IMG/VR virus record: IMGVR_UViG_3300014919_000025
Location: 1-4,704 of that record
Reading direction: 5' to 3' (one strand)
Source of the DNA: a virus
Taxonomy: Duplodnaviria > Heunggongvirae > Uroviricota > Caudoviricetes
Length of the DNA stretch: 4,704 nucleotides
In this document: piece after piece, positions 1 to 4,704 of the stretch
How positions within the stretch are numbered: position 1 is the first letter of the stretch
Layout of the letters: each line of letters begins with the position of its first letter
Program-made: the position numbers and the translations under genes
Notes under the pieces: generated by a model
Seen by the model: only the letters and a program-made list of their open reading frames with translations
The model's database searches: none
What the model was told of the DNA's origin: nothing

Positions 1-24
1 AGAGTAATTCATCGGCACGTTAAA

Positions 25-657
25 TCATATCAGGCGTAATACCACAACCCTTAAGTTAGCGCTTATGGGGTTTACCCCCTCATTCAAACGGGCTTTCCAG
101 GCTTTGAAGGCTGCAGATTTTGAATTGCCACCAGCACGTTTTGGATAGGCCAGCCATGCCTGCTCAAACTCCGGAGAGTATTCCGGTCGGTTTGAACGAA
201 CTCGCACAGACTCATCAGCAGATGCACCAACAGCTATTGGTTCATTGACTGGTTCTTTGACTGGTTCAAAAGAGTGACTGGTTCTGGGTGAATCTCCTGC
301 ACTACCCCCTGGTGCAACTCCTGCACTACCTGGTGAATTTGCTGCACCAGATAGTGAATTATTTGCACTACCCCCTAGTGAATCTCCTGCACCATCAAGA
401 TGAAGGAGATAGATATTACTTGAGTTACCTTTTTCACCTTTCCGGGTGACTTTTTTTACCAGCCCGGACTCACAAAGGGCCGCAATATGATTCATCACAG
501 AACGTTTGCTAATCTCGCACTGGTCAGCAATATGCTGGTAGCTGGGCCAGCACTCACCCTGATCGCTGGCATTATCAGCCAGCTTAATCAGAACCAGTTT
601 TCGCAATGGATTTCCCACTCGAATTTTCATCGCTTTAACCATCAACTCCATACTCAT
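25..657 (-). CDS. Putative replication-initiation protein (210 aa): N-terminal winged-HTH domain, Gly/Ser/Ala/Pro-rich repetitive linker, short basic C-terminal region
   Basis: ORF-track ORF. The N-terminal region (LVLIKLADNASDQGECWPSYQHIADQCEISKRSVMNHIAALCESGLV) has the pattern of HTH domains found in phage/plasmid replication initiators. The ATG at 657 overlaps the stop of the upstream 74-aa ORF (ATGA at 654-657). It occupies the position of an O-like gene in a cro-cII-O type operon. The product call is inference; the coding call is better supported. Confidence 0.6.
   Translation of the reverse strand: MSMELMVKAMKIRVGNPLRKLVLIKLADNASDQGECWPSYQHIADQCEISKRSVMNHIAALCESGLVKKVTRKGEKGNSSNIYLLHLDGAGDSLGGSANNSLSGAANSPGSAGVAPGGSAGDSPRTSHSFEPVKEPVNEPIAVGASADESVRVRSNRPEYSPEFEQAWLAYPKRAGGNSKSAAFKAWKARLNEGVNPISANLRVVVLRLI
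240..392. repeat. Intragenic short direct repeats (iteron-like) in the linker of the replication gene
   Basis: TGACTGGTTC occurs three times (246-255, 258-267, 275-284). GTGAATCTCCTGCAC occurs twice exactly (288-302, 378-392), with degenerate copies near 332-348 and 352-368. CTGCACTACC(CCCT) occurs at 297-310, 321-330 and 364-376. These encode the low-complexity linker GAGDS / GSAGDSP / EPVKEPVNEP. Confidence 0.6.
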
Positions 658-878
658 GCAGCACCTCCGAGATGCTTCATGTTTTTTCCGGAGCGAAAGG
701 CTATAAGCGGCATACTGACGCGGTAATTACGGCCCAGCGGTTCACAAATCACCTTCTGACATTCACGGTCAACCAGGCTAACACGTAGAACATGCCCTGC
801 AGGCGTGGTGTACCACTGACCCGGACGAGGACAACGGAAAGTATGATTGGTAAACCGTTTGAAAATATTCCGGATCAT
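654..878 (-). CDS. Hypothetical small protein (74 aa), translationally coupled between Rha copy A and the replication gene
   Basis: ORF-track ORF. Its ATG (878-876) overlaps the Rha copy-A stop as ATGA (875-878), and its stop overlaps the next ATG as ATGA (654-657). An AGGGGG Shine-Dalgarno-like motif lies 5 nt upstream of the ATG. No recognisable domain. Confidence 0.4.
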   Translation of the reverse strand: MIRNIFKRFTNHTFRCPRPGQWYTTPAGHVLRVSLVDRECQKVICEPLGRNYRVSMPLIAFRSGKNMKHLGGAA

Positions 879-1756
879 TTACGCCCCCTTACCTCTGAAG
901 GGTTCAGCGACAAATTTATGAGACTGGCCAGTAGCGCCGCGTCGTTGATGCGGTCATACAGACTTACAGCCAGCGGGGATTCGGCTTTTGCCAACATGGG
1001 ATAAAGCTGCTGCAGCCAGACCTTGTGGATTACCGACAGGTGGGAGTAAAGCACGCTGGCGTTATCTGCGGCATCGCTCAGCGTGGATGGCTTTGAAAGC
1101 AGTTTTTCCATCTGGTTAAAGGCATTGATGTATGCCTCTTTGAACCGGGCAGCACGTTTACCCGTGAAACCCATAGCAAGAAACGCAAAACCGTCTCGTG
1201 TGATTTGATAGCAAAGGAGCTTGCGTGTACCACCGTTCGGTTGATTTACCGAAATCGATGTCTCCGCAAAATTGCGGGCACAAAACTCAGGGGAACAATC
1301 CAGAGTGCGGATCTTTTTCAGCACATCGTCGTGACGCTTGGAGAAGAAGTTGGCAACAGCCAAAGAAGTGGTAACGGCCTGGCCGTTGTCAATGGTGATT
1401 TCAGGTTGAGTGAGGGCTGGGATCGTAGCCATGATGGCAGCCTCCGTTGACAGTGAAAAACTTCCACCACCGGAAACGCCAATTTCACTGGTGGTGAACT
1501 GGACGGGGTTGGCGTAACCGGCGTCAACGGAGACCGGCGCACCTTTCGGTGCCCCCGCCCAGCCCACCATAATCTGGATGTGAGCAAATGCGGACGATAA
1601 AAAAGACGCTGGCGCGTCATACATCGCCGTTGACAATTTCAGGACGCCAATCCCGGCACCCGCTTTATAAGGTGCCTGAACAGTGTAACGTCCCGGAATT
1701 GCAGAATCAATATGCTGGTGGCGATTGGTAAACAGTTTGAAAATATTCCGGATCAT
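875..1756 (-). CDS. Rha-family phage regulatory protein, copy A. The full ORF is 293 aa; the Rha domain is the C-terminal 185 aa (875-1432) and has its own SD+ATG
   Basis: Rha hallmarks are present: FFSKRHDDVLKKIRTL and YQITRDGFAFLAMGFTGKRAARFKEAYINAFNQMEK. An internal start ATG at 1432-1430 is preceded by GGAGG (1441-1445 on plus) with an 8-nt spacer. The ORF is also open upstream to an ATG at 1756 that overlaps the copy-B stop (ATGA 1753-1756). Which start is used cannot be decided from sequence alone. Confidence 0.6.
   Translation of the reverse strand: MIRNIFKLFTNRHQHIDSAIPGRYTVQAPYKAGAGIGVLKLSTAMYDAPASFLSSAFAHIQIMVGWAGAPKGAPVSVDAGYANPVQFTTSEIGVSGGGSFSLSTEAAIMATIPALTQPEITIDNGQAVTTSLAVANFFSKRHDDVLKKIRTLDCSPEFCARNFAETSISVNQPNGGTRKLLCYQITRDGFAFLAMGFTGKRAARFKEAYINAFNQMEKLLSKPSTLSDAADNASVLYSHLSVIHKVWLQQLYPMLAKAESPLAVSLYDRINDAALLASLINLSLNPSEVRGRK
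1599..1618 (-). terminator. Terminator-like hairpin plus U-run inside the leader of Rha copy A (possible attenuator)
   Basis: On the minus strand, GACGC-gcca-GCGTC (plus 1605-1618) is followed directly by UUUUUU (plus 1604-1599). The stem is only 5 bp and the element lies within an open reading frame, so confidence is low. Confidence 0.3.
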
Positions 1757-2898
1757 TTACGCCCCCTTACCTCTGAAGGATTCAGCGACAAATTTATGAG
1801 GCAGGCCAGCGCCGAAGCATCATTAATATAGTCATACAAGCTAACAGCCAGCGGAGATTCGGCTTTTGCCAACATAGGATAAAGCTGCTGCAGCCAGACC
1901 TGATGAATTGATGAAATGTAGGAATAGAGAACGCTGGCGTTATGTGCAACGTCGCTCAGTACAGAGGGATTTGAAAGCTGTTTCTCCATCTGGTTAAAGG
2001 CATTGATGTATGCCTCTTTGAACCGGGCAGCACGTTTCCCCGTGAAGCCCATGGCAAGAAACGCAAAACCGTCGCGGGTGATTTGGTAACAAGGGAGTTT
2101 GCGGCCTGTGCAATCGGTGTAATCACTGGGCTGAAAATTCAGCTCAGTGAATTCAACAGAGCACTCAAGCGTCTGGATTTTTTGAATAACGTTTTTGTGC
2201 TGCTTGCAGAAATATTCGGCAACGGCCAAAGAAGAGGTAACAGCCTTCCCATGGATAACATCAATTTTAGGGTGAGTTTGGGTAGGGGTGGTTGCCATAG
2301 TGACATCCTCATGTGCGAATTTTGAAAACTCACCACATGGGACGCCAATCACAGAGGTGGTGAGACGTACAGGGTTGGCGTAACCGGTCGCACATGACCC
2401 CGGCGCATCTTTCGATGCCCCTGCACGCCCCACCATAATTTGGATGTGAGGAAACGTGCGCAAAAAAACCGCTGAAGCGCGGTTATGCGCATGTGCGAAT
2501 TTCAGGACGCCAATCCCGGCACCCGCTTTATAAGGTGCCTGAACAGTGTAACGTCCCGGAATTGCAGAATCAATATGCTGGTGGTCCTTCACACTCAACA
2601 AAATCACGCCTGAATTTCCACAAAGGACTAAAGCACTCATGCGGGTAGTCTTTGCGAAGATAGATAACGCGCTGTGTTTCTGGCTCCCAACGAATAACAT
2701 GGACATAAAGCCCTCTTCCGTCACGAAACCAGCGGTTAAGTTCCTGCACAACTCGCCCCCCACAGTCAGGTAAAGTTCTCTGTGGTTACTTACAGCCAGG
2801 TGATTTGGTAATCTGCATTCATGCCGTAACAACAGGTGTTCAGCGACGCTGACCACCAGCTGTTGCGACAAACGGTTATTTGCCGTTAAACTATTCAT
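1753..2898 (-). CDS. Rha-family phage regulatory protein, copy B, as a composite 381-aa ORF: a Cys/His-containing N-terminal region of about 105 aa, a leader of about 95 aa, and a Rha domain (1753-2298, 181 aa) with its own SD+ATG
   Basis: Rha motifs are present: YFCKQHKNVIQKIQTL and the identical core YQITRDGFAFLAMGFTGKRAARFKEAYINAFNQMEK. The internal ATG at 2298-2296 is preceded by GAGGA (2306-2310 on plus) with a 7-nt spacer. The ATG at 2898 overlaps the stop of the upstream 185-aa gene (ATGA 2895-2898). There is no in-frame stop between 2898 and the Rha domain. Confidence 0.55.
   Translation of the reverse strand: MNSLTANNRLSQQLVVSVAEHLLLRHECRLPNHLAVSNHRELYLTVGGELCRNLTAGFVTEEGFMSMLFVGSQKHSALSIFAKTTRMSALVLCGNSGVILLSVKDHQHIDSAIPGRYTVQAPYKAGAGIGVLKFAHAHNRASAVFLRTFPHIQIMVGRAGASKDAPGSCATGYANPVRLTTSVIGVPCGEFSKFAHEDVTMATTPTQTHPKIDVIHGKAVTSSLAVAEYFCKQHKNVIQKIQTLECSVEFTELNFQPSDYTDCTGRKLPCYQITRDGFAFLAMGFTGKRAARFKEAYINAFNQMEKQLSNPSVLSDVAHNASVLYSYISSIHQVWLQQLYPMLAKAESPLAVSLYDYINDASALACLINLSLNPSEVRGRK
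2462..2484 (-). terminator. Terminator-like hairpin plus U-run inside the leader of Rha copy B (possible attenuator)
   Basis: On the minus strand, AACCGC-gcuuca-GCGGUU (plus 2467-2484) sits next to a run of seven U (plus 2468-2462). It is at the position equivalent to the copy-A element but with a different stem sequence. Confidence 0.3.
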
Positions 2899-3452
2899 GC
2901 GTTAGTTTCTCCACAACCAGAAGCAATCGACGCCACGACGCCCGGAGCTGCACACTCGCGGGCGTTACTCTTTTCTGGAGCGCAGAAGATTTTGTAGACC
3001 AGTGCTGCATGCTCCTGGAGCTTCGAAATTGAAAGATACAGTTCGTCGTTAATTGCTGTCTTCTCATGCGGTTCCACTACACCGTCTTCGATTGCTGAAC
3101 GAATCTGTCTGGAATAACTGCCGATCTGTTCAATGACTTCCAGCAGGCGCTGGTTTATATCGGCGTTCTCTACTGCCTCAATTTCAGGAAGCGATACGAA
3201 CACCCCACCAGCAGACTGTGCGACAGCATCCGCAATGTAGTGAGTGCCAGCCGCACGCTGTAAAACCATTGCCCATCCCAGCGGGAAAATCTGATCGCCA
3301 TCTGCACGAAGGCGGTTGAATAATGCGTTCTCTGTTACATCCAGCCACTCAGCAGCTTCAGCGTAACCCCCCGGCAACGCCGCGATAGTTTTTCTGACAG
3401 CTTTCACGTACCACTCAGGCTGTTTTTCCACTTTCCAGTGATGATTACCCAC
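2895..3452 (-). CDS. Hypothetical regulatory protein at the cII position of the operon (185 aa), possibly CII/YdaT-like
   Basis: ORF-track ORF with a GTG start at 3452, preceded by AGGAGG (revcomp of 3460-3465) with a 7-nt spacer. The start overlaps the cro-like stop by 8 nt. The functional call rests on position only and is a weak inference. Confidence 0.55.
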   Translation of the reverse strand: MGNHHWKVEKQPEWYVKAVRKTIAALPGGYAEAAEWLDVTENALFNRLRADGDQIFPLGWAMVLQRAAGTHYIADAVAQSAGGVFVSLPEIEAVENADINQRLLEVIEQIGSYSRQIRSAIEDGVVEPHEKTAINDELYLSISKLQEHAALVYKIFCAPEKSNARECAAPGVVASIASGCGETNA

Positions 3453-3705
3453 GGCTTACCTCCTGTTCCTGTGGTTTAAACCCATTCTGGTTTTGGCTAG
3501 ATTGAAAACGTGCCGGATAAAGAATCTGCATTTCGCTGATTTCACCCTTAAAAAAATTGGCCAGACGTTCTGCAAGATCGATAGATGGAATTTGTTCCAG
3601 CCTTTCAATACGACTCAGCGTCGCTGGATTGACCTGAACGCCAGCAGCAACATGCTGCAAAGTAAATCCGTGCGCCTTACGCACACTCCGTAATGGTGAT
3701 TGCAT
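3445..3705 (-). CDS. Cro-like XRE-family HTH transcriptional regulator (86 aa)
   Basis: Small HTH protein (GFTLQHVAAGVQVNPATLSRIERLEQIPSIDLAERLANFF) transcribed divergently from the repressor gene. GGAGGT lies immediately upstream of the ATG (revcomp of 3709-3714). It is the first gene of the minus-strand operon. Confidence 0.7.
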   Translation of the reverse strand: MQSPLRSVRKAHGFTLQHVAAGVQVNPATLSRIERLEQIPSIDLAERLANFFKGEISEMQILYPARFQSSQNQNGFKPQEQEVSRG

Positions 3706-3802
3706 ATGACCTCCACATATTGCGTGATGAGCATATTATTTCACGCAAATATTTTGCGCAAGTTGATTTGCTTAACGCGCAATAAAGAAATGTAATAAAC
3801 GC
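3706..3802. promoter_or_regulatory. Divergent promoter/operator region between the cro-like and cI-like genes (OR-like)
   Basis: A 97-bp AT-rich intergenic region carries several related dyad half-sites. These are TTGCGTGA (3720-3727), CGCAA-N5-TTGCG (3744-3758), the palindrome TTGCGCAA (3754-3761) and TTGCT-N5-CGCAA (3768-3782). A candidate minus-strand promoter for cro has -35 TTGCGC (3756-3761) and -10 TAATAT (3733-3738) with a 17-bp spacer. A candidate plus-strand -10 TAATAA (3793-3798) sits just upstream of the repressor ATG. Confidence 0.55.
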
Positions 3803-4495
3803 ATGAACATAGGAAACCGAGTCAGACAACTTCGCCAGGCGAAGAACATGAAAATCGCCGATCTCGCTGAAGCAATAGGAGTGGATGCGGCGAATATCTC
3901 ACGCCTGGAAACAGGTAAGCAGAAACAATTCACTGAACAAGCCCTGAGTAATATTGCCAGGAGCTTAGGTGTTGATATCGCTGATCTCTTTACCTCAGAC
4001 GTCAAAAGTAATACTGTATGTAAAAACAGTATTGGTGAGGATGTTGCGCAGGTGAAGGATGTATTCCGTATTGAAATGCTGGATGTCAGTGCCAGTGCGG
4101 GAAATGGCCTTATCCAGGGCGGTGATGTCATTGATGTGATTCATGCCATTGAATACAGAACTGATAATGCTGTATCGATGTTTGGCGGACGGCCAGCCAA
4201 TCACATTAAAGTTATCAACGTTCGTGGGGACAGTATGTGTCCAACCATTGAGCCAGGAGATCTCATCTTCGTTGATATCAGTATCAATCAGTTTGATGGG
4301 GATGGTATATATGTATTTGGTTTTGATGATAAAATTTACGTCAAACGACTGCAAATGATACCTGATAAACTGCTGGTAATTTCTGATAATCAGATTTACC
4401 GCGAATGGGGAATTACCAGCGAAAACGAACATCGGTTTATGGTCTTTGGAAAGGTCTTAATCAGTCAGTCACAAACCCTTAAGCGACACAATTAA
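3803..4495 (+). CDS. cI-like prophage repressor (230 aa): N-terminal XRE-type HTH plus C-terminal LexA/S24-type autopeptidase domain
   Basis: The N-terminus NIGNRVRQLRQAKNMKIADLAEAIGVDAANISRLETGK is a canonical HTH. The C-terminal domain has the nucleophile in VRGDSM (Ser144) and the general base in YVKRL (Lys181), spaced 37 residues apart as in LexA. A candidate Ala-Gly cleavage site is SASA-GNG (Ala99-Gly100). Confidence 0.85.
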   Translation: MNIGNRVRQLRQAKNMKIADLAEAIGVDAANISRLETGKQKQFTEQALSNIARSLGVDIADLFTSDVKSNTVCKNSIGEDVAQVKDVFRIEMLDVSASAGNGLIQGGDVIDVIHAIEYRTDNAVSMFGGRPANHIKVINVRGDSMCPTIEPGDLIFVDISINQFDGDGIYVFGFDDKIYVKRLQMIPDKLLVISDNQIYREWGITSENEHRFMVFGKVLISQSQTLKRHN

Positions 4496-4515
4496 CCCCT
4501 ACCTCAACATCAATT

Positions 4516-4537
4516 AGCCACCAGAAGGTGGCTTTTC
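4516..4537 (+). terminator. Rho-independent terminator downstream of the repressor gene
   Basis: AGCCACC-agaa-GGTGGCT is a perfect 7-bp stem with a 4-nt loop, followed by TTTT, starting 21 nt after the repressor stop. Confidence 0.55.
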
Positions 4538-4550
4538 ATTACCCACCAAA

Positions 4551-4603
4551 TTGCATATCTCGCAATAAAAACACTTGCATAATGCGCAACTTCATTTTAT
4601 CTT
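4551..4603 (+). promoter_or_regulatory. Second operator-like cluster with a possible plus-strand promoter (OL/PL-like)
   Basis: Two 15-bp sites, TTGCATATCTCGCAA (4551-4565) and TTGCATAATGCGCAA (4575-4589), fit the TTGCG-N5-CGCAA dyad seen in the cI/cro intergenic region. A possible -35 TTGCAT (4575-4580) and -10 TATCTT (4598-4603) have a 17-bp spacer. Promoter direction and function are inferred. Confidence 0.35.
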
Positions 4604-4704
4604 TCTTTCCAGACATACAAACAAGGTACTAACAAAATTTGGTTGTAACACGGCGTATGGCACATGCGTCGTTAGCGGTCTGGTGACGTTAAAGGGGACA
4701 ATCC

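What the first reader, a model, noticed from the sequence alone, without database searches (positions are those of the whole stretch)
240..392. Iteron-like direct repeats inside the replication gene, as at the lambda origin within gene O
There are three exact copies of TGACTGGTTC and a degenerate array of about 21-bp units built around GTGAATCTCCTGCAC / CTGCACTACCCCCT. They lie in the linker between the HTH domain and the C-terminal region. A moderately AT-rich stretch is adjacent (400-470). In phage lambda the replication origin (iterons plus an AT-rich region) lies inside the O gene. The repeats could be initiator binding sites, although they may simply encode a low-complexity flexible linker.
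Basis: partly seen in the sequence, partly recalled or inferred. Interest (0 to 1): 0.5.

Follow-up and report, generated by a model that had tools for sequence, protein, structure and literature searches.

The report
Phage replication origin inside initiator gene
The repeats are very probably the replication origin of a widespread family of lambda-like prophages, written into the linker of the initiator gene itself: five initiator-binding sites followed by a short DNA block that is frozen across many bacterial genera. In this window the initiator gene is cut off by an insertion sequence.

Summary
Window 288-392 holds five 15-bp dyad cores (GTGMA-N5-TKCAC) spaced 24/21/21/24 bp. Window 246-284 holds three exact TGACTGGTTC words.

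The origin reading is strongly supported by comparison, not by experiment. In about 200 related genes from E. coli, Salmonella, Pseudomonas, Vibrio, Shewanella, Aeromonas and others, the same winged-helix (HTH_36) domain is always followed by 3-8 dyad repeats spaced 21-24 bp.
- The core sequence changes with the lineage and covaries with residues 50-56 of the recognition helix.
- In 53 of 88 loci identical cores are read in different reading frames within one intact gene, so they are DNA elements, not a peptide repeat.

The TGACTGGTTC words are a second element, distinct from the iterons. The block AGAACCAGTCAC-N6-GAACCAGTCA has invariant synonymous sites, while the neighbouring domain is saturated with synonymous change. 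It lies 2 nt after the last iteron and occurs only in this gene. I infer it is the unwinding or loading element.

The protein is not a member of the lambda O Pfam family, but it occupies O's position. IS421 truncates this copy (210 versus 272 aa). I rate it a new variant of a known kind.

The parts
1..66 (.). End of an IS421 (IS4-family) insertion sequence that truncates the replication gene
   Evidence: Phage homologues match only from window 67 onward. E. coli genomes that match 1-700 annotate an IS421 transposase abutting a 'helix-turn-helix ... missing C-terminus' pseudogene.
25..657 (-). Replication initiator gene (lambda O analogue, SfV orf39 / Stx-phage 'Eru6' type), truncated. Only 67-657 is homologous (aa 1-197 of 272).
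   Evidence: ORF listing. Pfam HTH_36 at 44.7 bits, above the 25-bit cutoff. PHROG 270/8540/391 'replication initiation (O-like)'. Full-length 272-aa relatives.
394..657 (-). Coding sequence of the N-terminal winged-helix DNA-binding domain (aa 1-88). The predicted recognition helix, aa ~49-64, corresponds to window 466-513.
   Evidence: HTH_36 match over aa 17-67. A low-confidence AF2 model gives helices at 41-46 and 51-64 and strands at 67-73 and 79-85. Residues 50, 52, 53, 55, 56, 69 and 71 are the columns that covary with iteron sequence.
400..470 (.). It codes for the wing (KGEKGNSSNIYLLHL) and the end of the recognition helix, and is not shown to be part of the origin.
   Evidence: GC is 0.37. 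There is a family-wide GC dip of -0.087 here, but synonymous sites vary freely: Ser uses 6 codons and Leu 6.
378..392 (.). Iteron 1 (first in the coding direction): GTGAATCTCCTGCAC
   Evidence: Family-wide unit analysis.
354..368 (.). Iteron 2: GTGAATTATTTGCAC
333..347 (.). Iteron 3: GTGAATTTGCTGCAC
312..326 (.). Iteron 4: GTGCAACTCCTGCAC, with perfect 5-bp inverted arms. This is the unit duplicated in 6- and 7-iteron variants of the same phage type.
   Evidence: Copy-number variants L044, L048 and L063.
288..302 (.). Iteron 5 (last): GTGAATCTCCTGCAC. It ends 2 nt before the conserved block.
   Evidence: The last spacing is 24 bp in 76 of 87 loci, and the gap to the block is 2 nt in 68 of 88 loci before register correction.
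234..287 (-). Family-invariant block. Coding strand: CC-AGAACCAGTCAC-TCTTTT-GAACCAGTCAA-A-GAACCAGTCAA-T-GAACCAATAG. The words lie at 275-284, 258-267 and 246-255, with a degenerate fourth at 234-243. It is the candidate unwinding / ssDNA-binding / loading element.
   Evidence: Present in 78 of 80 diverse genomes. Synonymous sites are frozen: AGA 73/73, AGT 73/73, TCT 68/68. It is read in two frames. Word spacing is 17 then 12 nt, with 2-4 words per locus. It is exclusive to this gene context, 120 of 120. It coincides with the deepest family-wide GC dip, -0.136.

Best explanation
Window 234-392 is the replication origin of an SfV/ST64B/mEp460-type lambdoid prophage (the 'Eru6' type of Stx phages). 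It is embedded in the linker-coding part of the phage's own initiator gene, as ori-lambda is embedded in gene O.

Shown by comparison:
- The five 15-bp dyad cores (GTGCA-N5-TTCAC on the coding strand) are DNA-level elements spaced about two helical turns apart.
- Their sequence co-evolves with the recognition helix and wing of the N-terminal winged-helix domain encoded immediately upstream.

Inferred:
- Dimers of the initiator bind the cores and build a bent nucleoprotein complex like the lambda O-some.
- The adjacent invariant block of 2-4 direct GAACCAGTCA words (17- then 12-nt spacing, starting 2 nt after the last iteron) is where the duplex is opened, or where the initiator contacts single-stranded DNA. 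This would parallel the AT-rich region of ori-lambda or the 13-mers and DnaA-trios of other origins.
- The variable C-terminal domain then recruits the helicase. That could be the host DnaB system in this 'solo' type, or a lambda-P-like, DnaC-like or DnaB-like neighbour in relatives.
- Transcription from the cro-side early promoter runs through the origin, as in lambda.

State of this copy: IS421 has removed the last 75 of the 272 codons. The origin DNA is intact, being identical to the second most common variant among 80 copies. The cis-encoded initiator is probably inactive, so the origin could fire only with an initiator supplied in trans.
For: (1) The repeats are real and non-random.

(2) The architecture is conserved in 88 analysed loci from many genera. 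There are 3-8 units per locus (mode 5). Spacings are almost only 21 (117 cases), 22 (44), 23 (48) and 24 (93) bp.

(3) The cores are dyad-symmetric. 324 of 379 units and 32 of 39 distinct consensus cores have at least 4 of 5 complementary outer pairs, against a random expectation of 1.6%.

(4) The elements act at the DNA level, not the peptide level. In 53 of 88 loci the cores are read in more than one frame within one intact gene. In L098, for example, GTGCAGGAGATTCAC encodes VQEIH in one unit and SAGDS in another. Different phages also read the same motif in different frames.

(5) Iterons covary with the initiator.
- A partial Mantel test of iteron distance against helix distance (aa 49-63), controlling for aa 6-48, gives r = 0.57. 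None of 2000 permutations reached it.
- An unbiased per-column scan peaks at aa 52 (0.67), 53 (0.48), 50 (0.40), 55 (0.38) and 69 (0.43). All of aa 1-48 stay at or below 0.24.

(6) The block is under DNA-level constraint.
- The mean top-codon fraction at 4- and 6-fold degenerate sites is 0.98 in the block and 0.43 in invariant residues of the N-domain.
- Arg is always the rare codon AGA, even in Pseudomonas.
- Shewanella reads the same DNA as PEPVTLEPVNE instead of PRTSHSFEPVNE.
- The block never occurs outside this gene.

(7) The protein is functionally equivalent to lambda O.
- Eight unrelated C-terminal domains follow the block.
- One of them is the lambda/phi80 O C-terminal domain: 40% identity, E 3e-25.
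- Genes like lambda P / phi80 gp14 follow many members.
- phi80 gp15 shows the same in-linker layout of four dyad sites at a 21-bp period.
- The anatomy of ori-lambda, and the binding of O to the single-stranded AT-rich region, come from PMC5043065 and PMC7466680.

(8) Both arrays show unit-wise copy-number polymorphism: 5, 6 or 7 iterons and 2-5 words.
Against: - No experiment was found for this family: no origin cloning, no footprint, no replication-intermediate mapping.
- The block is only moderately AT-rich, about 40% GC. In this window the lowest-GC stretch is on the other flank (381-460). Family-wide, the lowest-GC 30-nt window falls upstream of the iterons about as often as in the block (30 versus 29 loci). 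The site of unwinding is therefore not settled.
- The recognition-helix assignment rests on the Pfam match and a low-confidence single-sequence model (pLDDT 45).
- Related sequences are not independent, so the covariation statistics overstate the number of independent events.
- The copy in this window has a truncated initiator gene and may be inert.
Confidence: 0.8

Rival explanations
1. The repeats are only a by-product of a low-complexity, flexible Gly/Ser/Ala/Pro linker made by in-frame duplication, with no function as DNA.
For: The region does encode a Gly/Ser/Ala/Pro-rich linker (GAGDSLGGSANNSLSGAANSPGSAGVAPGGSAGDSP). In this window all five units are in the same frame (spacings 24/21/21/24). 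Unit-wise copy-number variation occurs.
Against: - In 53 of 88 loci units are spaced 22 or 23 bp, so identical cores are read in different frames.
- Linker peptides differ completely between lineages (SDKMSP, VTESH, PVPPKST and others), yet dyad symmetry and 21-24-bp phasing persist.
- The cores covary with the recognition helix.
- The word GAACCAGTCA is read in two frames within one gene, and its synonymous sites are frozen.
Confidence: 0.03
2. The dyad repeats are binding sites of the initiator or another phage protein, but they serve something other than origin firing. Examples would be autoregulation or a roadblock of early transcription, copy control or handcuffing, or exclusion of related phages. 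On this view the true origin lies elsewhere.
For: Binding-site covariation shows recognition, not initiation. Iteron arrays in plasmids also act in copy control (established knowledge; reviewed in PMC5043065).
Against: - The layout matches mapped origins of lambda and phi80 point for point (PMC5043065, PMC7466680).
- The N-domain plus repeats substitutes for the lambda-type N-domain plus ori in natural chimeras that carry the lambda-O C-terminal domain and a P-like neighbour.
- The module is tied to an invariant adjacent element at fixed distance.
- No other repeat-rich, AT-rich non-coding candidate is seen in the 4.7-kb early region of this window.
Confidence: 0.08
3. The iterons are the origin, but the invariant GAACCAGTCA block is not an unwinding element. 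It would instead be (a) a conserved joint for homologous recombination that swaps C-terminal modules, (b) a conserved peptide motif (PRTSHSFEPVxEP) for a protein partner, or (c) a site for a host factor shared by Gammaproteobacteria.
For: - Eight unrelated C-terminal domains begin right after the block, so it sits exactly at a module boundary.
- The peptide is conserved in most members.
- The block is only about 40% GC, and the other flank is as AT-rich.
Against: - Synonymous sites are frozen across lineages whose N-domains are saturated with synonymous change. That requires direct selection on the DNA.
- Shewanella and Parashewanella keep the DNA but read another frame, which argues against a peptide motif or a rare-codon effect.
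- Divergent lineages changed all their words together while keeping the tandem 11-12-nt layout: AACCATCA x3 in Vibrio phages and GAACCGT-type x4 in P. aeruginosa phages. That points to multiple binding of one factor rather than a crossover patch.
- There is no match to the DnaA-box or IHF consensus (by inspection, from my own knowledge of those consensus sequences).
Confidence: 0.25

Closest known systems
ori-lambda within gene O, and the phi80 origin within gene 15 (lambda O family, Pfam PF04492)
   Same: - The origin lies inside the initiator gene, in the linker between a DNA-binding N-domain and a helicase-recruiting C-domain.
- It holds four or more dyad-symmetric sites at a period of about 21-24 bp. 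phi80 has TTCCCGAAAACGGGAA x4 at 21 bp.
- An AT-richer segment follows downstream in the coding direction.
- N-domain plus ori behaves as one exchangeable specificity module.
- It lies in the early rightward operon after the cro- and cII-like genes.
- Some relatives even carry the lambda/phi80 O C-terminal domain and a P-like gene.
   Different: - The N-domain belongs to Pfam HTH_36, not PF04492. It gives no hit to PF04492, and hhalign to phi80 gp15 reaches only 4.5% probability.
- The cores are 15 bp of GTG-N9-CAC type.
- The downstream element is not a plain A+T tract. It is an invariant array of direct 10-nt words frozen across genera.
- This phage type has no P-like or helicase gene next to the initiator; the next gene is PerC-like.
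Iteron origins of plasmids (Rep_3 / RepA-RepE-pi-TrfA type)
   Same: Helically phased repeats of about 20 bp are bound by a winged-helix initiator. An adjacent unwinding element is built of short direct repeats (13-mers). Some Rep proteins are reported to bind it as single strands (from established knowledge; plasmid iteron origins are reviewed in PMC5043065).
   Different: Plasmid iterons are direct repeats bound by monomers and lie outside the rep gene. Here the units are dyads, lie inside the coding sequence, and the protein family differs.
Replisome-organizer origins of Gram-positive phages (SPP1 G38P / oriL within gene 38; TP901-1 and related lactococcal phages), DnaD-like
   Same: The origin repeats lie inside the organizer or initiator gene. 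The protein gives a weak, sub-threshold match to DnaD_N (PF21984, 25 bits against a 27-bit cutoff). PHROG neighbours are named 'DnaD-like helicase loader'.
   Different: The hosts, repeat sequences and repeat layout differ, and the DnaD_N match is below the curated cutoff. The statements about those phages come from my own knowledge and were not tested here.
'Eru5' and 'Eru6' replication units of Shiga-toxin phages (PMC8951638)
   Same: These are the same genes. The Eru6 reference, Stx2a_WGPS2, matches window 67-900 at 98.4% identity. The Eru5 reference, Stx2a_F403, is locus L005, with iterons GGGCAGGAGCTGCCC x3.
   Different: That paper classifies the regions by gene content and notes the HTH_36 motif. 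It states that nothing is known about the replication proteins of Eru phages, and it describes no origin or repeats.

Membership tests
Lambda O initiator family (Pfam PF04492 Phage_rep_O) | N-terminal domain matches the Phage_rep_O profile | tested here: not met
   There is no PF04492 hit at E <= 0.01 for the window protein or for the full-length mEp460 homologue. phi80 gp15 hits it at E 6e-25. hhalign of the N-domain alignment against phi80 gp15 aligns only the HTH helices, at 4.5% probability.
Lambda O initiator family (Pfam PF04492 Phage_rep_O) | C-terminal domain of lambda-O type, paired with a lambda-P-like helicase loader gene | tested here: not met
   The window/SfV type has a different C-terminal domain (PHROG 26426 / 3729 / 1701) and is followed by a PerC-like gene. 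Other members of the same N-domain family do meet this feature (L096 and others).
Lambda-type origin (ori inside the initiator gene) | Four or more dyad-symmetric initiator sites, phased at about two helical turns, inside the linker-coding part of the initiator gene | tested here: met
   The window has five cores at 288-392 with spacings 24/21/21/24. Family-wide spacings are 21-24 bp. Dyad symmetry is shown. The position after the HTH domain is shown.
Lambda-type origin (ori inside the initiator gene) | Iteron sequence specific to the cognate initiator's N-terminal domain | tested here: met
   Partial Mantel r = 0.57, reached by 0 of 2000 permutations. The covarying columns are aa 50-56 and aa 69 and 71. 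This is comparative evidence, not a binding assay.
Lambda-type origin (ori inside the initiator gene) | A+T-rich unwinding region next to the iterons | tested here: inconclusive
   There are family-wide GC dips on both flanks: -0.136 in the block and -0.087 upstream. Only the block is constrained at the DNA level. In this window the upstream flank is the more AT-rich.
Lambda-type origin (ori inside the initiator gene) | Supports initiator-dependent replication; initiator binds the repeats | not testable with these tools
   This needs origin cloning, EMSA or footprinting, or replication-intermediate mapping. No published test was found.
Pfam HTH_36 (PF13730) winged-helix proteins / PHROG 'replication initiation (O-like)' | Profile match above the curated threshold | tested here: met
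   HTH_36 scores 44.7 bits against a 25-bit cutoff, E 1.2e-11. PHROG 270 gives E 1.7e-88, PHROG 8540 gives 7.8e-62 and PHROG 391 gives 1.1e-39.
DnaD-like replisome organizers (Pfam DnaD_N PF21984) | Profile match above the curated threshold | tested here: not met
   25.0 bits against a cutoff of 27, and 24.3 bits for the full-length protein.

The most novel reading that the evidence does not exclude
The invariant array of GAACCAGTCA words that starts 2 nt after the last iteron is a previously undescribed class of initiator-proximal unwinding or single-strand-recognition element. It would be functionally comparable to the DnaA-box-plus-DnaA-trio unit of bacterial origins or the 13-mers of iteron plasmids. 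It would be shared by a very large family of phage origins across Gammaproteobacteria, including the 'non-lambdoid' Eru5 and Eru6 Shiga-toxin phages, and read by the conserved part of an HTH_36 initiator whatever helicase-recruiting domain is attached.
Probability: 0.4. Interest if true: 0.65.

Novelty: new variant of a known kind. Interest (0 to 1): 0.5.

Why it matters
- It assigns an origin and an initiator to a replication module that is very common in enterobacterial, Pseudomonas, Vibrio, Shewanella and Aeromonas prophages. The N-domain was found in more than 540 IMG/VR stretches and in 216 stretches from a scan of one representative genome per species.
- The module includes the Eru5 and Eru6 types of Shiga-toxin phages. 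A 2022 survey stated that nothing was known about their replication proteins (PMC8951638), and Stx phage replication drives toxin output.
- The family offers a natural specificity table: about 39 distinct iteron cores paired with recognition-helix variants. For example, Asn to Arg at position 56 goes with GTGCA/TTCAC changing to GTGAC/GTCAC. This could be used to study or engineer winged-helix DNA recognition and orthogonal origins.
- The frozen word block is an unusually clean case of DNA-level selection inside a coding sequence. It gives a concrete, testable candidate for how such initiators open DNA.

Tried and rejected
- Hairpin or cruciform in the repeat region: single-strand folding of 230-400 is no better than shuffles (z = -0.71).
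- Known RNA family: Rfam finds nothing credible in 230-400. The only hit is mir-875 at 22 bits against an 84-bit threshold, which is chance.
- Promoter inside the repeats: no sigma-70-like site in 1-900.
- Solved structure of a relative: the PDB sequence search returns only noise from the low-complexity linker.
- Homology of the N-domain to lambda/phi80 O: not detectable.
- Single-sequence AlphaFold2 of aa 1-92: low confidence (pLDDT 45). Only its secondary structure was used, with caution. I ran no further search on an MSA-based model because the conclusion does not depend on it.
- My first dyad count was confounded, because the spacers between cores (CAC-N-GTG) also score as dyads. I replaced it with unit finding and a fixed-register test.
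- Rare-codon (AGA) pausing or +1 frameshifting at CCC-AGA as the reason for block conservation: rejected as a general explanation, because Shewanella and Parashewanella members read the block in another frame.
- Literature searches for the motifs, and for an origin in SfV, ST64B, ZF40 or HTH_36 initiators, found no description. The SfV genome paper and the Weigel & Seitz 2006 review of phage replication modules are not in the held library, so prior mention there cannot be excluded.
- Plasmid records that carry the N-domain are mostly phage-sized circles of about 40 kb, for example in Arsenophonus. They are not informative as minimal replicons.
Full report
**Context.** The window is the early region of a lambdoid prophage of the SfV/ST64B/mEp460 type in E. 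coli.
- It holds an S24-type cI-like repressor gene (3803-4495, +).
- On the minus strand it holds a cro-like gene (3445-3705), a CII/CP76-like gene (2895-3452), two Rha/Ash antirepressor genes (1753-2898 and 875-1756), a small ORF (654-878) and the replication gene (25-657).
- Phage records match window 67-900 at up to 98.6% identity. There the gene is annotated 'replication protein (O)', 'primosomal protein I' or 'helix-turn-helix protein'.
- Intact copies encode 272 aa.
- Window 1-66 is the end of an IS421 element that has cut the gene. The 210-aa ORF is therefore a truncated product with a 13-residue foreign tail.
- In the Stx-phage literature this module is 'Eru6'. Its reference phage, Stx2a_WGPS2, is one of the top hits (PMC8951638).

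**The observation.**
- TGACTGGTTC occurs exactly three times, at 246, 258 and 275. Shuffles expect 0.32 matches, and 0 of 200 reach 3.
- GTGMANNNNNTKCAC occurs five times, at 288, 312, 333, 354 and 378, with spacings of 24, 21, 21 and 24 bp. Shuffles expect 0.04. Tandem Repeats Finder sees the array with period 24.
- The repeats encode the linker that follows the HTH_36 domain (aa 17-67).
- GC falls to 0.37 over 381-460.

**Comparative anatomy.** I collected relatives in four ways:
- tblastn of the full-length protein against phage records, which gave 301 records;
- a search with an N-domain alignment in IMG/VR, which gave 547 confirmed stretches. The best 80 are near-identical SfV-type copies;
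- the same search in one genome per species, which gave 216 confirmed stretches. The best 80 span Enterobacter, Pseudomonas, Proteus, Rahnella, Xenorhabdus, Marinomonas, Aeromonas, Shewanella, Aliivibrio, Marinobacter and others;
- a scan for the block itself.

Every member has the same layout. The winged-helix domain comes first. It is followed by 3-8 repeat units and then by the block C(C)-AGAACCAGTCAC-N6-GAACCAGTCA.

In 88 analysed loci the unit number is 3-8 (mode 5). The start-to-start spacings are 21 (117 cases), 22 (44), 23 (48) and 24 (93) bp, with only seven outliers. The last spacing is 24 bp in 76 of 87 loci, and the last core ends 2 nt before the block.

**The units are DNA elements.** Three results show this.
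- The cores are dyad-symmetric. In a fixed register, 324 of 379 units and 32 of 39 distinct consensus cores have at least 4 of 5 complementary outer pairs, against a random expectation of 1.6%.
- The 22- and 23-bp spacings shift the reading frame. In 53 of 88 loci identical cores are translated in different frames within one intact gene. In a Pseudomonas locus, GTGCAGGAGATTCAC encodes VQEIH in one unit and SAGDS in another.
- Across phages the linker peptides are unrelated, while the phasing and symmetry persist.

A peptide repeat cannot explain any of this.

**The units belong to the initiator.** Core sequences fall into classes that track the recognition helix:

| Recognition helix | Iteron core |
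|---|---|
| SKRSVM(N/I)HI | GTGCA-N5-T(T/G)CAC |
| (K/R)R(T/S)xMRHI | GTGAC-N5-GTCAC |
| SKTSVRNHI | TAGCAGGAGATGGCA |
| DRSTVRKHI | TAGGCCCAGAAAGCA |
| SRSTVKSHI | GGGCAGGAGCTGCCC |

- The partial Mantel correlation between iteron distance and helix distance (aa 49-63), controlling for aa 6-48, is 0.57. None of 2000 permutations reached it.
- A scan of every column, made without prior assumptions, puts the association at aa 52 (0.67), 53 (0.48), 50 (0.40), 55 (0.38), 56 (0.27), 69 (0.43) and 71 (0.30). All of aa 1-48 stay at or below 0.24.
- These positions are the start of the third helix and the first wing strand, according to the Pfam match and a low-confidence model (H51-64, E67-73).
- The sequences are related, so the permutation count is not a true probability. 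The pattern nevertheless recurs across many separate classes.

**The TGACTGGTTC words are a second element.** On the coding strand the block reads AGAACCAGTCAC TCTTTT GAACCAGTCAA A GAACCAGTCAA T GAACCAATAG.
- It is present within two mismatches in 78 of 80 diverse genomes.
- Invariant residues of the N-domain use all synonymous codons. Arg19 and Ser39 use six codons each, and the mean top-codon fraction is 0.43. In the block the codons are fixed: AGA 73/73, AGT 73/73, TCT 68/68, ACC 51/51, CCC 59/59, GAA 70/70 and GTC 66/68, for a mean of 0.98. This holds even in GC-rich Pseudomonas, where AGA is a rare codon (from my own knowledge of Pseudomonas codon usage).
- The word is read in two frames within one gene (AGA-ACC-AGT-CAC and GAA-CCA-GTC-AAx). 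Shewanella and Parashewanella members read the whole block in another frame, as PEPVTLEPVNE.
- Words number 2-4 per locus, spaced 17 and then 12 nt. Their number varies between otherwise near-identical phages, as does the iteron number of 5, 6 or 7.
- Distant members with 34-44% N-domain identity keep the layout but changed all their words together: AACCATCA x3 in Vibrio phages and GAACCGT-type x4 in P. aeruginosa phages.
115 have the N-domain within 520 nt upstream. The other five are cut by the end of the stored stretch but still show iterons.

**Which flank opens?** Aligned on the block, the family shows two GC dips. The other is -0.136 at +30, inside the word array.
- The upstream dip is explained by the amino-acid composition of the wing (KGNSSN-Y). 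Its synonymous sites vary freely.
- Only the downstream side is constrained as DNA. It is also the side where lambda and phi80 have their A+T-rich segment (PMC5043065).
- I therefore favour the word array as the unwinding or single-strand contact element. This step is inferred, and the lowest-GC 30-nt window of a gene falls on either side about equally often (30 versus 29 loci).

**Equivalence with lambda O.** The protein is not a member of PF04492, but it sits in O's place.
- Eight unrelated C-terminal domains follow the block.
- One is the lambda/phi80 O C-terminal domain: L096 against phi80 gp15 gives 40% identity and E 3e-25.
- Genes like lambda P / phi80 gp14 follow many members, and DnaB- or DnaC-like genes follow others.
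- phi80 gp15, a true PF04492 protein, has four annotated gp15 sites at a 21-bp period in its linker.
- The SfV type has no helicase or loader gene beside the initiator; the next gene is PerC-like.

**Verdict.** It is a new variant of a known kind of system: a lambda-style in-gene origin built on a different winged-helix family, with an unusual invariant word array. I found no description of it in the searchable literature, but two likely sources are not held. The copy in this window has intact origin DNA and a truncated initiator gene.

Noticed in passing
window 1-66: The end of an IS421 (IS4-family) element abuts the replication gene at window 66/67 and removes its last 75 codons. The same junction is annotated in E. 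coli OkiPb strains, next to an anti-phage dCTP deaminase gene.
   Followed up: yes
window 1487-1574 and 2353-2440 (C4 antisense RNA); 1599-1675 and 2462-2538 (isrK); 1636-1688 and 2499-2551 (weak a1/b1 targets): Rfam finds two copies each of the P1/P7-type C4 antisense RNA and of the isrK sRNA, all above gathering score. They lie inside the 5' parts of the two tandem Rha/Ash antirepressor genes. The whole antirepressor-plus-RNA immunity cassette therefore appears to be duplicated in tandem.
   Followed up: no
loci L096, L097, L095, L183 and others; L239/L260; L007: The same N-domain plus iterons plus block module is fused to at least eight unrelated C-terminal domains. One is the lambda/phi80 O C-terminal domain. 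The module is often followed by a gene like lambda P / phi80 gp14 (up to 86% identical to phi80 gp14). The block sits exactly at the module junction.
   Followed up: partly
L014:1340-1495 (Stx2a phage Stx2_14040, 'Eru7'): An initiator with the same C-terminal domain as the SfV type has an unrelated N-terminal part with no Pfam hit. It carries its own in-gene repeats: AAACCCNNTTTCG x3, and a 12-bp unit CAGAGAATACAA x3. It may be another origin of the same general design.
   Followed up: no
L015-L094 (80 IMG/VR copies of the SfV type): There is unit-wise copy-number polymorphism: 5 iterons in most copies, 6 in L044 and L048, and 7 in L063. GAACCAGTCA words number 2 to about 5, with L015 the highest. 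Stx2_EH2085 has 7 iterons against 3 in the related F403.
   Followed up: partly
L176-L179 (Vibrio phages Va_PF430-3_p42 and 1.042.O; Pseudomonas phages PotUPM1 and F_TK1718sp/PAK): Distant members keep the design but with different words: AACCATCA x3 in the Vibrio phages and AGAACCGTAAT / AGAACCNACAAG / GAACCGTCAG in the Pseudomonas phages. All the words in an array have changed together.
   Followed up: partly
window 434-449 (+ strand): There is a terminator-like hairpin with a T-run on the strand antisense to the replication gene. One such site was found against 0.8 expected by chance, so it is probably fortuitous.
   Followed up: no
window 4123-4152: A short 9-bp tandem repeat (TGATGTCAT x3.3) lies inside the cI-like repressor gene.
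   Followed up: no
plasmid records H131-H140 (Arsenophonus nasoniae, about 28-104 kb) and others: The N-domain is found on many phage-sized circular 'plasmid' records, notably about ten in Arsenophonus nasoniae. These may be extrachromosomal phage genomes that use this replication module.
   Followed up: no

What the first reader, a model, noticed from the sequence alone, without database searches (positions are those of the whole stretch)
845..2584. Tandem duplication of a leader-plus-Rha module with mosaic divergence
Two units (845-1722 and 1723-2584) abut head to tail. Their ends are identical or nearly so: an 87-bp block 1635-1721 equals 2498-2584, and the 44-bp junction differs by one base. 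Their interiors are clearly diverged. A recent simple duplication would be uniformly identical, and an old one uniformly diverged. The observed pattern suggests either gene conversion homogenising the ends, or replacement of one interior by a heterologous allele through recombination in the conserved flanks. This gives a prophage carrying two different Rha-type regulators in series within its early operon.
Basis: seen in the sequence. Interest (0 to 1): 0.6.

Follow-up and report, generated by a model that had tools for sequence, protein, structure and literature searches.

The report
Two antisense-RNA-controlled Rha modules in tandem
The "leader plus Rha" repeat is really two copies, in series, of a known phage RNA switch (a small decoy RNA, a C4 antisense RNA and the Rha gene it silences). 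The two copies carry different, matched recognition sequences, so this E. coli prophage probably holds two separately controlled switches.

Summary
Units 845-1722 and 1723-2584 abut head to tail, 1635-1721 equals 2498-2584, and identity per 50 bp runs from 52% to 98%. The junction is real: it is 100% identical in 13 complete E. coli genomes.

The "leader" is not a leader. On the minus strand each unit holds a likely promoter, an IsrK-like sRNA with a terminator (Rfam 62 bits), a C4 antisense RNA (81 and 75 bits), and C4 target sites over the rha ribosome-binding site. This is the layout of P1/P7 immI and the Gifsy-1 isrK locus.

The diverged interior contains the specificity determinant. The C4 loop b' differs at 9 of 12 bases, and both of its target sites (b1, b2) carry matching changes within each unit. 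The second determinant (a') is shared.

Both units also occur elsewhere as near-identical single-copy alleles at the same locus. The 87-bp block is conserved across seven specificity classes, and the same junction joins other allele pairs. Exchange of alleles through conserved flanks therefore explains the mosaic, not divergence in place.

Similar arrays of two or three unlike modules recur in other prophages. RNA expression, specificity and Rha's function remain untested.

The parts
1723..2584 (-). Unit B (upstream module): promoter, IsrK-like sRNA, C4 RNA, target sites, rha-B, and the first 34 nt of a copy of the downstream 74-aa ORF
   Evidence: Alignment of the two units. It is 100% identical to one unit of L082 and 98-100% identical to the single-copy allele L092.
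845..1722 (-). Unit A (downstream module), same layout, followed by the intact 74-aa ORF
   Evidence: It is 98-100% identical to the single-copy alleles L043 and L050.
2498..2584 (-). Conserved 87-bp block of unit B: putative promoter (-35 TTGATT 2568-2573, -10 TACACT 2545-2550), inferred start at 2538, first two IsrK hairpins including a1
   Evidence: Identical to 1635-1721 and 82-87/87 identical in most modules of 7 b' classes. The promoter matches only 8/12 and was not flagged by the scan. The start site is inferred from position 1 of the Rfam isrK model.
1635..1721 (-). Conserved 87-bp block of unit A: -35 at 1705-1710, -10 at 1682-1687, inferred start at 1675
2462..2538 (-). IsrK-like sRNA B: a1 UUGGCGU at 2507-2513, b1 UCGCACAUG at 2490-2498, terminator stem 2467-2484 plus U tract
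   Evidence: Rfam RF01394 scores 62.3 bits against a gathering score of 50. Terminator scan, coordinates.
1599..1675 (-). IsrK-like sRNA A: a1 at 1644-1650, b1 GUCAACGGCGA at 1624-1634, terminator stem 1605-1618 plus U tract
   Evidence: Rfam RF01394 scores 62.2 bits. b1 starts at the exact base where the 87-bp identity ends.
2353..2440 (-). C4 antisense RNA B: b' loop GGUCAUGUGCGA at 2388-2399, a' UACGCCAA at 2375-2382
   Evidence: Rfam RF01695 scores 75.1 bits against a gathering score of 45. My own covariance model scores 95.4 bits. Coordinates.
1487..1574 (-). C4 antisense RNA A: b' loop UCUCCGUUGACG at 1522-1533, a' UACGCCAA at 1509-1516
   Evidence: Rfam RF01695 scores 81.4 bits and my own model 101.5 bits. 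Between A and B, 5 base pairs change on both sides in a compensating way and none breaks.
2306..2348 (-). C4 target region of rha-B: a2 at 2342-2348, b2 UCGCACAUGA at 2309-2318, overlapping the Shine-Dalgarno GAGGA at 2306-2310
1441..1482 (-). C4 target region of rha-A: a2 at 1476-1482, b2 GUCAACGGAG at 1442-1451, overlapping the Shine-Dalgarno GGAGG at 1441-1445
1753..2298 (-). rha-B, 181 aa, Phage_pRha domain
   Evidence: Pfam PF09669 at 1e-32. Substitutions are enriched at third codon positions.
875..1432 (-). rha-A, 185 aa, Phage_pRha domain
   Evidence: Pfam PF09669 at 4e-27.
1722..1756 (-). Array junction: the first 11 codons (34 nt) of a copy of the 74-aa ORF (ATGA overlap with the rha-B stop), one extra base (1722), then the 87-bp block of unit A
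   Evidence: The junction is 100% conserved in 13 genomes.
999..1022 (-). Shared stretch inside rha (also 1877-1900 in unit B) where the B-head/A-tail single-copy chimeras switch parent
   Evidence: Alignment A2 with L002. L011 shows the same switch.
654..878 (-). 74-aa ORF downstream of the array (PHROG 1153, function unknown). Its start is what was copied into the junction.
2570..2749 (-). DUF4222 gene immediately upstream of the array
   Evidence: Pfam PF13973 at 9e-14 and PHROG 1343.

Best explanation
The window comes from a lambdoid E. coli prophage. Between its cII-like gene (ymfL) and its replication gene it carries an array of two unlike immI-type RNA switch modules.

Each module, read on the minus strand, has the same layout:
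- a probable own promoter;
- an IsrK-like small RNA that carries the sites a1 and b1 and ends at an intrinsic terminator;
- on read-through transcripts, a C4 antisense RNA that exposes a' (a single-stranded joiner) and b' (a 12-nt hairpin loop);
- the sites a2 and b2, with b2 lying over the Shine-Dalgarno sequence of an rha gene.

The following mechanism is inferred from homology with P1/P7 c4-ant and Gifsy-1 isrK-anrP. C4 pairs with a2/b2 and blocks rha translation. The short IsrK-like RNA, or the a1/b1 segment in cis, competes for C4 and releases rha. Rha most likely acts as an antirepressor-type regulator.

The two modules share a'/a1/a2 but have different, internally matched b'/b1/b2 sets. 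They are therefore predicted to be largely independent switches, like the heteroimmune P1 and P7.

The array did not arise by duplication and divergence in place. A and B are pre-existing alleles of one locus. They were joined once by an illegitimate event 11 codons into the downstream gene. The interiors have since been exchanged by homologous recombination in the conserved flanks (the 87-bp block and the conserved rha 3' half). The same process also collapses arrays into single chimeric copies.

Shown here: the anatomy, the RNA family membership, the matched changes, the allele distribution and the reality of the junction. Inferred: transcription, RNA processing, specificity in vivo, Rha's activity and the selective benefit. 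The proposed benefit is that a lysogen silences incoming phages of either allele, and an infecting phage escapes lysogens that hold only one.
For: RNA family matches:
- Rfam hits lie above the gathering score for C4 (81.4 and 75.1 bits against 45) and isrK (62.2 and 62.3 against 50) in both units.
- Terminators are found at 1605-1618 and 2467-2484.
- The C4 fold is kept between the units: of 27 pairs, 5 change in a compensating way and none breaks. Across 36 representatives, 99.9% of cells are paired and 13 pairs change on both sides.

Specificity sites:
- 9 of 12 b' bases differ between A and B. Cognate b'-b1/b2 duplexes are -16.6 to -23.8 kcal/mol and non-cognate ones -5.0 to -9.9. The a'-a duplexes are shared.
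- Across 37 loop classes found in 120 viral loci, b' is complementary to a site at a fixed position over the effector's ribosome-binding site, and to a second site upstream. The mean self match is 8.4 and 7.2 nt; the cross-class match is 4.6 and 4.8 nt.
- a' also varies in step with a1/a2 in other modules.

Coding signal:
- A-versus-B differences in the leader show no codon pattern (23/20/24), while rha does (15/12/29 and 11/7/34).

Alleles and junction:
- Single-copy A, single-copy B and chimeras exist in the same gene context.
- The 87-bp block is conserved across 7 classes.
- The same junction occurs with B-A, B-A' and C-B contents and next to at least 4 different cI/cro regions.
- Independent arrays of 2-3 unlike modules occur in L024, L054, L045, L093 and L119, and more widely spaced pairs in L036 and L071.

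Published models:
- The mechanistic models are in PMC4825925, PMC2864571 supplement and PMC8198154.
- Other C4 modules drive ORF6N/P22 antirepressor-type proteins.
- PHROG families hit by Rha include 'anti-repressor' families.
Against: - There are no expression data. The proposed promoter matches the consensus at only 8/12 and was not called by the scan.
- The c4-a1b1 covariance model scores below its gathering score (21.6 against 46.7), although isrK, which covers the same segment, passes.
- The two modules share a'/a1/a2, so some cross-talk is expected. Several other arrays differ at both determinants.
- Rha's role as an antirepressor is not tested. There is no relative with a solved structure, and the match of its C-terminus to P22_AR_C is below threshold (E = 0.18).
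- The reading frame through the leader is open in 36 of 36 related leaders, so translation of the leader may be part of the mechanism in a way this model does not capture.
- Finding only unlike modules in arrays is expected from random draws among many classes. It is therefore not, by itself, evidence of selection.
- In this window the replication gene is cut by IS421, so the element may be a remnant.
Confidence: 0.72

Rival explanations
1. A single module was duplicated in place, the interiors then diverged, and gene conversion kept the ends identical.
For: The two 87-bp blocks within the array are 87/87 identical, whereas single-copy A alleles differ from them at 1-2 positions. This could hint at local homogenisation.
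Against: The A head and the B head each occur at 98-100% identity as single-copy alleles in other prophages, so the divergence predates the array. The block is 82-87/87 identical in most modules of 7 classes in unrelated contigs. The same junction joins other allele pairs, such as C-B in S88.
Confidence: 0.05
2. The tandem is an assembly artefact, a mis-joined repeat.
For: Repeats with identical ends can mislead assemblers.
Against: The 100-nt junction is identical in 13 independently assembled complete genomes, next to at least four different immunity regions, and in an IMG/VR contig.
Confidence: 0.01
3. The leader is mainly protein-coding. It encodes an 'Ash' domain, and the real products are long Ash-Rha fusion proteins of 293 and about 295-381 aa, as PGAP and Pfam annotate. 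On this view the RNA matches are secondary.
For: Pfam Phage_ASH matches the translated leaders (74.8 and 54.7 bits against a cut-off of 26), and PHROG families cover them. The rha frame has 0 stops in 36/36 related leaders, against 164 and 63 in the other two frames, and leader lengths differ by multiples of 3. An ATGA overlap links the frame to the upstream gene.
Against: Substitutions in the leader show no third-position excess, while rha does. Stems keep pairing through compensating changes. A Shine-Dalgarno sequence and an ATG sit at a fixed distance after b2. In many other classes a stop lies 9-30 nt upstream of the effector ATG. In Gifsy-1 the overlapping orf45 is conserved as nucleotides but not as amino acids (PMC4825925). 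A dual role, with RNA genes that are also translated through, is not excluded.
Confidence: 0.08
4. The modules are not immunity or antirepressor switches. Instead they are RNA-antitoxin-like addiction or abortive-infection cassettes: Rha is toxic, C4 keeps it silent, and loss or titration of C4 kills the cell.
For: The related systems include toxic outputs, namely P1 Icd and the Gifsy-1 AnrP-to-AntQ growth arrest (PMC8198154; PMC4825925). There are weak PADLOC hits to candidate defence families (PDC-S05, E = 3e-4). The element in this window is probably a defective remnant that still keeps the modules.
Against: The PADLOC hits are marginal. The modules sit in the early operon next to cI/cro/cII, like immunity functions. 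Related C4 modules drive P22-Ant-type proteins.
Confidence: 0.12

Closest known systems
P1/P7 immI operon (c4 antisense RNA, icd, ant1/2)
   Same: C4 RNA of the same Rfam family. a'/b' pair with a1/b1 upstream and with a2/b2 over a ribosome-binding site downstream. The antisense RNA and its target lie on the same transcript. Allelic recognition sequences give heteroimmunity (PMC2864571 supplement; PMC8198154; PMC6906374).
   Different: There is no icd-like ORF between C4 and the effector, because b2 covers the rha Shine-Dalgarno sequence directly. The effector is an Rha-domain protein, not the P1 Ant. The host element is an integrated lambdoid prophage, with the module inside the early operon. 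An intrinsic terminator separates a1/b1 from C4. Two modules lie in series.
Gifsy-1 isrK-orf45-anrP locus of Salmonella (Hershko-Shalev et al. 2016, PMC4825925)
   Same: IsrK family match above the gathering score. A short terminated sRNA plus a read-through mRNA. A stable processed RNA downstream (STnc1160), which by its position corresponds to C4. An antirepressor-like effector gene.
   Different: In Gifsy-1 a separate orf45 ends in an AUGA overlap with anrP. Here the equivalent frame runs into rha without a stop. The published model makes IsrK an activator acting on the long mRNA and does not invoke C4-type repression. Gifsy-1 has a single module.
Satellite phage P4 immunity (CI RNA with seqA/seqB/seqC)
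   Same: A processed antisense RNA acts on complementary sites upstream and downstream on its own transcript. IsrK is described as a structural homologue of SeqA (PMC4825925).
   Different: According to that paper, P4 CI causes transcription termination that blocks the replication genes. No P4-type genes are present here, and this relationship was not tested with the tools.
Rha family phage regulatory proteins (PF09669)
   Same: Both proteins match at 1e-32 and 4e-27.
   Different: The family name says little about function. Depositors call close relatives 'antirepressor', 'Rha protein' or 'transcriptional regulator'.

Membership tests
C4 antisense RNA (Rfam RF01695) | Covariance-model score at or above the family gathering score | tested here: met
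   81.4 bits (1487-1574) and 75.1 bits (2353-2440) against 45, covering the full model 1-87.
C4 antisense RNA (Rfam RF01695) | Long outer stem enclosing two hairpins, supported by covariation | tested here: met
   A versus B: 27 pairs, 5 compensating changes, none broken. Across 36 representatives: 99.9% paired, 13 pairs changed on both sides, slid controls 36-50% paired.
C4 antisense RNA (Rfam RF01695) | a' and b' complementary to a2/b2 downstream, with one site over a ribosome-binding site | tested here: met
   b2 at 1442-1451 and 2309-2318 overlaps the Shine-Dalgarno sequence. a2 lies at 1476-1482 and 2342-2348. Duplex energies are and the family-wide pattern.
C4 antisense RNA (Rfam RF01695) | a1/b1 copies upstream of C4 | tested here: met
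   a1 at 1644-1650 and 2507-2513; b1 at 1624-1634 and 2490-2498. The c4-a1b1 model itself scores only 21.6 against 46.7.
C4 antisense RNA (Rfam RF01695) | Processed by RNase P from a longer transcript to a roughly 77-nt RNA that represses the effector | not testable with these tools
   Only sequence features are available: an acceptor-like stem followed by ACCACC(A/U).
IsrK sRNA (Rfam RF01394) | Score at or above gathering; two 5' hairpins and a Rho-independent terminator | tested here: met
   62.2 and 62.3 bits against 50. Terminators found.
IsrK sRNA (Rfam RF01394) | Own promoter giving a short RNA and a read-through mRNA; Hfq binding | tested here: inconclusive
   TTGATT-17-TACACT lies 7 nt before model position 1 and is conserved in the 87-bp block, but it matches only 8/12 and was not flagged. 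Transcription and Hfq binding cannot be tested here.
P1/P7 immI operon | An icd-like ORF whose ribosome-binding site is the C4 target and whose translation is coupled to ant | tested here: not met
   b2 overlaps the Shine-Dalgarno sequence of rha itself, and no separate ORF lies between C4 and rha.
P1/P7 immI operon | Effector is the P1-type Ant antirepressor | tested here: not met
   Only Phage_pRha is found by Pfam. PHROG hits include antirepressor families that share the N-terminal domain.
Rha family (Pfam PF09669) | Score above the curated cut-off | tested here: met
   95 and 113 bits against 29.9.
Ash protein family (Pfam PF10554) | HMM score above the cut-off | tested here: met
   74.8 and 54.7 bits against 26 on the translated leaders.
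Ash protein family (Pfam PF10554) | Evolves as a protein-coding sequence | tested here: not met
   A-versus-B differences by codon position are 23/20/24 in the leader and 15/12/29 and 11/7/34 in rha. However, the frame is kept open in 36/36 leaders.
Recent simple tandem duplication | Uniformly high identity between the copies | tested here: not met
   Identity per 50 bp ranges from 52% to 98%.

The most novel reading that the evidence does not exclude
Temperate enterobacterial phages may build expandable arrays of mutually independent C4/IsrK antisense modules. Specificity would be drawn from a two-site (a and b) combinatorial code with dozens of alleles, and the arrays would serve as a weapon between phages. 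A lysogen with an array silences the antirepressors of several competing phage types, and an infecting phage with an array escapes lysogens that hold only one allele. Some arrays, such as L119, keep the RNA parts with almost no effector gene. In addition, the reading frame kept open through the RNA genes would let ribosomes arriving from the upstream early gene melt the switch during lytic growth. The same DNA would then act as an RNA switch in the lysogen and as a translated leader in the lytic cycle.
Probability: 0.3. Interest if true: 0.7.

Novelty: new variant of a known kind. Interest (0 to 1): 0.5.

Why it matters
Every component (C4 RNA, IsrK, Rha) is already a described family, so the parts are ordinary. 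The arrangement and its evolution add the following.

- Arrays of two or three unlike modules recur, and their recognition loops and target sites change together.
- The interiors are swapped between conserved flanks among phages that also differ in their cI/cro immunity.
- If the predicted independence holds, RNA-based secondary immunity in lambdoid prophages would have several specificities and a modular build.
- It would also supply a natural library of matched antisense/target pairs, with at least 37 b' classes in a sample limited to one a' sequence. Such a library could be useful for designing independent RNA regulators.
- The result exposes an annotation problem. PGAP, Pfam (Ash) and PHROGs treat these RNA genes as protein sequence.

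Tried and rejected
- RNAduplex on the full-length C4 and target segments gave meaningless energies of about -45 to -52 kcal/mol for every pair, because it unfolds the C4 stems. I replaced it with loop-only duplexes.
- The consensus promoter scan found no promoter in 800-2950. The promoter call therefore rests on homology and conservation only.
- The C-terminal 76 aa of Rha-A and Rha-B against Pfam at E up to 10 gave only a sub-threshold P22_AR_C hit for B (E = 0.18) and nothing for A.
- PDB sequence search with Rha-B gave no match.
- PADLOC gave only marginal hits.
- I tried to read the primary P1 literature. The P1 genome paper (PMC523184) is not held, and searches for the 1990-92 c4 papers found nothing readable. 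Statements about P1/P7 rest on secondary sources and on my own knowledge.
- Literature searches for tandem or multiple C4 modules found nothing. This shows only that nothing was found in the held library, not that the arrays are new.
- I did not run the large protein searches or a structure prediction, because Rha's fold would not decide the question asked.
- I considered using 'arrays always contain unlike modules' as evidence of selection and dropped it. With this many classes, random pairing would give the same result.
Full report
**1. Observation**

The window is read here mostly on the minus strand, because every gene except the cI-like repressor (3803-4495, plus strand) lies there.

- 1635-1721 is identical to 2498-2584, and the identity ends exactly at both edges.
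- 845-888 and 1723-1766 differ at one base.
- The two units align end to end. Identity per 50 bp is 98, 86, 64, 74, 76, 64, 62, 74, 56, 52, 86, 96, 82, 70, 96, 68, 98%. This is a true mosaic, neither uniformly identical nor uniformly diverged.

**2. The junction is real and the tandem is the rare state**

The window is 99.9% identical to a prophage of E. coli AF3. About 400 of 5426 complete E. coli genomes hold at least 80% of the window. Most of those listed span 3760 bp instead of 4638 bp, which is one 878-bp unit fewer.

A 100-nt probe across the junction (1673-1772) is found full-length at 100% identity in 13 genomes and in IMG/VR contig L082. Assembly error is therefore excluded, and one copy is the usual state.

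**3. What the 'leader' is**

Rfam places two families in each unit, both above their gathering scores:

| Element | Unit A | Unit B | Gathering score |
|---|---|---|---|
| IsrK sRNA | 1599-1675, 62.2 bits | 2462-2538, 62.3 bits | 50 |
| C4 antisense RNA | 1487-1574, 81.4 bits | 2353-2440, 75.1 bits | 45 |

Each IsrK-like element ends in an intrinsic terminator, with stems at 1605-1618 and 2467-2484.

Position 1 of the isrK model lies 7 nt downstream of TTGATT-17-TACACT inside the 87-bp block. This promoter is inferred. It matches the consensus at only 8/12 and the scan did not call it. It is nevertheless part of the most conserved stretch of the module.

After C4 come a2 and b2. b2 overlaps the Shine-Dalgarno sequence of rha (GGAGG at 1441-1445, GAGGA at 2306-2310). 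The rha ATGs are at 1432 and 2298.

The true rha genes are 875-1432 (185 aa) and 1753-2298 (181 aa). Both carry a Phage_pRha domain and are 71% identical, about 50% over the first 70 residues and about 88% after that.

This is the layout described for P1/P7 immI: a' and b' on C4, a1/b1 upstream, and a2/b2 over a ribosome-binding site downstream (PMC2864571 supplement; PMC8198154). It also matches the Gifsy-1 isrK-orf45-anrP locus (PMC4825925).

**4. What differs between the units**

The C4 fold is preserved. Of 27 pairs, 21 are identical, 5 change on both sides in a compensating way, 1 changes on one side, and none is broken.

The 12-nt loop of the second hairpin (b') differs at 9 positions: UCUCCGUUGACG in A and GGUCAUGUGCGA in B. 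Both of its targets differ in step:
- A has GUCAACGGCGA (b1) and GUCAACGGAG (b2).
- B has UCGCACAUG (b1) and UCGCACAUGA (b2).

b1 begins at the very base where the 87-bp identity stops.

Loop-only duplex energies are -16.6 to -23.8 kcal/mol for cognate pairs and -5.0 to -9.9 for non-cognate pairs. The joiner a' (UACGCCAA) and a1/a2 (UUGGCGU) are the same in both units, at -10 to -15 kcal/mol.

The interior divergence therefore includes a coordinated change of three separate sites per unit. The units are predicted to be independent at b and shared at a.

**5. This is how the whole family varies**

A scan of viral contigs for the a' region returned 120 loci. They contain 37 different b' loops.

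In each class the loop is complementary to a site at a fixed position, 64-70 nt after a' for nearly all classes. In most classes it is also complementary to a second site about 110 or 152 nt upstream. The mean longest self match is 8.4 and 7.2 nt, against 4.6 and 4.8 nt between classes.

A covariance model built from one representative per class confirms the fold: 99.9% of cells are paired, against 36-50% for slid controls.

In other modules a' also varies together with a1 and a2, for example ACUGCGAA with UUCGCAG and AGUUCCAA with UUGGAAC. The same b' is found combined with different a'. Recognition therefore uses two independently variable determinants.

**6. Origin of the mosaic**

Both units exist elsewhere as single-copy alleles at the same place, between the DUF4222 gene and the 74-aa ORF. 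L043 and L050 are 98-100% identical to unit A throughout. L092 is 96-100% identical to unit B. The A/B divergence therefore predates the array.

The 87-bp block is 82-87/87 identical in most modules of seven b' classes on unrelated contigs. Identical 5' ends therefore need no local gene conversion. Within the array the two blocks are 87/87, whereas single-copy A alleles differ at 1-2 positions. That is at most a weak hint of homogenisation.

Chimeras are common:
- FDAARGOS_144 (L002) and L011 are exactly B up to a shared stretch in rha (999-1022 / 1877-1900) and exactly A after it.
- L039, L104 and L112 carry A or B heads with unrelated tails.

The identical junction joins different contents:
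- B-A in the window, AF3, 582 and CEA601S;
- B plus an A head with another tail in 23CRST038;
- C-B in S88, N53 and CEA212U, where C has the loop UUUCCGUAUGCG.

These arrays lie next to at least four different cI/cro pairs.

The junction itself is an illegitimate join. It consists of the rha stop overlapping an ATG (ATGA), 11 codons of the 74-aa ORF, one extra base (1722), and then the block.

My reading is as follows. The scaffold arose once. Heads were then exchanged by homologous recombination between the block and the conserved rha 3' half, and the same recombination can collapse arrays into single chimeric copies. Whether a given single chimera descends from an array or from a cross between single-copy phages cannot be decided here.

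**7. Arrays recur independently**

Searching the 120 loci with the model found the following:

| Locus | Modules | Spacing |
|---|---|---|
| L024 | 3 | 656 nt |
| L054, L045 | 2 each | 656 and 653 nt |
| L093 | 2 | 847 nt |
| L119 | 3 | 383-387 nt |
| L036, L071 | 2 each, looser | 3.3 and 1.6 kb |

- In every array the b' loops differ, and in several the a sites differ too.
- In L119 only about 45 codons fit between one C4 and the next module.
- Effectors vary: full Rha, a 120-aa Rha-domain-only protein, and ORF6N with or without the P22 antirepressor C-terminal domain.
- With so many classes, finding unlike partners is what chance predicts. It argues against simple duplication but does not by itself show selection.

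**8. How it most likely works**

These steps are inferred from homology.

In the lysogen the internal promoter gives a short IsrK-like RNA and some read-through. The read-through is processed to C4, which binds a2/b2 and blocks rha translation. The a1/b1 segment, as a short RNA or in cis, competes for C4 and can release rha. This competition was proposed for P1 and IsrK was shown experimentally to act as an activator in Gifsy-1.

Rha is most likely an antirepressor-type regulator. The evidence is indirect: its position in the module, depositors' names for relatives, PHROG families, and the P22-Ant-type effectors in sister modules. None of this is a test.

Two modules with different b sets would give two separately gated effectors and two C4 RNAs acting in trans. 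A plausible benefit is broader silencing of incoming phages, together with escape from lysogens that hold a single allele. The shared a sites predict partial cross-talk in this particular array.

**9. An unexplained feature**

PGAP annotates the leaders as N-terminal parts of Rha (882, 888 or 1146-nt CDSs), as 'ash family protein', or as a pseudogene. Pfam Phage_ASH and PHROG families match the translated leaders.

A-versus-B substitutions in the leader show no codon pattern (23/20/24), while rha does. The sequence is therefore not evolving like a protein.

Yet the rha frame contains no stop in 36 of 36 distinct leaders from 8 b' classes. The other two frames contain 164 and 63 stops, and leader lengths are 287, 290 or 293 nt.

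The ORF that starts at the conserved AUG at the 5' end of C4 runs in frame into the effector in 46 of about 83 distinct modules, and ends in an AUGA overlap in 4, as orf45 does in Gifsy-1.

In Gifsy-1, orf45 is translated, is required for anrP translation, and is conserved as nucleotides but not as amino acids.

Translation through the RNA genes thus seems to be selected for. How this combines with C4 repression is open.

**10. Verdict**

The parts belong to known families. The unlike-module array, the matched three-site changes and the cassette exchange make it a new variant of a known kind. Interest is moderate.

Noticed in passing
window 1-66: The first 66 bases are the end of an IS4-like IS421 element inserted in the prophage replication gene (ORF 25-657), leaving 210 aa instead of the 272 aa seen in relatives. 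The same insertion junction occurs in eight bovine E. coli OkiPb genomes. There the prophage is a remnant with a single Rha module. The element in this window is therefore probably defective.
   Followed up: partly
window 1433-1756 and 2299-2898 (minus strand): The frame of rha stays open through the whole RNA leader. Unit A gives a 293-codon ORF from the ATG at 1756. Unit B gives a 381-codon ORF from an ATG at 2898 that overlaps the ymfL stop (ATGA) and runs across the DUF4222 gene in another frame. 36 of 36 related leaders have no stop in this frame. PGAP, Pfam (Ash) and PHROGs annotate it as protein, although it does not evolve like one.
   Followed up: partly
window 288-392: Short direct repeats (CTGCACTACC-like units about 24 nt apart; family D4 of the repeat scan) lie inside the replication gene. 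They resemble origin iterons placed within a lambda O-type gene.
   Followed up: no
window 3706-3802 and 4551-4569: The divergent cro/cI intergenic region contains TTGCG...CGCAA palindromes. One 19-nt element (3768-3786) recurs at 84% identity downstream of the cI-like gene (4551-4569). These are possibly operator copies on both sides of the repressor gene.
   Followed up: no
window 4514-4537: A hairpin AGCCACC-AGAA-GGTGGCT followed by TTTTC lies just after the cI-like gene. It looks like an intrinsic terminator. This was seen by eye only.
   Followed up: no
L119 1192-2055: Three C4 modules repeat every 383-387 nt. Each has its own a' and b' and matching targets, but only about 45 codons of the downstream gene fit before the next module begins. 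This is an array made almost entirely of RNA parts.
   Followed up: partly
L024 9706-11111; L054, L045, L093: Independent arrays with a 653-656 or 847-nt period contain three or two modules. The upstream effectors are 120-aa proteins with the Rha domain only. Adjacent modules there differ at both a and b sites.
   Followed up: partly
L036 4060-7409; L071 2143-3818: C4 modules in these contigs control ORF6N-domain proteins, one with the P22 antirepressor C-terminal domain, instead of Rha. They have stronger promoter-like hexamers (TTGACA/TTGACG and TATATT) at the position homologous to the weak one in the window.
   Followed up: partly
L123 (E. coli S88) 3218-4072: In S88 the downstream Rha of the array is annotated as a pseudogene 'missing N-terminus', although the RNA elements and the rha ORF are 100% identical to unit B. 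This is an artefact of treating the leader as coding sequence.
   Followed up: partly

What the first reader, a model, noticed from the sequence alone, without database searches (positions are those of the whole stretch)
1433..1756. Leader of Rha copy A: open reading frame that also carries helices conserved by compensatory change relative to copy B
Between the copy-B stop and the SD/ATG of Rha copy A the minus strand carries four elements. (i) A hairpin GGCACC/GGTGCC (1655-1660 / 1671-1676) inside the 87-bp identical block. (ii) A hairpin GACGC/GCGTC (1605-1618) followed by six U. (iii) An enclosing helix CGGACGAT / ATCGCCG (1591-1598 / 1623-1629, one bulge). (iv) A hairpin GCACC-GAAA-GGTGC (1539-1552) with a GNRA-type tetraloop. 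Copy B has helices (ii) to (iv) at equivalent positions but with different sequences that preserve pairing. The differences are non-synonymous in the open frame (APKGAP versus ASKDAP; DAPAS versus NRASAV). That is what RNA-structure constraint would produce, not protein constraint. This could be an attenuator or other structured regulatory RNA controlling each Rha gene, or a dual-coded region.
Basis: partly seen in the sequence, partly recalled or inferred. Interest (0 to 1): 0.65.

Follow-up and report, generated by a model that had tools for sequence, protein, structure and literature searches.

The report
P4-type immunity RNAs inside Rha genes
The "leader" of each Rha gene holds two already-known phage regulatory RNAs (IsrK/seqA-like and C4/CI-like) that silence the Rha gene by base pairing. 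They sit inside a reading frame kept free of stop codons, as in satellite phage P4, so this is a real but ordinary member of a known system, present here as two copies with different pairing specificities.

Summary
All four helices are at the stated coordinates, copy B has equivalents, and the in-phase frame is open. The feature is not new. Rfam places an isrK RNA (1599-1675; 2462-2538) and a C4 antisense RNA (1487-1574; 2353-2440) on the minus strand of each leader, all above the gathering scores. The variable C4 loop (b') matches a site in its own isrK (b1) and a site over its own Rha Shine-Dalgarno (b2). It does not match the other copy's sites. Across 32 distinct b' loops from other phages, b1 and b2 change with b'.

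The open frame is Pfam PF10554 (Phage_ASH), which is the eta frame of satellite phage P4. P4 has the same isrK-C4 order, the same 138-nt spacing and a nested in-phase gene (kil). In 42 leaders forming 11 lineages the frame shows no codon periodicity. Yet 0 of 464 codon variants are stops, against 25 and 30 of 451 in the other frames. So the frame is translated through but not conserved as protein.

The most likely mechanism is P4-type immunity. An internal promoter makes the RNAs that silence Rha, and translation from upstream transcripts overrides them. The modest new points are the tandem pair with two specificities (13 of 5426 E. coli genomes) and a conserved helix around the terminator.

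The parts
875..1756 (-). Long open frame A (293 aa): an eta-like Phage_ASH stretch fused in phase to Rha A. Its ATG (1756-1754) overlaps the TGA of frame B as ATGA.
   Evidence: PF10554 covers aa 24-119 (E 8.8e-21) and PF09669 covers aa 129-218.
1682..1710 (-). Promoter-like element of isrK-A: -35 TTGATT (1705-1710), 17-nt spacer, -10 TACACT (1682-1687). It lies inside the long frame.
   Evidence: A promoter-like site at this fixed position is found in 61/62 distinct leaders, against 2/62 control windows.
1599..1675 (-). IsrK/seqA-like RNA, copy A. It comprises hairpin (i) at 1655-1676, a second hairpin with a1 (AUUGGCGU, 1644-1651) in its loop, b1 (1627-1634), and terminator (ii) at 1605-1618 followed by U6.
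   Evidence: RF01394, 62.2 bits, gathering score 50.
1591..1629 (-). Helix (iii) enclosing the terminator: arms at 1623-1629 and 1591-1598. The 5' arm overlaps the 3' end of b1.
   Evidence: The flanks covary across lineages. The helix is not part of the Rfam isrK model.
1487..1574 (-). C4/CI-like antisense RNA, copy A. It comprises a 17-bp outer stem, hairpin (iv) at 1539-1552, the b' loop UCUCCGUUGACG (1522-1533) and a' ACGCCAA (1509-1515). The 5' AUG at 1570 is in phase with Rha.
   Evidence: RF01695, 81.4 bits, gathering score 45.
1433..1486 (-). Target region of copy A: a2 (1476-1483), then b2 GUCAACGGAG (1442-1451), which overlaps the Shine-Dalgarno GGAGG (1441-1445) of Rha A.
   Evidence: b'A x b2A -23.8 kcal/mol, 10-nt perfect match.
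875..1432 (-). Short Rha A (185 aa), the nested in-phase gene that starts directly after b2. It is the equivalent of P4 kil.
1753..2898 (-). Long open frame B (381 aa): an eta-like stretch with Phage_ASH fused in phase to Rha B. Its ATG (2898-2896) overlaps the TGA of the CII-like gene as ATGA.
   Evidence: PF10554 covers aa 117-211 (E 1.6e-14) and PF09669 covers aa 221-306.
2545..2573 (-). Promoter-like element of isrK-B: -35 at 2568-2573 and -10 at 2545-2550. The sequence is identical to copy A.
2462..2538 (-). IsrK/seqA-like RNA, copy B. b1 UCGCACAUG is at 2490-2498 and the terminator at 2467-2484. The arms of helix (iii) are at 2486-2491 and 2457-2462.
   Evidence: 62.3 bits.
2353..2440 (-). 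C4/CI-like antisense RNA, copy B. Hairpin (iv) is at 2405-2418 and the b' loop GGUCAUGUGCGA at 2388-2399.
   Evidence: 75.1 bits.
2299..2352 (-). Target region of copy B: a2 (2342-2349), then b2 UCGCACAUGA (2309-2318), which overlaps the Shine-Dalgarno GAGGA (2306-2310) of Rha B.
   Evidence: b'B x b2B -16.6 kcal/mol, 10-nt perfect match.
1753..2298 (-). Short Rha B (181 aa), the nested in-phase gene.

Best explanation
Each Rha gene is preceded by a P4/P1-type antisense-RNA immunity module that lies inside a translated-through reading frame.

Shown by sequence analysis:
- A promoter-like site lies directly upstream of an IsrK/seqA-like RNA that ends in an intrinsic terminator.
- About 25 nt downstream lies a C4/CI-like RNA.
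- Its conserved a' segment matches a1 (in isrK) and a2 (just 3' of C4).
- Its variable b' loop matches b1 (in isrK) and b2 (over the Rha Shine-Dalgarno) of its own copy only.
- The frame in phase with Rha is open through all of this. It is joined to the preceding gene by an ATGA overlap and avoids stop codons without conserving amino acids.

Inferred from P4 (eta/kil, CI, seqA/seqC), P1 c4 and Gifsy-1 IsrK:
- In the lysogen the internal promoter fires. Most transcripts stop at the isrK terminator, and read-through transcripts are processed to stable C4.
- C4 pairs with b2/a2 and b1/a1. This blocks initiation at the Rha start and favours premature termination, so Rha stays off.
- After induction, transcripts from the upstream early promoter are translated through the whole leader in the eta-like frame. 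The ribosomes prevent the terminator and the C4 structure and pairings from forming. Transcription then continues into Rha and the replication genes, and a long Ash-Rha form may be made.

The two tandem modules have different b'/b1/b2 sequences, so each C4 should control only its own Rha.
For: - Rfam: four full-length matches above the gathering scores, isrK at 62.2 and 62.3 bits and C4 at 81.4 and 75.1 bits. Intrinsic terminators sit at the isrK 3' ends.
- Specificity in the window: cognate b' duplexes are -16.6 to -23.8 kcal/mol, against -6.4 to -11.2 for cross pairs. Perfect 10-nt matches overlap each Shine-Dalgarno.
- Specificity elsewhere: among 32 distinct b' loops from IMG/VR, 91% have at least 7 nt of perfect complement at b2 and 66% at b1, against 2% and 0.7% for non-cognate pairs.
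- C4 structure: 99.9% of cells paired in 38 sequences, 14 pairs with changes on both sides, and 35-50% in the slid controls.
- Fold z-scores are -4.06 and -5.68.
- A promoter-like site is at a fixed position in 61/62 leaders, against 2/62 controls.
- The frame is PF10554 Phage_ASH in both copies and in P4 eta.
- P4 has isrK at 8615-8692 and C4 at 8420-8507 inside the 214-aa eta ORF. It has the same 138-nt spacing from the C4 AUG to the kil ATG and the identical 21 nt GGAGGCTGCCATCATGGCTAC.
- There is no codon periodicity in the leader, while the coding control shows it at 0.38/0.32/0.50.
- Stop codons: 0/464 codon variants in phase, against 25/451 and 30/451 in the other frames. The in-phase frame has 0 stops in all 11 lineages, against 1-8 in the other frames.
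- Four ATGA overlaps link the CII-like gene to the O-like gene, and the junction between the two copies is in phase.
[quoted passage not shown] IsrK/STnc1160 control of AnrP is shown experimentally in PMC4825925. IsrK and STnc1160 are highly transcribed in lysogens (PMC7067206).
Against: - There are no transcript or protein data for this prophage. The promoter, the processing of C4, the repression of Rha and the effect of translating through the leader all rest on analogy.
- In Gifsy-1, IsrK supplied in trans activates the downstream genes rather than repressing them, so the sign of IsrK's contribution here is uncertain.
- About half of all C4-bearing leaders, in other spacing classes, have stops in this frame. 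Translation through the leader is therefore a property of the P4/138-nt class and not of C4 modules in general.
- A DUF4222 gene lies out of frame inside long frame B. RefSeq annotators disagree on where Rha B starts.
- I could not read the primary P4 papers. Some details come from my own recollection, cross-checked against the P4 sequence: kil is 65 aa and eta 197-199 aa.
Confidence: 0.75

Rival explanations
1. The leader simply encodes a genuine N-terminal 'Ash' protein domain of a 293/381-aa Rha protein, as RefSeq and Pfam annotate it. The RNA matches and helices are incidental.
For: PF10554 matches at E 8.8e-21 and 1.6e-14. RefSeq annotates the long ORFs. The frame is open in all 49 loci of the 138-nt class and depleted of stops.
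Against: - Diversity shows no codon-position periodicity in the leader, while the adjacent coding part shows it.
- The changes are compensatory for RNA pairs and non-synonymous for the protein.
- The b1/b'/b2 segments covary as RNA-RNA partners.
- A conserved promoter and an intrinsic terminator lie inside the 'domain'.
- In other lineages the same RNA module has stops in this frame.
- In Gifsy-1 the nucleotide sequence of orf45 is conserved but its amino-acid sequence is not (PMC4825925).
Confidence: 0.05
2. The leader is purely non-coding: isrK and C4 RNAs in an untranslated 5' region. The open frame is an accident of conserved, G+C-rich RNA sequence.
For: There is no amino-acid-level constraint. 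Much of the frame lies over strongly conserved RNA sequence, which would preserve an ancestral absence of stops. Other C4 classes lack the frame.
Against: - None of 464 distinct codon variants is a stop in phase, against 5.5% and 6.7% in the other frames, and this includes the hypervariable segments and spacers.
- Eleven lineages with a median identity of 48% are all open.
- The frame extends 297-2271 nt upstream in unrelated contexts and repeatedly starts at ATGA or TAAATG overlaps.
- The junction between the two copies is in phase and supplies a start codon.
- P4 eta is reported to be translated, with nonsense mutations being polar.
Confidence: 0.12
3. The module works as in Gifsy-1 (isrK-orf45-anrP) or P1 (c4-icd-ant). 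A separate small upstream ORF is translated, and Rha is expressed by termination-reinitiation coupling, rather than through a P4 eta/kil-type nested frame.
For: The AUG at the 5' end of C4 (1570 and 2436) corresponds to the first AUG of orf45. Loci with a 134-nt spacing and an AUGA overlap exist in the collection.
Against: Here the frame from the C4 AUG has no stop before the Rha ATG and runs into Rha in phase at a spacing of 138 nt. There is therefore no separate orf45 or icd. The spacing and junction sequence are those of P4 eta/kil.
Confidence: 0.08

Closest known systems
Satellite phage P4 immunity region: PLE promoter, seqA, CI RNA (seqB), seqC, and the nested genes eta and kil (Forti et al. 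1999; Sabbattini et al. 1995; summarised in PMC10111431)
   Same: - The order isrK/seqA then C4/CI is the same, with both matches above the Rfam gathering scores.
- The spacing from the C4 AUG to the nested ATG is the same 138 nt, and the junction GGAGGCTGCCATCATGGCTAC is the same.
- The complement of b' occurs in seqA and directly before the Shine-Dalgarno.
- A long frame starts upstream of the internal promoter and carries PF10554.
- Helix (iii) is present.
   Different: - The nested gene here is a 181-185-aa Rha-family regulator rather than the 65-aa Kil.
- The host element is a lambdoid prophage, with the module lying between a CII-like gene and an O-like gene, not a satellite.
- The upstream promoter would be the early-right promoter rather than P4 PLL.
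- Two modules with different specificities lie in tandem.
Gifsy-1 isrK-orf45(STnc1160)-anrP locus of Salmonella (Hershko-Shalev et al. 2016, PMC4825925)
   Same: An IsrK RNA with its own promoter and a leaky terminator, a processed stable RNA downstream at the position of C4, a downstream antirepressor-like gene, and a reading frame that starts at the 5' AUG of C4.
   Different: In Gifsy-1, orf45 ends in an AUGA overlap with anrP (134-nt class). Here the frame fuses in phase with Rha and continues far upstream of the promoter. The published mechanism is activation by IsrK supplied in trans.
Phage P1/P7 immI: c4 antisense RNA, icd, ant1/ant2 (Citron and Schuster 1990; from my own knowledge)
   Same: A C4 RNA whose a' and b' segments pair with a1/b1 upstream and a2/b2 downstream. 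b2 covers a ribosome-binding site. Differences in specificity give heteroimmunity, as between the two window copies.
   Different: There is no separate icd ORF, because b2 covers the Rha start itself. The C4 module here is embedded in an open frame, whereas the P1-like classes in my sample are not.
Pfam PF10554 Phage_ASH / 'Rha-Ash' proteins of Stx and other lambdoid phages (PMC8951638)
   Same: The long frames here have exactly this Ash + Phage_pRha architecture.
   Different: The literature treats Ash as a protein domain of unknown function. Here it coincides base for base with the isrK and C4 RNA genes and shows no amino-acid-level constraint.

Membership tests
Rfam RF01695 C4 antisense RNA (clan CL00128) | Covariance-model score above the gathering threshold, with a full-length match | tested here: met
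   81.4 and 75.1 bits against a gathering score of 45, model positions 1-87/87.
Rfam RF01695 C4 antisense RNA (clan CL00128) | Outer stem plus two internal hairpins, supported by covariation | tested here: met
   99.9% of cells paired, 14 pairs with changes on both sides, 0/500 shuffles reach the covariation score, and slid controls give 35-50%.
Rfam RF01695 C4 antisense RNA (clan CL00128) | a' and b' segments complementary to a1/b1 upstream and a2/b2 downstream, with b2 at a ribosome-binding site | tested here: met
   for the window. for 32 distinct b' loops (cognate 91% and 66% against non-cognate 2% and 0.7%).
Rfam RF01695 C4 antisense RNA (clan CL00128) | Released from a longer precursor by processing (RNase P in P1 and P4) | not testable with these tools
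   Needs mapping of RNA ends. STnc1160 is reported as a processed species in Gifsy-1.
Rfam RF01394 isrK / P4 seqA region | Covariance-model score above the gathering threshold; two 5' hairpins and a Rho-independent terminator | tested here: met
   62.2 and 62.3 bits against a gathering score of 50, model positions 1-77/77. Terminators are called, and there are 20 distinct terminator arm sequences among homologs.
Rfam RF01394 isrK / P4 seqA region | Own promoter directly upstream | tested here: met
   By sequence only: TTGATT-17-TACACT ending 6 nt before model position 1. A promoter-like site at the same position is found in 61/62 leaders against 2/62 controls. Activity was not measured.
Rfam RF01394 isrK / P4 seqA region | Hfq binding | not testable with these tools
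   Biochemical property.
P4-type eta/kil nested-gene immunity architecture | A long ORF that begins upstream of the internal promoter and spans seqA, CI and seqC | tested here: met
   Frames 1756-875 and 2898-1753. The P4 ORF is 8812-8168.
P4-type eta/kil nested-gene immunity architecture | A shorter gene nested in phase that starts just after seqC/b2 | tested here: met
   Rha ATGs at 1432 and 2298 lie 138 nt after the C4 AUG, as for P4 kil.
P4-type eta/kil nested-gene immunity architecture | Translational coupling of the long ORF to the preceding gene | tested here: met
   By sequence only: ATGA overlaps at 2898-2895 and 1756-1753. Similar overlaps recur in other loci.
P4-type eta/kil nested-gene immunity architecture | The frame must stay open (nonsense mutations are polar) but its protein sequence is not the selected feature | tested here: met
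   0/464 against 25/451 and 30/451 stop variants; 11 lineages all open; no codon periodicity.
P4-type eta/kil nested-gene immunity architecture | Translation of the long ORF prevents immunity-dependent (Rho-dependent) termination | not testable with these tools
   Needs reporter and nonsense-mutant experiments. Reported for P4.
Pfam PF10554 Phage_ASH | HMM score above the curated cut-off | tested here: met
   74.8 and 54.7 bits against a cut-off of 26.
Gifsy-1 isrK-orf45-anrP type | A separate small ORF whose stop overlaps the start of the downstream gene (AUGA) | tested here: not met
   There is no stop between the C4 AUG and the Rha ATG, and the two are fused in phase.
P1 immI c4-icd-ant type | b2 covers the ribosome-binding site of a small icd gene that precedes and overlaps ant | tested here: not met
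   b2 overlaps the Shine-Dalgarno of Rha itself, and there is no intervening ORF.

The most novel reading that the evidence does not exclude
The Pfam 'Ash domain' found on many Rha/Bro-network proteins may not be a protein domain at all. It may be the translation of an IsrK-C4 immunity RNA cassette whose only coding constraint is the absence of stop codons. These cassettes may move as in-frame modules within chains of ATGA-coupled early genes. On that view, the tandem pair here gives one prophage two independently gated regulators. Because the same b' specificities occur in lambdoid prophages and in satellite-like elements (L004 and L009), C4 RNAs could also mediate cross-immunity or signalling between helper and satellite.
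Probability: 0.4. Interest if true: 0.5.

Novelty: new member of a known kind. Interest (0 to 1): 0.3.

Why it matters
This has practical value for annotation. RefSeq and Pfam label this stretch as protein (a Rha family protein with an Ash domain) and list no RNA gene. In fact it holds two regulatory RNAs, a promoter and a terminator.

It also extends the P4 eta/kil logic, in which immunity RNAs sit inside a frame that must be translated through, to lambdoid prophages of E. coli. Relatives include prophages of O104:H4 and Stx phages.

The stop-codon depletion without any amino-acid constraint gives a simple sequence signature for such regions. The two heterospecific modules form a natural experiment on antisense specificity. 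None of this overturns current understanding.

Tried and rejected
- I first assumed the open frame was a by-product of conserved RNA sequence. The stop-variant count and the lineage count made me drop that view.
- I considered the Gifsy-1 orf45 and P1 icd arrangements. The frame relationships do not fit.
- My start-codon calls for the 137-nt class were ambiguous. In L009 the C4-AUG frame continues for 1248 nt into an integrase-like gene while overlapping an 81-aa 'MATTP' ORF. I did not resolve this class.
- A MAFFT alignment of the isrK segment (A1) put the terminator arms out of register, so I did not count pairs on it. I used an alignment-free cognate versus permuted flank test instead (after a script error).
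- The primary P4 papers (PMC94026, PMC176756) are not held. I relied on the summary in PMC10111431 and checked the ORF sizes against the P4 sequence.
- I did not predict a structure for the Ash peptide, because a poor single-sequence model would not have been informative either way.
- Some 134-nt (Gifsy-type) loci dropped out of the table. I did not debug this, and they are covered.
Full report
**Context.** The window is the immunity and early-right region of a lambdoid E. coli prophage. It holds a cI-like repressor (3803-4495, +) and, on the minus strand, six ORFs:
- a cro-like gene (3445-3705);
- a CII-like gene (2895-3452, Pfam Phage_CP76);
- a long ORF at 1753-2898;
- a long ORF at 875-1756;
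- a 74-aa ORF (654-878);
- an O-like HTH_36/DnaD_N gene (25-657).

Near-identical DNA occurs in E. coli chromosomes. Most relatives, including O104:H4, carry one Rha module instead of two. RefSeq annotates the long ORFs as 'Rha family phage regulatory protein' and lists no RNA gene.

**The observation.** The two leaders share an identical 87-nt block (1635-1721 = 2498-2584) and diverge immediately after it. The frame in phase with Rha is open from 1756 to the Rha-A ATG at 1432, and from 2898 to the Rha-B ATG at 2298. As RNA, the leaders fold at -106.5 and -106.1 kcal/mol, with z = -4.06 and -5.68 against dinucleotide shuffles. The MFE structures contain hairpin (i), a second hairpin, helix (iii) around terminator (ii), and the C4 fold with hairpin (iv).

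**What it is.** Rfam gives four full-length matches above the gathering scores on the minus strand: isrK (RF01394) at 1599-1675 and 2462-2538, and C4 antisense RNA (RF01695) at 1487-1574 and 2353-2440.
- Element (i) is isrK hairpin 1.
- Element (ii) is the isrK terminator, also found by the terminator scan.
- Element (iv) is the first internal hairpin of C4.
- Helix (iii) is not part of either Rfam model.

**Specificity.**
- The conserved single-stranded a' segment of C4 (ACGCCAA) matches AUUGGCGU in the loop of isrK hairpin 2 (a1) and again just 3' of C4 (a2). This is identical in both copies.
- The variable C4 loop b' is UCUCCGUUGACG in A and GGUCAUGUGCGA in B.
- Each b' has a perfect 10-nt complement over the Shine-Dalgarno of its own Rha (b2) and an 8-9-nt complement in its own isrK (b1).
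- Cognate duplexes are -16.6 to -23.8 kcal/mol. Cross-copy duplexes are -6.4 to -11.2.
- The largest differences between the copies are therefore three co-varying partners of an RNA-RNA interaction, not only intramolecular helices.

**Homologs.**
- An exact-pattern scan of IMG/VR for the C4 core returned 120 loci. Of 110 distinct flanking sequences, 84 have a1 and a2 on either side of the core, and these carry 32 distinct b' loops.
- Cognate b' loops have at least 7 nt of perfect complement at b2 in 91% of cases and at b1 in 66%. Non-cognate combinations reach this in 2% and 0.7%.
- On 38 distinct C4 sequences the Rfam structure is 99.9% paired, and 14 pairs show changes on both sides. Hairpin (iv) has such changes at all five pairs. 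Sliding the partners by 1-3 columns drops pairing to 35-50%.
- The terminator stem has 20 different 5'-arm sequences.
- The flanks that form helix (iii) pair better with their own partner (-8.0 kcal/mol) than with permuted partners (-5.99 +/- 0.30), and 0 of 2000 permutations reach the cognate value. Helix (iii) is therefore conserved by covariation, and it is present in P4 too. Its 5' arm overlaps the 3' end of b1, so C4 binding at b1 and helix (iii) should compete. That last point is inference.
- A promoter-like -35/-10 pair lies at a fixed distance upstream of isrK hairpin 1 in 61 of 62 distinct leaders, with different hexamers in different lineages. A control window has one in 2 of 62. In the window it is TTGATT-17-TACACT.

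**The open frame.**
- Its translation matches Pfam PF10554 (Phage_ASH) over the full profile in both copies, followed by Phage_pRha.
- Sequence diversity in the leader shows no codon-position periodicity: isrK 0.207/0.237/0.210, spacer 0.437/0.457/0.440, a2-b2 0.264/0.302/0.261. The first 50 Rha codons show the usual pattern, 0.380/0.317/0.496. I find no evidence for amino-acid-level selection.
- The frame is nevertheless not open by accident. In 41 distinct leaders of the class with 138 nt between the C4 AUG and the downstream ATG, none of 464 distinct non-consensus codon variants is a stop in phase. The other two frames have 25/451 and 30/451.
- These leaders plus P4 fall into 11 clusters at 85% identity, with a median identity of 48% between representatives. 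All have zero in-phase stops and 1-8 stops in each other frame.
- The frame extends 297-2271 nt upstream in different gene contexts and often begins at an ATGA or TAAATG overlap with the preceding gene.
- In the window, four ATGA overlaps link the CII-like gene, frame B, frame A, the 74-aa ORF and the O-like gene. The junction between the two copies (near 1722) is in phase and lends frame A the ATG and first 11 codons of the 74-aa ORF.

**The precedent.**
- Phage P4 (NC_001609) has isrK at 8615-8692 and C4 at 8420-8507, which are seqA and CI RNA.
- Both lie inside a 214-aa ORF (8168-8812) that carries PF10554. The neighbouring epsilon gene matches a different family, PF25738.
- That ORF runs in phase through '...EAAIMATT...' into a 65-aa nested gene. 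Its ATG is 138 nt after the C4 AUG, and its upstream 21 nt (GGAGGCTGCCATCATGGCTAC) are identical to window copy A. The complement of b' occurs in seqA and directly before the Shine-Dalgarno.
- These ORFs are eta and kil. According to PMC10111431, citing Forti et al. 1999 and Sabbattini et al. 1995, the constitutive promoter is internal to eta and its transcripts are terminated early through the CI and seqA interactions. Processing yields CI, and Kil is translated only on read-through. Full-length Eta is made only from an upstream promoter, is translationally coupled to the preceding gene, and its translation prevents termination.
- The related Gifsy-1 locus (PMC4825925) shows experimentally that isrK has its own promoter and a leaky terminator. 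A processed RNA (STnc1160) lies where C4 is, and a frame starting at the C4 AUG (orf45) is translated and needed for expression of the antirepressor-like AnrP. The orf45 nucleotide sequence is conserved but its amino-acid sequence is not.
- Both RNAs are highly transcribed in lysogens.

**Mechanism proposed for the window.**
- Shown: the anatomy, the complementarities, the covariation and the stop avoidance.
- Inferred by homology, in the lysogen: the internal promoters make IsrK-like RNAs and, by read-through and processing, C4-A and C4-B. Each C4 pairs with its own b2/a2 and b1/a1, blocks the Rha start and favours termination.
- Inferred by homology, after induction: early-right transcripts are translated through the leaders in the eta-like frame. 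This overrides the terminator and the C4 interactions, so that Rha and the downstream replication genes are expressed.
- The sign of IsrK's own contribution is uncertain, because in Gifsy-1 IsrK supplied in trans activates.

**What differs from the known cases.**
- The nested gene is a Rha-family regulator rather than Kil.
- The host element is a lambdoid prophage.
- Two modules of different specificity lie in tandem. The junction is found in 13 of 5426 complete E. coli genomes, for example strain S88.
- Module A also occurs alone elsewhere (for example L051). The tandem therefore probably arose by recombination between phages that carried different modules, not by recent duplication. This is inference.
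- Not every C4 module has the through-frame. Other spacing classes have stops or a separate small ORF.

**Verdict.** It describes a known regulatory system, so I class it as a new member of a known kind. The useful by-products are:
- an annotation correction: the 'Ash domain' coincides with the RNA genes;
- a quantitative signature of a stretch that is translated through but not conserved as protein;
- a conserved helix around the isrK terminator that is not in the Rfam model;
- a natural tandem pair of modules with different specificities.

Noticed in passing
window 288-392: Three direct repeats of about 39 nt (GTGAATCTCCTGCACTACCCCCT...) lie inside the O-like HTH_36/DnaD_N gene. They look like origin iterons within the initiator gene, as in lambda O.
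   Followed up: no
window 2570-2749 (-): A DUF4222 gene (E 9.4e-14) lies out of frame inside long frame B. RefSeq annotates Rha B as 295 aa plus DUF4222 in one genome, and as a single 381-aa protein without DUF4222 in O104:H4.
   Followed up: partly
L123 (phage P4) 7888-8812: Pfam PF10554 'Ash' matches the eta ORF that overlaps seqA and CI. It does not match epsilon, which matches PF25738. A survey of P4-like satellites used PF10554 as its epsilon marker (PMC8628076).
   Followed up: partly
L004 and L009: The same b' loop (TTTCCGTATGCG) and matching b2 occur in a lambdoid Rha module (L004) and in a satellite-like locus where the C4 frame runs into an integrase-like gene (L009). RNA-mediated cross-talk between element types is conceivable.
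   Followed up: partly
L048 4113 and 7372: A second example of one contig carrying two C4 modules with different b' loops, here 3.2 kb apart rather than adjacent.
   Followed up: no
window 1433-1486 and 2299-2352 (-): In the MFE folds of both leaders, the a2 region pairs with the b2/Shine-Dalgarno region in a local hairpin. The Rha ribosome-binding site may therefore be partly occluded even without C4.
   Followed up: no
window 4516-4533: A symmetric G+C-rich hairpin with T runs on both strands lies just after the cI-like gene. It looks like a bidirectional terminator.
   Followed up: no
L009 8782-10227 (-) and other loci with 137-nt spacing: In the 137-nt spacing class the C4-AUG frame is out of phase with the 'MATTP' ORF. 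It nevertheless stays open for 500-1248 nt, overlapping that ORF and merging with the next gene. I did not resolve whether this is also selected.
   Followed up: partly

What the first reader, a model, noticed from the sequence alone, without database searches (positions are those of the whole stretch)
1753..2298. Two Rha paralogs share an identical core but have strongly diverged N-terminal thirds
Copy A begins MATIPALTQPEITIDNGQAVTTSLAVANFFSKRHDDVLKKIRTLDCSPEFCARNFAETSISVNQPNGGTRKLL. Copy B begins MATTPTQTHPKIDVIHGKAVTSSLAVAEYFCKQHKNVIQKIQTLECSVEFTELNFQPSDYTDCTGRKLP. Both then continue with the identical 35-residue core CYQITRDGFAFLAMGFTGKRAARFKEAYINAFNQMEK and similar tails. Divergence concentrated in one sub-domain next to an invariant core is the pattern expected if the two proteins recognise different targets while keeping a common effector surface. 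Rha proteins are poorly characterised.
Basis: partly seen in the sequence, partly recalled or inferred. Interest (0 to 1): 0.5.

Follow-up and report, generated by a model that had tools for sequence, protein, structure and literature searches.

The report
Tandem RNA-gated Rha regulator cassettes
The two Rha genes are real, but each belongs to a complete, separately controlled cassette (promoter, small RNA, C4 antisense RNA, Rha gene) of a known phage type, and their "variable front, identical core" pattern is explained mostly by ordinary domain conservation plus phage recombination.

Summary
Two intact Rha (Pfam Phage_pRha) genes lie in tandem on the minus strand: copy B at 1753-2298 and copy A at 875-1432. 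They are 71% identical. A 37-residue core (not 35) is identical, and the N-terminal part matches at 33 of 73 positions.

The repeated unit is larger than the gene. It is an ~870-bp cassette: an isrK-type promoter, an IsrK-like RNA with a terminator, a C4 antisense RNA, then Rha. Each C4 hairpin loop is complementary over 10 nt to the ribosome-binding site of its own Rha and not to the other's. This design is known from P1/P7 c4-icd-ant and Gifsy-1 isrK-orf45-anrP, but here the cargo is pRha.

Variable part and core belong to one folded domain. The core is the most conserved stretch of the whole family, and A/B differences fall where the family varies anyway. Synonymous divergence is about three times higher in the N-terminal part than in the core. 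N-terminal types are mosaics that occur with many C4 types. The common single-copy gene (E. coli O104:H4) is an exact B-front/A-back chimera.

Tandems are rare: 13 of 5426 E. coli genomes. Different targets for A and B remain possible but untested. Interest is modest.

The parts
1723..2585 (-). Repeat unit B: a complete cassette of promoter, IsrK-like RNA, C4 RNA, Rha B, plus the first 33 nt (codons 1-11) of the downstream 74-aa ORF
   Evidence: Repeat boundaries. Spacing to unit A is 863-878 nt.
845..1722 (-). Repeat unit A: the same cassette carrying Rha A
2545..2573 (-). Unit B promoter-like site: -35 TTGATT (2568-2573), 17-nt spacer, -10 TACACT (2545-2550)
   Evidence: Aligns with the Gifsy-1 isrK promoter region. 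TTGA is invariant in all 6 sequences aligned. Coordinates. It falls below the 9-of-12 threshold of the simple scan. The assignment is by inference.
1682..1710 (-). Unit A promoter-like site, identical in sequence to that of unit B
2462..2538 (-). IsrK-like RNA of unit B, with a1 (2507-2513), b1 (2490-2498) and an intrinsic terminator (2462-2484)
   Evidence: Rfam RF01394 at 62.3 bits (gathering score 50). Terminator. Sites.
1599..1675 (-). IsrK-like RNA of unit A, with a1 (1644-1650), b1 (1627-1634) and an intrinsic terminator (1599-1618)
   Evidence: Rfam RF01394 at 62.2 bits..
2353..2440 (-). C4 antisense RNA of unit B. Hairpin loop b' is UCAUGUGCGA (2388-2397). Single-stranded a' is ACGCCAA (2375-2381). 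An AUG lies at 2434-2436.
   Evidence: Rfam RF01695 at 75.1 bits (gathering score 45). All 27 of 27 base pairs are formed.
1487..1574 (-). C4 antisense RNA of unit A. b' is CUCCGUUGAC (1523-1532). a' is ACGCCAA (1509-1515). An AUG lies at 1568-1570.
   Evidence: Rfam RF01695 at 81.4 bits. 27 of 27 pairs are formed, and 5 pairs differ from unit B by compensatory changes on both sides.
2306..2348 (-). Unit B leader targets: a2 TTGGCGT (2342-2348) and b2 TCGCACATGA (2309-2318), which overlaps the Shine-Dalgarno GAGGA (2306-2310)
   Evidence: 10-nt complement to loop B. Duplex energy -16.6 kcal/mol cognate, -9.9 cross.
1441..1482 (-). Unit A leader targets: a2 TTGGCGT (1476-1482) and b2 GTCAACGGAG (1442-1451), which overlaps the Shine-Dalgarno GGAGG (1441-1445)
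   Evidence: 10-nt complement to loop A. Duplex energy -23.8 kcal/mol cognate, -6.4 cross.
1753..2298 (-). Rha B coding sequence (181 aa). Variable part 2092-2298, identical core 1981-2091.
875..1432 (-). Rha A coding sequence (185 aa). Variable part 1214-1432, identical core 1103-1213.
2570..2749 (-). Upstream flank: DUF4222 gene, whose stop codon lies within the -35 element of unit B
   Evidence: Pfam PF13973 at 51 bits. Coordinates.
654..878 (-). Downstream flank: 74-aa ORF (PHROG 1153). Its first 33 nt (codons 1-11) are repeated at the B/A junction.

Best explanation
Shown from sequence: the window is the early-right region of a lambdoid prophage of E. coli. On the minus strand the order is cro-like gene, cII/YmfL-like gene, DUF4222 gene, [cassette B], [cassette A], 74-aa ORF, O-like gene. 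Each cassette has these parts in order: an isrK-type promoter; an IsrK-like RNA carrying sites a1 and b1 and ending in an intrinsic terminator; a C4-type antisense RNA with single-stranded a' and hairpin-loop b'; a 55-nt leader with a2 and with b2 over the Shine-Dalgarno sequence; then the Rha gene. The two cassettes share the promoter, the IsrK 5' part and the a element. Their b elements differ completely, and b1, b' and b2 are all changed in register.

Inferred by homology with P1/P7 c4-icd-ant and Gifsy-1 isrK-orf45-anrP: most transcripts stop at the IsrK terminator. Readthrough transcripts yield C4, which pairs with a2/b2 and blocks translation of its own Rha. Short IsrK RNA, which carries a1/b1, relieves that block. 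Rha is then the output regulator that pushes the prophage towards lytic development.

The protein pattern has two causes. First, the 37-residue core is helices a4-a5 of the single pRha domain. It is the most constrained part of the whole family and is under strict purifying selection here (dN = 0, with 8 synonymous differences). Second, the part in front of it (b1-b2-a1-a2-a3-b-hairpin) tolerates change family-wide, and in these two genes it also has an older, recombinant history.

The two cassettes are old alleles, not a recent in-place duplication, and were brought into tandem by recombination. Such tandems are rare. They collapse through the conserved blocks and leave chimeric Rha genes such as the one in E. 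coli O104:H4.
For: RNA elements: Rfam finds C4 at 81.4 and 75.1 bits and isrK at 62 bits in both units. All 27 C4 base pairs are kept in both units, with 5 double compensatory changes. Both terminators are found. The promoter aligns with the Gifsy-1 isrK promoter region.

Pairing: each loop has 10 nt complementary to its own Shine-Dalgarno region and 8-9 nt to its own upstream site, but only 4-5 nt to the other unit's sites. Duplex energies are -23.8 and -16.6 kcal/mol for cognate pairs, -6.4 and -9.9 for cross pairs. Across related loci there are 16 loop types, and 13 of them have a 9-11-nt cognate match. The a element covaries as well.

Same layout elsewhere: Gifsy-1, P1 and P7, and Marinomonas, Endozoicomonas and Veronia.

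Protein: pRha spans both the variable part and the core. The models have pLDDT 83 and 90 and show one domain. By segment, dS/dN is 1.47/0.43 (N-terminal), 0.47/0 (core) and 0.66/0.11 (C-terminal). Family entropy is 1.24 bits in the core, 1.82 in the N-terminal part and 2.45 in the C-terminal part, and A/B differences sit on family-variable positions, p = 2e-7. One N-terminal type occurs with 7 different C4 loops, and the N-terminal types are segment mosaics.

History: the single-copy O104:H4 unit is 100% unit B in front and 100% unit A behind. The tandem junction occurs in 13 of 5426 E. coli genomes. Other tandem combinations, including a triple, are in L006, L053, L055, L082 and L089.

Functional precedent: in Gifsy-1, IsrK supplied in trans activates anrP translation about 100-fold, and AnrP induces the prophage (PMC4825925).
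Against: No expression or binding data exist for this locus. RNA processing, terminator readthrough, repression by C4 and the activity of Rha are all inferred.

The cargo proteins of the two studied systems are not pRha. P1 Ant1 carries only the ANT/KilAC domain and AnrP is ORF6N. Profile comparison of pRha with ORF6N gives a probability below 2%. Transferring 'antirepressor/inducer' to Rha therefore rests on position in the cassette only.

The related loci were fetched with peptide patterns taken from the core, which biases that set. The exhaustive search corrects this only partly.

The promoter matches just 8 of 12 consensus positions and was missed by the simple scan.

The dS value for the N-terminal part is near saturation. 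The 53-nt identical run in the core could reflect some gene conversion.
Confidence: 0.75

Rival explanations
1. After duplication the two Rha proteins specialised to recognise different targets, either DNA sites or repressors of different prophages, through the variable N-terminal part. They kept a common surface in the core for a shared partner.
For: Differences cluster in helix a2 (5 of 9), helix a3 (4 of 7), strand b3 (6 of 7) and the hairpin loop (4 of 5, plus a 4-residue insertion that lengthens the hairpin), all in confidently folded regions. Weak fold matches are nearly all winged-helix DNA binders. Both genes are intact and each has its own orthogonal RNA gate. dN/dS is below 1 in the variable part, so it is still constrained.
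Against: The same positions vary across the whole family. N-terminal types are shuffled mosaics and are not tied to the RNA specificity type. The alleles are old and are found singly in other phages, so they did not diverge after duplication. The tandem is rare and collapses readily. The core is part of the same domain and not a separate effector module. No target is known.
Confidence: 0.3
2. A recent duplication in place, followed by fast divergence of the N-terminal part while the core stayed fixed.
For: The tandem arrangement has a clean junction that repeats the first 33 nt of the downstream ORF. About 87 nt at the 5' end of the units are identical.
Against: Overall dS is 0.82 and is near saturation in the N-terminal part. 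The C4 stems differ by 5 compensated pairs and the whole b system is replaced. Each allele occurs by itself or with other partners in other genomes.
Confidence: 0.03
3. The tandem is a neutral, transient by-product of recombination between two heteroimmune phages. One cassette is redundant and is on its way to deletion, so the protein differences have no functional meaning in this genome.
For: Only 13 of 5426 genomes carry such a junction, while 1085 match at least one half of the junction query. The O104:H4 gene looks like a collapsed tandem. L082 carries a module in which the C4 loop and its target are mismatched, so imperfect recombinants do persist.
Against: Both cassettes are fully intact in every element. 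The same B-A pair is found at 99-100% identity in several genomes and viral contigs. Tandems with other combinations recur in distant hosts (L089, Symbiopectobacterium).
Confidence: 0.3
4. Gene conversion between the two copies homogenised the core, so its identity reflects recombination and not selection.
For: There is a 53-nt identical run inside the core, and dS there is only 0.19-0.24 against 0.5-0.9 in neighbouring windows.
Against: The core still has 8 synonymous and 0 non-synonymous differences. The same stretch is the most conserved in distant family members that cannot have converted each other.
Confidence: 0.15

Closest known systems
Phage P1/P7 immI region (c4-icd-ant; C4 antisense RNA, Rfam RF01695)
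   Same: The order is a1, b1, C4, a2, b2, with b2 over the Shine-Dalgarno of the first downstream gene (P1 annotation). The C4 fold matches. Specificity is set by covarying antisense and target sequences, as between P1 and P7.
   Different: The cargo here is a pRha protein, not Ant with its ANT/KilAC domain. There is no icd gene. The leader frame is fused to the cargo gene instead. P1 and P7 differ by 2 nt in both a and b, whereas the window units share a and differ across the whole of b. The window has two cassettes in tandem in one genome, located in a lambdoid early operon.
Salmonella Gifsy-1 isrK-orf45-anrP locus (Hershko-Shalev et al. 2016, PMC4825925)
   Same: It has IsrK RNA with a terminator, then a C4-like RNA (their STnc1160/orf45 region), then about 54 nt to the cargo start. 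The AUG sits at the 5' end of C4. The b' loop is complementary to the cargo Shine-Dalgarno. The promoter region is alignable.
   Different: The cargo AnrP is an ORF6N protein with no detectable similarity to Rha. orf45 ends in an AUGA overlap with anrP, whereas here the frame runs on into Rha. The Gifsy-1 locus lies downstream of the Q antiterminator gene, while this one lies between the cII-like and O-like genes. Gifsy-1 has a single copy.
rha genes of phages phi80 and P22 (founders of Pfam PF09669)
   Same: The domain is the same.
   Different: From my own knowledge, not tested here: those rha genes are late-operon genes known for blocking phage growth in IHF-deficient hosts, and no C4/IsrK control has been described for them.
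Satellite phage P4 immunity (seqA-CI RNA-seqC)
   Same: A processed antisense RNA is flanked by upstream and downstream complementary sites. The Gifsy-1 paper cites it as a structural relative of IsrK.
   Different: According to that paper, P4 CI acts by transcription termination and not by occluding a ribosome-binding site. This was not examined here.

Membership tests
Pfam Phage_pRha (PF09669) / Rha family | Full-length match to the family profile above the curated cut-off | tested here: met
   113 bits (B, residues 21-106) and 95 bits (A, residues 21-110), cut-off 29.9. PHROG 821/995/518 'transcriptional regulator / Rha-like'.
Pfam Phage_pRha (PF09669) / Rha family | The rha phenotype: interference with phage growth in hosts lacking IHF | not testable with these tools
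   Needs genetics.
P1/P7 immI-type C4 antisense control | C4 RNA sequence and fold | tested here: met
   RF01695 at 81.4 and 75.1 bits, gathering score 45, full length. 27 of 27 pairs formed, 5 of them compensated between the units.
P1/P7 immI-type C4 antisense control | a'/b' complementary to a2/b2 downstream, with b2 over the ribosome-binding site | tested here: met
   7-nt a pairing and 10-nt b pairing in both units. Covariation across 16 loop types.
P1/P7 immI-type C4 antisense control | Upstream copy of the targets (a1/b1) | tested here: met
   a1 of 7 nt and b1 of 8-9 nt in both units. The Rfam c4-a1b1 model itself scores only 21.6 bits, below its gathering score of 46.7.
P1/P7 immI-type C4 antisense control | icd-type small gene coupled to ant, and an Ant cargo protein | tested here: not met
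   No icd gene is present. The cargo has no ANT/KilAC domain.
P1/P7 immI-type C4 antisense control | C4 released from the transcript by processing, and repression of translation in vivo | not testable with these tools
   Needs RNA and reporter experiments.
Gifsy-1 isrK locus type | IsrK RNA with an intrinsic terminator directly upstream of the C4-like RNA | tested here: met
   RF01394 at 62.3 and 62.2 bits, gathering score 50. Terminators. Same order as in Gifsy-1.
Gifsy-1 isrK locus type | Leader ORF starting at the AUG in the C4 5' end and coupled to the cargo by an AUGA overlap | tested here: not met
   The AUG is present, but the frame is fused in frame to Rha with no stop. Gifsy-1 has the AUGA overlap.
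Gifsy-1 isrK locus type | ORF6N cargo (AnrP) | tested here: not met
   AnrP is PF10543. BLASTP and hhalign show no relation to Rha. Shared hits to PHROG 373 and 63 are only a weak lead.
Antirepressor (functional class) | Binds and inactivates a phage repressor | not testable with these tools
   Suggested only by position in the cassette and by database names.
Winged-helix DNA-binding domains | Significant structural match to a solved winged-helix domain | tested here: inconclusive

The most novel reading that the evidence does not exclude
The tandem is a working two-channel switch. Two Rha regulators with different recognition surfaces (a2-a3-hairpin) each sit behind an orthogonal C4/b2 gate but share the promoter and the a element. 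This would let one prophage act on two different targets, for example its own repressor and that of a co-resident prophage. Repeated stacking and collapse of such cassettes would be the way new Rha chimeras and new RNA/protein combinations are produced.
Probability: 0.2. Interest if true: 0.6.

Novelty: new variant of a known kind. Interest (0 to 1): 0.33.

Why it matters
Rha proteins are among the most common phage "regulators" with no known mechanism: the exhaustive search found 10,255 representative clusters, and no solved structure is related by sequence or fold. This locus places them as the output of a well-understood RNA switch, which gives a concrete way to turn them on and test what they do. 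The natural A/B pair and the natural chimera in O104:H4 are ready-made swap constructs for mapping what the variable part recognises. The 16 or more loop/target types form a natural set of orthogonal antisense gates. The work also flags an annotation problem: genome pipelines call long "Rha" or "Ash family" proteins across DNA that encodes the IsrK and C4 RNAs.

Tried and rejected
1. My recollection that P1 Ant and Gifsy-1 AnrP contain a pRha domain was tested and is false. They are ANT/KilAC and ORF6N, with no BLASTP similarity to Rha.

2. pRha-ORF6N remote homology: hhalign gave a probability of 1.5% against the single sequence and 0.4% profile against profile. The ORF6N profile was shallow, with all hits at least 85% identical. 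I make no claim.

3. The idea that the C4 type and the Rha N-terminal type travel together as one specificity cassette is rejected. One N-terminal type occurs with 7 different loops.

4. Recent duplication in place is rejected by dS.

6. Duplex folding of the whole C4 against whole leaders was meaningless because it ignores intramolecular structure. I replaced it with an exact-complement test and with loop-only duplexes.

7. A regex for start codons mis-called B-type genes. I redid this from tblastn anchors.

8. One literature search was wasted because 'rha' matched as a word start. The whole-word search found only annotation-level mentions of Rha.

9. The first conservation profile used loci retrieved through core peptides and is biased. 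I repeated it on the exhaustive HMMER hits.

Full report
**1. Checking the observation**

The window is the immunity/early-right region of a lambdoid E. coli prophage. A CI-like repressor (3803-4495) lies on the plus strand. On the minus strand lie a cro-like gene (3445-3705), a cII/YmfL-like gene (2895-3452), a DUF4222 gene (2570-2749), the two Rha genes, a 74-aa ORF (654-878) and an O-like HTH gene (25-657). An identical stretch occurs in E. coli SCU-172, next to mlrA.

The two quoted proteins exist. Copy B is at 1753-2298 and copy A is at 875-1432, both on the minus strand.
- They are 71% identical, with E = 2e-97.
- Both are full-length Pfam Phage_pRha matches, at 113 and 95 bits.
- The identical core has 37 residues, not 35.
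- The N-terminal part is identical at 33 of 73 positions and has a 4-residue indel. The C-terminal part is identical at 62 of 75.

**2. What is repeated is a cassette, not a gene**

Direct repeats and the alignment show two units, 1723-2585 and 845-1722, that are alignable over their whole length. Each unit holds the following on the minus strand.
- Rfam finds an IsrK RNA (62 bits, gathering score 50) followed by a full-length C4 antisense RNA (75 and 81 bits, gathering score 45), upstream of each Rha.
- Each IsrK ends in an intrinsic terminator.
- The 5' end of each unit carries TTGATT-17 nt-TACACT. This aligns with the region of the Gifsy-1 isrK promoter, which was demonstrated by experiment. 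The TTGA is invariant from E. coli to Marinomonas (coordinates).

Both C4 copies form all 27 model base pairs, and 5 pairs differ between the units by compensatory changes on both sides. Differences in this upstream stretch show no codon-position bias (15/17/13), while the Rha coding sequence shows the usual third-position excess (15/12/29 and 11/6/33). So this stretch evolves as RNA.

**3. The antisense logic**

I use P1's annotated nomenclature: a1, b1, C4, a2, b2, with b2 at the ribosome-binding site.

The C4 hairpin loop b' of unit A (CUCCGUUGAC) is complementary to GTCAACGGAG, which overlaps the Rha A Shine-Dalgarno sequence. It is also complementary to GTCAACGG upstream (b1). The loop of unit B (UCAUGUGCGA) is complementary to TCGCACATGA at the Rha B Shine-Dalgarno and to TCGCACATG upstream. 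Cross matches are only 4-5 nt.

Loop-only duplex energies, in kcal/mol:

| Loop | Own b2 | Other unit's b2 |
|---|---|---|
| A | -23.8 | -6.4 |
| B | -16.6 | -9.9 |

The a element (ACGCCAA pairing with TTGGCGT) is the same in both units.

In 137 related loci I found 16 different loop sequences. Thirteen of them have a 9-11-nt cognate complement at the Shine-Dalgarno of the downstream Rha, while non-cognate matches are mostly 5 nt or fewer. The a element covaries too. The same isrK-C4-Rha order occurs in Marinomonas, Endozoicomonas and Veronia. P1 and P7, the classical heteroimmune pair, differ by 2 nt in each of a and b, with matching changes in all three copies. The window units share a and differ over the whole of b.

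**4. Relation to the studied systems**

Gifsy-1 has isrK, then C4 (69 bits), then 54 nt to anrP. Its loop CGGTGAT is complementary to ATCACCG at the anrP Shine-Dalgarno.

The paper on that locus reports three results (PMC4825925):
- transcripts read through the IsrK terminator but are translationally silent;
- IsrK supplied in trans activates translation more than 100-fold, through an upstream ORF (orf45);
- AnrP expression induces the prophage.

The mechanism I propose for the window is inferred from this work and from P1. C4 blocks its own Rha at the ribosome-binding site, IsrK relieves the block, and Rha is the output.

The cargo proteins, however, are not the same family. AnrP is ORF6N and P1 Ant1 is ANT/KilAC. 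Neither BLASTP nor profile comparison links them to pRha. I had recalled otherwise, and the test corrected that. The RNA cassette therefore appears to be a portable gate used with at least three cargo families. 'Antirepressor' for Rha remains a guess based on position.

**5. Why the proteins look the way they do**

AlphaFold models are confident: pLDDT 83 for full-length B, and pLDDT 90 with pTM 0.78 for the A domain. They show one compact domain with the order b1-b2-a1-a2-a3-b3/b4 hairpin-a4-a5, followed by a long helical hairpin. The 4-residue indel lengthens the b-hairpin.

A/B differences by element:

| Element | Differences |
|---|---|
| a2 | 5 of 9 |
| a3 | 4 of 7 |
| b3 | 6 of 7 |
| hairpin loop | 4 of 5 |
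| a4 | 0 |
| MGFTG loop | 0 |
| a5 | 1 of 22 |

Three results make a special explanation unnecessary.
- **Family-wide constraint.** I used an exhaustive HMMER search that needs no shared words (10,255 representative clusters). The core has the lowest entropy of the family: 1.24 bits, against 1.82 in the N-terminal part and 2.45 in the C-terminal part. Positions where A and B differ are the family's variable positions: 2.37 vs 1.23 bits, p = 2e-7.
- **Different histories.** Synonymous divergence differs along the gene: dS is 1.47 in the N-terminal part, 0.47 in the core and 0.66 in the C-terminal part. dN is 0 in the core despite 8 synonymous differences. The core is held by purifying selection, and the front has an older history.
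- **Mosaicism.** The N-terminal types are mosaics of recurring alternative segments, for example SKRHDDVLKKIRTL or CKQHKNVIQKIQTL, and a short or a long hairpin. They are not tied to the C4 type: one N-terminal type sits behind 7 different loops.

**6. Origin and fate of the tandem**

The usual arrangement is one cassette. Matches in O104:H4 strains, phage cdtI, mEp460, Stx phages and ST64B span exactly one unit less than the query. A junction of Rha 3' end to isrK 5' end is present in 13 of 5426 complete E. coli genomes, while 1085 genomes match at least one half of the junction query. Other tandem combinations, and one triple, occur in viral contigs and in Symbiopectobacterium, and each Rha there has its own C4.

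The single-copy O104:H4 unit is 100% identical to unit B from the upstream flank to about Rha codon 135-155. From there it is 100% identical to unit A to the end and beyond. This is the product expected from homologous recombination between the conserved 3' halves of a B-A tandem. The units share identical runs of 87, 53, 45 and 25 nt. Stacking and collapse of cassettes through these blocks is a simple source of the mosaicism.

**7. Verdict**

The finding is real, but its interest lies mainly in the context. It is a tandem pair of complete isrK/C4-gated pRha cassettes with orthogonal b specificity, which is a new arrangement of a known kind of phage switch. Nothing here is expression or binding data, so all mechanistic steps beyond sequence complementarity and fold are inferred.

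Noticed in passing
window 1433-1756 and 2299-2898 (minus strand): RefSeq/PGAP annotates 293-aa and 381-aa 'Rha family' proteins (WP_001571188.1, WP_016235941.1) that run through the IsrK and C4 RNAs, and in B also across the DUF4222 gene. Pfam PF10554 'Ash protein family' matches exactly the IsrK+C4 stretch (74.8 and 54.7 bits). In other E. coli genomes the same DNA is called 'ash family protein'. The stretch shows no coding signature, so this family looks like a translation of structured RNA.
   Followed up: partly
window 1433-1570 and 2299-2436 (minus strand); loci L001-L130: The AUG at the 5' end of C4 lies 138 nt (141 nt in other module types) upstream of the Rha ATG. It is in frame with Rha, with no stop between, in 22 of 26 module types. 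Over 21 distinct spacers the Rha frame holds 1 stop in total, against 34 and 15 in the other two frames. This is the counterpart of Gifsy-1 orf45, which ends in an AUGA overlap, but here it is fused to Rha. A longer Rha isoform of about +46 aa is possible, reminiscent of the in-frame P1 Ant1/Ant2 pair.
   Followed up: partly
window 528-539, 1708-1719, 2571-2582 (minus strand): The 12-mer ACCAGCATATTG occurs exactly three times against 0.04 expected. Two copies are at the 5' edge of each cassette, overlapping the -35 element. The third is inside the O-like gene. It could be a protein-binding site or a recombination scar.
   Followed up: no
L082 648-3043: Three Rha cassettes lie in tandem. The third has the C4 loop CTATGTTGA but the Shine-Dalgarno site TCACCAAAG, which gives two mismatches. 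It appears to be a recombinant in which C4 no longer matches its own target.
   Followed up: no
window 2570-2575: The stop codon of the DUF4222 gene lies inside the -35 hexamer of cassette B. At the B/A junction, the first 33 nt (codons 1-11) of the 74-aa ORF (PHROG 1153) are repeated and overlap the Rha B stop as ATGA.
   Followed up: no
window 288-392: Imperfect 24-42-nt repeats inside the O-like gene encode a Gly/Ser/Ala/Pro-rich linker (GDSLGGSANNSLSGAANSPGSAGVAPGGSAGDSP) between its N-terminal HTH_36/DnaD_N-like part and its C-terminal part.
   Followed up: no
window 3768-3786 and 4551-4569: Two similar 19-mers, TTGCTTAACGCGCAATAAA and TTGCATATCTCGCAATAAA, flank the CI-like repressor gene. 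One lies in the cI/cro divergent region and one lies downstream of cI. They are candidate operator-like sites.
   Followed up: no
proteins P0239, P0240, P0241: Some database proteins of 470-820 aa contain two Rha matches. They probably represent tandem cassettes annotated as a single open frame, so tandem arrays may be more widespread than the E. coli count suggests.
   Followed up: no

What the first reader, a model, noticed from the sequence alone, without database searches (positions are those of the whole stretch)
1722..1756. Duplication junction reuses the first 12 codons of the 74-aa gene as an in-frame start for the copy-A leader
The 74-aa ORF begins MIRNIFKRFTNH (start 878). The ORF downstream of Rha copy B begins MIRNIFKLFTNR (start 1756) and then continues in frame into the leader (HQHIDSAIPGRYTVQAPYKAGAGIGVLK) and Rha copy A. 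Both starts overlap the preceding Rha stop as ATGA and share the same AGGGGG ribosome-binding motif. The duplication therefore created a chimeric, translationally coupled start that could produce a 293-aa leader-Rha fusion.
Basis: seen in the sequence. Interest (0 to 1): 0.4.

Follow-up and report, generated by a model that had tools for sequence, protein, structure and literature searches.

The report
Duplication scar before an RNA-controlled Rha gene
The 35-base feature is the joint of a tandem duplication in an E. coli prophage; it leaves an orphan gene start in frame with a second Rha gene, but the "leader" it reads into is a promoter plus two regulatory RNAs, so this is largely an ordinary by-product.

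Summary
Window 1756-1723 (- strand) copies the ribosome-binding site, the ATGA-coupled ATG and the first 11-12 codons of the 74-aa gene (878-845), matching at 33 of 34 bases. Base 1722 is the joint. From 1721 a second copy of an ~865-878-bp unit begins. A 293-codon ORF (1756-875) follows, and RefSeq annotates it as a protein.

The "leader" (1721-1433) is a P1-immI / P4 / Gifsy-1-isrK type RNA module:
- a promoter-like site;
- an isrK/a1b1 small RNA with its terminator (1675-1599);
- the C4 antisense RNA (1574-1487);
- the a2b2 target;
- a conserved GGAGG + ATG at 1432, the likely Rha start.

Read as codons, the leader shows no protein constraint. Substitutions are flat across codon positions, pN/pS is about 0.9, AlphaFold pLDDT is below 50, and there is strong base-pair covariation. 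Its Pfam "Ash" match traces to phage P4's old cI ORF137, which overlaps the P4 CI RNA.

The same joint occurs in 13 of 5,426 E. coli genomes and in 7 viral contigs, with at least five cassette allele pairs. It is therefore one old event.

One point is unexplained. In the closest cassette lineage the Rha frame carries no stop codons anywhere in the module, so ribosome read-through may matter.

The parts
1723..1767 (-). Orphan copy of the 74-aa gene's translation start: SD-like AGGGGG (1767-1762), ATG 1756-1754 overlapping the Rha-B stop TGA 1755-1753, and codons 1-11/12 (1756-1723).
   Evidence: 33/34 identical to 878-845. Identical 36-nt head in all 9 joint-bearing sequences.
1722..1722 (-). 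Joint base (G on the - strand) between the 3' end of repeat copy B and the 5' end of copy A. At most 1 nt of microhomology, so illegitimate recombination.
   Evidence: Comparison of the joint with the intact 74-aa gene and with the sequence upstream of the copy-B promoter.
1676..1721 (-). Start of copy A: promoter-like TTGATT (1710-1705), 17 nt, TACACT (1687-1682), 6 nt, then +1 of isrK.
   Evidence: Read from the sequence. Position relative to Rfam isrK model position 1. 100% identical to copy B 2584-2539. Only 8/12 consensus matches, below the scan threshold. Function inferred from the Gifsy-1 PisrK arrangement.
1599..1675 (-). isrK-type sRNA of copy A: a1 hairpin, b1 loop GAUUGGCGU, intrinsic terminator (stem 1618-1605 plus T-run).
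   Evidence: Rfam RF01394, 62.2 bits (GA 50), full length. Terminator scan. Covariation in the a1 hairpin.
1487..1574 (-). C4 antisense RNA of copy A. Its unpaired ACGCCAAC is complementary to UUGGCGU in b1 and b2. An AUG at 1570-1568 (AUUAUGGUGGG) lies in frame with the Rha ATG and corresponds to the first AUG of Gifsy-1 orf45.
   Evidence: Rfam RF01695, 81.4 bits (GA 45), model 1-87. Compensatory changes in the closing stem and first hairpin. AUG present in 39/39 subfamily sequences.
1433..1486 (-). a2b2 target hairpin (b2 UUGGCGU 1482-1476, a2 GGUGGUG 1471-1465), spacer and SD GGAGG (1445-1441) of Rha copy A.
   Evidence: Conserved blocks and covarying hairpin in 27- and 62-sequence alignments. 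SD+ATG conserved 80-89 nt after the C4 anchor.
875..1432 (-). Rha-family gene, copy A (185 aa from ATG 1432). Its stop overlaps the ATG of the 74-aa gene.
   Evidence: Pfam PF09669 4e-27 and TIGR02681 6e-24, with the domain starting about 8 aa after M109. Coding signature omega 0.23. Folded from residue ~120.
1753..2584 (-). Copy B of the cassette: promoter-like site (2573-2568 / 2550-2545), isrK 2538-2462, C4 2440-2353, Rha-B CDS 2298-1753.
   Evidence: Rfam 62.3 and 75.1 bits. Pfam PF09669 3e-32. Alignment of the two copies.
654..878 (-). Intact 74-aa gene, the source of the duplicated head. It is ATGA-coupled to Rha-A upstream and to the replication gene downstream.
   Evidence: the ORF listing. 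Annotated as a hypothetical protein in all relatives. No Pfam or NCBIfam hit.
2570..2749 (-). DUF4222 gene upstream of copy B. Its TGA lies inside the -35 hexamer and marks the left end of the repeat unit. It overlaps the N-terminal part of the annotated 381-aa ORF in a different frame.
   Evidence: Pfam PF13973 9e-14. Annotated separately in S88 and AR_0013.

Best explanation
The feature is the novel joint of a head-to-tail duplication of a complete RNA-controlled regulatory cassette in a lambdoid E. coli prophage.

**The cassette.** One unit holds, in order: a promoter-like site; an isrK/a1b1 small RNA with its terminator; the C4 antisense RNA; the a2b2 target; an SD+ATG; and a Rha-family gene. 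It sits between DUF4222 and the 74-aa and replication genes.

**The joint.** The duplicated unit began 11 nt upstream of the -35 hexamer and ended 34 nt into the 74-aa gene. A dead copy of that gene's SD, ATGA-coupled ATG and first 11-12 codons therefore now lies just before the second cassette's promoter. In this cassette lineage the frame of the Rha ATG has no stop codons through the whole RNA module. The orphan ATG happens to be in that frame (a 1-in-3 outcome), which opens a 293-codon ORF.

**The leader.** It works as DNA and RNA, not as a peptide. By analogy with P1 immI, P4 immunity and Gifsy-1 isrK-orf45-anrP, C4 and isrK pair through ACGCCAA/UUGGCGU to control translation or read-through into Rha. 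This mechanism is inferred, not shown here.

**Rha-A.** It is most likely made from ATG 1432. Some may also start at the in-frame AUG at 1570, the counterpart of the orf45 start.

**Ribosomes at 1756.** Ribosomes ending Rha-B on read-through mRNA may re-initiate at 1756. That would yield at most a minor Rha with an unstructured 108-aa extension.

**History.** The joint arose once. Cassette centres were later exchanged by homologous recombination. Recombination between the two copies gives single-copy B/A hybrids.
For: - **RNA module.** Rfam C4 scores 81.4 and 75.1 bits; isrK scores 62.2 and 62.3 bits. All are full length and above the gathering thresholds, in both copies. 19 of 44 consensus pairs show compensatory changes across 27 cassettes, including P4. 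The module folds with z = -4.5 against shuffles. Terminator hairpins with T-runs lie at 1618-1605 and 2484-2467.
- **Real start at 1432.** An SD+ATG sits 80-89 nt after the C4 anchor in 61 of 62 unique cassettes, whatever the downstream gene. The TIGR02681 and Pfam Rha domains begin just after M109.
- **No peptide constraint in the leader.** Copy A against copy B gives codon-position substitutions of 23/20/26 and omega 0.73, against 35/26/72 and 0.23 in Rha. Over 45 allele pairs, pN/pS is 0.96 (isrK part) and 0.83 (orf45-like part), against 0.44 in the coding sequence. Indels of 1, 2, 4 and 5 nt occur across the wider family. 27 of 62 cassettes have a stop 9-84 nt upstream of the ATG. AlphaFold gives pLDDT 22-32 and no secondary structure for residues 11-118, with a folded Rha domain.
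- **Pfam Ash is a translated RNA gene.** PF10554 matches P4's old 'cI ORF137' at residues 22-85, on top of the Rfam C4 hit at 8507-8420. The P4 derepression protein epsilon belongs to a different family, PF25738. The Gifsy-1 paper describes P4 CI RNA as processed from an untranslated transcript.
- **Duplication and history.** The repeat geometry is. The joint is identical in 13 of 5,426 genomes and in 7 viral contigs. It occurs with allele pairs B-A, C-B, C-A and two others. About 555 genomes carry the single-copy form, 878 bp shorter. The single copy examined (L002) is 100% copy B up to the shared CAGGTCTGGCTGCAGCAGC stretch and 100% copy A after it.
Against: - In the 39 closest cassettes the Rha frame has no stop in any of three segments: -138..0, -244..-138 and -288..-244. 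Most alleles carry stops in the other two frames.
- Among 17 cluster representatives less than 85% alike, stop counts per frame are 24, 24 and 5.
- Several alleles have an SD+ATG at about -297, in frame.
- The whole early operon is a chain of ATGA-coupled ORFs only if the long ORFs are counted.
- All joint-bearing variants keep the ORF open, at 293, 288 or 290 aa.

These points fit selection for ribosome passage through the module, which would give the orphan start a role. No expression data were available. The promoter is only 8/12 to consensus and was not called by the scan.
Confidence: 0.75

Rival explanations
1. **Translation through the module is functional, and the in-frame joint was selected.** On read-through transcripts from PR or from copy B, ribosomes must travel from an upstream coupled start across the promoter region, the isrK terminator and C4. 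This would suppress the terminator or Rho polarity so that Rha, the 74-aa gene and the replication genes are expressed. The peptide sequence itself would be irrelevant. Only a joint that kept the orphan ATG in this frame would then survive.
For: - The closest lineage has zero stops in the Rha frame across the whole module, against stops in most alleles in the other frames.
- Stop counts are 5 against 24 and 24 among diverged representatives.
- pN/pS near 1 with an open frame is the pattern expected when passage matters and sequence does not.
- Gifsy-1 orf45 sets a precedent: translation of the C4-overlapping ORF is required for anrP translation, while its amino-acid sequence varies.
- The ORFs form a chain of ATGA couplings.
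- The joint ORF is open with five different downstream alleles.
Against: - Many of the stops in the other frames sit at conserved positions, so the events are not independent.
- 5 of 17 diverged cassette types do carry stops in that frame, and 27 of 62 have one just upstream of the ATG.
- In P4 the frame is closed between the isrK-like seqA and CI.
- The 381-aa ORF overlaps a real DUF4222 gene in another frame.
- In relatives the ORF starts at many different positions, from -297 to -2271, and protein lengths range from 267 to 499 aa.
- There is only one joint event, so the in-frame outcome has p = 1/3.
Confidence: 0.17
2. **The two cassettes were never a duplication.** One illegitimate recombination event joined two different phages that carried diverged alleles, A and B.
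For: Copies A and B are only 72-87% identical in their centres. Both the A-type and B-type centres occur in single-copy prophages: the full A cassette in AR_0013 and the B centre in the B/A hybrid of FDAARGOS_144.
Against: - The first 88 nt of copy A are identical to copy B, carrying the TGCAATTCC promoter variant. The A-type single copy in AR_0013 has TGCCATTCC instead.
- The same joint is flanked by at least five allele pairs.
- This is simpler to explain as one duplication followed by exchange of cassette centres through the conserved flanks.
Confidence: 0.1
3. **Assembly or annotation artefact.** The repeat, or the ORF, does not exist in the real genome.
For: None beyond the general risk that repeats pose for assembly.
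Against: The 2.4-kb region is 100% identical in 5 complete genomes and more than 99.8% in 2 more. The joint occurs in 13 complete genomes and 7 independent viral contigs.
Confidence: 0.01

Closest known systems
Gifsy-1 isrK-orf45-anrP locus of Salmonella (Hershko-Shalev et al. 2016, PMC4825925)
   Same: Same order of parts: own promoter, about 77-nt isrK sRNA with a leaky terminator, a C4-like processed RNA (STnc1160) overlapped by a short ORF that starts at AUUAUGG, then an SD+ATG of a phage regulator. Rfam isrK matches both window copies above threshold.
   Different: - In the window the orf45-equivalent AUG (1570) runs in frame into Rha with no stop. In Gifsy-1 the orf45 stop overlaps the anrP AUG as AUGA.
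- The window cassette lies inside the PR-side early operon, between cII/DUF4222 and the replication genes.
- It is tandemly duplicated.
Phage P1/P7 immI operon (c4 antisense RNA - icd - ant; Citron & Schuster 1990, cited in PMC2864571; operon details from my own knowledge)
   Same: A C4 RNA flanked by an upstream (a1b1) and a downstream (a2b2) complementary target, placed ahead of a regulator gene. C4 scores 81 and 75 bits. UUGGCGU occurs twice, opposite ACGCCAA in C4.
   Different: - The downstream gene is Rha-family, not P1 Ant.
- There is no separate icd ORF.
- The Rfam a1b1 model scores only 21.6 bits here (GA 46.7).
Phage P4 immunity region (PLE - seqA - CI RNA - seqC - kil/eta)
   Same: P4 gives the same pair of Rfam hits: isrK at 8692-8615 and C4 at 8507-8420. 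It also has a long ORF ('cI ORF137') through the RNA that Pfam calls Ash.
   Different: P4 is a satellite phage. There the module controls its replication operon by transcription termination. Its frame is closed between seqA and CI.
Pfam PF10554 Phage_ASH / 'Rha/Ash domain proteins' of Stx Eru phages (PMC8951638)
   Same: ORF293 and ORF381 match PF10554 at 74.8 and 54.7 bits over exactly the leader. More than 6,400 predicted proteins share the Ash+Rha architecture.
   Different: The evidence here indicates that Ash is the conceptual translation of the isrK/C4 RNA module, not a protein domain.

Membership tests
Rfam RF01695 C4 antisense RNA | Covariance-model score at or above the gathering threshold (45 bits) over the full model | tested here: met
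   81.4 bits (1574-1487) and 75.1 bits (2440-2353), model positions 1-87 of 87. Compensatory pairs in the closing stem and first hairpin.
Rfam RF01394 isrK Hfq-binding RNA | Score at or above the gathering threshold (50 bits), including the 3' terminator | tested here: met
   62.2 bits (1675-1599) and 62.3 bits (2538-2462), model positions 1-77 of 77. Terminator hairpins with T-runs. Hfq binding was not tested.
Rfam RF03163 c4-a1b1 | Score at or above the gathering threshold (46.7 bits) | tested here: not met
   21.6 bits for both copies. The same stretch is covered by the isrK model. P4 scores 44.1 bits.
P1 immI-type antisense control | Two target sites, upstream and downstream of C4, complementary to an unpaired C4 segment | tested here: met
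   UUGGCGU sits in the b1 loop (isrK) and the b2 loop (1482-1476), opposite ACGCCAA in C4. GGUGGUG (1471-1465) lies opposite CACCACC. All are invariant or covarying in 27 cassettes.
P1 immI-type / Gifsy-1 isrK locus | A separate short ORF (icd / orf45) whose stop overlaps the start of the regulator gene | tested here: not met
   The AUG at 1570 is conserved (39/39), but the frame runs into Rha with no stop. AUGA-type cassettes do exist in other subfamilies.
P1 immI-type / Gifsy-1 isrK locus | The downstream protein acts as an antirepressor | not testable with these tools
   Only family membership is shown (Rha, PF09669 / TIGR02681).
Gifsy-1 isrK locus | Own promoter directly upstream of isrK +1 | tested here: inconclusive
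   TTGATT-17-TACACT-6-G(+1) is conserved between copies and alleles. It has 8/12 consensus matches and was not called by the scan.
Pfam PF09669 / TIGR02681 Rha family | Domain score above the curated cut-off | tested here: met
   PF09669: 94.9 and 111.3 bits (cut-off 29.9). TIGR02681: 84.2 and 114.3 bits (cut-off 45.95).
Pfam PF10554 Phage_ASH (as a protein domain) | The sequence evolves and folds as a protein | tested here: not met
   The HMM score passes (74.8 and 54.7 bits). Against that: flat codon-position substitutions and pN/pS 0.83-0.96; pLDDT below 50; and the P4 member overlaps the CI RNA.
Tandem duplication by illegitimate recombination | Head-to-tail repeat with a single novel joint lacking extended homology; single-copy relatives with both parental junctions | tested here: met
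   Repeat units 845-1721 and 1723-2584. Joint with at most 1 nt of microhomology. Single-copy loci L002-L004 show the parental DUF4222/promoter and Rha/74-aa junctions.

The most novel reading that the evidence does not exclude
In this lambdoid lineage the frame continuous with Rha may be kept free of stop codons across the promoter, the isrK terminator and C4. Ribosomes coupled from the upstream gene could then translate straight through the RNA module on read-through transcripts. That passage would switch off the terminator and the C4/isrK structures in cis and link early-operon translation to Rha and replication-gene expression. Under this reading the orphan ATG at 1756 is what preserves the ribosome relay across the duplication. 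The thousands of annotated 'Ash' domains would then be relay ORFs whose sequence does not matter.
Probability: 0.15. Interest if true: 0.55.

Novelty: new member of a known kind. Interest (0 to 1): 0.3.

Why it matters
- **Annotation.** The 293-aa and 381-aa "Rha family" proteins, and the "Ash" domain found in more than 6,400 predicted proteins and discussed as a domain of unknown function in Stx phages, are most likely conceptual translations of a promoter and two regulatory RNAs. The real Rha protein is about 185 aa.
- **Biology.** These E. coli prophages, including one in the ExPEC strain S88, carry two diverged Rha regulators. Each sits behind its own copy of the same C4/isrK switch, so both should respond to the same RNAs.
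- **If the open frame is selected.** The locus would be a compact example of translation overriding an sRNA/terminator module. It would be testable with one stop-codon mutant.

Tried and rejected
- **Genome-contig scan** with CCGGTTNNGCCAACCC.
- **Promoter scan**. It called no sigma-70 site in 600-3000. The promoter is therefore inferred from position and homology only.
- **NCBIfam**. It has no Ash model hit for the leader. The weak pantothenate-kinase line (E = 0.009, 15 bits against a cut-off of 487) was dismissed as noise.
- **mir-875 Rfam line** (22 bits, GA 84). Dismissed as noise.
- **Alternative-frame ORFs as orf45 equivalents.** The 100-aa (1620-1318) and 47-aa (2492-2349) ORFs have no family hits and are not conserved between the copies.
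- **Literature.** A DOI look-up for the P4 kil/eta paper failed.
- **Assembly artefact.** Considered and rejected.
- **P4 epsilon = Ash,** as one paper states. Rejected, because epsilon belongs to PF25738 and PF10554 matches ORF137.
Full report
**1. The observation**

The window is the immunity and early region of a lambdoid E. coli prophage.
- On the + strand lies a cI-like S24 repressor (3803-4495).
- On the - strand lie a cro-like HTH gene (3705-3445), a CII/CP76-family gene (ymfL, 3452-2895), a 381-codon ORF (2898-1753), a 293-codon ORF (1756-875), a 74-codon ORF (878-654) and an HTH_36/DnaD-like replication gene (657-25).

The repeat finder shows a head-to-tail repeat, copy A = 845-1721 and copy B = 1723-2584. 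Its segments are 75-87% identical. A base-by-base alignment shows three things.
- The 34 nt at 1756-1723 repeat the start of the 74-aa gene (878-845) with one change (CGG->CTG).
- Both ATGs overlap a Rha stop as ATGA and follow AGGGGG.
- The frame from ATG 1756 is open to the stop of Rha copy A.

RefSeq annotates exactly this ORF as a 293-aa "Rha family phage regulatory protein" (WP_001571188.1).

**2. What the "leader" is**

Rfam finds, in each copy and on the - strand, a full-length isrK sRNA (1675-1599 and 2538-2462; 62 bits, threshold 50). It also finds a full-length C4 antisense RNA (1574-1487 and 2440-2353; 81 and 75 bits, threshold 45). The weak c4-a1b1 hit lies inside isrK.

Directly upstream of isrK +1 is TTGATT-17-TACACT (1710-1705 / 1687-1682). 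It has only 8/12 consensus matches and was not called by the promoter scan. Its role as a promoter is inferred from the Gifsy-1 PisrK arrangement. The isrK terminators were found by the terminator scan.

I pulled 120 viral-contig loci with a C4 anchor pattern and aligned 62 unique cassettes. The conserved features are all RNA-like:
- a covarying a1 hairpin;
- an invariant GGGAUUGGCGUCC;
- a covarying terminator with a U-run;
- the C4 fold;
- a second GAUUGGCGU hairpin followed by GGUGGUG (a2b2);
- an SD+ATG 80-89 nt after the anchor in 61 of 62 cassettes, whatever the downstream gene is.

RNAalifold on 27 cassettes, including phage P4, gives 44 pairs, of which 19 have compensatory double changes. 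The copy-A module folds at -110 kcal/mol, z = -4.5. The unpaired ACGCCAA of C4 is complementary to the UUGGCGU loops on both sides. This is the P1 immI logic.

**3. Is the leader also a protein?**

Pfam PF10554 (Phage_ASH) matches the leader in both ORFs. In phage P4, however, PF10554 matches the historical "cI ORF137" exactly where Rfam places the C4-family CI RNA. The P4 helper-derepression protein epsilon belongs to a different family. The Gifsy-1 paper describes CI RNA as processed from an untranslated transcript.

- **Copy A against copy B.** The leader has substitutions of 23/20/26 by codon position and omega 0.73. Rha has 35/26/72 and omega 0.23.
- **Pooled over 45 pairs of ten diverged alleles.** pN/pS is 0.96 for the isrK part, 0.83 for the orf45-like part and 0.44 for the downstream coding sequence.
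- **Across the wider family.** Indels of 1, 2, 4 and 5 nt occur. 27 of 62 cassettes have a stop 9-84 nt before the ATG.
- **Structure prediction.** AlphaFold2 with a 26-sequence alignment gives pLDDT 22-32 and no secondary structure for residues 11-118. The Rha domain from about residue 120 is folded.
- **Domain boundaries.** The Rha models (PF09669, TIGR02681) start a few residues after M109, which is ATG 1432.

The leader is therefore not a conserved or folded polypeptide, and ATG 1432 with its GGAGG is the ancestral start. The N-terminal 105 codons of the 381-aa ORF also overlap a real DUF4222 gene (2749-2570) in another frame. That gene's TGA lies inside the -35 hexamer.

**4. History of the joint**

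- About 555 of 5,426 complete E. coli genomes carry a single-copy version 878 bp shorter. Seven carry the window's double copy at 99.8-100% identity.
- The joint itself (1660-1830) is 100% identical in 13 genomes, including S88. Its 20-mer occurs in 7 IMG/VR contigs.
- The 36-nt head is identical in all nine sequences examined, yet the flanking cassettes differ: B-A (the window), C-B (S88), C-A and two further pairs. The ORF from the orphan ATG is open in every case, at 293, 288 or 290 aa.
- The first 88 nt of copy A are identical to copy B. They differ from the A-type single copy of strain AR_0013.
- The single copy examined in FDAARGOS_144 is 100% copy B up to a shared 26-nt stretch and 100% copy A after it. 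O104:H4 encodes the identical 381-aa protein. This is the product expected from homologous recombination between the two tandem copies.
- The intact 74-aa gene reads ...AAACGGTTTACCAATCATAC in every relative examined. The joint reads ...AAACTGTTTACCAATCG|CCACCAGC. There is therefore at most 1 nt of microhomology.

The simplest account is one illegitimate duplication, followed by exchange of cassette centres through the conserved flanks and by occasional collapse to a single copy.

PGAP is inconsistent on the downstream copy. In S88 it is called a pseudogene "missing N-terminus".

**5. How it most likely works**

*Shown here:*
- the parts of the module and their order;
- the conservation and covariation of the RNA elements;
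- the conserved SD+ATG.

*Inferred from P1, P4 and Gifsy-1 (and general knowledge of P1 immI):*
- Each cassette is transcribed from its own promoter.
- Most transcripts end at the isrK terminator.
- Read-through RNA carries C4 and the Rha message.
- C4/isrK pairing with the UUGGCGU sites sets whether Rha is translated.

Both copies share identical recognition sequences, so they should cross-regulate.

The AUG at 1570 is the counterpart of the Gifsy-1 orf45 start and is conserved in 39 of 39 sequences. Here it is in frame with Rha rather than ending at an AUGA. A +46-aa Rha isoform is therefore possible.

ATG 1756 can be used only on transcripts coming from copy B or from PR. No terminator-like site precedes it, and it keeps the SD and ATGA coupling of a real gene. 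Some re-initiation is therefore plausible. Its product would be Rha with an unstructured 108-aa extension.

**6. What remains unexplained**

- In the 39 cassettes closest to the window, the Rha frame has no stop codon in the orf45-like part, the isrK part or the promoter part. Most alleles have stops in both other frames.
- Among 17 representatives less than 85% alike, stop counts are 24, 24 and 5.
- Some alleles carry an in-frame SD+ATG at about -297.

Many of the stops in the other frames sit at conserved positions, so the test is not clean. The protein-database view is also biased towards open frames.

Even so, an open frame with pN/pS near 1 is what one would expect if ribosome passage, not the peptide, were selected. 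That passage could override the isrK terminator or prevent polarity on the downstream replication genes. I rate this at about 15-17%.

**7. Comparison, novelty and verdict**

The cassette belongs to the known C4/isrK class (P1 immI, P4 immunity, Gifsy-1 isrK). It differs in three ways:
- it has an in-frame orf45 equivalent;
- its downstream gene is Rha-family;
- in this rare form it is tandemly duplicated with diverged Rha paralogues.

The joint ORF is best seen as a scar of the duplication that annotation pipelines read as a protein. Interest is low to moderate. The practical value lies in correcting the "Ash/Rha" annotations, which the literature treats as a protein domain of unknown function, and in offering a simple test of the relay idea.

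Noticed in passing
window 2570-2898 (- strand): The annotated 381-aa 'Rha family' ORF starts at an ATG overlapping the ymfL stop. Its first ~105 codons overlap a DUF4222 gene (2749-2570, Pfam 9e-14) in another frame. The DUF4222 TGA sits inside the -35 hexamer of the copy-B promoter-like site. PGAP annotates either the long ORF or DUF4222 plus a shorter ORF, depending on the genome.
   Followed up: partly
L002 (FDAARGOS_144) 1700-3000; L003 (O104:H4) encodes the same 381-aa protein: The single-copy cassette of FDAARGOS_144, 878 bp shorter than the window's tandem like the ~555 single-copy genomes, is an exact B-head/A-tail hybrid of the window's two copies. The crossover lies in the shared CAGGTCTGGCTGCAGCAGCTTTATCC stretch. 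It looks like a collapse product of the tandem. O104:H4 carries the identical protein (WP_001087340.1).
   Followed up: yes
L128 (phage P4) 8168-8584 and 8420-8507: Pfam PF10554 'Ash' matches P4's old 'cI gene product ORF137' exactly over the Rfam C4 (CI RNA) hit. P4 epsilon belongs to PF25738. One paper equates Ash with epsilon (PMC8628076). Another treats Rha/Ash as protein domains in Stx 'Eru' phages (PMC8951638).
   Followed up: yes
proteins P0014 (496 aa, 279 contigs), P0057 (401 aa), P0001 (478 aa): These are single predicted ORFs that span two isrK/C4 cassettes with joints different from the one in the window. The first Rha is truncated after NQMEK or after 21 aa, and the second leader is read partly in another frame. 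Tandem cassettes seem to have arisen more than once.
   Followed up: no
L036 9148-11607 (- strand); also L092 and L007: A stop-free frame of 819 codons runs through repetitive, non-protein-like sequence upstream of a P4-like cassette that precedes an Icd-like gene. The motif ETTKPGSALTLTGLLT occurs twice. In L007 the frame is partly antisense to annotated genes. Unexplained.
   Followed up: no
window 288-392: Three overlapping copies of a 39-nt direct repeat (GTGAATCTCCTGCACTACCCCCTGGTG...) lie inside the replication-protein gene. This resembles iterons of an origin embedded in a lambda O-like gene.
   Followed up: no
window 3768-3786 and 4551-4569: Two TTGC-N-GCAATAAA repeats (84% alike) flank the cI-like repressor gene. 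They are candidate operator sites on either side of the repressor.
   Followed up: no
L006 1292-1837, L007 1332-1520: The same RNA module (84-92% identical) precedes other genes in the same prophage slot: a 77-aa ORF annotated as part of an 'ash family protein', and an Icd-like cell-division inhibitor. The module behaves as a portable unit.
   Followed up: partly
window 1-66: The first ~66 bases of the window did not align with the E. coli S88 locus, whereas the rest (67-4704) is collinear with it. PGAP's replication gene in the double-copy genome SCU-172 is longer (819 nt) than the 633-nt ORF that ends at window 25.
   Followed up: no

What the first reader, a model, noticed from the sequence alone, without database searches (positions are those of the whole stretch)
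2299..2584. Leader of Rha copy B: equivalent helices with different sequences (terminator-like hairpin plus seven U, enclosing palindromes, GAAA-loop hairpin)
The minus strand has a hairpin AACCGC/GCGGUU (plus 2467-2484) adjacent to a seven-U run (plus 2462-2468). It is flanked by two copies of the palindromic hexamer TGCGCA (2457-2462 and 2486-2491), which can pair to enclose it. A further hairpin GCATC-GAAA-GATGC (2405-2418) replaces the C:G pair of copy A with U:A. The 5' part of the leader is the identical 87-bp block (2498-2584). Two alternative pairings, a terminator hairpin or an enclosing helix that sequesters the U-run, are the classic architecture of a transcription attenuator.
Basis: partly seen in the sequence, partly recalled or inferred. 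Interest (0 to 1): 0.6.

Follow-up and report, generated by a model that had tools for sequence, protein, structure and literature searches.

The report
IsrK plus C4 antisense-RNA leader
The "leader" of the second Rha gene is a known phage immunity cassette: a small decoy RNA with its own terminator, then the C4 antisense RNA that blocks the ribosome site of an antirepressor-type gene, so it is a correct observation of an already described system and not a new attenuator.

Summary
They belong to two curated RNA families. An IsrK-type sRNA lies at 2538-2462 (62 bits; two hairpins and the terminator with seven U). A C4 antisense RNA lies at 2440-2353 (75 bits), and the GAAA hairpin is its stem P2. 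Copy A carries the same pair.

The C4 loop b' (UCAUGUGCGA) is complementary to b2, which overlaps the rha Shine-Dalgarno sequence. It is also complementary to the upstream copy b1 inside IsrK. Among 36 distinct loops in related phage contigs, b', b1 and b2 covary.

This layout matches P1/P7 immI (c4-icd-ant) and Gifsy-1 isrK-orf45-anrP. The likely mechanism is antisense occlusion of the ribosome site, relieved by the terminated decoy RNA.

The "enclosing" helix is real and conserved, including in P1 and Gifsy-1. However, it is nested around the terminator and its 3' arm follows the U-run, so it cannot act as an antiterminator. The attenuator reading is therefore not supported.

Three points are modestly new. 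The two tandem cassettes have orthogonal b specificities. I found no description of the enclosing helix in the sources I read. RefSeq CDSs run over both RNA genes.

The parts
2545..2573 (-). Promoter of cassette B: -35 TTGATT (2573-2568), 17-nt spacer, -10 TACACT (2550-2545), 6-7 nt before the first hairpin
   Evidence: Located. -35/-10-like hexamers sit at the same distance from hairpin H1 in 63 very different upstream contexts, and in Gifsy-1 and P1 (P1c4). The site is below the threshold of the simple scan (8 of 12 matches).
2462..2538 (-). IsrK-type sRNA B. It is the a1/b1 decoy and ends at the intrinsic terminator.
   Evidence: Rfam RF01394, 62.3 bits (gathering 50), E = 4.6e-12, full-length match.
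2519..2538 (-). Hairpin H1 (GCACCU...GGGUGC)
   Evidence: 98.7% of cells paired; 4 of 6 pairs have changes on both sides among 50 relatives.
2503..2518 (-). Hairpin H2 with site a1 (UUGGCGU, 2513-2507) in its loop
   Evidence: a1 is complementary to a' of C4.
2490..2499 (-). Site b1 (UUCGCACAUG), the upstream copy of the C4 target
   Evidence: Direct repeat D8 with 2305-2322. 9-nt complement of loop b'. All 9 b':b1 pairs change on both sides in relatives.
2486..2491 (-). 5' arm of the enclosing helix E (UGCGCA); overlaps b1 by 2 nt
   Evidence: Comparative support.
2462..2484 (-). Intrinsic terminator T1: AACCGC-GCUUCA-GCGGUU plus seven U
2457..2462 (-). 3' arm of enclosing helix E (UGCGCA), present only in read-through RNA
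   Evidence: Adding these bases lowers the fold energy from -26.8 to -33.5 kcal/mol, with E in the MFE and the centroid.
2353..2440 (-). C4 antisense RNA B. Predicted mature form about 2434-2356, by analogy with the P1 C4 ends.
   Evidence: Rfam RF01695, 75.1 bits (gathering 45), E = 5.5e-14. z = -5.1. P1 98.9% and P2 97% paired, with 12/17 and 5/5 pairs changed on both sides. P1 C4 ends.
2405..2418 (-).
2388..2397 (-). b' recognition loop of C4 hairpin P3 (UCAUGUGCGA)
2375..2381 (-). a' recognition site of C4 (ACGCCAA)
   Evidence: Complementary to a1 and a2.
2329..2364 (-). a2 hairpin. CUCACCAC (the 3' strand of C4 P1) pairs with GUGGUGAG, with a2 (UUGGCGU, 2348-2342) in the loop. It is mutually exclusive with C4 stem P1 and is followed by UUUU.
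   Evidence: 92% paired; 6 of 8 pairs changed on both sides; 0 of 500 shuffles reach the observed value.
2306..2319 (-). b2 target (UUCGCACAUGA, 2319-2309) overlapping the Shine-Dalgarno GAGGA (2310-2306)
   Evidence: In 36 loop types the cognate b':b2 run averages 8.1 nt against 4.2 nt permuted. 8 of 10 pairs changed on both sides.
1753..2298 (-). rha copy B, 181 aa, start AUG 2298-2296
   Evidence: Pfam Phage_pRha, E = 1e-32.
1599..1675 (-). IsrK-type sRNA A: b1 UUGUCAACGG 1636-1627; E arms 1628-1623 and 1598-1593; terminator 1618-1605
   Evidence: Rfam 62.2 bits.
1487..1574 (-). C4 antisense RNA A: b' CUCCGUUGAC 1532-1523; b2 GUCAACGGAG 1451-1442 over SD GGAGG; rha A AUG 1432-1430
   Evidence: Rfam 81.4 bits.

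Best explanation
The region is one of two tandem immI-type RNA control cassettes. They sit in the early right operon of an e14/lambdoid-like E. coli prophage.

How it is proposed to work:
1. Each cassette has its own promoter.
2. Most transcripts are expected to stop at the intrinsic terminator T1. This would yield a ~77-nt IsrK-type sRNA that carries the sites a1 and b1.
3. Read-through transcripts continue into a C4 antisense RNA and the rha mRNA.
4. C4 is folded and probably excised, as in P1. It pairs through its junction a' and loop b' with a2 and b2.
5. b2 overlaps the rha Shine-Dalgarno sequence, so Rha (an antirepressor-type protein) is not translated.
6. The terminated sRNA carries the same target sites. 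It acts as a decoy that titrates C4 or opens the inactive fold, switching translation on.

Shown here:
- Family membership of both RNAs.
- All helices.
- The a'/b' complementarities, their position over the ribosome site, and their covariation.

Inferred from P1/P7 and Gifsy-1 experiments:
- Partial termination.
- C4 processing.
- Repression by C4 and activation by the decoy.

The enclosing helix forms only in read-through RNA. Its role is unknown. My guess is an isoform-specific clamp or processing/stability element, not an antiterminator.
For: - Rfam matches above gathering score for IsrK and C4 in both copies.
- The same order, isrK/a1b1 then C4, in Gifsy-1 and P1 (annotation).
- C4 copies A and B differ by 5 double compensatory changes and no broken pair.
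- Among 50 relatives, H1, P1 and P2 are 97-99% paired with many two-sided changes.
- 36 distinct b' loops each match their own b2 (mean 8.1 nt against 4.2 permuted) and b1 (6.9 against 3.8). b2 always abuts GGAG, 8-12 nt before the start codon.
- Cognate b' duplexes are -17 to -24 kcal/mol.
- The downstream genes of this cassette in other phages are Rha, Bro-N, ORF6N, P22_AR and ANT/KilAC proteins, all antirepressor-type.
- Promoter hexamers sit at a fixed distance from H1.
- Published mechanism: short IsrK activates translation of the read-through isrK-orf45-anrP mRNA (PMC4825925).
- Published model: C4 a'/b' pair with a2/b2 at the ribosome site, with a1/b1 as competing sites (Citron & Schuster 1990, as summarised in the PMC2864571 supplement).
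Against: - There is no expression data for this locus. Termination efficiency, C4 processing and trans action are not shown here.
- The Rfam c4-a1b1 model itself scores only 21.6 bits (gathering 46.7).
- There is no separate icd/orf45 reading frame. The frame from the C4 5' AUG runs into rha, so the details of translational control may differ from P1 and Gifsy-1.
- Rha has not been shown to be an antirepressor in this prophage.
- a' is invariant in my sample, partly because the search pattern fixed a1. Covariation for the a sites therefore rests only on the P1 comparison.
Confidence: 0.85

Rival explanations
1. Classical transcription attenuator. The terminator hairpin and the enclosing UGCGCA helix are alternative pairings that decide whether RNA polymerase reads into rha.
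For: A real terminator with seven U sits in the leader. The enclosing helix is real and conserved. In Gifsy-1 only part of the transcripts read through the equivalent terminator (PMC4825925).
Against: The two helices are nested and co-occur in the MFE and centroid folds. The 3' arm lies after the U-run, so it cannot compete during termination. No sensing element was seen, and no Rfam riboswitch match. The covarying long-range complementarities are those of an antisense system.
Confidence: 0.04
2. The leader is protein-coding: an N-terminal extension of Rha, as annotated in RefSeq (293-, 295- and 381-aa CDSs).
For: The frame is open through both leaders and RefSeq annotates it so. The AUG at the C4 5' end is in frame and open to the rha AUG in 22 of 36 distinct leaders. 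In Gifsy-1 an ORF starting at this AUG (orf45) is translated (PMC4825925).
Against: Substitutions between copies are compensatory for RNA stems. The b' and b2 segments are hypervariable at the protein level but complementary at the RNA level. 14 of 36 leaders have stops or a frame shift. A Shine-Dalgarno sequence and AUG sit at a fixed place just after b2 in all relatives. The Pfam Rha domain starts at residue 21 of the short protein.
Confidence: 0.06
3. The inverted repeats are DNA-level protein-binding sites (operators) and not RNA helices.
For: The arms are short palindromes near a promoter-proximal region. P1 has a C1 operator at its c4 promoter.
Against: The arms change sequence freely while staying complementary. 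47 of 292 pairs are G-U on the sense strand, which would be A-C mismatches on the other strand. The sense strand folds better than the antisense strand (-8.17 against -7.24 kcal/mol, p = 0.03). The arms flank a terminator, 50-80 nt downstream of the promoter.
Confidence: 0.03

Closest known systems
Gifsy-1 isrK-orf45-anrP locus of Salmonella (Hershko-Shalev et al. 2016, PMC4825925)
   Same: The order is the same: promoter, IsrK (two hairpins, a1 in the second loop, b1, intrinsic terminator), C4-type RNA, target sites over a ribosome site, then an antirepressor-type gene. Gifsy-1 also has an enclosing helix around the terminator (CGACA/UGUCG).
   Different: The downstream gene is an ORF6N protein, not Rha, with no detectable similarity. 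In Gifsy-1 orf45 ends in an ATGA overlap with anrP; here the same frame is fused in frame to rha. Gifsy-1 has one cassette after gene Q; here two tandem cassettes lie between the cII-like and replication genes.
immI operon of phages P1/P7: c4-icd-ant (Citron & Schuster 1990; annotation of NC_005856)
   Same: a1, b1, C4 (with a' and b'), a2 and b2 occur in the same order. b2 lies at the ribosome site. C4 matches RF01695 (68.8 bits), and a sub-threshold IsrK-like leader includes a hairpin plus U-run enclosed by GCGGACA/UGUCCGU.
   Different: P1 represses icd, to which ant is translationally coupled; here b2 covers the rha ribosome site directly. The a and b sequences differ. The effector is Ant (KilAC domain). 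P1 has a C1 operator at the promoter; none was identified here.
P4 immunity: CI RNA with seqA and seqC
   Same: A processed RNA from an untranslated leader pairs with complementary sites upstream and downstream of itself. Hershko-Shalev et al. call P4 SeqA RNA a structural homolog of IsrK and compare STnc1160 with P4 CI RNA.
   Different: In P4 the outcome is premature transcription termination of the replication operon. This was not examined here.
Classical terminator/antiterminator attenuators (trp leader, T-box, riboswitches)
   Same: An intrinsic terminator lies in a 5' leader and only part of the transcripts read through.
   Different: No mutually exclusive antiterminator overlaps the terminator, and no sensor was seen.

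Membership tests
C4 antisense RNA (Rfam RF01695) | Covariance-model score at or above the gathering threshold (45 bits), full length | tested here: met
   75.1 bits (copy B) and 81.4 bits (copy A), model positions 1-87 of 87.
C4 antisense RNA (Rfam RF01695) | Long stem P1 enclosing hairpin P2 (stable tetraloop) and hairpin P3 with a large loop | tested here: met
   P2 has a GAAA loop. P1 and P2 are 97-99% paired with two-sided changes in 50 relatives.
C4 antisense RNA (Rfam RF01695) | Two sites a' and b' complementary to a2/b2 downstream, with b2 at the ribosome binding site of the controlled gene | tested here: met
   a' ACGCCAA pairs with a2 UUGGCGU. b' UCAUGUGCGA pairs with b2 UCGCACAUGA, which overlaps GAGGA. 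Covariation.
C4 antisense RNA (Rfam RF01695) | Second copy of the targets (a1, b1) upstream of C4 on the same transcript | tested here: met
   a1 at 2513-2507 and b1 at 2499-2490. All 9 b':b1 pairs change on both sides.
C4 antisense RNA (Rfam RF01695) | Processing (RNase P) to a ~77-nt RNA that represses in trans | not testable with these tools
   The requirement is recalled from the P1/P7 literature. It needs RNA mapping and genetics.
IsrK sRNA (Rfam RF01394) | Covariance-model score at or above the gathering threshold (50 bits) | tested here: met
   62.3 and 62.2 bits, model positions 1-77 of 77. The Gifsy-1 original scores 79.3.
IsrK sRNA (Rfam RF01394) | Own promoter directly upstream | tested here: inconclusive
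   TTGATT-17-TACACT at the position of the Gifsy-1 and P1 promoters, with hexamers conserved in position across relatives. It is below the scan threshold and there is no transcription start-site data.
IsrK sRNA (Rfam RF01394) | Short form ends at a Rho-independent terminator; read-through gives the mRNA, and the short form activates its translation | not testable with these tools
   The terminator is present. The isoforms and the activation are shown only in Gifsy-1 (PMC4825925).
c4-a1b1 motif (Rfam RF03163) | Covariance-model score at or above the gathering threshold (46.7 bits) | tested here: not met
   21.6 bits in both copies. P1 and Gifsy-1 pass with 51 and 48 bits. The motif's defining features are nevertheless present: two hairpins, a1 in the second loop, b1 immediately 3'.
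Terminator/antiterminator attenuator | Intrinsic terminator in the leader | tested here: met
Terminator/antiterminator attenuator | Alternative helix that shares bases with the terminator stem and can form before it | tested here: not met
   Helix E shares no base with the T1 stem apart from U2462 of the U-run. It is nested and its 3' arm is downstream.
Terminator/antiterminator attenuator | Sensor (leader peptide, ligand aptamer, tRNA or protein site) that selects the fold | tested here: not met
   No Rfam riboswitch or leader family matched. T-box features were not examined separately, and no regulatory-codon run was seen in the ORF translations.

The most novel reading that the evidence does not exclude
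Two things are not excluded.

(1) The helix that encloses the IsrK terminator may be a functional element that I did not find described in the sources I read. It is conserved with covariation from P1 to Gifsy-1 to this prophage and can form only in read-through RNA. It might mark the long isoform, for example by clamping the 3' end of b1 so that cis b1 competes poorly with b2 while free IsrK remains an efficient decoy. Alternatively it might provide an RNase III or stability determinant.

(2) The two tandem cassettes share a but have orthogonal b specificities. They may give the prophage two independent RNA immunity channels. The prophage would then repress, or be derepressed by, superinfecting or co-resident phages of two different immI-type specificities.
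Probability: 0.25. Interest if true: 0.45.

Novelty: already known. Interest (0 to 1): 0.22.

Why it matters
The finding itself matters little, because it rediscovers curated RNA families. It is still useful in four ways.

1. It corrects the annotation. RefSeq Rha CDSs of 293-381 aa run across two non-coding RNA genes, and the likely protein is 181-185 aa.
2. It makes explicit that Gifsy-1 IsrK equals the P1 a1/b1 leader plus a terminator. It also shows that orf45/STnc1160 overlaps a C4 RNA. The IsrK activation mechanism can therefore be read as the decoy model proposed for P1.
3. It shows that this cassette is a portable switch placed in front of many antirepressor-type genes, with dozens of b specificities.
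4. It points to a conserved helix of unknown role and to a natural pair of orthogonal cassettes that could be tested for cross-immunity.

Tried and rejected
- tRNA/tmRNA scan: nothing found.
- Hexamer statistics: the TGCGCA count alone is not significant, so the case for helix E rests on comparative data.
- Helix E on the MAFFT alignment: it scored only 63% paired on A3. The arms sit at variable distance from the terminator, so columns are out of register. I replaced this with per-sequence arm extraction and permutation tests. I did not build a covariance model.
- Terminator stem T1: it also looks poor on A3 (67%) for the same alignment reason, although a terminator was found in 86 of 94 leaders.
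- Coding hypothesis for the leader: tested and rejected as the main explanation.
- DNA-operator hypothesis for the inverted repeats: rejected on G-U content and strand asymmetry.
- a2 hairpin as a second conserved terminator: considered because both window copies have a U-rich tail. The tail is not conserved in relatives (alignment A3), so I do not claim it.
- Literature searches for newer work linking IsrK, STnc1160 and C4 gave nothing relevant. Three searches failed on term length.
- No homology search for Rha was needed.
Full report
**1. Context**

The window is the immunity and early-right region of an e14/lambdoid-like E. coli prophage. Near-identical copies occur in human E. coli isolates. 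All genes below are read on the minus strand except the repressor (Pfam results; ORFs).

| Feature | Coordinates | Pfam or note |
|---|---|---|
| CI-like repressor (plus strand) | 3803-4495 | HTH plus Peptidase_S24 |
| Cro-like HTH | 3705-3445 | HTH |
| CII/YmfL | 3452-2895 | CII-like |
| Small protein | 2749-2570 | DUF4222 |
| rha B | 2298-1753 | Phage_pRha, 1e-32 |
| rha A | 1432-875 | Phage_pRha, 4e-27 |
| 74-aa ORF | - | no family |
| Replication gene | 657-25 | HTH_36/DnaD-like |

The two Rha proteins are 71% identical.

**2. The observation**

- Terminator AACCGC-GCUUCA-GCGGUU at 2484-2467, with seven U at 2468-2462.
- UGCGCA at 2491-2486 and at 2462-2457.
- GCAUC-GAAA-GAUGC at 2418-2405.
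- An exactly identical 87-nt block, 2498-2584 = 1635-1721.

The simple terminator scan finds the hairpins of both copies. The whole 256-nt leader folds with z = -5.7 (copy A: z = -5.0). The hexamer count on its own is not significant.

**3. What it is**

A scan of all Rfam families gives, twice in tandem on the minus strand, an IsrK sRNA followed by a C4 antisense RNA.

| RNA | Coordinates | Bits | Gathering score |
|---|---|---|---|
| IsrK B | 2538-2462 | 62.3 | 50 |
| IsrK A | 1675-1599 | 62.2 | 50 |
| C4 B | 2440-2353 | 75.1 | 45 |
| C4 A | 1574-1487 | 81.4 | 45 |

The GAAA hairpin is stem P2 of C4.
- The first 46 bases of the reported interval (2539-2584) are not leader. They hold the promoter TTGATT-17-TACACT and upstream DNA.
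- -35/-10-like hexamers occupy the same position relative to the first hairpin in 63 otherwise unrelated upstream contexts. The same holds in Gifsy-1 and P1.
- The two experimentally studied systems have the same order of elements. In Gifsy-1, isrK lies at 1492-1568 and C4 at 1594-1677, inside "orf45". In P1, c4-a1b1 lies at 218-270, a sub-threshold IsrK-like match at 231-312, and C4 at 338-423.

**4. The regulatory pairings**

Using the P1 nomenclature (annotation; description in the PMC2864571 supplement):

| Site | Sequence | Coordinates (copy B) | Location |
|---|---|---|---|
| a' | ACGCCAA | 2381-2375 | C4 junction |
| b' | UCAUGUGCGA | 2397-2388 | loop of C4 hairpin P3 |
| a2 | UUGGCGU | 2348-2342 | downstream of C4 |
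| b2 | UCGCACAUGA | 2318-2309 | overlaps SD GAGGA (2310-2306), 7 nt before AUG 2298 |
| a1 | UUGGCGU | 2513-2507 | loop of IsrK hairpin 2 |
| b1 | UCGCACAUG | 2498-2490 | just 3' of hairpin 2 |

The b1/b2 pair is the direct repeat D8.

I fetched 120 viral contigs with the a1-hairpin pattern.
- They contain 36 distinct b' loops.
- Each loop matches its own b2 (mean exact complement 8.1 nt against 4.2 when partners are permuted).
- Each loop matches its own b1 (6.9 nt against 3.8).
- b2 always abuts GGAG, 8-12 nt before the start codon.

On a 50-sequence alignment, counted:
- H1, P1 and P2 are 97-99% paired, with 4/6, 12/17 and 5/5 pairs changed on both sides.
- 8 of 10 b':b2 pairs and 9 of 9 b':b1 pairs show two-sided changes.
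- All measures exceed 500 of 500 shuffles and all slid controls.
- a', a1 and a2 are invariant in this sample. a1 was fixed by the search pattern. P1 supplies the covarying example (UGUCAAA/UUUGACA).

Between the window's own two copies, C4 differs by 5 double compensatory changes and one one-sided change, with no broken pair.

**5. Mechanism**

The sequence therefore carries the logic of an antisense switch.

Established elsewhere:
- In P1/P7, C4 is cut out of the leader and pairs with a2/b2 to block translation. The a1/b1 sites were proposed as competitors (Citron & Schuster 1990, as summarised). That RNase P does the cutting, and that the block causes polarity on ant, is from my own knowledge of later P1/P7 papers.
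- In Gifsy-1, a fraction of transcripts read through the IsrK terminator to give a translationally silent mRNA. The terminated IsrK, acting in trans, makes it translatable (PMC4825925).

Proposed here by inference:
- Transcripts from the cassette promoter mostly end at T1 and give the decoy.
- Read-through gives C4 plus rha mRNA.
- C4 occludes the rha ribosome site.
- Excess decoy relieves the block.

A difference from both models is the lack of a separate icd/orf45 frame. The AUG at the C4 5' end is the first AUG of Gifsy-1 orf45 by position. Here it is in frame with rha.

The controlled genes of this cassette in other phages are Rha, Bro-N, ORF6N, P22_AR and ANT/KilAC proteins. This fits an antirepressor-type role for Rha, but that role is not shown.

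**6. The enclosing helix**

This is the one part of the observation not covered by the Rfam models.

Evidence that it is real:
- Adding the 12 nt after the U-run lowers the fold energy by 6.7 kcal/mol (copy B) and 7.5 kcal/mol (copy A). The helix appears in both the MFE and the centroid.
- Copy A has GGCGAU/AUCGUC in place of UGCGCA/UGCGCA.
- In 43 distinct arm pairs from relatives, the mean duplex energy is -8.2 kcal/mol. Partner-permuted pairs give -6.35 (0 of 500 permutations reach the observed value) and shuffled arms give -4.1.
- At least 10 different arm sequences occur, for example GCGCAU/AUGCGY, GCGACAUA/UAUGUCGU, GCGUAC/GUACGC and GCACAU/AUGUGC.
- P1 has GCGGACA/UGUCCGU and Gifsy-1 has CGACA/UGUCG in the same place.
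- 47 of 292 pairs are G-U, and the sense strand pairs better than the opposite strand (p = 0.03). This points to RNA and not to a DNA site.
- One subfamily (L012/L022/L033) lacks the helix.

Why it is not an antiterminator:
- It is nested around the terminator, not alternative to it.
- Its 3' arm is made only after the polymerase has passed the U-run.

Its 5' arm overlaps b1 by 2 nt, and it can exist only in the read-through isoform. I therefore suggest an isoform-specific clamp or a processing/stability element. This is a guess.

**7. A real alternative pairing**

The 3' strand of C4 stem P1 (2364-2357) can also pair with 2336-2329. This forms a hairpin that presents a2 in its loop.
- The hairpin is 92% paired, with two-sided changes at 6 of 8 pairs.
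- Weinberg et al. already noted that the 3' half of P1 sometimes overlaps a downstream hairpin.
- The U-rich tail seen in both window copies is not conserved, so I do not call it a terminator.

**8. The two copies**

- The cassettes share the promoter, H1, H2/a1 and a', but differ in b.
- Cognate b' duplexes are -17 to -24 kcal/mol. Non-cognate duplexes are -4.5 to -7.5 kcal/mol.
- The tandem junction occurs in 13 of 5,426 complete E. coli genomes.
- Sister prophages, for example in O104:H4 strains, carry cassette B only.
- The tandem is real but rare. It probably arose by recombination at the identical block.

**9. Rivals**

- Coding leader: the RefSeq annotation as long Rha CDSs is contradicted by the compensatory pattern. 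It is also contradicted by stops or frame shifts in 14 of 36 relatives and by the fixed SD-AUG after b2.
- DNA-operator reading: contradicted.
- Attenuator reading: contradicted by section 6.

**10. Verdict**

The element is a member of known, curated families.

Noticed in passing
window 875-1756 and 1753-2898; L001 6809-7690 and 7687-8574; L002 2309-3454: RefSeq/PGAP CDSs called 'Rha family phage regulatory protein' (293, 295 and 381 aa) start far upstream. They run through the IsrK- and C4-type RNA genes, and no ncRNA is annotated. The likely proteins are 181 and 185 aa.
   Followed up: yes
window 1640-1860 (junction between rha B and cassette A): The tandem junction is found in only 13 of 5,426 complete E. 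coli genomes (including S88). Sister prophages carry cassette B alone. The 87-nt identical block looks like the recombination site.
   Followed up: partly
window 2329-2364 (copy A 1463-1498): The 3' strand of C4 stem P1 has a second covarying partner. This gives a hairpin with a2 in its loop that excludes P1. In both window copies a short U-rich tract follows, but this is not conserved in relatives.
   Followed up: partly
window 2434-2436 and 1568-1570; L123 1598-1735: The conserved AUG at the C4 5' end is the first AUG of Gifsy-1 orf45. In the window it is in frame and open into rha (46-47 extra codons). In Gifsy-1 orf45 ends in an ATGA overlap with anrP.
   Followed up: partly
L012 5232-5484, L022 10305-10554, L033 5492-5585: A subfamily of leaders lacks the enclosing helix. 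Instead the terminator loop GCUCAUG is complementary to CAUGAGC just downstream of the U-run, and GAGC upstream can pair with the loop.
   Followed up: no
window 288-392: Three direct repeats of a 39-nt reference copy (starts at 288, 312 and 354; identities 100%, 62% and 82%) lie inside the HTH_36/DnaD-like replication gene. They look like origin iterons.
   Followed up: no
L008, L015, L025, L037, L067, L075, L079 (50 nt upstream of the first hairpin): Leaders linked to Bro-N genes have an inverted repeat TTACC-N5-GGTAA lying just upstream of, and abutting, the -35 hexamer of the cassette promoter. It may be a repressor operator, as at the P1 c4 promoter.
   Followed up: no
L016, L019, L027, L028, L048, L052, L058, L066 (between the enclosing helix and C4): These leaders carry a roughly 45-nt insertion between the terminator region and C4. 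It contains an extra hairpin-like segment, and in some a TATAAT-like hexamer.
   Followed up: no
window 3768-3786 and 4551-4569; 3706-3802: TTGC...GCAA-type repeats lie in the cI-cro intergenic region and downstream of cI. They are probably the repressor operators (OR and OL).
   Followed up: no

What the first reader, a model, noticed from the sequence alone, without database searches (positions are those of the whole stretch)
3706..3802. Operator family built on the dyad TTGCG-N5-CGCAA between the repressor and cro genes
The sites CGCAA-atatt-TTGCG (3744-3758), TTGCGCAA (3754-3761), TTGCT-taacg-CGCAA (3768-3782) and TTGCGTGA (3720-3727) overlap the candidate -35/-10 elements of both divergent promoters. 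Such an arrangement fits a lambdoid genetic switch with multiple operators of graded affinity.
Basis: seen in the sequence. Interest (0 to 1): 0.4.

Follow-up and report, generated by a model that had tools for sequence, protein, structure and literature searches.

The report
Repressor operators of a lambdoid prophage switch
This is the ordinary on/off control region of a very common E. coli lambda-like prophage: repressor-binding sites of the form TTGCG-N5-CGCAA sit on the promoters beside the repressor gene.

Summary
The window is the immunity region of an E. coli lambdoid prophage (98.9% identical to phage mEp460; the same family as SfII, Stx2a_1447 and ST64B). Only 3768-3782 is a full copy of the stated dyad. 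TTGCGTGA is the left part of a second, degenerate copy at 3720-3734. CGCAA-N5-TTGCG (3744-3758) has the half-sites turned inside out. TTGCGCAA (3754-3761) is an invariant palindrome that most likely serves as the -35 element of the cro promoter.

I collected 121 distinct homologous intergenic regions from 25 repressor clusters. Their consensus operator is TTTGCGTAATACGCAAA. A matrix trained only on relatives finds exactly four sites in the window. Two are in OR (3720-34 and 3768-82). These same four sites are the top hits in the whole 44.5-kb mEp460 genome.

The conserved promoter elements fit PR, a leaderless PRM and PL, each with a TTGC half-site as its -35. About half of the related clusters carry a correctly oriented third OR site. 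The window's clade has the inside-out pair instead, together with a weakened left operator, and I could not explain this.

This is a new member of a known kind, of low to moderate interest.

The parts
3803..4495 (+). cI-like repressor gene (230 aa): an N-terminal XRE/434-type helix-turn-helix domain plus a C-terminal S24 (LexA-like) autopeptidase domain
   Evidence: Pfam HTH_3 (1e-10) and Peptidase_S24 (6e-19). PHROG 4 and 6201, CI-like repressor. Ala99-Gly100, Ser144 and Lys181 are invariant in relatives. Residues 1-15 are conserved, so the ATG at 3803 is the start.
3445..3705 (-). cro-like gene (86 aa, HTH_3), preceded by the Shine-Dalgarno sequence GGAGG (3711-3715, - strand)
   Evidence: Pfam HTH_3 6e-10. 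PHROG 3. It is orthologous in nearly all related loci, and the recognition helix xxLSR(I/V)ER is conserved.
3720..3734 (.). O-left (OR1-like position): TTGCGTGATGAGCAT. This is a degenerate copy of the dyad that overlaps the last 2 bp of the inferred PR -10 and the inferred PR start.
   Evidence: Matrix score 15.3, third best in the window. The family consensus at this position is TTGCGTATTACGCAT. The arms are conserved and the spacer varies across 25 clusters.
3733..3738 (-). Inferred PR -10 hexamer, TAATAT (TAACAT in the SfII-type relatives)
   Evidence: Conserved as TAAYAT, 17 nt from the invariant TTGCGC, in nearly all 121 sequences (rare point variants). This is an inference; no transcription start data exist.
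3744..3748 (.). Extra CGCAA half-site.
   Evidence: It is present in all 30 distinct sequences of the window's cluster, with a hypervariable 5-nt spacer at 3749-3753. It is also present in 6 of 15 sequences of the L333 cluster and absent elsewhere. It is mutually exclusive with a correctly oriented partner at 3747-3751, and it is associated with loss of the C at 3730.
3754..3763 (.). The 10-mer TTGCGCAAGT. Its palindromic core TTGCGCAA holds both half-site orientations. On the - strand, TTGCGC (3761-3756) is the inferred PR -35.
   Evidence: TGCGCAAGT is invariant in all 121 distinct sequences, and the first T is A only in the L215 cluster. It lies 17 nt from the conserved TAAYAT. In 12 of 25 clusters its CGCAA half pairs with a TTGCG-like pentamer 5 nt upstream, forming a third operator. 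In the window that partner is AAATA, which scores no better than random sequence.
3768..3782 (.). O-right (OR3-like position): TTGCTTAACGCGCAA. This is a full dyad covering the -35 and part of the spacer of the inferred PRM.
   Evidence: It is an exact match to TTGCN6CGCAA and has the best matrix score in the window, 16.8. TTGC and CGCAA are conserved in the representatives of all 25 clusters, with rare point variants in single sequences, and the spacer varies.
3768..3796 (+). Inferred PRM: -35 TTGCTT (3768-3773), a 17-nt spacer, and -10 TGTAAT (3791-3796). The start would fall on the A of the cI ATG (3803), giving a leaderless cI mRNA.
   Evidence: TGTAAT is conserved 6-7 nt before the ATG in 24 of 25 clusters (TTAAAT in the L333 cluster). 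There is no Shine-Dalgarno sequence before cI. This is an inference by analogy with lambda PRM.
4516..4533 (+). Rho-independent terminator after cI: a stem-loop followed by a T run
   Evidence: Terminator scan. It is annotated as a terminator at the equivalent place in SfII.
4551..4565 (.). OL distal operator: TTGCATATCTCGCAA
   Evidence: Exact pattern match. Matrix score 16.7 with a model trained only on OR sites of other phages. Sites in this position occur in 22 of 25 clusters.
4575..4589 (.). OL proximal operator: TTGCATAATGCGCAA. Its left half is the -35 of the inferred PL.
   Evidence: Exact pattern match. Matrix score 14.3. It is spaced 22-24 bp from the distal site across clusters.
4575..4603 (+). 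Inferred PL: -35 TTGCAT (4575-4580), a 17-nt spacer, and -10 TATCTT (4598-4603), reading rightwards into the early-left genes
   Evidence: The arrangement TTGCxx-17 nt-TATCTT (or a close variant) is conserved in most clusters. This is an inference.

Best explanation
The interval is the right operator region (OR) of a lambdoid immunity module.

What binds. Dimers of the cI-like repressor recognise a 15-17-bp dyad, T-TTGCG-N5-CGCAA-A (family consensus TTTGCGTAATACGCAAA). The small Cro-like protein very probably recognises it too, because its recognition helix has the same SR(I/L)E core.

Sites in the window. There are four full copies.
- O-left (3720-3734) lies over the -10 and start of the cro promoter PR.
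- O-right (3768-3782) lies over the -35 and spacer of the repressor promoter PRM.
- Two OL sites (4551-4565 and 4575-4589) lie behind the cI terminator. The proximal one covers the -35 of PL.

Promoters. Each of the three promoters uses a TTGC half-site as its -35 hexamer. The central invariant TTGCGCAA is primarily the PR -35. It also offers one half-site in each orientation. In about half of the related phages it completes a weak third operator. In the window it does not.

Inferred logic. Repressor on O-left and OL shuts off PR and PL. Repressor or Cro on O-right shuts off PRM. SOS-induced self-cleavage of the S24 domain releases the lytic promoters. The cI mRNA made from PRM is leaderless.

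Shown here: the motif statistics, the conservation pattern, the positions, and the protein domains. Inferred: who binds, the promoter assignments, the order of occupancy, and any cooperativity.
For: - Gene content: HTH_3+S24 cI, HTH_3 cro, a CII-like gene, all divergently arranged.
- Identity: the window is 95.7-98.9% identical to the phages mEp460 and Stx2a_1447 and 90% identical to SfII.
- Motif statistics: exact TTGCN6CGCAA occurs 4 times against 0.07 expected. The half-site pentamers are enriched in the intergenic region (P = 4e-5).
- Comparative set: 121 distinct homologous intergenic regions from 25 cI clusters keep the same 97-98-nt layout. The blocks TTGCG, (C)GCAT-TTA, TTGCGCAAGT, TTGC, CGCAA and TGTAAT are invariant or nearly so, and the dyad spacers vary.
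- Independent detection: a matrix built positionally from the OR sites of the 24 other clusters gives the four named sites as the top hits in the window (14.3-16.8; the next is 8.5). The same four are the top hits in the whole mEp460 genome (the next is 10.0). The OL sites played no part in training.
- OL and PL: two OL sites followed by TTGCxx-17-TATCTT recur in 22 of 25 clusters.
- Proteins: the recognition helices of cI and Cro are conserved across all clusters, matching the invariant half-site.
- Specificity: HK022 cI shares only the C-terminal domain and has different operators, TGAAC-N6-GTTCA.
Against: - There are no binding or transcript data, so the operator and promoter assignments rest on sequence logic and analogy.
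- The inferred PR and PRM -35 hexamers match TTGACA at only 3 of 6 positions, and the generic promoter scan did not report them.
- The canonical lambdoid OR has three operators. The window shows only two full ones.
- This model does not explain the everted CGCAA-N5-TTGCG, whose arms are conserved and whose spacer is hypervariable within the clade. It also does not explain that motif's association with a degenerate O-left.
- BLASTP finds no direct alignment between the cI N-terminal domain and Cro. Shared specificity is inferred only from their common Pfam register.
Confidence: 0.8

Rival explanations
1. The centre of OR is a true third operator in this clade. A repressor (or Cro) dimer would bind the everted pair CGCAA-N5-TTGCG (3744-3758) tail-to-tail through flexibly tethered DNA-binding domains, in phase (24 bp) with O-left and O-right. 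This would give a three-operator OR.
For: - Within the window's cluster (30 distinct sequences) both arms are invariant, while the 5-nt spacer is a variation hot spot, just as for O-left and O-right. At least 12 spacer variants appear with fixed arms (the arms were fixed by that search).
- The centre, 3751, is 24 bp from both neighbouring operator centres, which equals the OL site spacing in the window.
- The everted pair is mutually exclusive with the correctly oriented third site of sister lineages.
- It co-occurs with relaxed constraint at O-left position 3730: all four bases appear there, against C in 73 of 75 sequences elsewhere.
Against: - The orientation is inverted relative to every other site of the family (matrix score -55).
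- The left arm is absent from 23 of 25 clusters.
- No change in the cI or Cro recognition helices accompanies it.
- In the L333 cluster the two haplotypes also differ in neighbouring cro codons, so the associations may reflect one or two recombination blocks rather than selection.
- On its own the motif is not statistically unusual.
Confidence: 0.13
2. The TTGC/GCAA repeats are promoter elements only: three -35 hexamers plus fortuitous symmetry. The repressor would bind some other, unrecognised sequence.
For: Each inferred promoter does use TTGCxx as its -35. The generic scan finds no other strong dyads.
Against: - The CGCAA partner is kept at exactly N5 in all four sites and in 25 clusters, while the bases in between vary. 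A -35 hexamer does not require that.
- O-left has no -35 role, yet it keeps both arms.
- A matrix trained on OR finds OL independently.
Confidence: 0.03
3. The sites are bound by another regulator instead of cI and Cro. Candidates are a host LacI/PurR-type protein on CGCAA...TTGCG, or the phage CII-like activator on TTGC repeats.
For: From my own knowledge: PurR boxes contain CGCAA-ACGT-TTGCG, and lambda CII recognises TTGC-N6-TTGC. Both resemble these sequences superficially.
Against: - The spacing here is N5 with an AT-rich centre and no central CG.
- TTGC direct repeats are 13-14 nt apart, not 10.
- The CII-like protein belongs to PF06892 (the 186-CII/YmfL type), not the lambda CII family.
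- The sites track the immunity cassette. e14-type prophages with a different cI/cro share only the flanks.
Confidence: 0.03

Closest known systems
Bacteriophage lambda OR/OL-CI-Cro genetic switch
   Same: - Divergent cI (HTH plus a LexA-like self-cleaving domain) and cro genes.
- Dyad operators that overlap PR and PRM, and a second operator cluster at PL downstream of cI.
- The inferred PRM start coincides with the cI ATG (a leaderless mRNA).
- The PR and PRM starts are about 78 bp apart (82 bp in lambda, from my own knowledge).
- A CII-like activator gene follows cro.
   Different: - The operator is 15-17 bp, TTGCG-N5-CGCAA, not lambda's 17-mer TATCACCGCCAGTGGTA type.
- The DNA-binding domain is of the XRE/434 type.
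- The window has only two full operators in OR and two in OL, where lambda has three and three.
- The PRM-proximal site covers -35 to -21 rather than about -27 to -11.
- The CII-like protein is of the PF06892 (186-CII/YmfL) family.
Phage 434 and P22 repressor/Cro systems (XRE-type HTH repressors)
   Same: The helix-turn-helix fold class is the same: the best PDB sequence match to the N-terminal domain is a 434-repressor derivative. The dyad is short, with conserved outer arms and a variable, AT-rich centre. Cro is also an HTH_3 protein.
   Different: The half-site sequence differs (434 uses ACAA, from my own knowledge). The number and spacing of sites differ. No solved structure or biochemical study of this specificity group was found.
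HK022 CI
   Same: The C-terminal oligomerisation and cleavage domain is homologous (43% identity over residues 19-228). HK022 is also a lambdoid phage, with cI and cro divergently arranged.
   Different: The N-terminal domain differs, and so do the operators (TGAAC-N6-GTTCA in the HK022 intergenic region). This shows that the operator sequence tracks the DNA-binding domain.
Phages that carry this same immunity family: mEp460, SfII, Stx2a_1447/WGPS2, 1720a-02, ST64B, Eeyore, Kp4873-4
   Same: They have the same cI/cro/cII-like cassette and the same operator layout.
   Different: None of the records I inspected annotates operators or promoters here. mEp460 and Stx2a_1447 annotate cI from an internal Met. 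I found no paper that describes the sites.

Membership tests
Lambdoid CI/Cro immunity switch | Divergently transcribed repressor gene (HTH plus S24 self-cleaving domain) and small cro-type HTH gene, separated by a short intergenic region | tested here: met
   The ORFs are at 3803-4495(+) and 3445-3705(-), 97 nt apart. Pfam HTH_3+Peptidase_S24 for cI and HTH_3 for cro. PHROG CI-like repressor.
Lambdoid CI/Cro immunity switch | LexA-type autocleavage determinants: an Ala-Gly bond and a Ser/Lys dyad | tested here: met
   A99-G100, S144 and K181 are invariant in the alignment of 8 relatives at 67-96% identity. Cleavage itself was not tested.
Lambdoid CI/Cro immunity switch | Repeated dyad-symmetric operators in the intergenic region that overlap the divergent promoters | tested here: met
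   Two full dyads at 3720-34 and 3768-82. The arms are conserved and the spacers vary across 25 clusters. They overlap the conserved TAAYAT (-10) and TTGCTT (-35) elements.
Lambdoid CI/Cro immunity switch | Three operators in OR, as in lambda, 434 and P22 | tested here: inconclusive
   A correctly oriented third site is present in 12 of 25 related clusters but is at random-sequence level in the window. The window has an everted pair there instead.
Lambdoid CI/Cro immunity switch | A second operator cluster (OL) at the early-left promoter, on the far side of cI | tested here: met
   Sites at 4551-65 and 4575-89 follow the terminator at 4516-33. They were found by a matrix trained only on OR sites. 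The arrangement, with TTGCxx-17-TATCTT, is conserved in 22 of 25 clusters.
Lambdoid CI/Cro immunity switch | The operator sequence co-varies with the repressor's DNA-binding domain (immunity specificity) | tested here: met
   The recognition helix and the half-site are both invariant in 25 clusters. HK022 has a homologous C-terminal domain but a different N-terminal domain and different operators. e14-type cassettes share only the flanks. This is a coarse test only.
Lambdoid CI/Cro immunity switch | Physical binding of CI and Cro to the same operators, with differential affinity and cooperativity | not testable with these tools
   This needs EMSA or footprinting. Matrix scores (14.3-16.8) are not affinities.
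Lambdoid CI/Cro immunity switch | Leaderless cI transcript from PRM | tested here: inconclusive
   TGTAAT lies 6-7 nt before the ATG in 24 of 25 clusters (TTAAAT in L333), and there is no Shine-Dalgarno sequence. No transcript 5' end data exist.
PurR/LacI-type operator (considered for the everted CGCAA...TTGCG) | A 16-bp palindrome in which CGCAA and TTGCG are separated by 4 bp that contain a central CpG (from my own knowledge) | tested here: not met
   The window has CGCAA-ATATT-TTGCG: a 5-bp AT-only spacer with no central CG.

The most novel reading that the evidence does not exclude
The OR of this repressor family may come in two interchangeable designs built around one invariant palindrome, TTGCGCAA.
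- Design 1: a head-to-head third operator (TAGCG/TTACG-N5-CGCAA) that uses the right half of the palindrome.
- Design 2, in the window's clade: a tail-to-tail pair (CGCAA-N5-TTGCG) that uses the left half, coupled to a weakened O-left.

If both designs work, the repressor (or Cro) tolerates opposite half-site orientations, or it binds 'one-and-a-half' operators such as TTGCG-N19-CGCAA. That would be unusual for lambdoid CI proteins.
Probability: 0.12. Interest if true: 0.5.

Novelty: new member of a known kind. Interest (0 to 1): 0.25.

Why it matters
This immunity type is common. At least 80% of the 1.3-kb region is present in 1,040 of 5,426 complete E. coli genomes. It also occurs in serotype-converting Shigella phage SfII, Salmonella phage ST64B and some Stx2a-converting phages. 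A preprint reports that the CI type of Stx2 phages correlates with induction efficiency and toxin output, and it gives no molecular explanation (10.1101/2024.03.06.583675).

Operator and promoter coordinates make several things directly testable for this group: superinfection immunity, induction thresholds and reporter design. They also correct the cI start that is mis-annotated in some records. Conceptually this is a textbook lambdoid switch, so the gain is one of annotation. The one exception is the unexplained central element.

Tried and rejected
- Literature searches for mEp460, SfII, ST64B, Stx-phage operators and the string TTGCGCAA found no description of these sites.
- The promoter scan's only hit in the interval is TCCACA-16-TATTAT on the + strand (3712-3739). 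I rejected it because its -35 falls on the complement of the cro Shine-Dalgarno sequence and is not conserved in relatives.
- An alternative third site in register B (3754-3768, TTGCG-CAAGT-TGATT) would be centred at -42 from PRM, like lambda OR2. Its right half exceeds the random 95th percentile in only 1 of 25 clusters, and it overlaps O-right by 1 bp. I did not adopt it.
- PurR-type and lambda-CII-type readings were rejected on spacing.
- BLASTP of the cI N-terminal domain against Cro gave no alignment.
- The exact pattern match at 2099-2113 inside the Rha gene, and the dyad GTGCG-CCTTA-CGCAC inside cro (3670-84), score low (6.3 and 5.2). I treat them as coding coincidences.
- The region right of PL (4600-4704) does not fold better than shuffled sequence (z = -1.2) and holds no tRNA.
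- An alignment-based scan of viral contigs returned only near-identical loci. Diversity came from querying with the diverged relatives.

Full report
WHAT THE WINDOW IS

The 4.7-kb window is the early regulatory region of an E. coli lambdoid prophage. Bases 3400-4704 are 98.9% identical to phage mEp460, 95.7% to Stx2a-converting phages Stx2a_1447 and WGPS2, and 90% to Shigella phage SfII. At least 80% of this stretch is present in 1,040 of 5,426 complete E. coli genomes.

The genes are as follows:
- a cI-like repressor (3803-4495, +; HTH_3 plus Peptidase_S24);
- a Cro-like protein (3445-3705, -; HTH_3);
- a CII-like regulator (2895-3452, -; PF06892);
- two Ash/Rha paralogues;
- a DnaD/O-like replication gene.

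The finding concerns the 97-nt cro-cI intergenic region, 3706-3802.

CHECKING THE OBSERVATION

All four strings are at the stated coordinates. The family is real. Exact TTGCN6CGCAA occurs four times in the window against 0.07 expected, and three of the four flank cI. Five of the 20 TTGCG/CGCAA pentamers in the window fall in the 97-nt intergenic region (P = 4e-5).

The four listed items are not equivalent:
- 3768-3782 is a full dyad.
- TTGCGTGA is the left end of a 15-bp degenerate dyad, TTGCGTGATGAGCAT (3720-3734; 2 mismatches).
- CGCAA-N5-TTGCG has the half-sites back to back, which is a different geometry. It is not unusual on its own.
- TTGCGCAA is two overlapping half-sites.

They are 24 bp apart and lie just behind a terminator at 4516-4533.

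COMPARATIVE EVIDENCE

I collected relatives from one-genome-per-species contigs, viral contigs and GenBank phages. Parsing them gave 121 distinct cro-cI intergenic sequences belonging to 25 repressor clusters at 90% identity. Their cI proteins are down to 67% identical to the window's cI.

The layout is fixed at 97-98 nt. These blocks are invariant or nearly so (window coordinates):
- TTGCG (3720-24);
- (C)GCAT-TTA (3730-38);
- TTGCGCAAGT (3754-63);
- TTGC (3768-71);
- CGCAA (3778-82);
- TGTAAT (3791-96; TTAAAT in the L333 cluster), followed 6-7 nt later by the cI ATG.

The five bases inside each dyad vary freely. This is the footprint expected of a dimeric DNA-binding protein. The family consensus is the perfect 17-bp palindrome TTTGCGTAATACGCAAA.

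I built a matrix positionally from the two OR sites of the 24 clusters other than the window's. It ranks 3768-82 (16.8), 4551-65 (16.7), 3720-34 (15.3) and 4575-89 (14.3) as the four best sites in the window, and the next scores 8.5. The same four are the top hits in the complete 44.5-kb mEp460 genome, where the next scores 10.0. The OL sites played no part in training, so this is an independent confirmation.

Downstream of cI, 22 of 25 clusters carry two such sites 22-24 bp apart. They are followed, 17 nt after the proximal TTGCxx, by TATCTT or a close variant.

PROMOTERS (INFERRED)

The conserved hexamers give three promoters that all use an operator half-site as their -35:
- PR on the - strand: TTGCGC (3761-3756), 17 nt, TAATAT (3738-3733).
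- PRM on the + strand: TTGCTT (3768-3773), 17 nt, TGTAAT (3791-3796).
- PL on the + strand: TTGCAT (4575-4580), 17 nt, TATCTT (4598-4603).

The PRM -10 ends 6 nt before the cI ATG, and cI has no Shine-Dalgarno sequence, whereas cro has GGAGG. The cI mRNA is therefore probably leaderless, as in lambda.

With these assignments, O-left covers about -8 to +7 of PR. O-right covers -35 to -21 of PRM. The proximal OL site covers the -35 and spacer of PL.

The -35 hexamers match the consensus at only 3 of 6 positions, and the generic scan did not call these promoters. The assignments rest on conservation and spacing, not on transcript data.

WHO BINDS

The cI N-terminal domain is of the 434/XRE type. 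Its recognition helix, ANISRLETGKQK, is almost invariant in all clusters, as is the half-site. Cro aligns to the same Pfam model in the same register, and its helix xxLSR(I/V)ER shares the Ser-Arg-hydrophobic-Glu core. BLASTP finds no direct alignment between the two.

HK022 CI shares only the C-terminal domain (43% identity) and has unrelated operators. e14-type prophages with another cI/cro pair share only the flanks of this region. The operator therefore travels with this DNA-binding domain.

Ala-Gly, Ser and Lys of the LexA-type cleavage machinery are invariant, which fits SOS induction.

THE CENTRE OF OR

The central 10-mer TTGCGCAAGT is the most conserved element of the region. It contains the inferred PR -35, and it presents one half-site in each orientation.

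In 12 of 25 clusters, a TTGCG-like pentamer (TAGCG or TTACG) lies 5 nt upstream of its CGCAA half. This makes a correctly oriented weak third operator. About 1.25 clusters would be expected to pass that threshold by chance. In the window the corresponding bases, AAATA, score exactly like random sequence.

This arm is present in all 30 distinct sequences of the window's cluster and in 6 of 15 sequences of one other cluster. It is absent elsewhere.

Three features of the everted pair are notable:
- Its 5-nt spacer is a variation hot spot.
- It is mutually exclusive with the correctly oriented partner.
- It goes with loss of constraint at O-left position 3730. In 30 everted-type sequences the base there is A 12 times, T 15, G 1 and C 2. 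In 75 other sequences it is C 73 times.

No change in the cI or Cro recognition helices accompanies it. In the second cluster the two haplotypes also differ in neighbouring cro codons, so linkage through one or two recombination blocks may explain the associations.

My conclusion is that the window has two full OR operators plus a central element of unresolved status. I give the everted pair about a 13% chance of being a functional operator.

COMPARISON WITH KNOWN SYSTEMS AND NOVELTY

Functionally and architecturally this is a lambda-type switch: cI/cro divergence, OR and OL, a probably leaderless PRM, a self-cleaving repressor and a CII-like gene. It differs from lambda in four ways:
- the operator sequence;
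- the 434-type DNA-binding domain;
- the number of full sites in the window (2 + 2);
- the family of its CII-like protein.

None of the database records I inspected annotates operators here. I found no paper that describes them. That library does not hold the original ST64B paper, and the SfV and SfII genome papers did not surface in my searches, so prior description cannot be excluded.

I classify this as a new member of a known kind, of low to moderate interest. Its practical value lies in annotating a very widespread immunity group that includes some Stx2a phages.

Noticed in passing
window 1487-1688 and 2353-2551 (- strand): There are two tandem copies of a P1 immI-like RNA module: isrK (RF01394, 62 bits) at 2462-2538 and 1599-1675, C4 antisense RNA (RF01695, 75-81 bits) at 2353-2440 and 1487-1574, and weak c4 a1/b1 target hits. 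They lie inside the two long 'Ash+Rha' ORFs. mEp460 has a single Rha gene here, so the window carries a tandem duplication of an isrK-C4-antirepressor cassette. The Pfam 'Ash' hits of the two ORFs overlap these RNA genes.
   Followed up: partly
window 3803 vs 3848: The mEp460 and Stx2a_1447 records start cI at an internal Met (215 aa). SfII uses the ATG at the position equivalent to 3803 (230 aa). Residues 1-15 are conserved in relatives and belong to the HTH_3 match, so the long form is correct.
   Followed up: yes
window 4637-4697: A 60-nt stretch right of PL is 97-98% identical to unannotated DNA on E. coli plasmids of about 90-100 kb. In one of them it lies directly after a tRNA-Ile gene within a cluster of tRNA genes and upstream of a Tad2 anti-Thoeris gene. 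It contains no tRNA and no significant fold.
   Followed up: partly
window 3400-3480 and about 4590-4704: e14-type prophages (ymfK/ymfT) match only the two flanks of the immunity region: the ymfL 5' end and the region right of OL (12-13% of the query, 93-95% identity). This shows modular exchange of the whole cI-OR-cro-OL cassette (hits H34-H37).
   Followed up: no
window 3730 together with 3744-3748: Across relatives, the presence of CGCAA at 3744-48 goes with loss of the consensus C at O-left position 3730. All four bases are seen there, against C in 73 of 75 other sequences. It also excludes the correctly oriented third site. I could not tell whether this is compensation or linkage.
   Followed up: partly
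window 3670-3684: A perfect dyad, GTGCG-CCTTA-CGCAC, lies inside the cro coding region, 21 nt downstream of the cro start codon. Its matrix score is low (5.2). In relatives the same codons (Leu/Val-Arg-Lys) often spell TTGCG or CGCAA. It is probably a coding coincidence.
   Followed up: partly
window 2099-2113: TTGCACAGGCCGCAA (- strand) inside the larger Rha-type ORF is a fourth exact match to TTGCN6CGCAA. Its matrix score is only 6.3, and its centre is GC-rich, unlike the real sites. I treat it as chance.
   Followed up: partly
window 3718-3784: There is a 32-nt imperfect inverted repeat (72% complementary) centred on 3751, and a perfect 8-nt inverted repeat, TTGCGTGA/TCACGCAA, with a 13-nt gap. 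The mirror-image placement of the half-sites explains both. The whole OR of this clade reads TTGCG-N5-wGCAT-N9-CGCAA-N5-TTGCG-N9-TTGCw-N5-CGCAA.
   Followed up: yes

What the first reader, a model, noticed from the sequence alone, without database searches (positions are those of the whole stretch)
4551..4603. Second cluster of the same operator motif downstream of the repressor gene (OL-like), suggesting looping and a second regulated promoter
TTGCATATCTCGCAA (4551-4565) and TTGCATAATGCGCAA (4575-4589) match the TTGCG-N5-CGCAA dyad with one mismatch each. They lie about 800 bp from the cI/cro cluster, immediately after the repressor terminator, and overlap a possible promoter (-35 4575-4580, -10 4598-4603). 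In lambda, OL/PL and OR/PR flank cI and cooperate through DNA looping; the arrangement here is analogous but more compact.
Basis: partly seen in the sequence, partly recalled or inferred. Interest (0 to 1): 0.45.

Follow-up and report, generated by a model that had tools for sequence, protein, structure and literature searches.

The report
Left operator-promoter of a lambdoid prophage
The two short palindromes just after the phage repressor gene are very probably the repressor's second set of binding sites, sitting on the promoter for the phage's early-left genes; this is the textbook lambda-type layout, seen here for a repressor specificity that nobody appears to have characterised.

Summary
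TTGCATATCTCGCAA (4551-4565) and TTGCATAATGCGCAA (4575-4589) lie 13 nt after the cI terminator. TTGC-N7-GCAA occurs 4 times in the window against 0.18 expected.

The OL/PL reading is strongly supported by comparison:
- In cI homologues down to 67% identity across six genera, the outer TTGC…CGCAA bases and a TATnnT hexamer 8 nt downstream are invariant. The central bases, flanks and spacer vary.
- In heteroimmune relatives on the same backbone, the swapped cassette runs from inside cro to window 4630, so it includes both sites and the promoter.
- Cassettes B (SfV, cdtI) and C (mEp460_4F5) each carry their own dyad at OR and again at a promoter just after cI.
- The operator-promoter reassorts with the repressor, not with the downstream leader.

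Caveats:
- The promoter matches the sigma-70 consensus at only 7 of 12 positions.
- There are two sites, not three.
- There is no N/nut.
- OL-OR looping is untested analogy.
- No binding or transcription data exist.

Verdict: an ordinary lambdoid OL/PL, a new member of a known kind.

Side observation: PL transcribes into a ~590-nt structured, terminator-containing leader. Its first ~190 nt (from window ~4636) is a conserved structured RNA with compensatory changes and no Rfam family. It also occurs in P1 and epsilon15-like phages.

The parts
3445..3705 (-). cro-like gene (86 aa, single HTH_3 domain), divergent from cI
   Evidence: ORF list; Pfam HTH_3, E = 5.9e-10. Annotated Cro in mEp460, SfII and WGPS2.
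3720..3734 (.). OR site next to cro: TTGCGTGATGAGCAT. It overlaps the -10 hexamer and start of the candidate PR.
   Evidence: TTGC-N7-GCAT is present at the same position in all 10 diverged loci, with variable central bases. Candidate PR on the minus strand is TTGCGC-17-TAATAT, 3761->3733.
3754..3762 (.). Invariant TTGCGCAAG block in OR (TTGCGCAA is palindromic). It contains the candidate PR -35 hexamer.
   Evidence: Identical in all relatives down to 67% cI identity, while neighbouring bases vary.
3768..3782 (.). OR site next to cI: TTGCTTAACGCGCAA. It overlaps the candidate PRM -35 hexamer.
   Evidence: Always 48 bp (start to start) from the 3720 site: 91 of 93 loci.
3803..4495 (+). cI-type repressor (230 aa): XRE/434-type HTH plus a Peptidase_S24 autocleavage domain
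   Evidence: Pfam Peptidase_S24 (5.8e-19) and HTH_26/HTH_3. PDB sequence hits to a 434-type HTH and to UmuD'. Ala99-Gly100, Ser144 and Lys181 were read from the translation by analogy with LexA; this is inference.
4516..4538 (+). Intrinsic terminator of cI: a 7-bp stem (5 G-C pairs) followed by TTTTCATT
   Evidence: Annotated as a terminator in SfII. The stem is kept in diverged relatives with different sequence.
4551..4565 (.). OL2, the distal operator: TTGCATATCTCGCAA (about -60 to -46 relative to the predicted start)
   Evidence: Nine natural variants differ only at positions 5-10 or at the last base. Present in 89 of 93 A-type loci.
4566..4574 (.). Spacer between the operators, taaaaacac (A-rich in the window), 7-9 nt long in relatives
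   Evidence: Length and sequence vary (9, 8 or 7 nt in 76, 11 and 2 loci). In the anchored alignment it is A/T-dominated in all eight loci, with no more than three G/C bases. A possible role as an UP-like or bendable element is inference.
4575..4589 (.). OL1, the promoter-proximal operator: TTGCATAATGCGCAA. It covers the PL -35 hexamer and the first 9 bp of the spacer.
   Evidence: The invariant columns are TTGC..A...CGCAA in eight loci spanning 67-100% cI identity.
4575..4603 (+). Candidate PL: -35 TTGCAT (4575-4580), 17-bp spacer, -10 TATCTT (4598-4603). Predicted start is near 4610-4611.
   Evidence: A TATnnT hexamer is found exactly 8 nt after OL1 in all eight diverged loci (TATCTT in six, TATCAT, TATGGT) while the flanks are unconserved. 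TATCTT occurs in 88 of 89 loci. Cassettes B and C have promoters at the equivalent place, and one is annotated in phage Ayreon. The start site is inferred.
4630..4631 (.). Right-hand boundary of the exchangeable immunity cassette (the left boundary is near 3480, inside cro)
   Evidence: Homology with Stx2c phage LC727876 stops at window 3480 and resumes at 4631 with 100% identity.
4636..4704 (+). First 69 nt of a conserved ~190-nt structured RNA element at the 5' end of the PL transcript. It continues beyond the window.
   Evidence: Alignment A1. RNAalifold finds 38 pairs, 9 of them compensatory. 96.6% of cells are paired against 34-44% with slid partners. No Rfam match.

Best explanation
Window 4551-4603 is the left operator-promoter (OL/PL) of a lambdoid prophage immunity module.

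Proposed mechanism:
1. Dimers of the cI-type repressor (3803-4495) bind the two 15-bp dyads TTGC-N7-GCAA, whose centres are 24 bp apart. Binding is probably cooperative.
2. OL1 (4575-4589) is also the -35 hexamer and upstream spacer of PL, so bound repressor excludes RNA polymerase. OL2 (4551-4565) stabilises occupancy.
3. In a lysogen this silences the early-left operon, while cI transcripts end at the terminator just upstream (4516-4538).
4. After SOS-induced self-cleavage of cI (S24 domain), PL fires near 4610.
5. PL transcribes a ~590-nt structured, terminator-containing leader and then the early-left genes (a 120-aa ORF, yfdQ, yfdR ... xis, int).
6. Cro probably uses the same sites later.

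Shown here: the sites, their specificity to the two regions flanking cI, their conservation pattern, their inheritance together with cI, and the gene layout downstream.

Inferred: repressor binding, cooperativity, promoter activity and start site, SOS cleavage, and any OL-OR loop.
For: 1. Motif enrichment and clustering. A blind search for dyads shared between OR and the 200 bp after cI returns only TTGC/15. In the null, 0.02% of random segment pairs share a dyad type with three or more occurrences.
2. Phylogenetic footprint. In cI homologues of 96-67% identity from Shigella, Citrobacter, Buttiauxella and Trabulsiella, the pair recurs just after the terminator. TTGC, CGCAA and TATnnT are invariant, while the central bases, spacer length and flanks vary. 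Across 93 loci, 89 have the pair, and the nine variants of each site differ only at positions 5-10 or the last base.
3. Module-level covariation. The swapped immunity cassette spans about 3481-4630. Cassette B (SfV, cdtI, Stx2c, PhiR49_1) has GTACC-N5-GRTAC at OR and inside TTGACA...CATAAT after cI. Cassette C (mEp460_4F5) has CTAAG...CTTAG at both places. Motifs A and B never occur in each other's loci. The cassettes reassort with two leader types: A+1, A+2, B+1, B+2.
4. Layout. The sites are followed by a co-directional early-left operon, and no other promoter candidate was identified between the cI terminator and its first gene.
5. The repressor is an HTH plus S24 protein, and its recognition region is conserved wherever the motif is conserved.
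Against: - The promoter matches the consensus at only 7 of 12 positions (-35 at 3 of 6), and the standard scan did not call it.
- There are only two sites, against three in lambda.
- Three diverged loci lack a full pair. L015 has one strict and one degenerate site, L017 has one, and L016 has none. In L016 the prophage ends at a tRNA.
- There are no binding, footprint, start-site or reporter data, and no paper describing operators of this immunity type was found.
- Looping has no evidence here.
Confidence: 0.85

Rival explanations
1. The sites are real repressor sites but are auxiliary only. They would act as flanking clamp sites that strengthen OR repression by looping (like the FL/FR sites of phage 186), without a promoter of their own. 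The early-left operon would then be driven from elsewhere.
For: The promoter has a weak consensus match. The pair-plus-pair geometry, about 800 bp apart, would suit a loop.
Against: A TATnnT hexamer is conserved at a fixed 8-nt distance from OL1 while everything around it diverges. Cassettes B and C have near-consensus promoters at the equivalent position. No alternative promoter candidate was identified between the cI terminator and the early-left genes. The candidate PR of the same phage uses the same weak TTGCxx type of -35 hexamer.
Confidence: 0.06
2. The sites control a minus-strand promoter (TTTGTA-16-TAAAAT, 4621->4594) that fires back towards cI, making an antisense or convergent transcript.
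For: This candidate scores 8 of 12, slightly better than the plus-strand one.
Against: Its hexamers are not conserved. The -10 hexamer becomes TAAAAG or TAAACC in L018 and L019, and the -35 region differs in L013, L014 and L018. It would run straight into the terminator stem. The operators would lie downstream of its start.
Confidence: 0.03
3. The two 15-mers are a chance or relic repeat with no regulatory role.
For: A motif with eight specified bases does occur by chance elsewhere in the genome (three sites outside the immunity region; window 2099).
Against: The 920-bp segment around cI holds 3 strict sites against 0.03 expected. The position-specific conservation pattern extends across six genera. 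Two other immunity cassettes show the parallel arrangement.
Confidence: 0.02

Closest known systems
Bacteriophage lambda OL/PL (with OR/PR/PRM)
   Same: - Divergent cI and cro genes with operators between them.
- A second cluster of the same dyad on the far side of cI.
- That cluster overlaps a promoter which points away from cI into the early-left (recombination, xis, int) operon.
- Adjacent operators have centres 24 bp apart.
- The repressor is an HTH plus S24 protein.
   Different: - Two sites rather than three at OL.
- OL1 covers the -35 hexamer and spacer rather than the -10 hexamer and start.
- The dyad is 15 bp (TTGC-N7-GCAA) rather than 17 bp.
- No rexAB lies between cI and OL, so OL-OR separation is about 0.8 kb rather than 2.4 kb.
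- There is no N gene or nutL; a ~590-nt structured leader with an intrinsic terminator takes that place.
- The two strong OR sites are 48 bp apart, not adjacent.
- Looping and octamerisation are not shown.
Heteroimmune relatives SfV, cdtI and Stx2c phages (cassette B) and mEp460_4F5 (cassette C)
   Same: They share the backbone, cassette boundaries and architecture: two OR dyads 48-50 bp apart, a cI terminator, then a promoter carrying the cassette's own dyad. A post-cI promoter is annotated in phage Ayreon. A 'putative operator region' is annotated at OR in SfV.
   Different: The repressors are unrelated over the DNA-binding domain; A and B align only over 39 residues of the S24 domain. The dyads differ (GTACC-N5-GRTAC and CTAAG...CTTAG). 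Cassette B has a near-consensus promoter (TTGACA...CATAAT) with the operator between the hexamers.
Phage HK022 (N-less lambdoid using cis-acting put RNA just downstream of PL)
   Same: There is no N homologue in this phage group (PMC3851460, for SfII, SfV and SfIV). A structured RNA lies close to the PL start and ahead of terminators.
   Different: A profile of the ~190-nt element finds nothing in the HK022 early region, even at E up to 10. put is about 70 nt with two stems (PMC9378689), whereas this element is about 190 nt with at least five helices. Antitermination activity is untested.
Phage 186 CI flanking sites FL/FR
   Same: Auxiliary repressor sites lie some hundreds of bp from the main switch and could cooperate with it by looping.
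   Different: The 186 flanking sites are not at a major early promoter. Here the sites coincide with a conserved promoter-like element, and the repressor is of the lambda/LexA type, not the 186 CI type. This comparison rests on my own knowledge of the 186 literature.

Membership tests
Lambdoid OL/PL-type operator-promoter | A cognate repressor of the HTH plus S24 (LexA-like) type is encoded next to it | tested here: met
   Pfam Peptidase_S24 (5.8e-19) and HTH_3/HTH_26.
Lambdoid OL/PL-type operator-promoter | The same dyad-symmetric motif as at OR, clustered on the far side of cI and otherwise rare in the genome | tested here: met
Lambdoid OL/PL-type operator-promoter | Operators overlap a sigma-70 promoter that points away from cI into the early-left operon | tested here: inconclusive
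   The geometry and the conservation of TTGCxx-17-TATnnT are met, and the downstream operon is co-directional. The consensus match is only 7 of 12 and no transcript data exist.
Lambdoid OL/PL-type operator-promoter | It belongs to the immunity module, so it is exchanged together with cI and cro in heteroimmune relatives | tested here: met
   The cassette spans about 3481-4630. Three cassettes each have their own dyad at both loci, and they reassort with two leader types.
Lambdoid OL/PL-type operator-promoter | Repressor binding and repression of the promoter | not testable with these tools
   This needs EMSA or footprinting and reporter assays.
Lambda-specific OL architecture | Three adjacent operator sites (OL1-OL3) | tested here: not met
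   Only two sites are present in any A-type locus.
Lambda-specific OL architecture | N gene and nutL immediately downstream of PL | tested here: not met
   There is no convincing ORF in the ~590-nt leader. The first ORF (120 aa) has no Pfam match, and its N-terminus, read directly from the translation, is not arginine-rich. SfII, SfV and SfIV are reported to lack N (PMC3851460).
Lambda-specific OL architecture | Long-range OL-OR looping through repressor octamers | not testable with these tools
   Only the geometry is known: pairs of sites about 780-820 bp apart.
HK022 put-type antiterminator RNA (considered for the leader) | Sequence or profile similarity to putL/putR, and a ~70-nt two-stem architecture | tested here: not met
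   nhmmer with the A1 profile finds nothing in HK022. The element is about 190 nt with seven helices.
SfV/P4-type transcription-termination immunity (considered for the leader) | An intrinsic terminator in the early leader whose read-through is controlled | tested here: inconclusive
   A terminator hairpin plus U-run (L003 6616-6661) is shared at 96% identity with SfV (L100 about 2503-2548). The trans-acting RNA and its targets are not identified, and the SfV paper (Roberts et al. 2007, cited in PMC3475682) could not be read.

The most novel reading that the evidence does not exclude
In this N-less group of lambdoid phages, PL does not lead into an N/nut system. It leads directly into a previously undescribed, horizontally mobile ~190-nt structured RNA (window 4636 onward). 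The same RNA occurs between trnI and ban in P1 and P7, between the terminase and portal modules of epsilon15-like phages, and after the repressor gene of mEp390. Under this reading the RNA controls read-through of the intrinsic terminator about 400 nt downstream, either as an RNA-only early antiterminator or as a termination-based immunity device. The OL/PL found here would then be the repressor-controlled switch for a new class of regulatory RNA.
Probability: 0.25. Interest if true: 0.65.

Novelty: new member of a known kind. Interest (0 to 1): 0.25.

Why it matters
This immunity type is common. Homologous sequence occurs in 2806 of 5426 complete E. coli genomes, with near-full-length copies in 1040, including the O104:H4 outbreak lineage. 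It also occurs in several Stx2-converting phages and in the Shigella serotype-converting phage SfII.

Knowing its operator sequence (TTGC-N7-GCAA) and its OL/PL allows three things:
- prediction of immunity groups from sequence;
- design of reporter or induction assays for these prophages;
- correct annotation of a region that GenBank records either leave empty or fill with doubtful ORFs.

Conceptually it adds nothing to the lambda paradigm. The more interesting lead is what PL transcribes.

Tried and rejected
- **Inverted dyad in OR.** CGCAA-N5-TTGCG at 3744-3758 would give three OR sites at 24-bp spacing. I rejected it as a conserved operator because the CGCAA at 3744 is absent in all relatives at or below 76% cI identity.
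- **Window site 2099-2113 (Rha gene).** It is conserved in mEp460 but lies in coding sequence, and its occurrence is at the genome-wide chance rate.
- **Minus-strand promoter at 4621->4594.** Its hexamers are not conserved.
- **Coding potential of the leader.** The only ORFs there are an 84-aa ORF with a TTG start that begins inside the operator, and two minus-strand ORFs annotated in mEp460. PGAP does not call any of these, the ATGATGATG string is absent from the P1-like copies, and the region shows RNA-type covariation.
- **Rfam.** No family matches the leader or any divergent copy of the element at E up to 1.
- **HK022 put.** No similarity was found.
- **Literature.** No paper was found on operators of the mEp460/SfII immunity type or on the trnI-ban interval of P1. 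Roberts et al. 2007 and Łobocka et al. 2004 are not held.
- **tRNA linkage of the RNA element.** It holds only in P1-like phages and phiV10, so it is not general.

Full report
**1. What the window is**

The window is the immunity and early-regulation region of a lambdoid prophage (ORFs, domains):

| Window coordinates | Strand | Feature |
|---|---|---|
| 3803-4495 | + | cI-type repressor (XRE/434-type HTH plus Peptidase_S24) |
| 3445-3705 | - | cro-like HTH gene, divergent from cI |
| 2895-3452 | - | CP76 (phage 186 CII-type) gene, annotated ymfL |
| 1753-2898 and 875-1756 | - | two Rha-family genes |
| 25-657 | - | start of a replication gene |

The window is 99-99.7% identical to coliphage mEp460 and to a prophage of E. 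coli O104:H4. It is about 96% identical to Stx2 phages 1720a-02 and WGPS2, and 90% identical to Shigella phage SfII.

**2. Observation check**

Matches to TTGCG-N5-CGCAA with one mismatch or fewer number 4 in the window against 0.32 expected, and 0 of 200 shuffles reach 4. The exact core TTGC-N7-GCAA gives 4 against 0.18 expected.

The sites start 13 nt after the cI terminator, which is a hairpin at 4516-4533 followed by a T-run. The proposed promoter is TTGCAT (4575-4580), a 17-bp spacer, then TATCTT (4598-4603). It matches the consensus at only 7 of 12 positions. The standard scan missed it and a relaxed scan finds it.

In the complete mEp460 genome, the 920 bp around cI hold 3 strict sites against 0.03 expected. 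The other 43.6 kb hold 3 against about 1.6 expected. The window hit at 2099, inside the Rha gene, is therefore chance-level.

The second real OR site, 3720-3734 (TTGCGTGATGAGCAT), has two mismatches and is identified by conservation.

**3. Phylogenetic footprint**

A scan of one genome per species returned eight loci encoding cI homologues of 96-67% identity. They come from Shigella, three Citrobacter species, Pseudescherichia, Klebsiella, Buttiauxella and Trabulsiella.

In every one, TTGC-N7-GCAT and TTGC-N7-GCAA sites sit at the equivalents of window 3720 and 3768, always 48 bp apart.

A pair of sites 22-24 bp apart (start to start) follows the cI terminator in the window-type loci, L012, L013, L014, L018 and L019. 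L015 has one strict and one degenerate site. L017 has one, in a truncated context. L016 has none, and there the prophage ends at a tRNA.

I anchored eight loci on the proximal site. The invariant columns are TTGC..A...CGCAA, then 8 nt, then TATnnT (TATCTT in six, TATCAT, TATGGT). Upstream and downstream flanks show essentially no conservation.

Among closer relatives the same rule holds. Substitutions fall in the central bases, in the flanks and in the inter-site spacer (9, 8 or 7 nt), never in the outer half-sites or the hexamers.

Across 93 A-type loci, 89 have the pair and 88 of those have TATCTT. The nine variants of each site differ only at positions 5-10 or at the last base. One locus (L076) has a natural T-to-C change in the first base of OL1, which is also the first base of the -35 hexamer.

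The helix-turn-helix region of cI is conserved wherever the motif is (ANISRLETGKQK or ANVSRVETGKQK).

**4. Module-level covariation**

This is the strongest argument.

Stx2c phage LC727876 shares the backbone, but homology to the window stops at 3480 (inside cro) and resumes at 4631 with 100% identity. The exchangeable immunity cassette is therefore about 3481-4630. It contains cro, OR, cI, the terminator, both proposed OL sites and the proposed promoter, and it ends about 20 nt past the predicted start.

The alternative cassette B (also in cdtI, Ayreon, 2H10, SfV and PhiR49_1) encodes a repressor that aligns with this one only over 39 residues of the S24 domain. It has its own dyad, GTACC-N5-GRTAC. 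This occurs twice in its OR, 50 bp apart, and again inside a near-consensus promoter (TTGACA...CATAAT) right after its cI terminator. Ayreon's depositors annotated a terminator and then a promoter there.

A third cassette C (mEp460_4F5) has CTAAG...CTTAG twice in OR (49 bp apart) and once in the post-cI promoter region.

Motifs A and B never occur in each other's loci.

The cassettes reassort with two different downstream leaders:

| Cassette | Leader 1 | Leader 2 |
|---|---|---|
| A | window | SfII |
| B | cdtI, Stx2c | SfV |

So the operator-promoter travels with the repressor and not with what it transcribes.

A blind search used 4-nt inverted arms and gaps of 4-9 nt. It looked for dyad types shared between OR and the 200 bp after cI, and returned exactly one type per cassette: TTGC/15, TGTA/17 and CTAA/14. 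In a null of 5000 random segment pairs, 2% share any type and 0.02% share one with three or more occurrences.

**5. What the promoter drives**

Beyond the window edge there are about 590 nt without a convincing ORF. After that comes a co-directional operon: a 120-aa ORF with no Pfam match, yfdQ (DUF2303), yfdR, eae/ead-type genes and, in SfII, xis and int. I identified no other promoter candidate between the cI terminator and this operon. This is the early-left operon position of lambda, but without N. SfII, SfV and SfIV are reported to lack N, cII and cIII homologues (PMC3851460).

**6. Most likely mechanism**

Repressor dimers occupy OL1, which doubles as the -35 hexamer and upstream spacer of PL. 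They also occupy OL2, 24 bp upstream across a short A/T-dominated spacer. Binding is probably cooperative, as for adjacent lambda operators. Occupancy excludes RNA polymerase.

SOS-induced self-cleavage of cI then derepresses PL. The cleavage residues (Ala99-Gly100, Ser144, Lys181) were read from the sequence by analogy with LexA, so this step is inference.

The phage's candidate PR (TTGCGC-17-TAATAT, 3761->3733) uses the same TTGCxx type of -35 hexamer embedded in a half-site. The weak -35 of PL is therefore in character for this immunity type.

Binding, cooperativity, promoter activity, the start site and any OL-OR loop are all inferred. Looping is compatible with two sites at each operator about 0.8 kb apart, but nothing here tests it.

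**7. Rivals**

- **Auxiliary looping sites without a promoter.** This is disfavoured by the fixed-distance conserved -10 hexamer, by the strong promoters at the same place in cassettes B and C, and by the lack of any other identified promoter candidate.
- **A minus-strand promoter at 4621->4594.** It scores 8 of 12, but its hexamers are not conserved.
- **Chance.** This is excluded by sections 2-4.

**8. Side finding: the leader RNA**

The 590-nt leader folds far better than shuffled versions (z = -5.9). It contains an intrinsic terminator (GCGGUACCAG...CUGGUACCGC followed by UCUUUUU, L003 6616-6661) and a 25-bp-arm hairpin (6662-6750). Both are shared at about 96% identity with SfV. SfV is the phage for which a transcription-termination-mediated immunity was reported (Roberts et al. 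2007, cited in PMC3475682). I could not read that paper.

The first ~190 nt of the leader start at window ~4636. They recur at 77-90% identity, with no convincing annotation, in unrelated contexts:
- directly after trnI and before ban in P1, P7, RCS47, D6 and SJ46;
- between the terminase and portal modules of epsilon15-like phiV10, TL-2011b, Tyrion and SPN1S;
- just after the repressor gene of mEp390;
- in Citrobacter prophages.

An eight-sequence alignment (A1) gives a consensus structure of 38 pairs in 7 helices, 9 of them with compensatory double changes. Of the cells, 96.6% are paired, against 34-44% when partners are slid. The covariation score is 0.27 against 0.04-0.10, and no shuffle reaches it.

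No Rfam 15 family matches any copy at E up to 1. A profile of the element finds nothing in HK022 or in the SfV-type leader.

This looks like an undescribed mobile structured RNA. Its function is unknown. A role in terminator read-through or in termination-based immunity is a hypothesis only.

**9. Comparison with known systems, and verdict**

Functionally and architecturally this is a lambda-type OL/PL. It meets the general defining features: the cognate HTH plus S24 repressor, the same dyad as at OR, an outward-facing position on the far side of cI, and membership of the exchangeable immunity module.

It fails the lambda-specific ones: three sites, and N/nutL downstream. Binding and looping cannot be tested here.

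No accessible paper or GenBank record that I examined describes the operators of this immunity type. I therefore rate it a new member of a known kind, of low-to-moderate interest (0.25). The more novel lead is the RNA that PL transcribes.

Noticed in passing
window 4636-4704, continuing to L003 6236-6430: A conserved ~190-nt structured RNA element with 38 pairs, 9 of them compensatory, and no Rfam family. It is also found between trnI and ban in P1-like phages, between the terminase and portal modules in epsilon15-like phages, after the repressor gene of mEp390, and in Citrobacter prophages. Nothing convincing is annotated over it.
   Followed up: partly
L003 6616-6780 (about 310-480 nt beyond the window's right edge); SfV L100 2503-2670: The PL leader contains a strong intrinsic terminator (a 10-bp perfect stem plus U-run), then a hairpin with 25-nt arms and a small hairpin just before the first early-left ORF. 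This block is about 96% identical in SfV, SfIV and SfII, although the 5' part of their leaders differs. The whole 590-nt leader folds with z = -5.9.
   Followed up: partly
window 3670-3684 (inside the cro 5' coding region); L018 1368-1382: An extra operator-like dyad lies about 50 bp from the cro-side OR site. It is a perfect TTGCGATTTTCGCAA in Buttiauxella and near-perfect in L015-L017, but degenerate (GTGCGCCTTACGCAC) in the window. It could be a third, intragenic operator in some relatives, or a by-product of conserved codons.
   Followed up: no
window 3754-3762: TTGCGCAAG, of which TTGCGCAA is palindromic (two abutting half-sites with no spacer), is invariant in every relative down to 67% cI identity, while its surroundings vary. 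It contains the candidate PR -35 hexamer and may have a further role, for example in PRM control.
   Followed up: partly
window 3786-3805: cI has no Shine-Dalgarno sequence. A conserved TGTAAT lies 6 nt before its ATG, so cI may be translated from a leaderless PRM transcript as in lambda. GenBank records disagree on the cI start: 648 bp in mEp460, 1720a-02 and WGPS2, against 693 bp in SfII and PGAP.
   Followed up: no
window 875-1756 and 1753-2898: The window has two tandem Rha-family paralogues (68% amino-acid identity; DNA repeats of 300, 138 and 123 nt at about 870-nt spacing). mEp460 and the O104:H4 prophage have a single copy.
   Followed up: partly
L001 5194-5747 (mEp460_036 and mEp460_037); L103 1811-2053; L102 2048-2299: Several deposited ORFs overlap the structured leader or RNA element, or an unannotated tRNA-Arg(UCU) in phiV10 (L102 2042-2118). 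They are probably annotation artefacts.
   Followed up: partly
L076 (IMGVR_UViG_2698536335_000003), equivalent of window 4575: This is a natural variant with T-to-C in the first base of OL1, which is also the first base of the -35 hexamer (CTGCATAATGCGCAA). It is the only one of the 90 closely related A-type loci (at least 90% cI identity) that lacks an intact pair.
   Followed up: no
L003 6253-6261 and 6572-6580: A perfect 9-nt complementarity (GGCGUAUGG / CCAUACGCC) links the 5' arm of the element's first hairpin to a segment just upstream of the leader terminator. This could be an alternative pairing that couples the element to terminator function.
   Followed up: no
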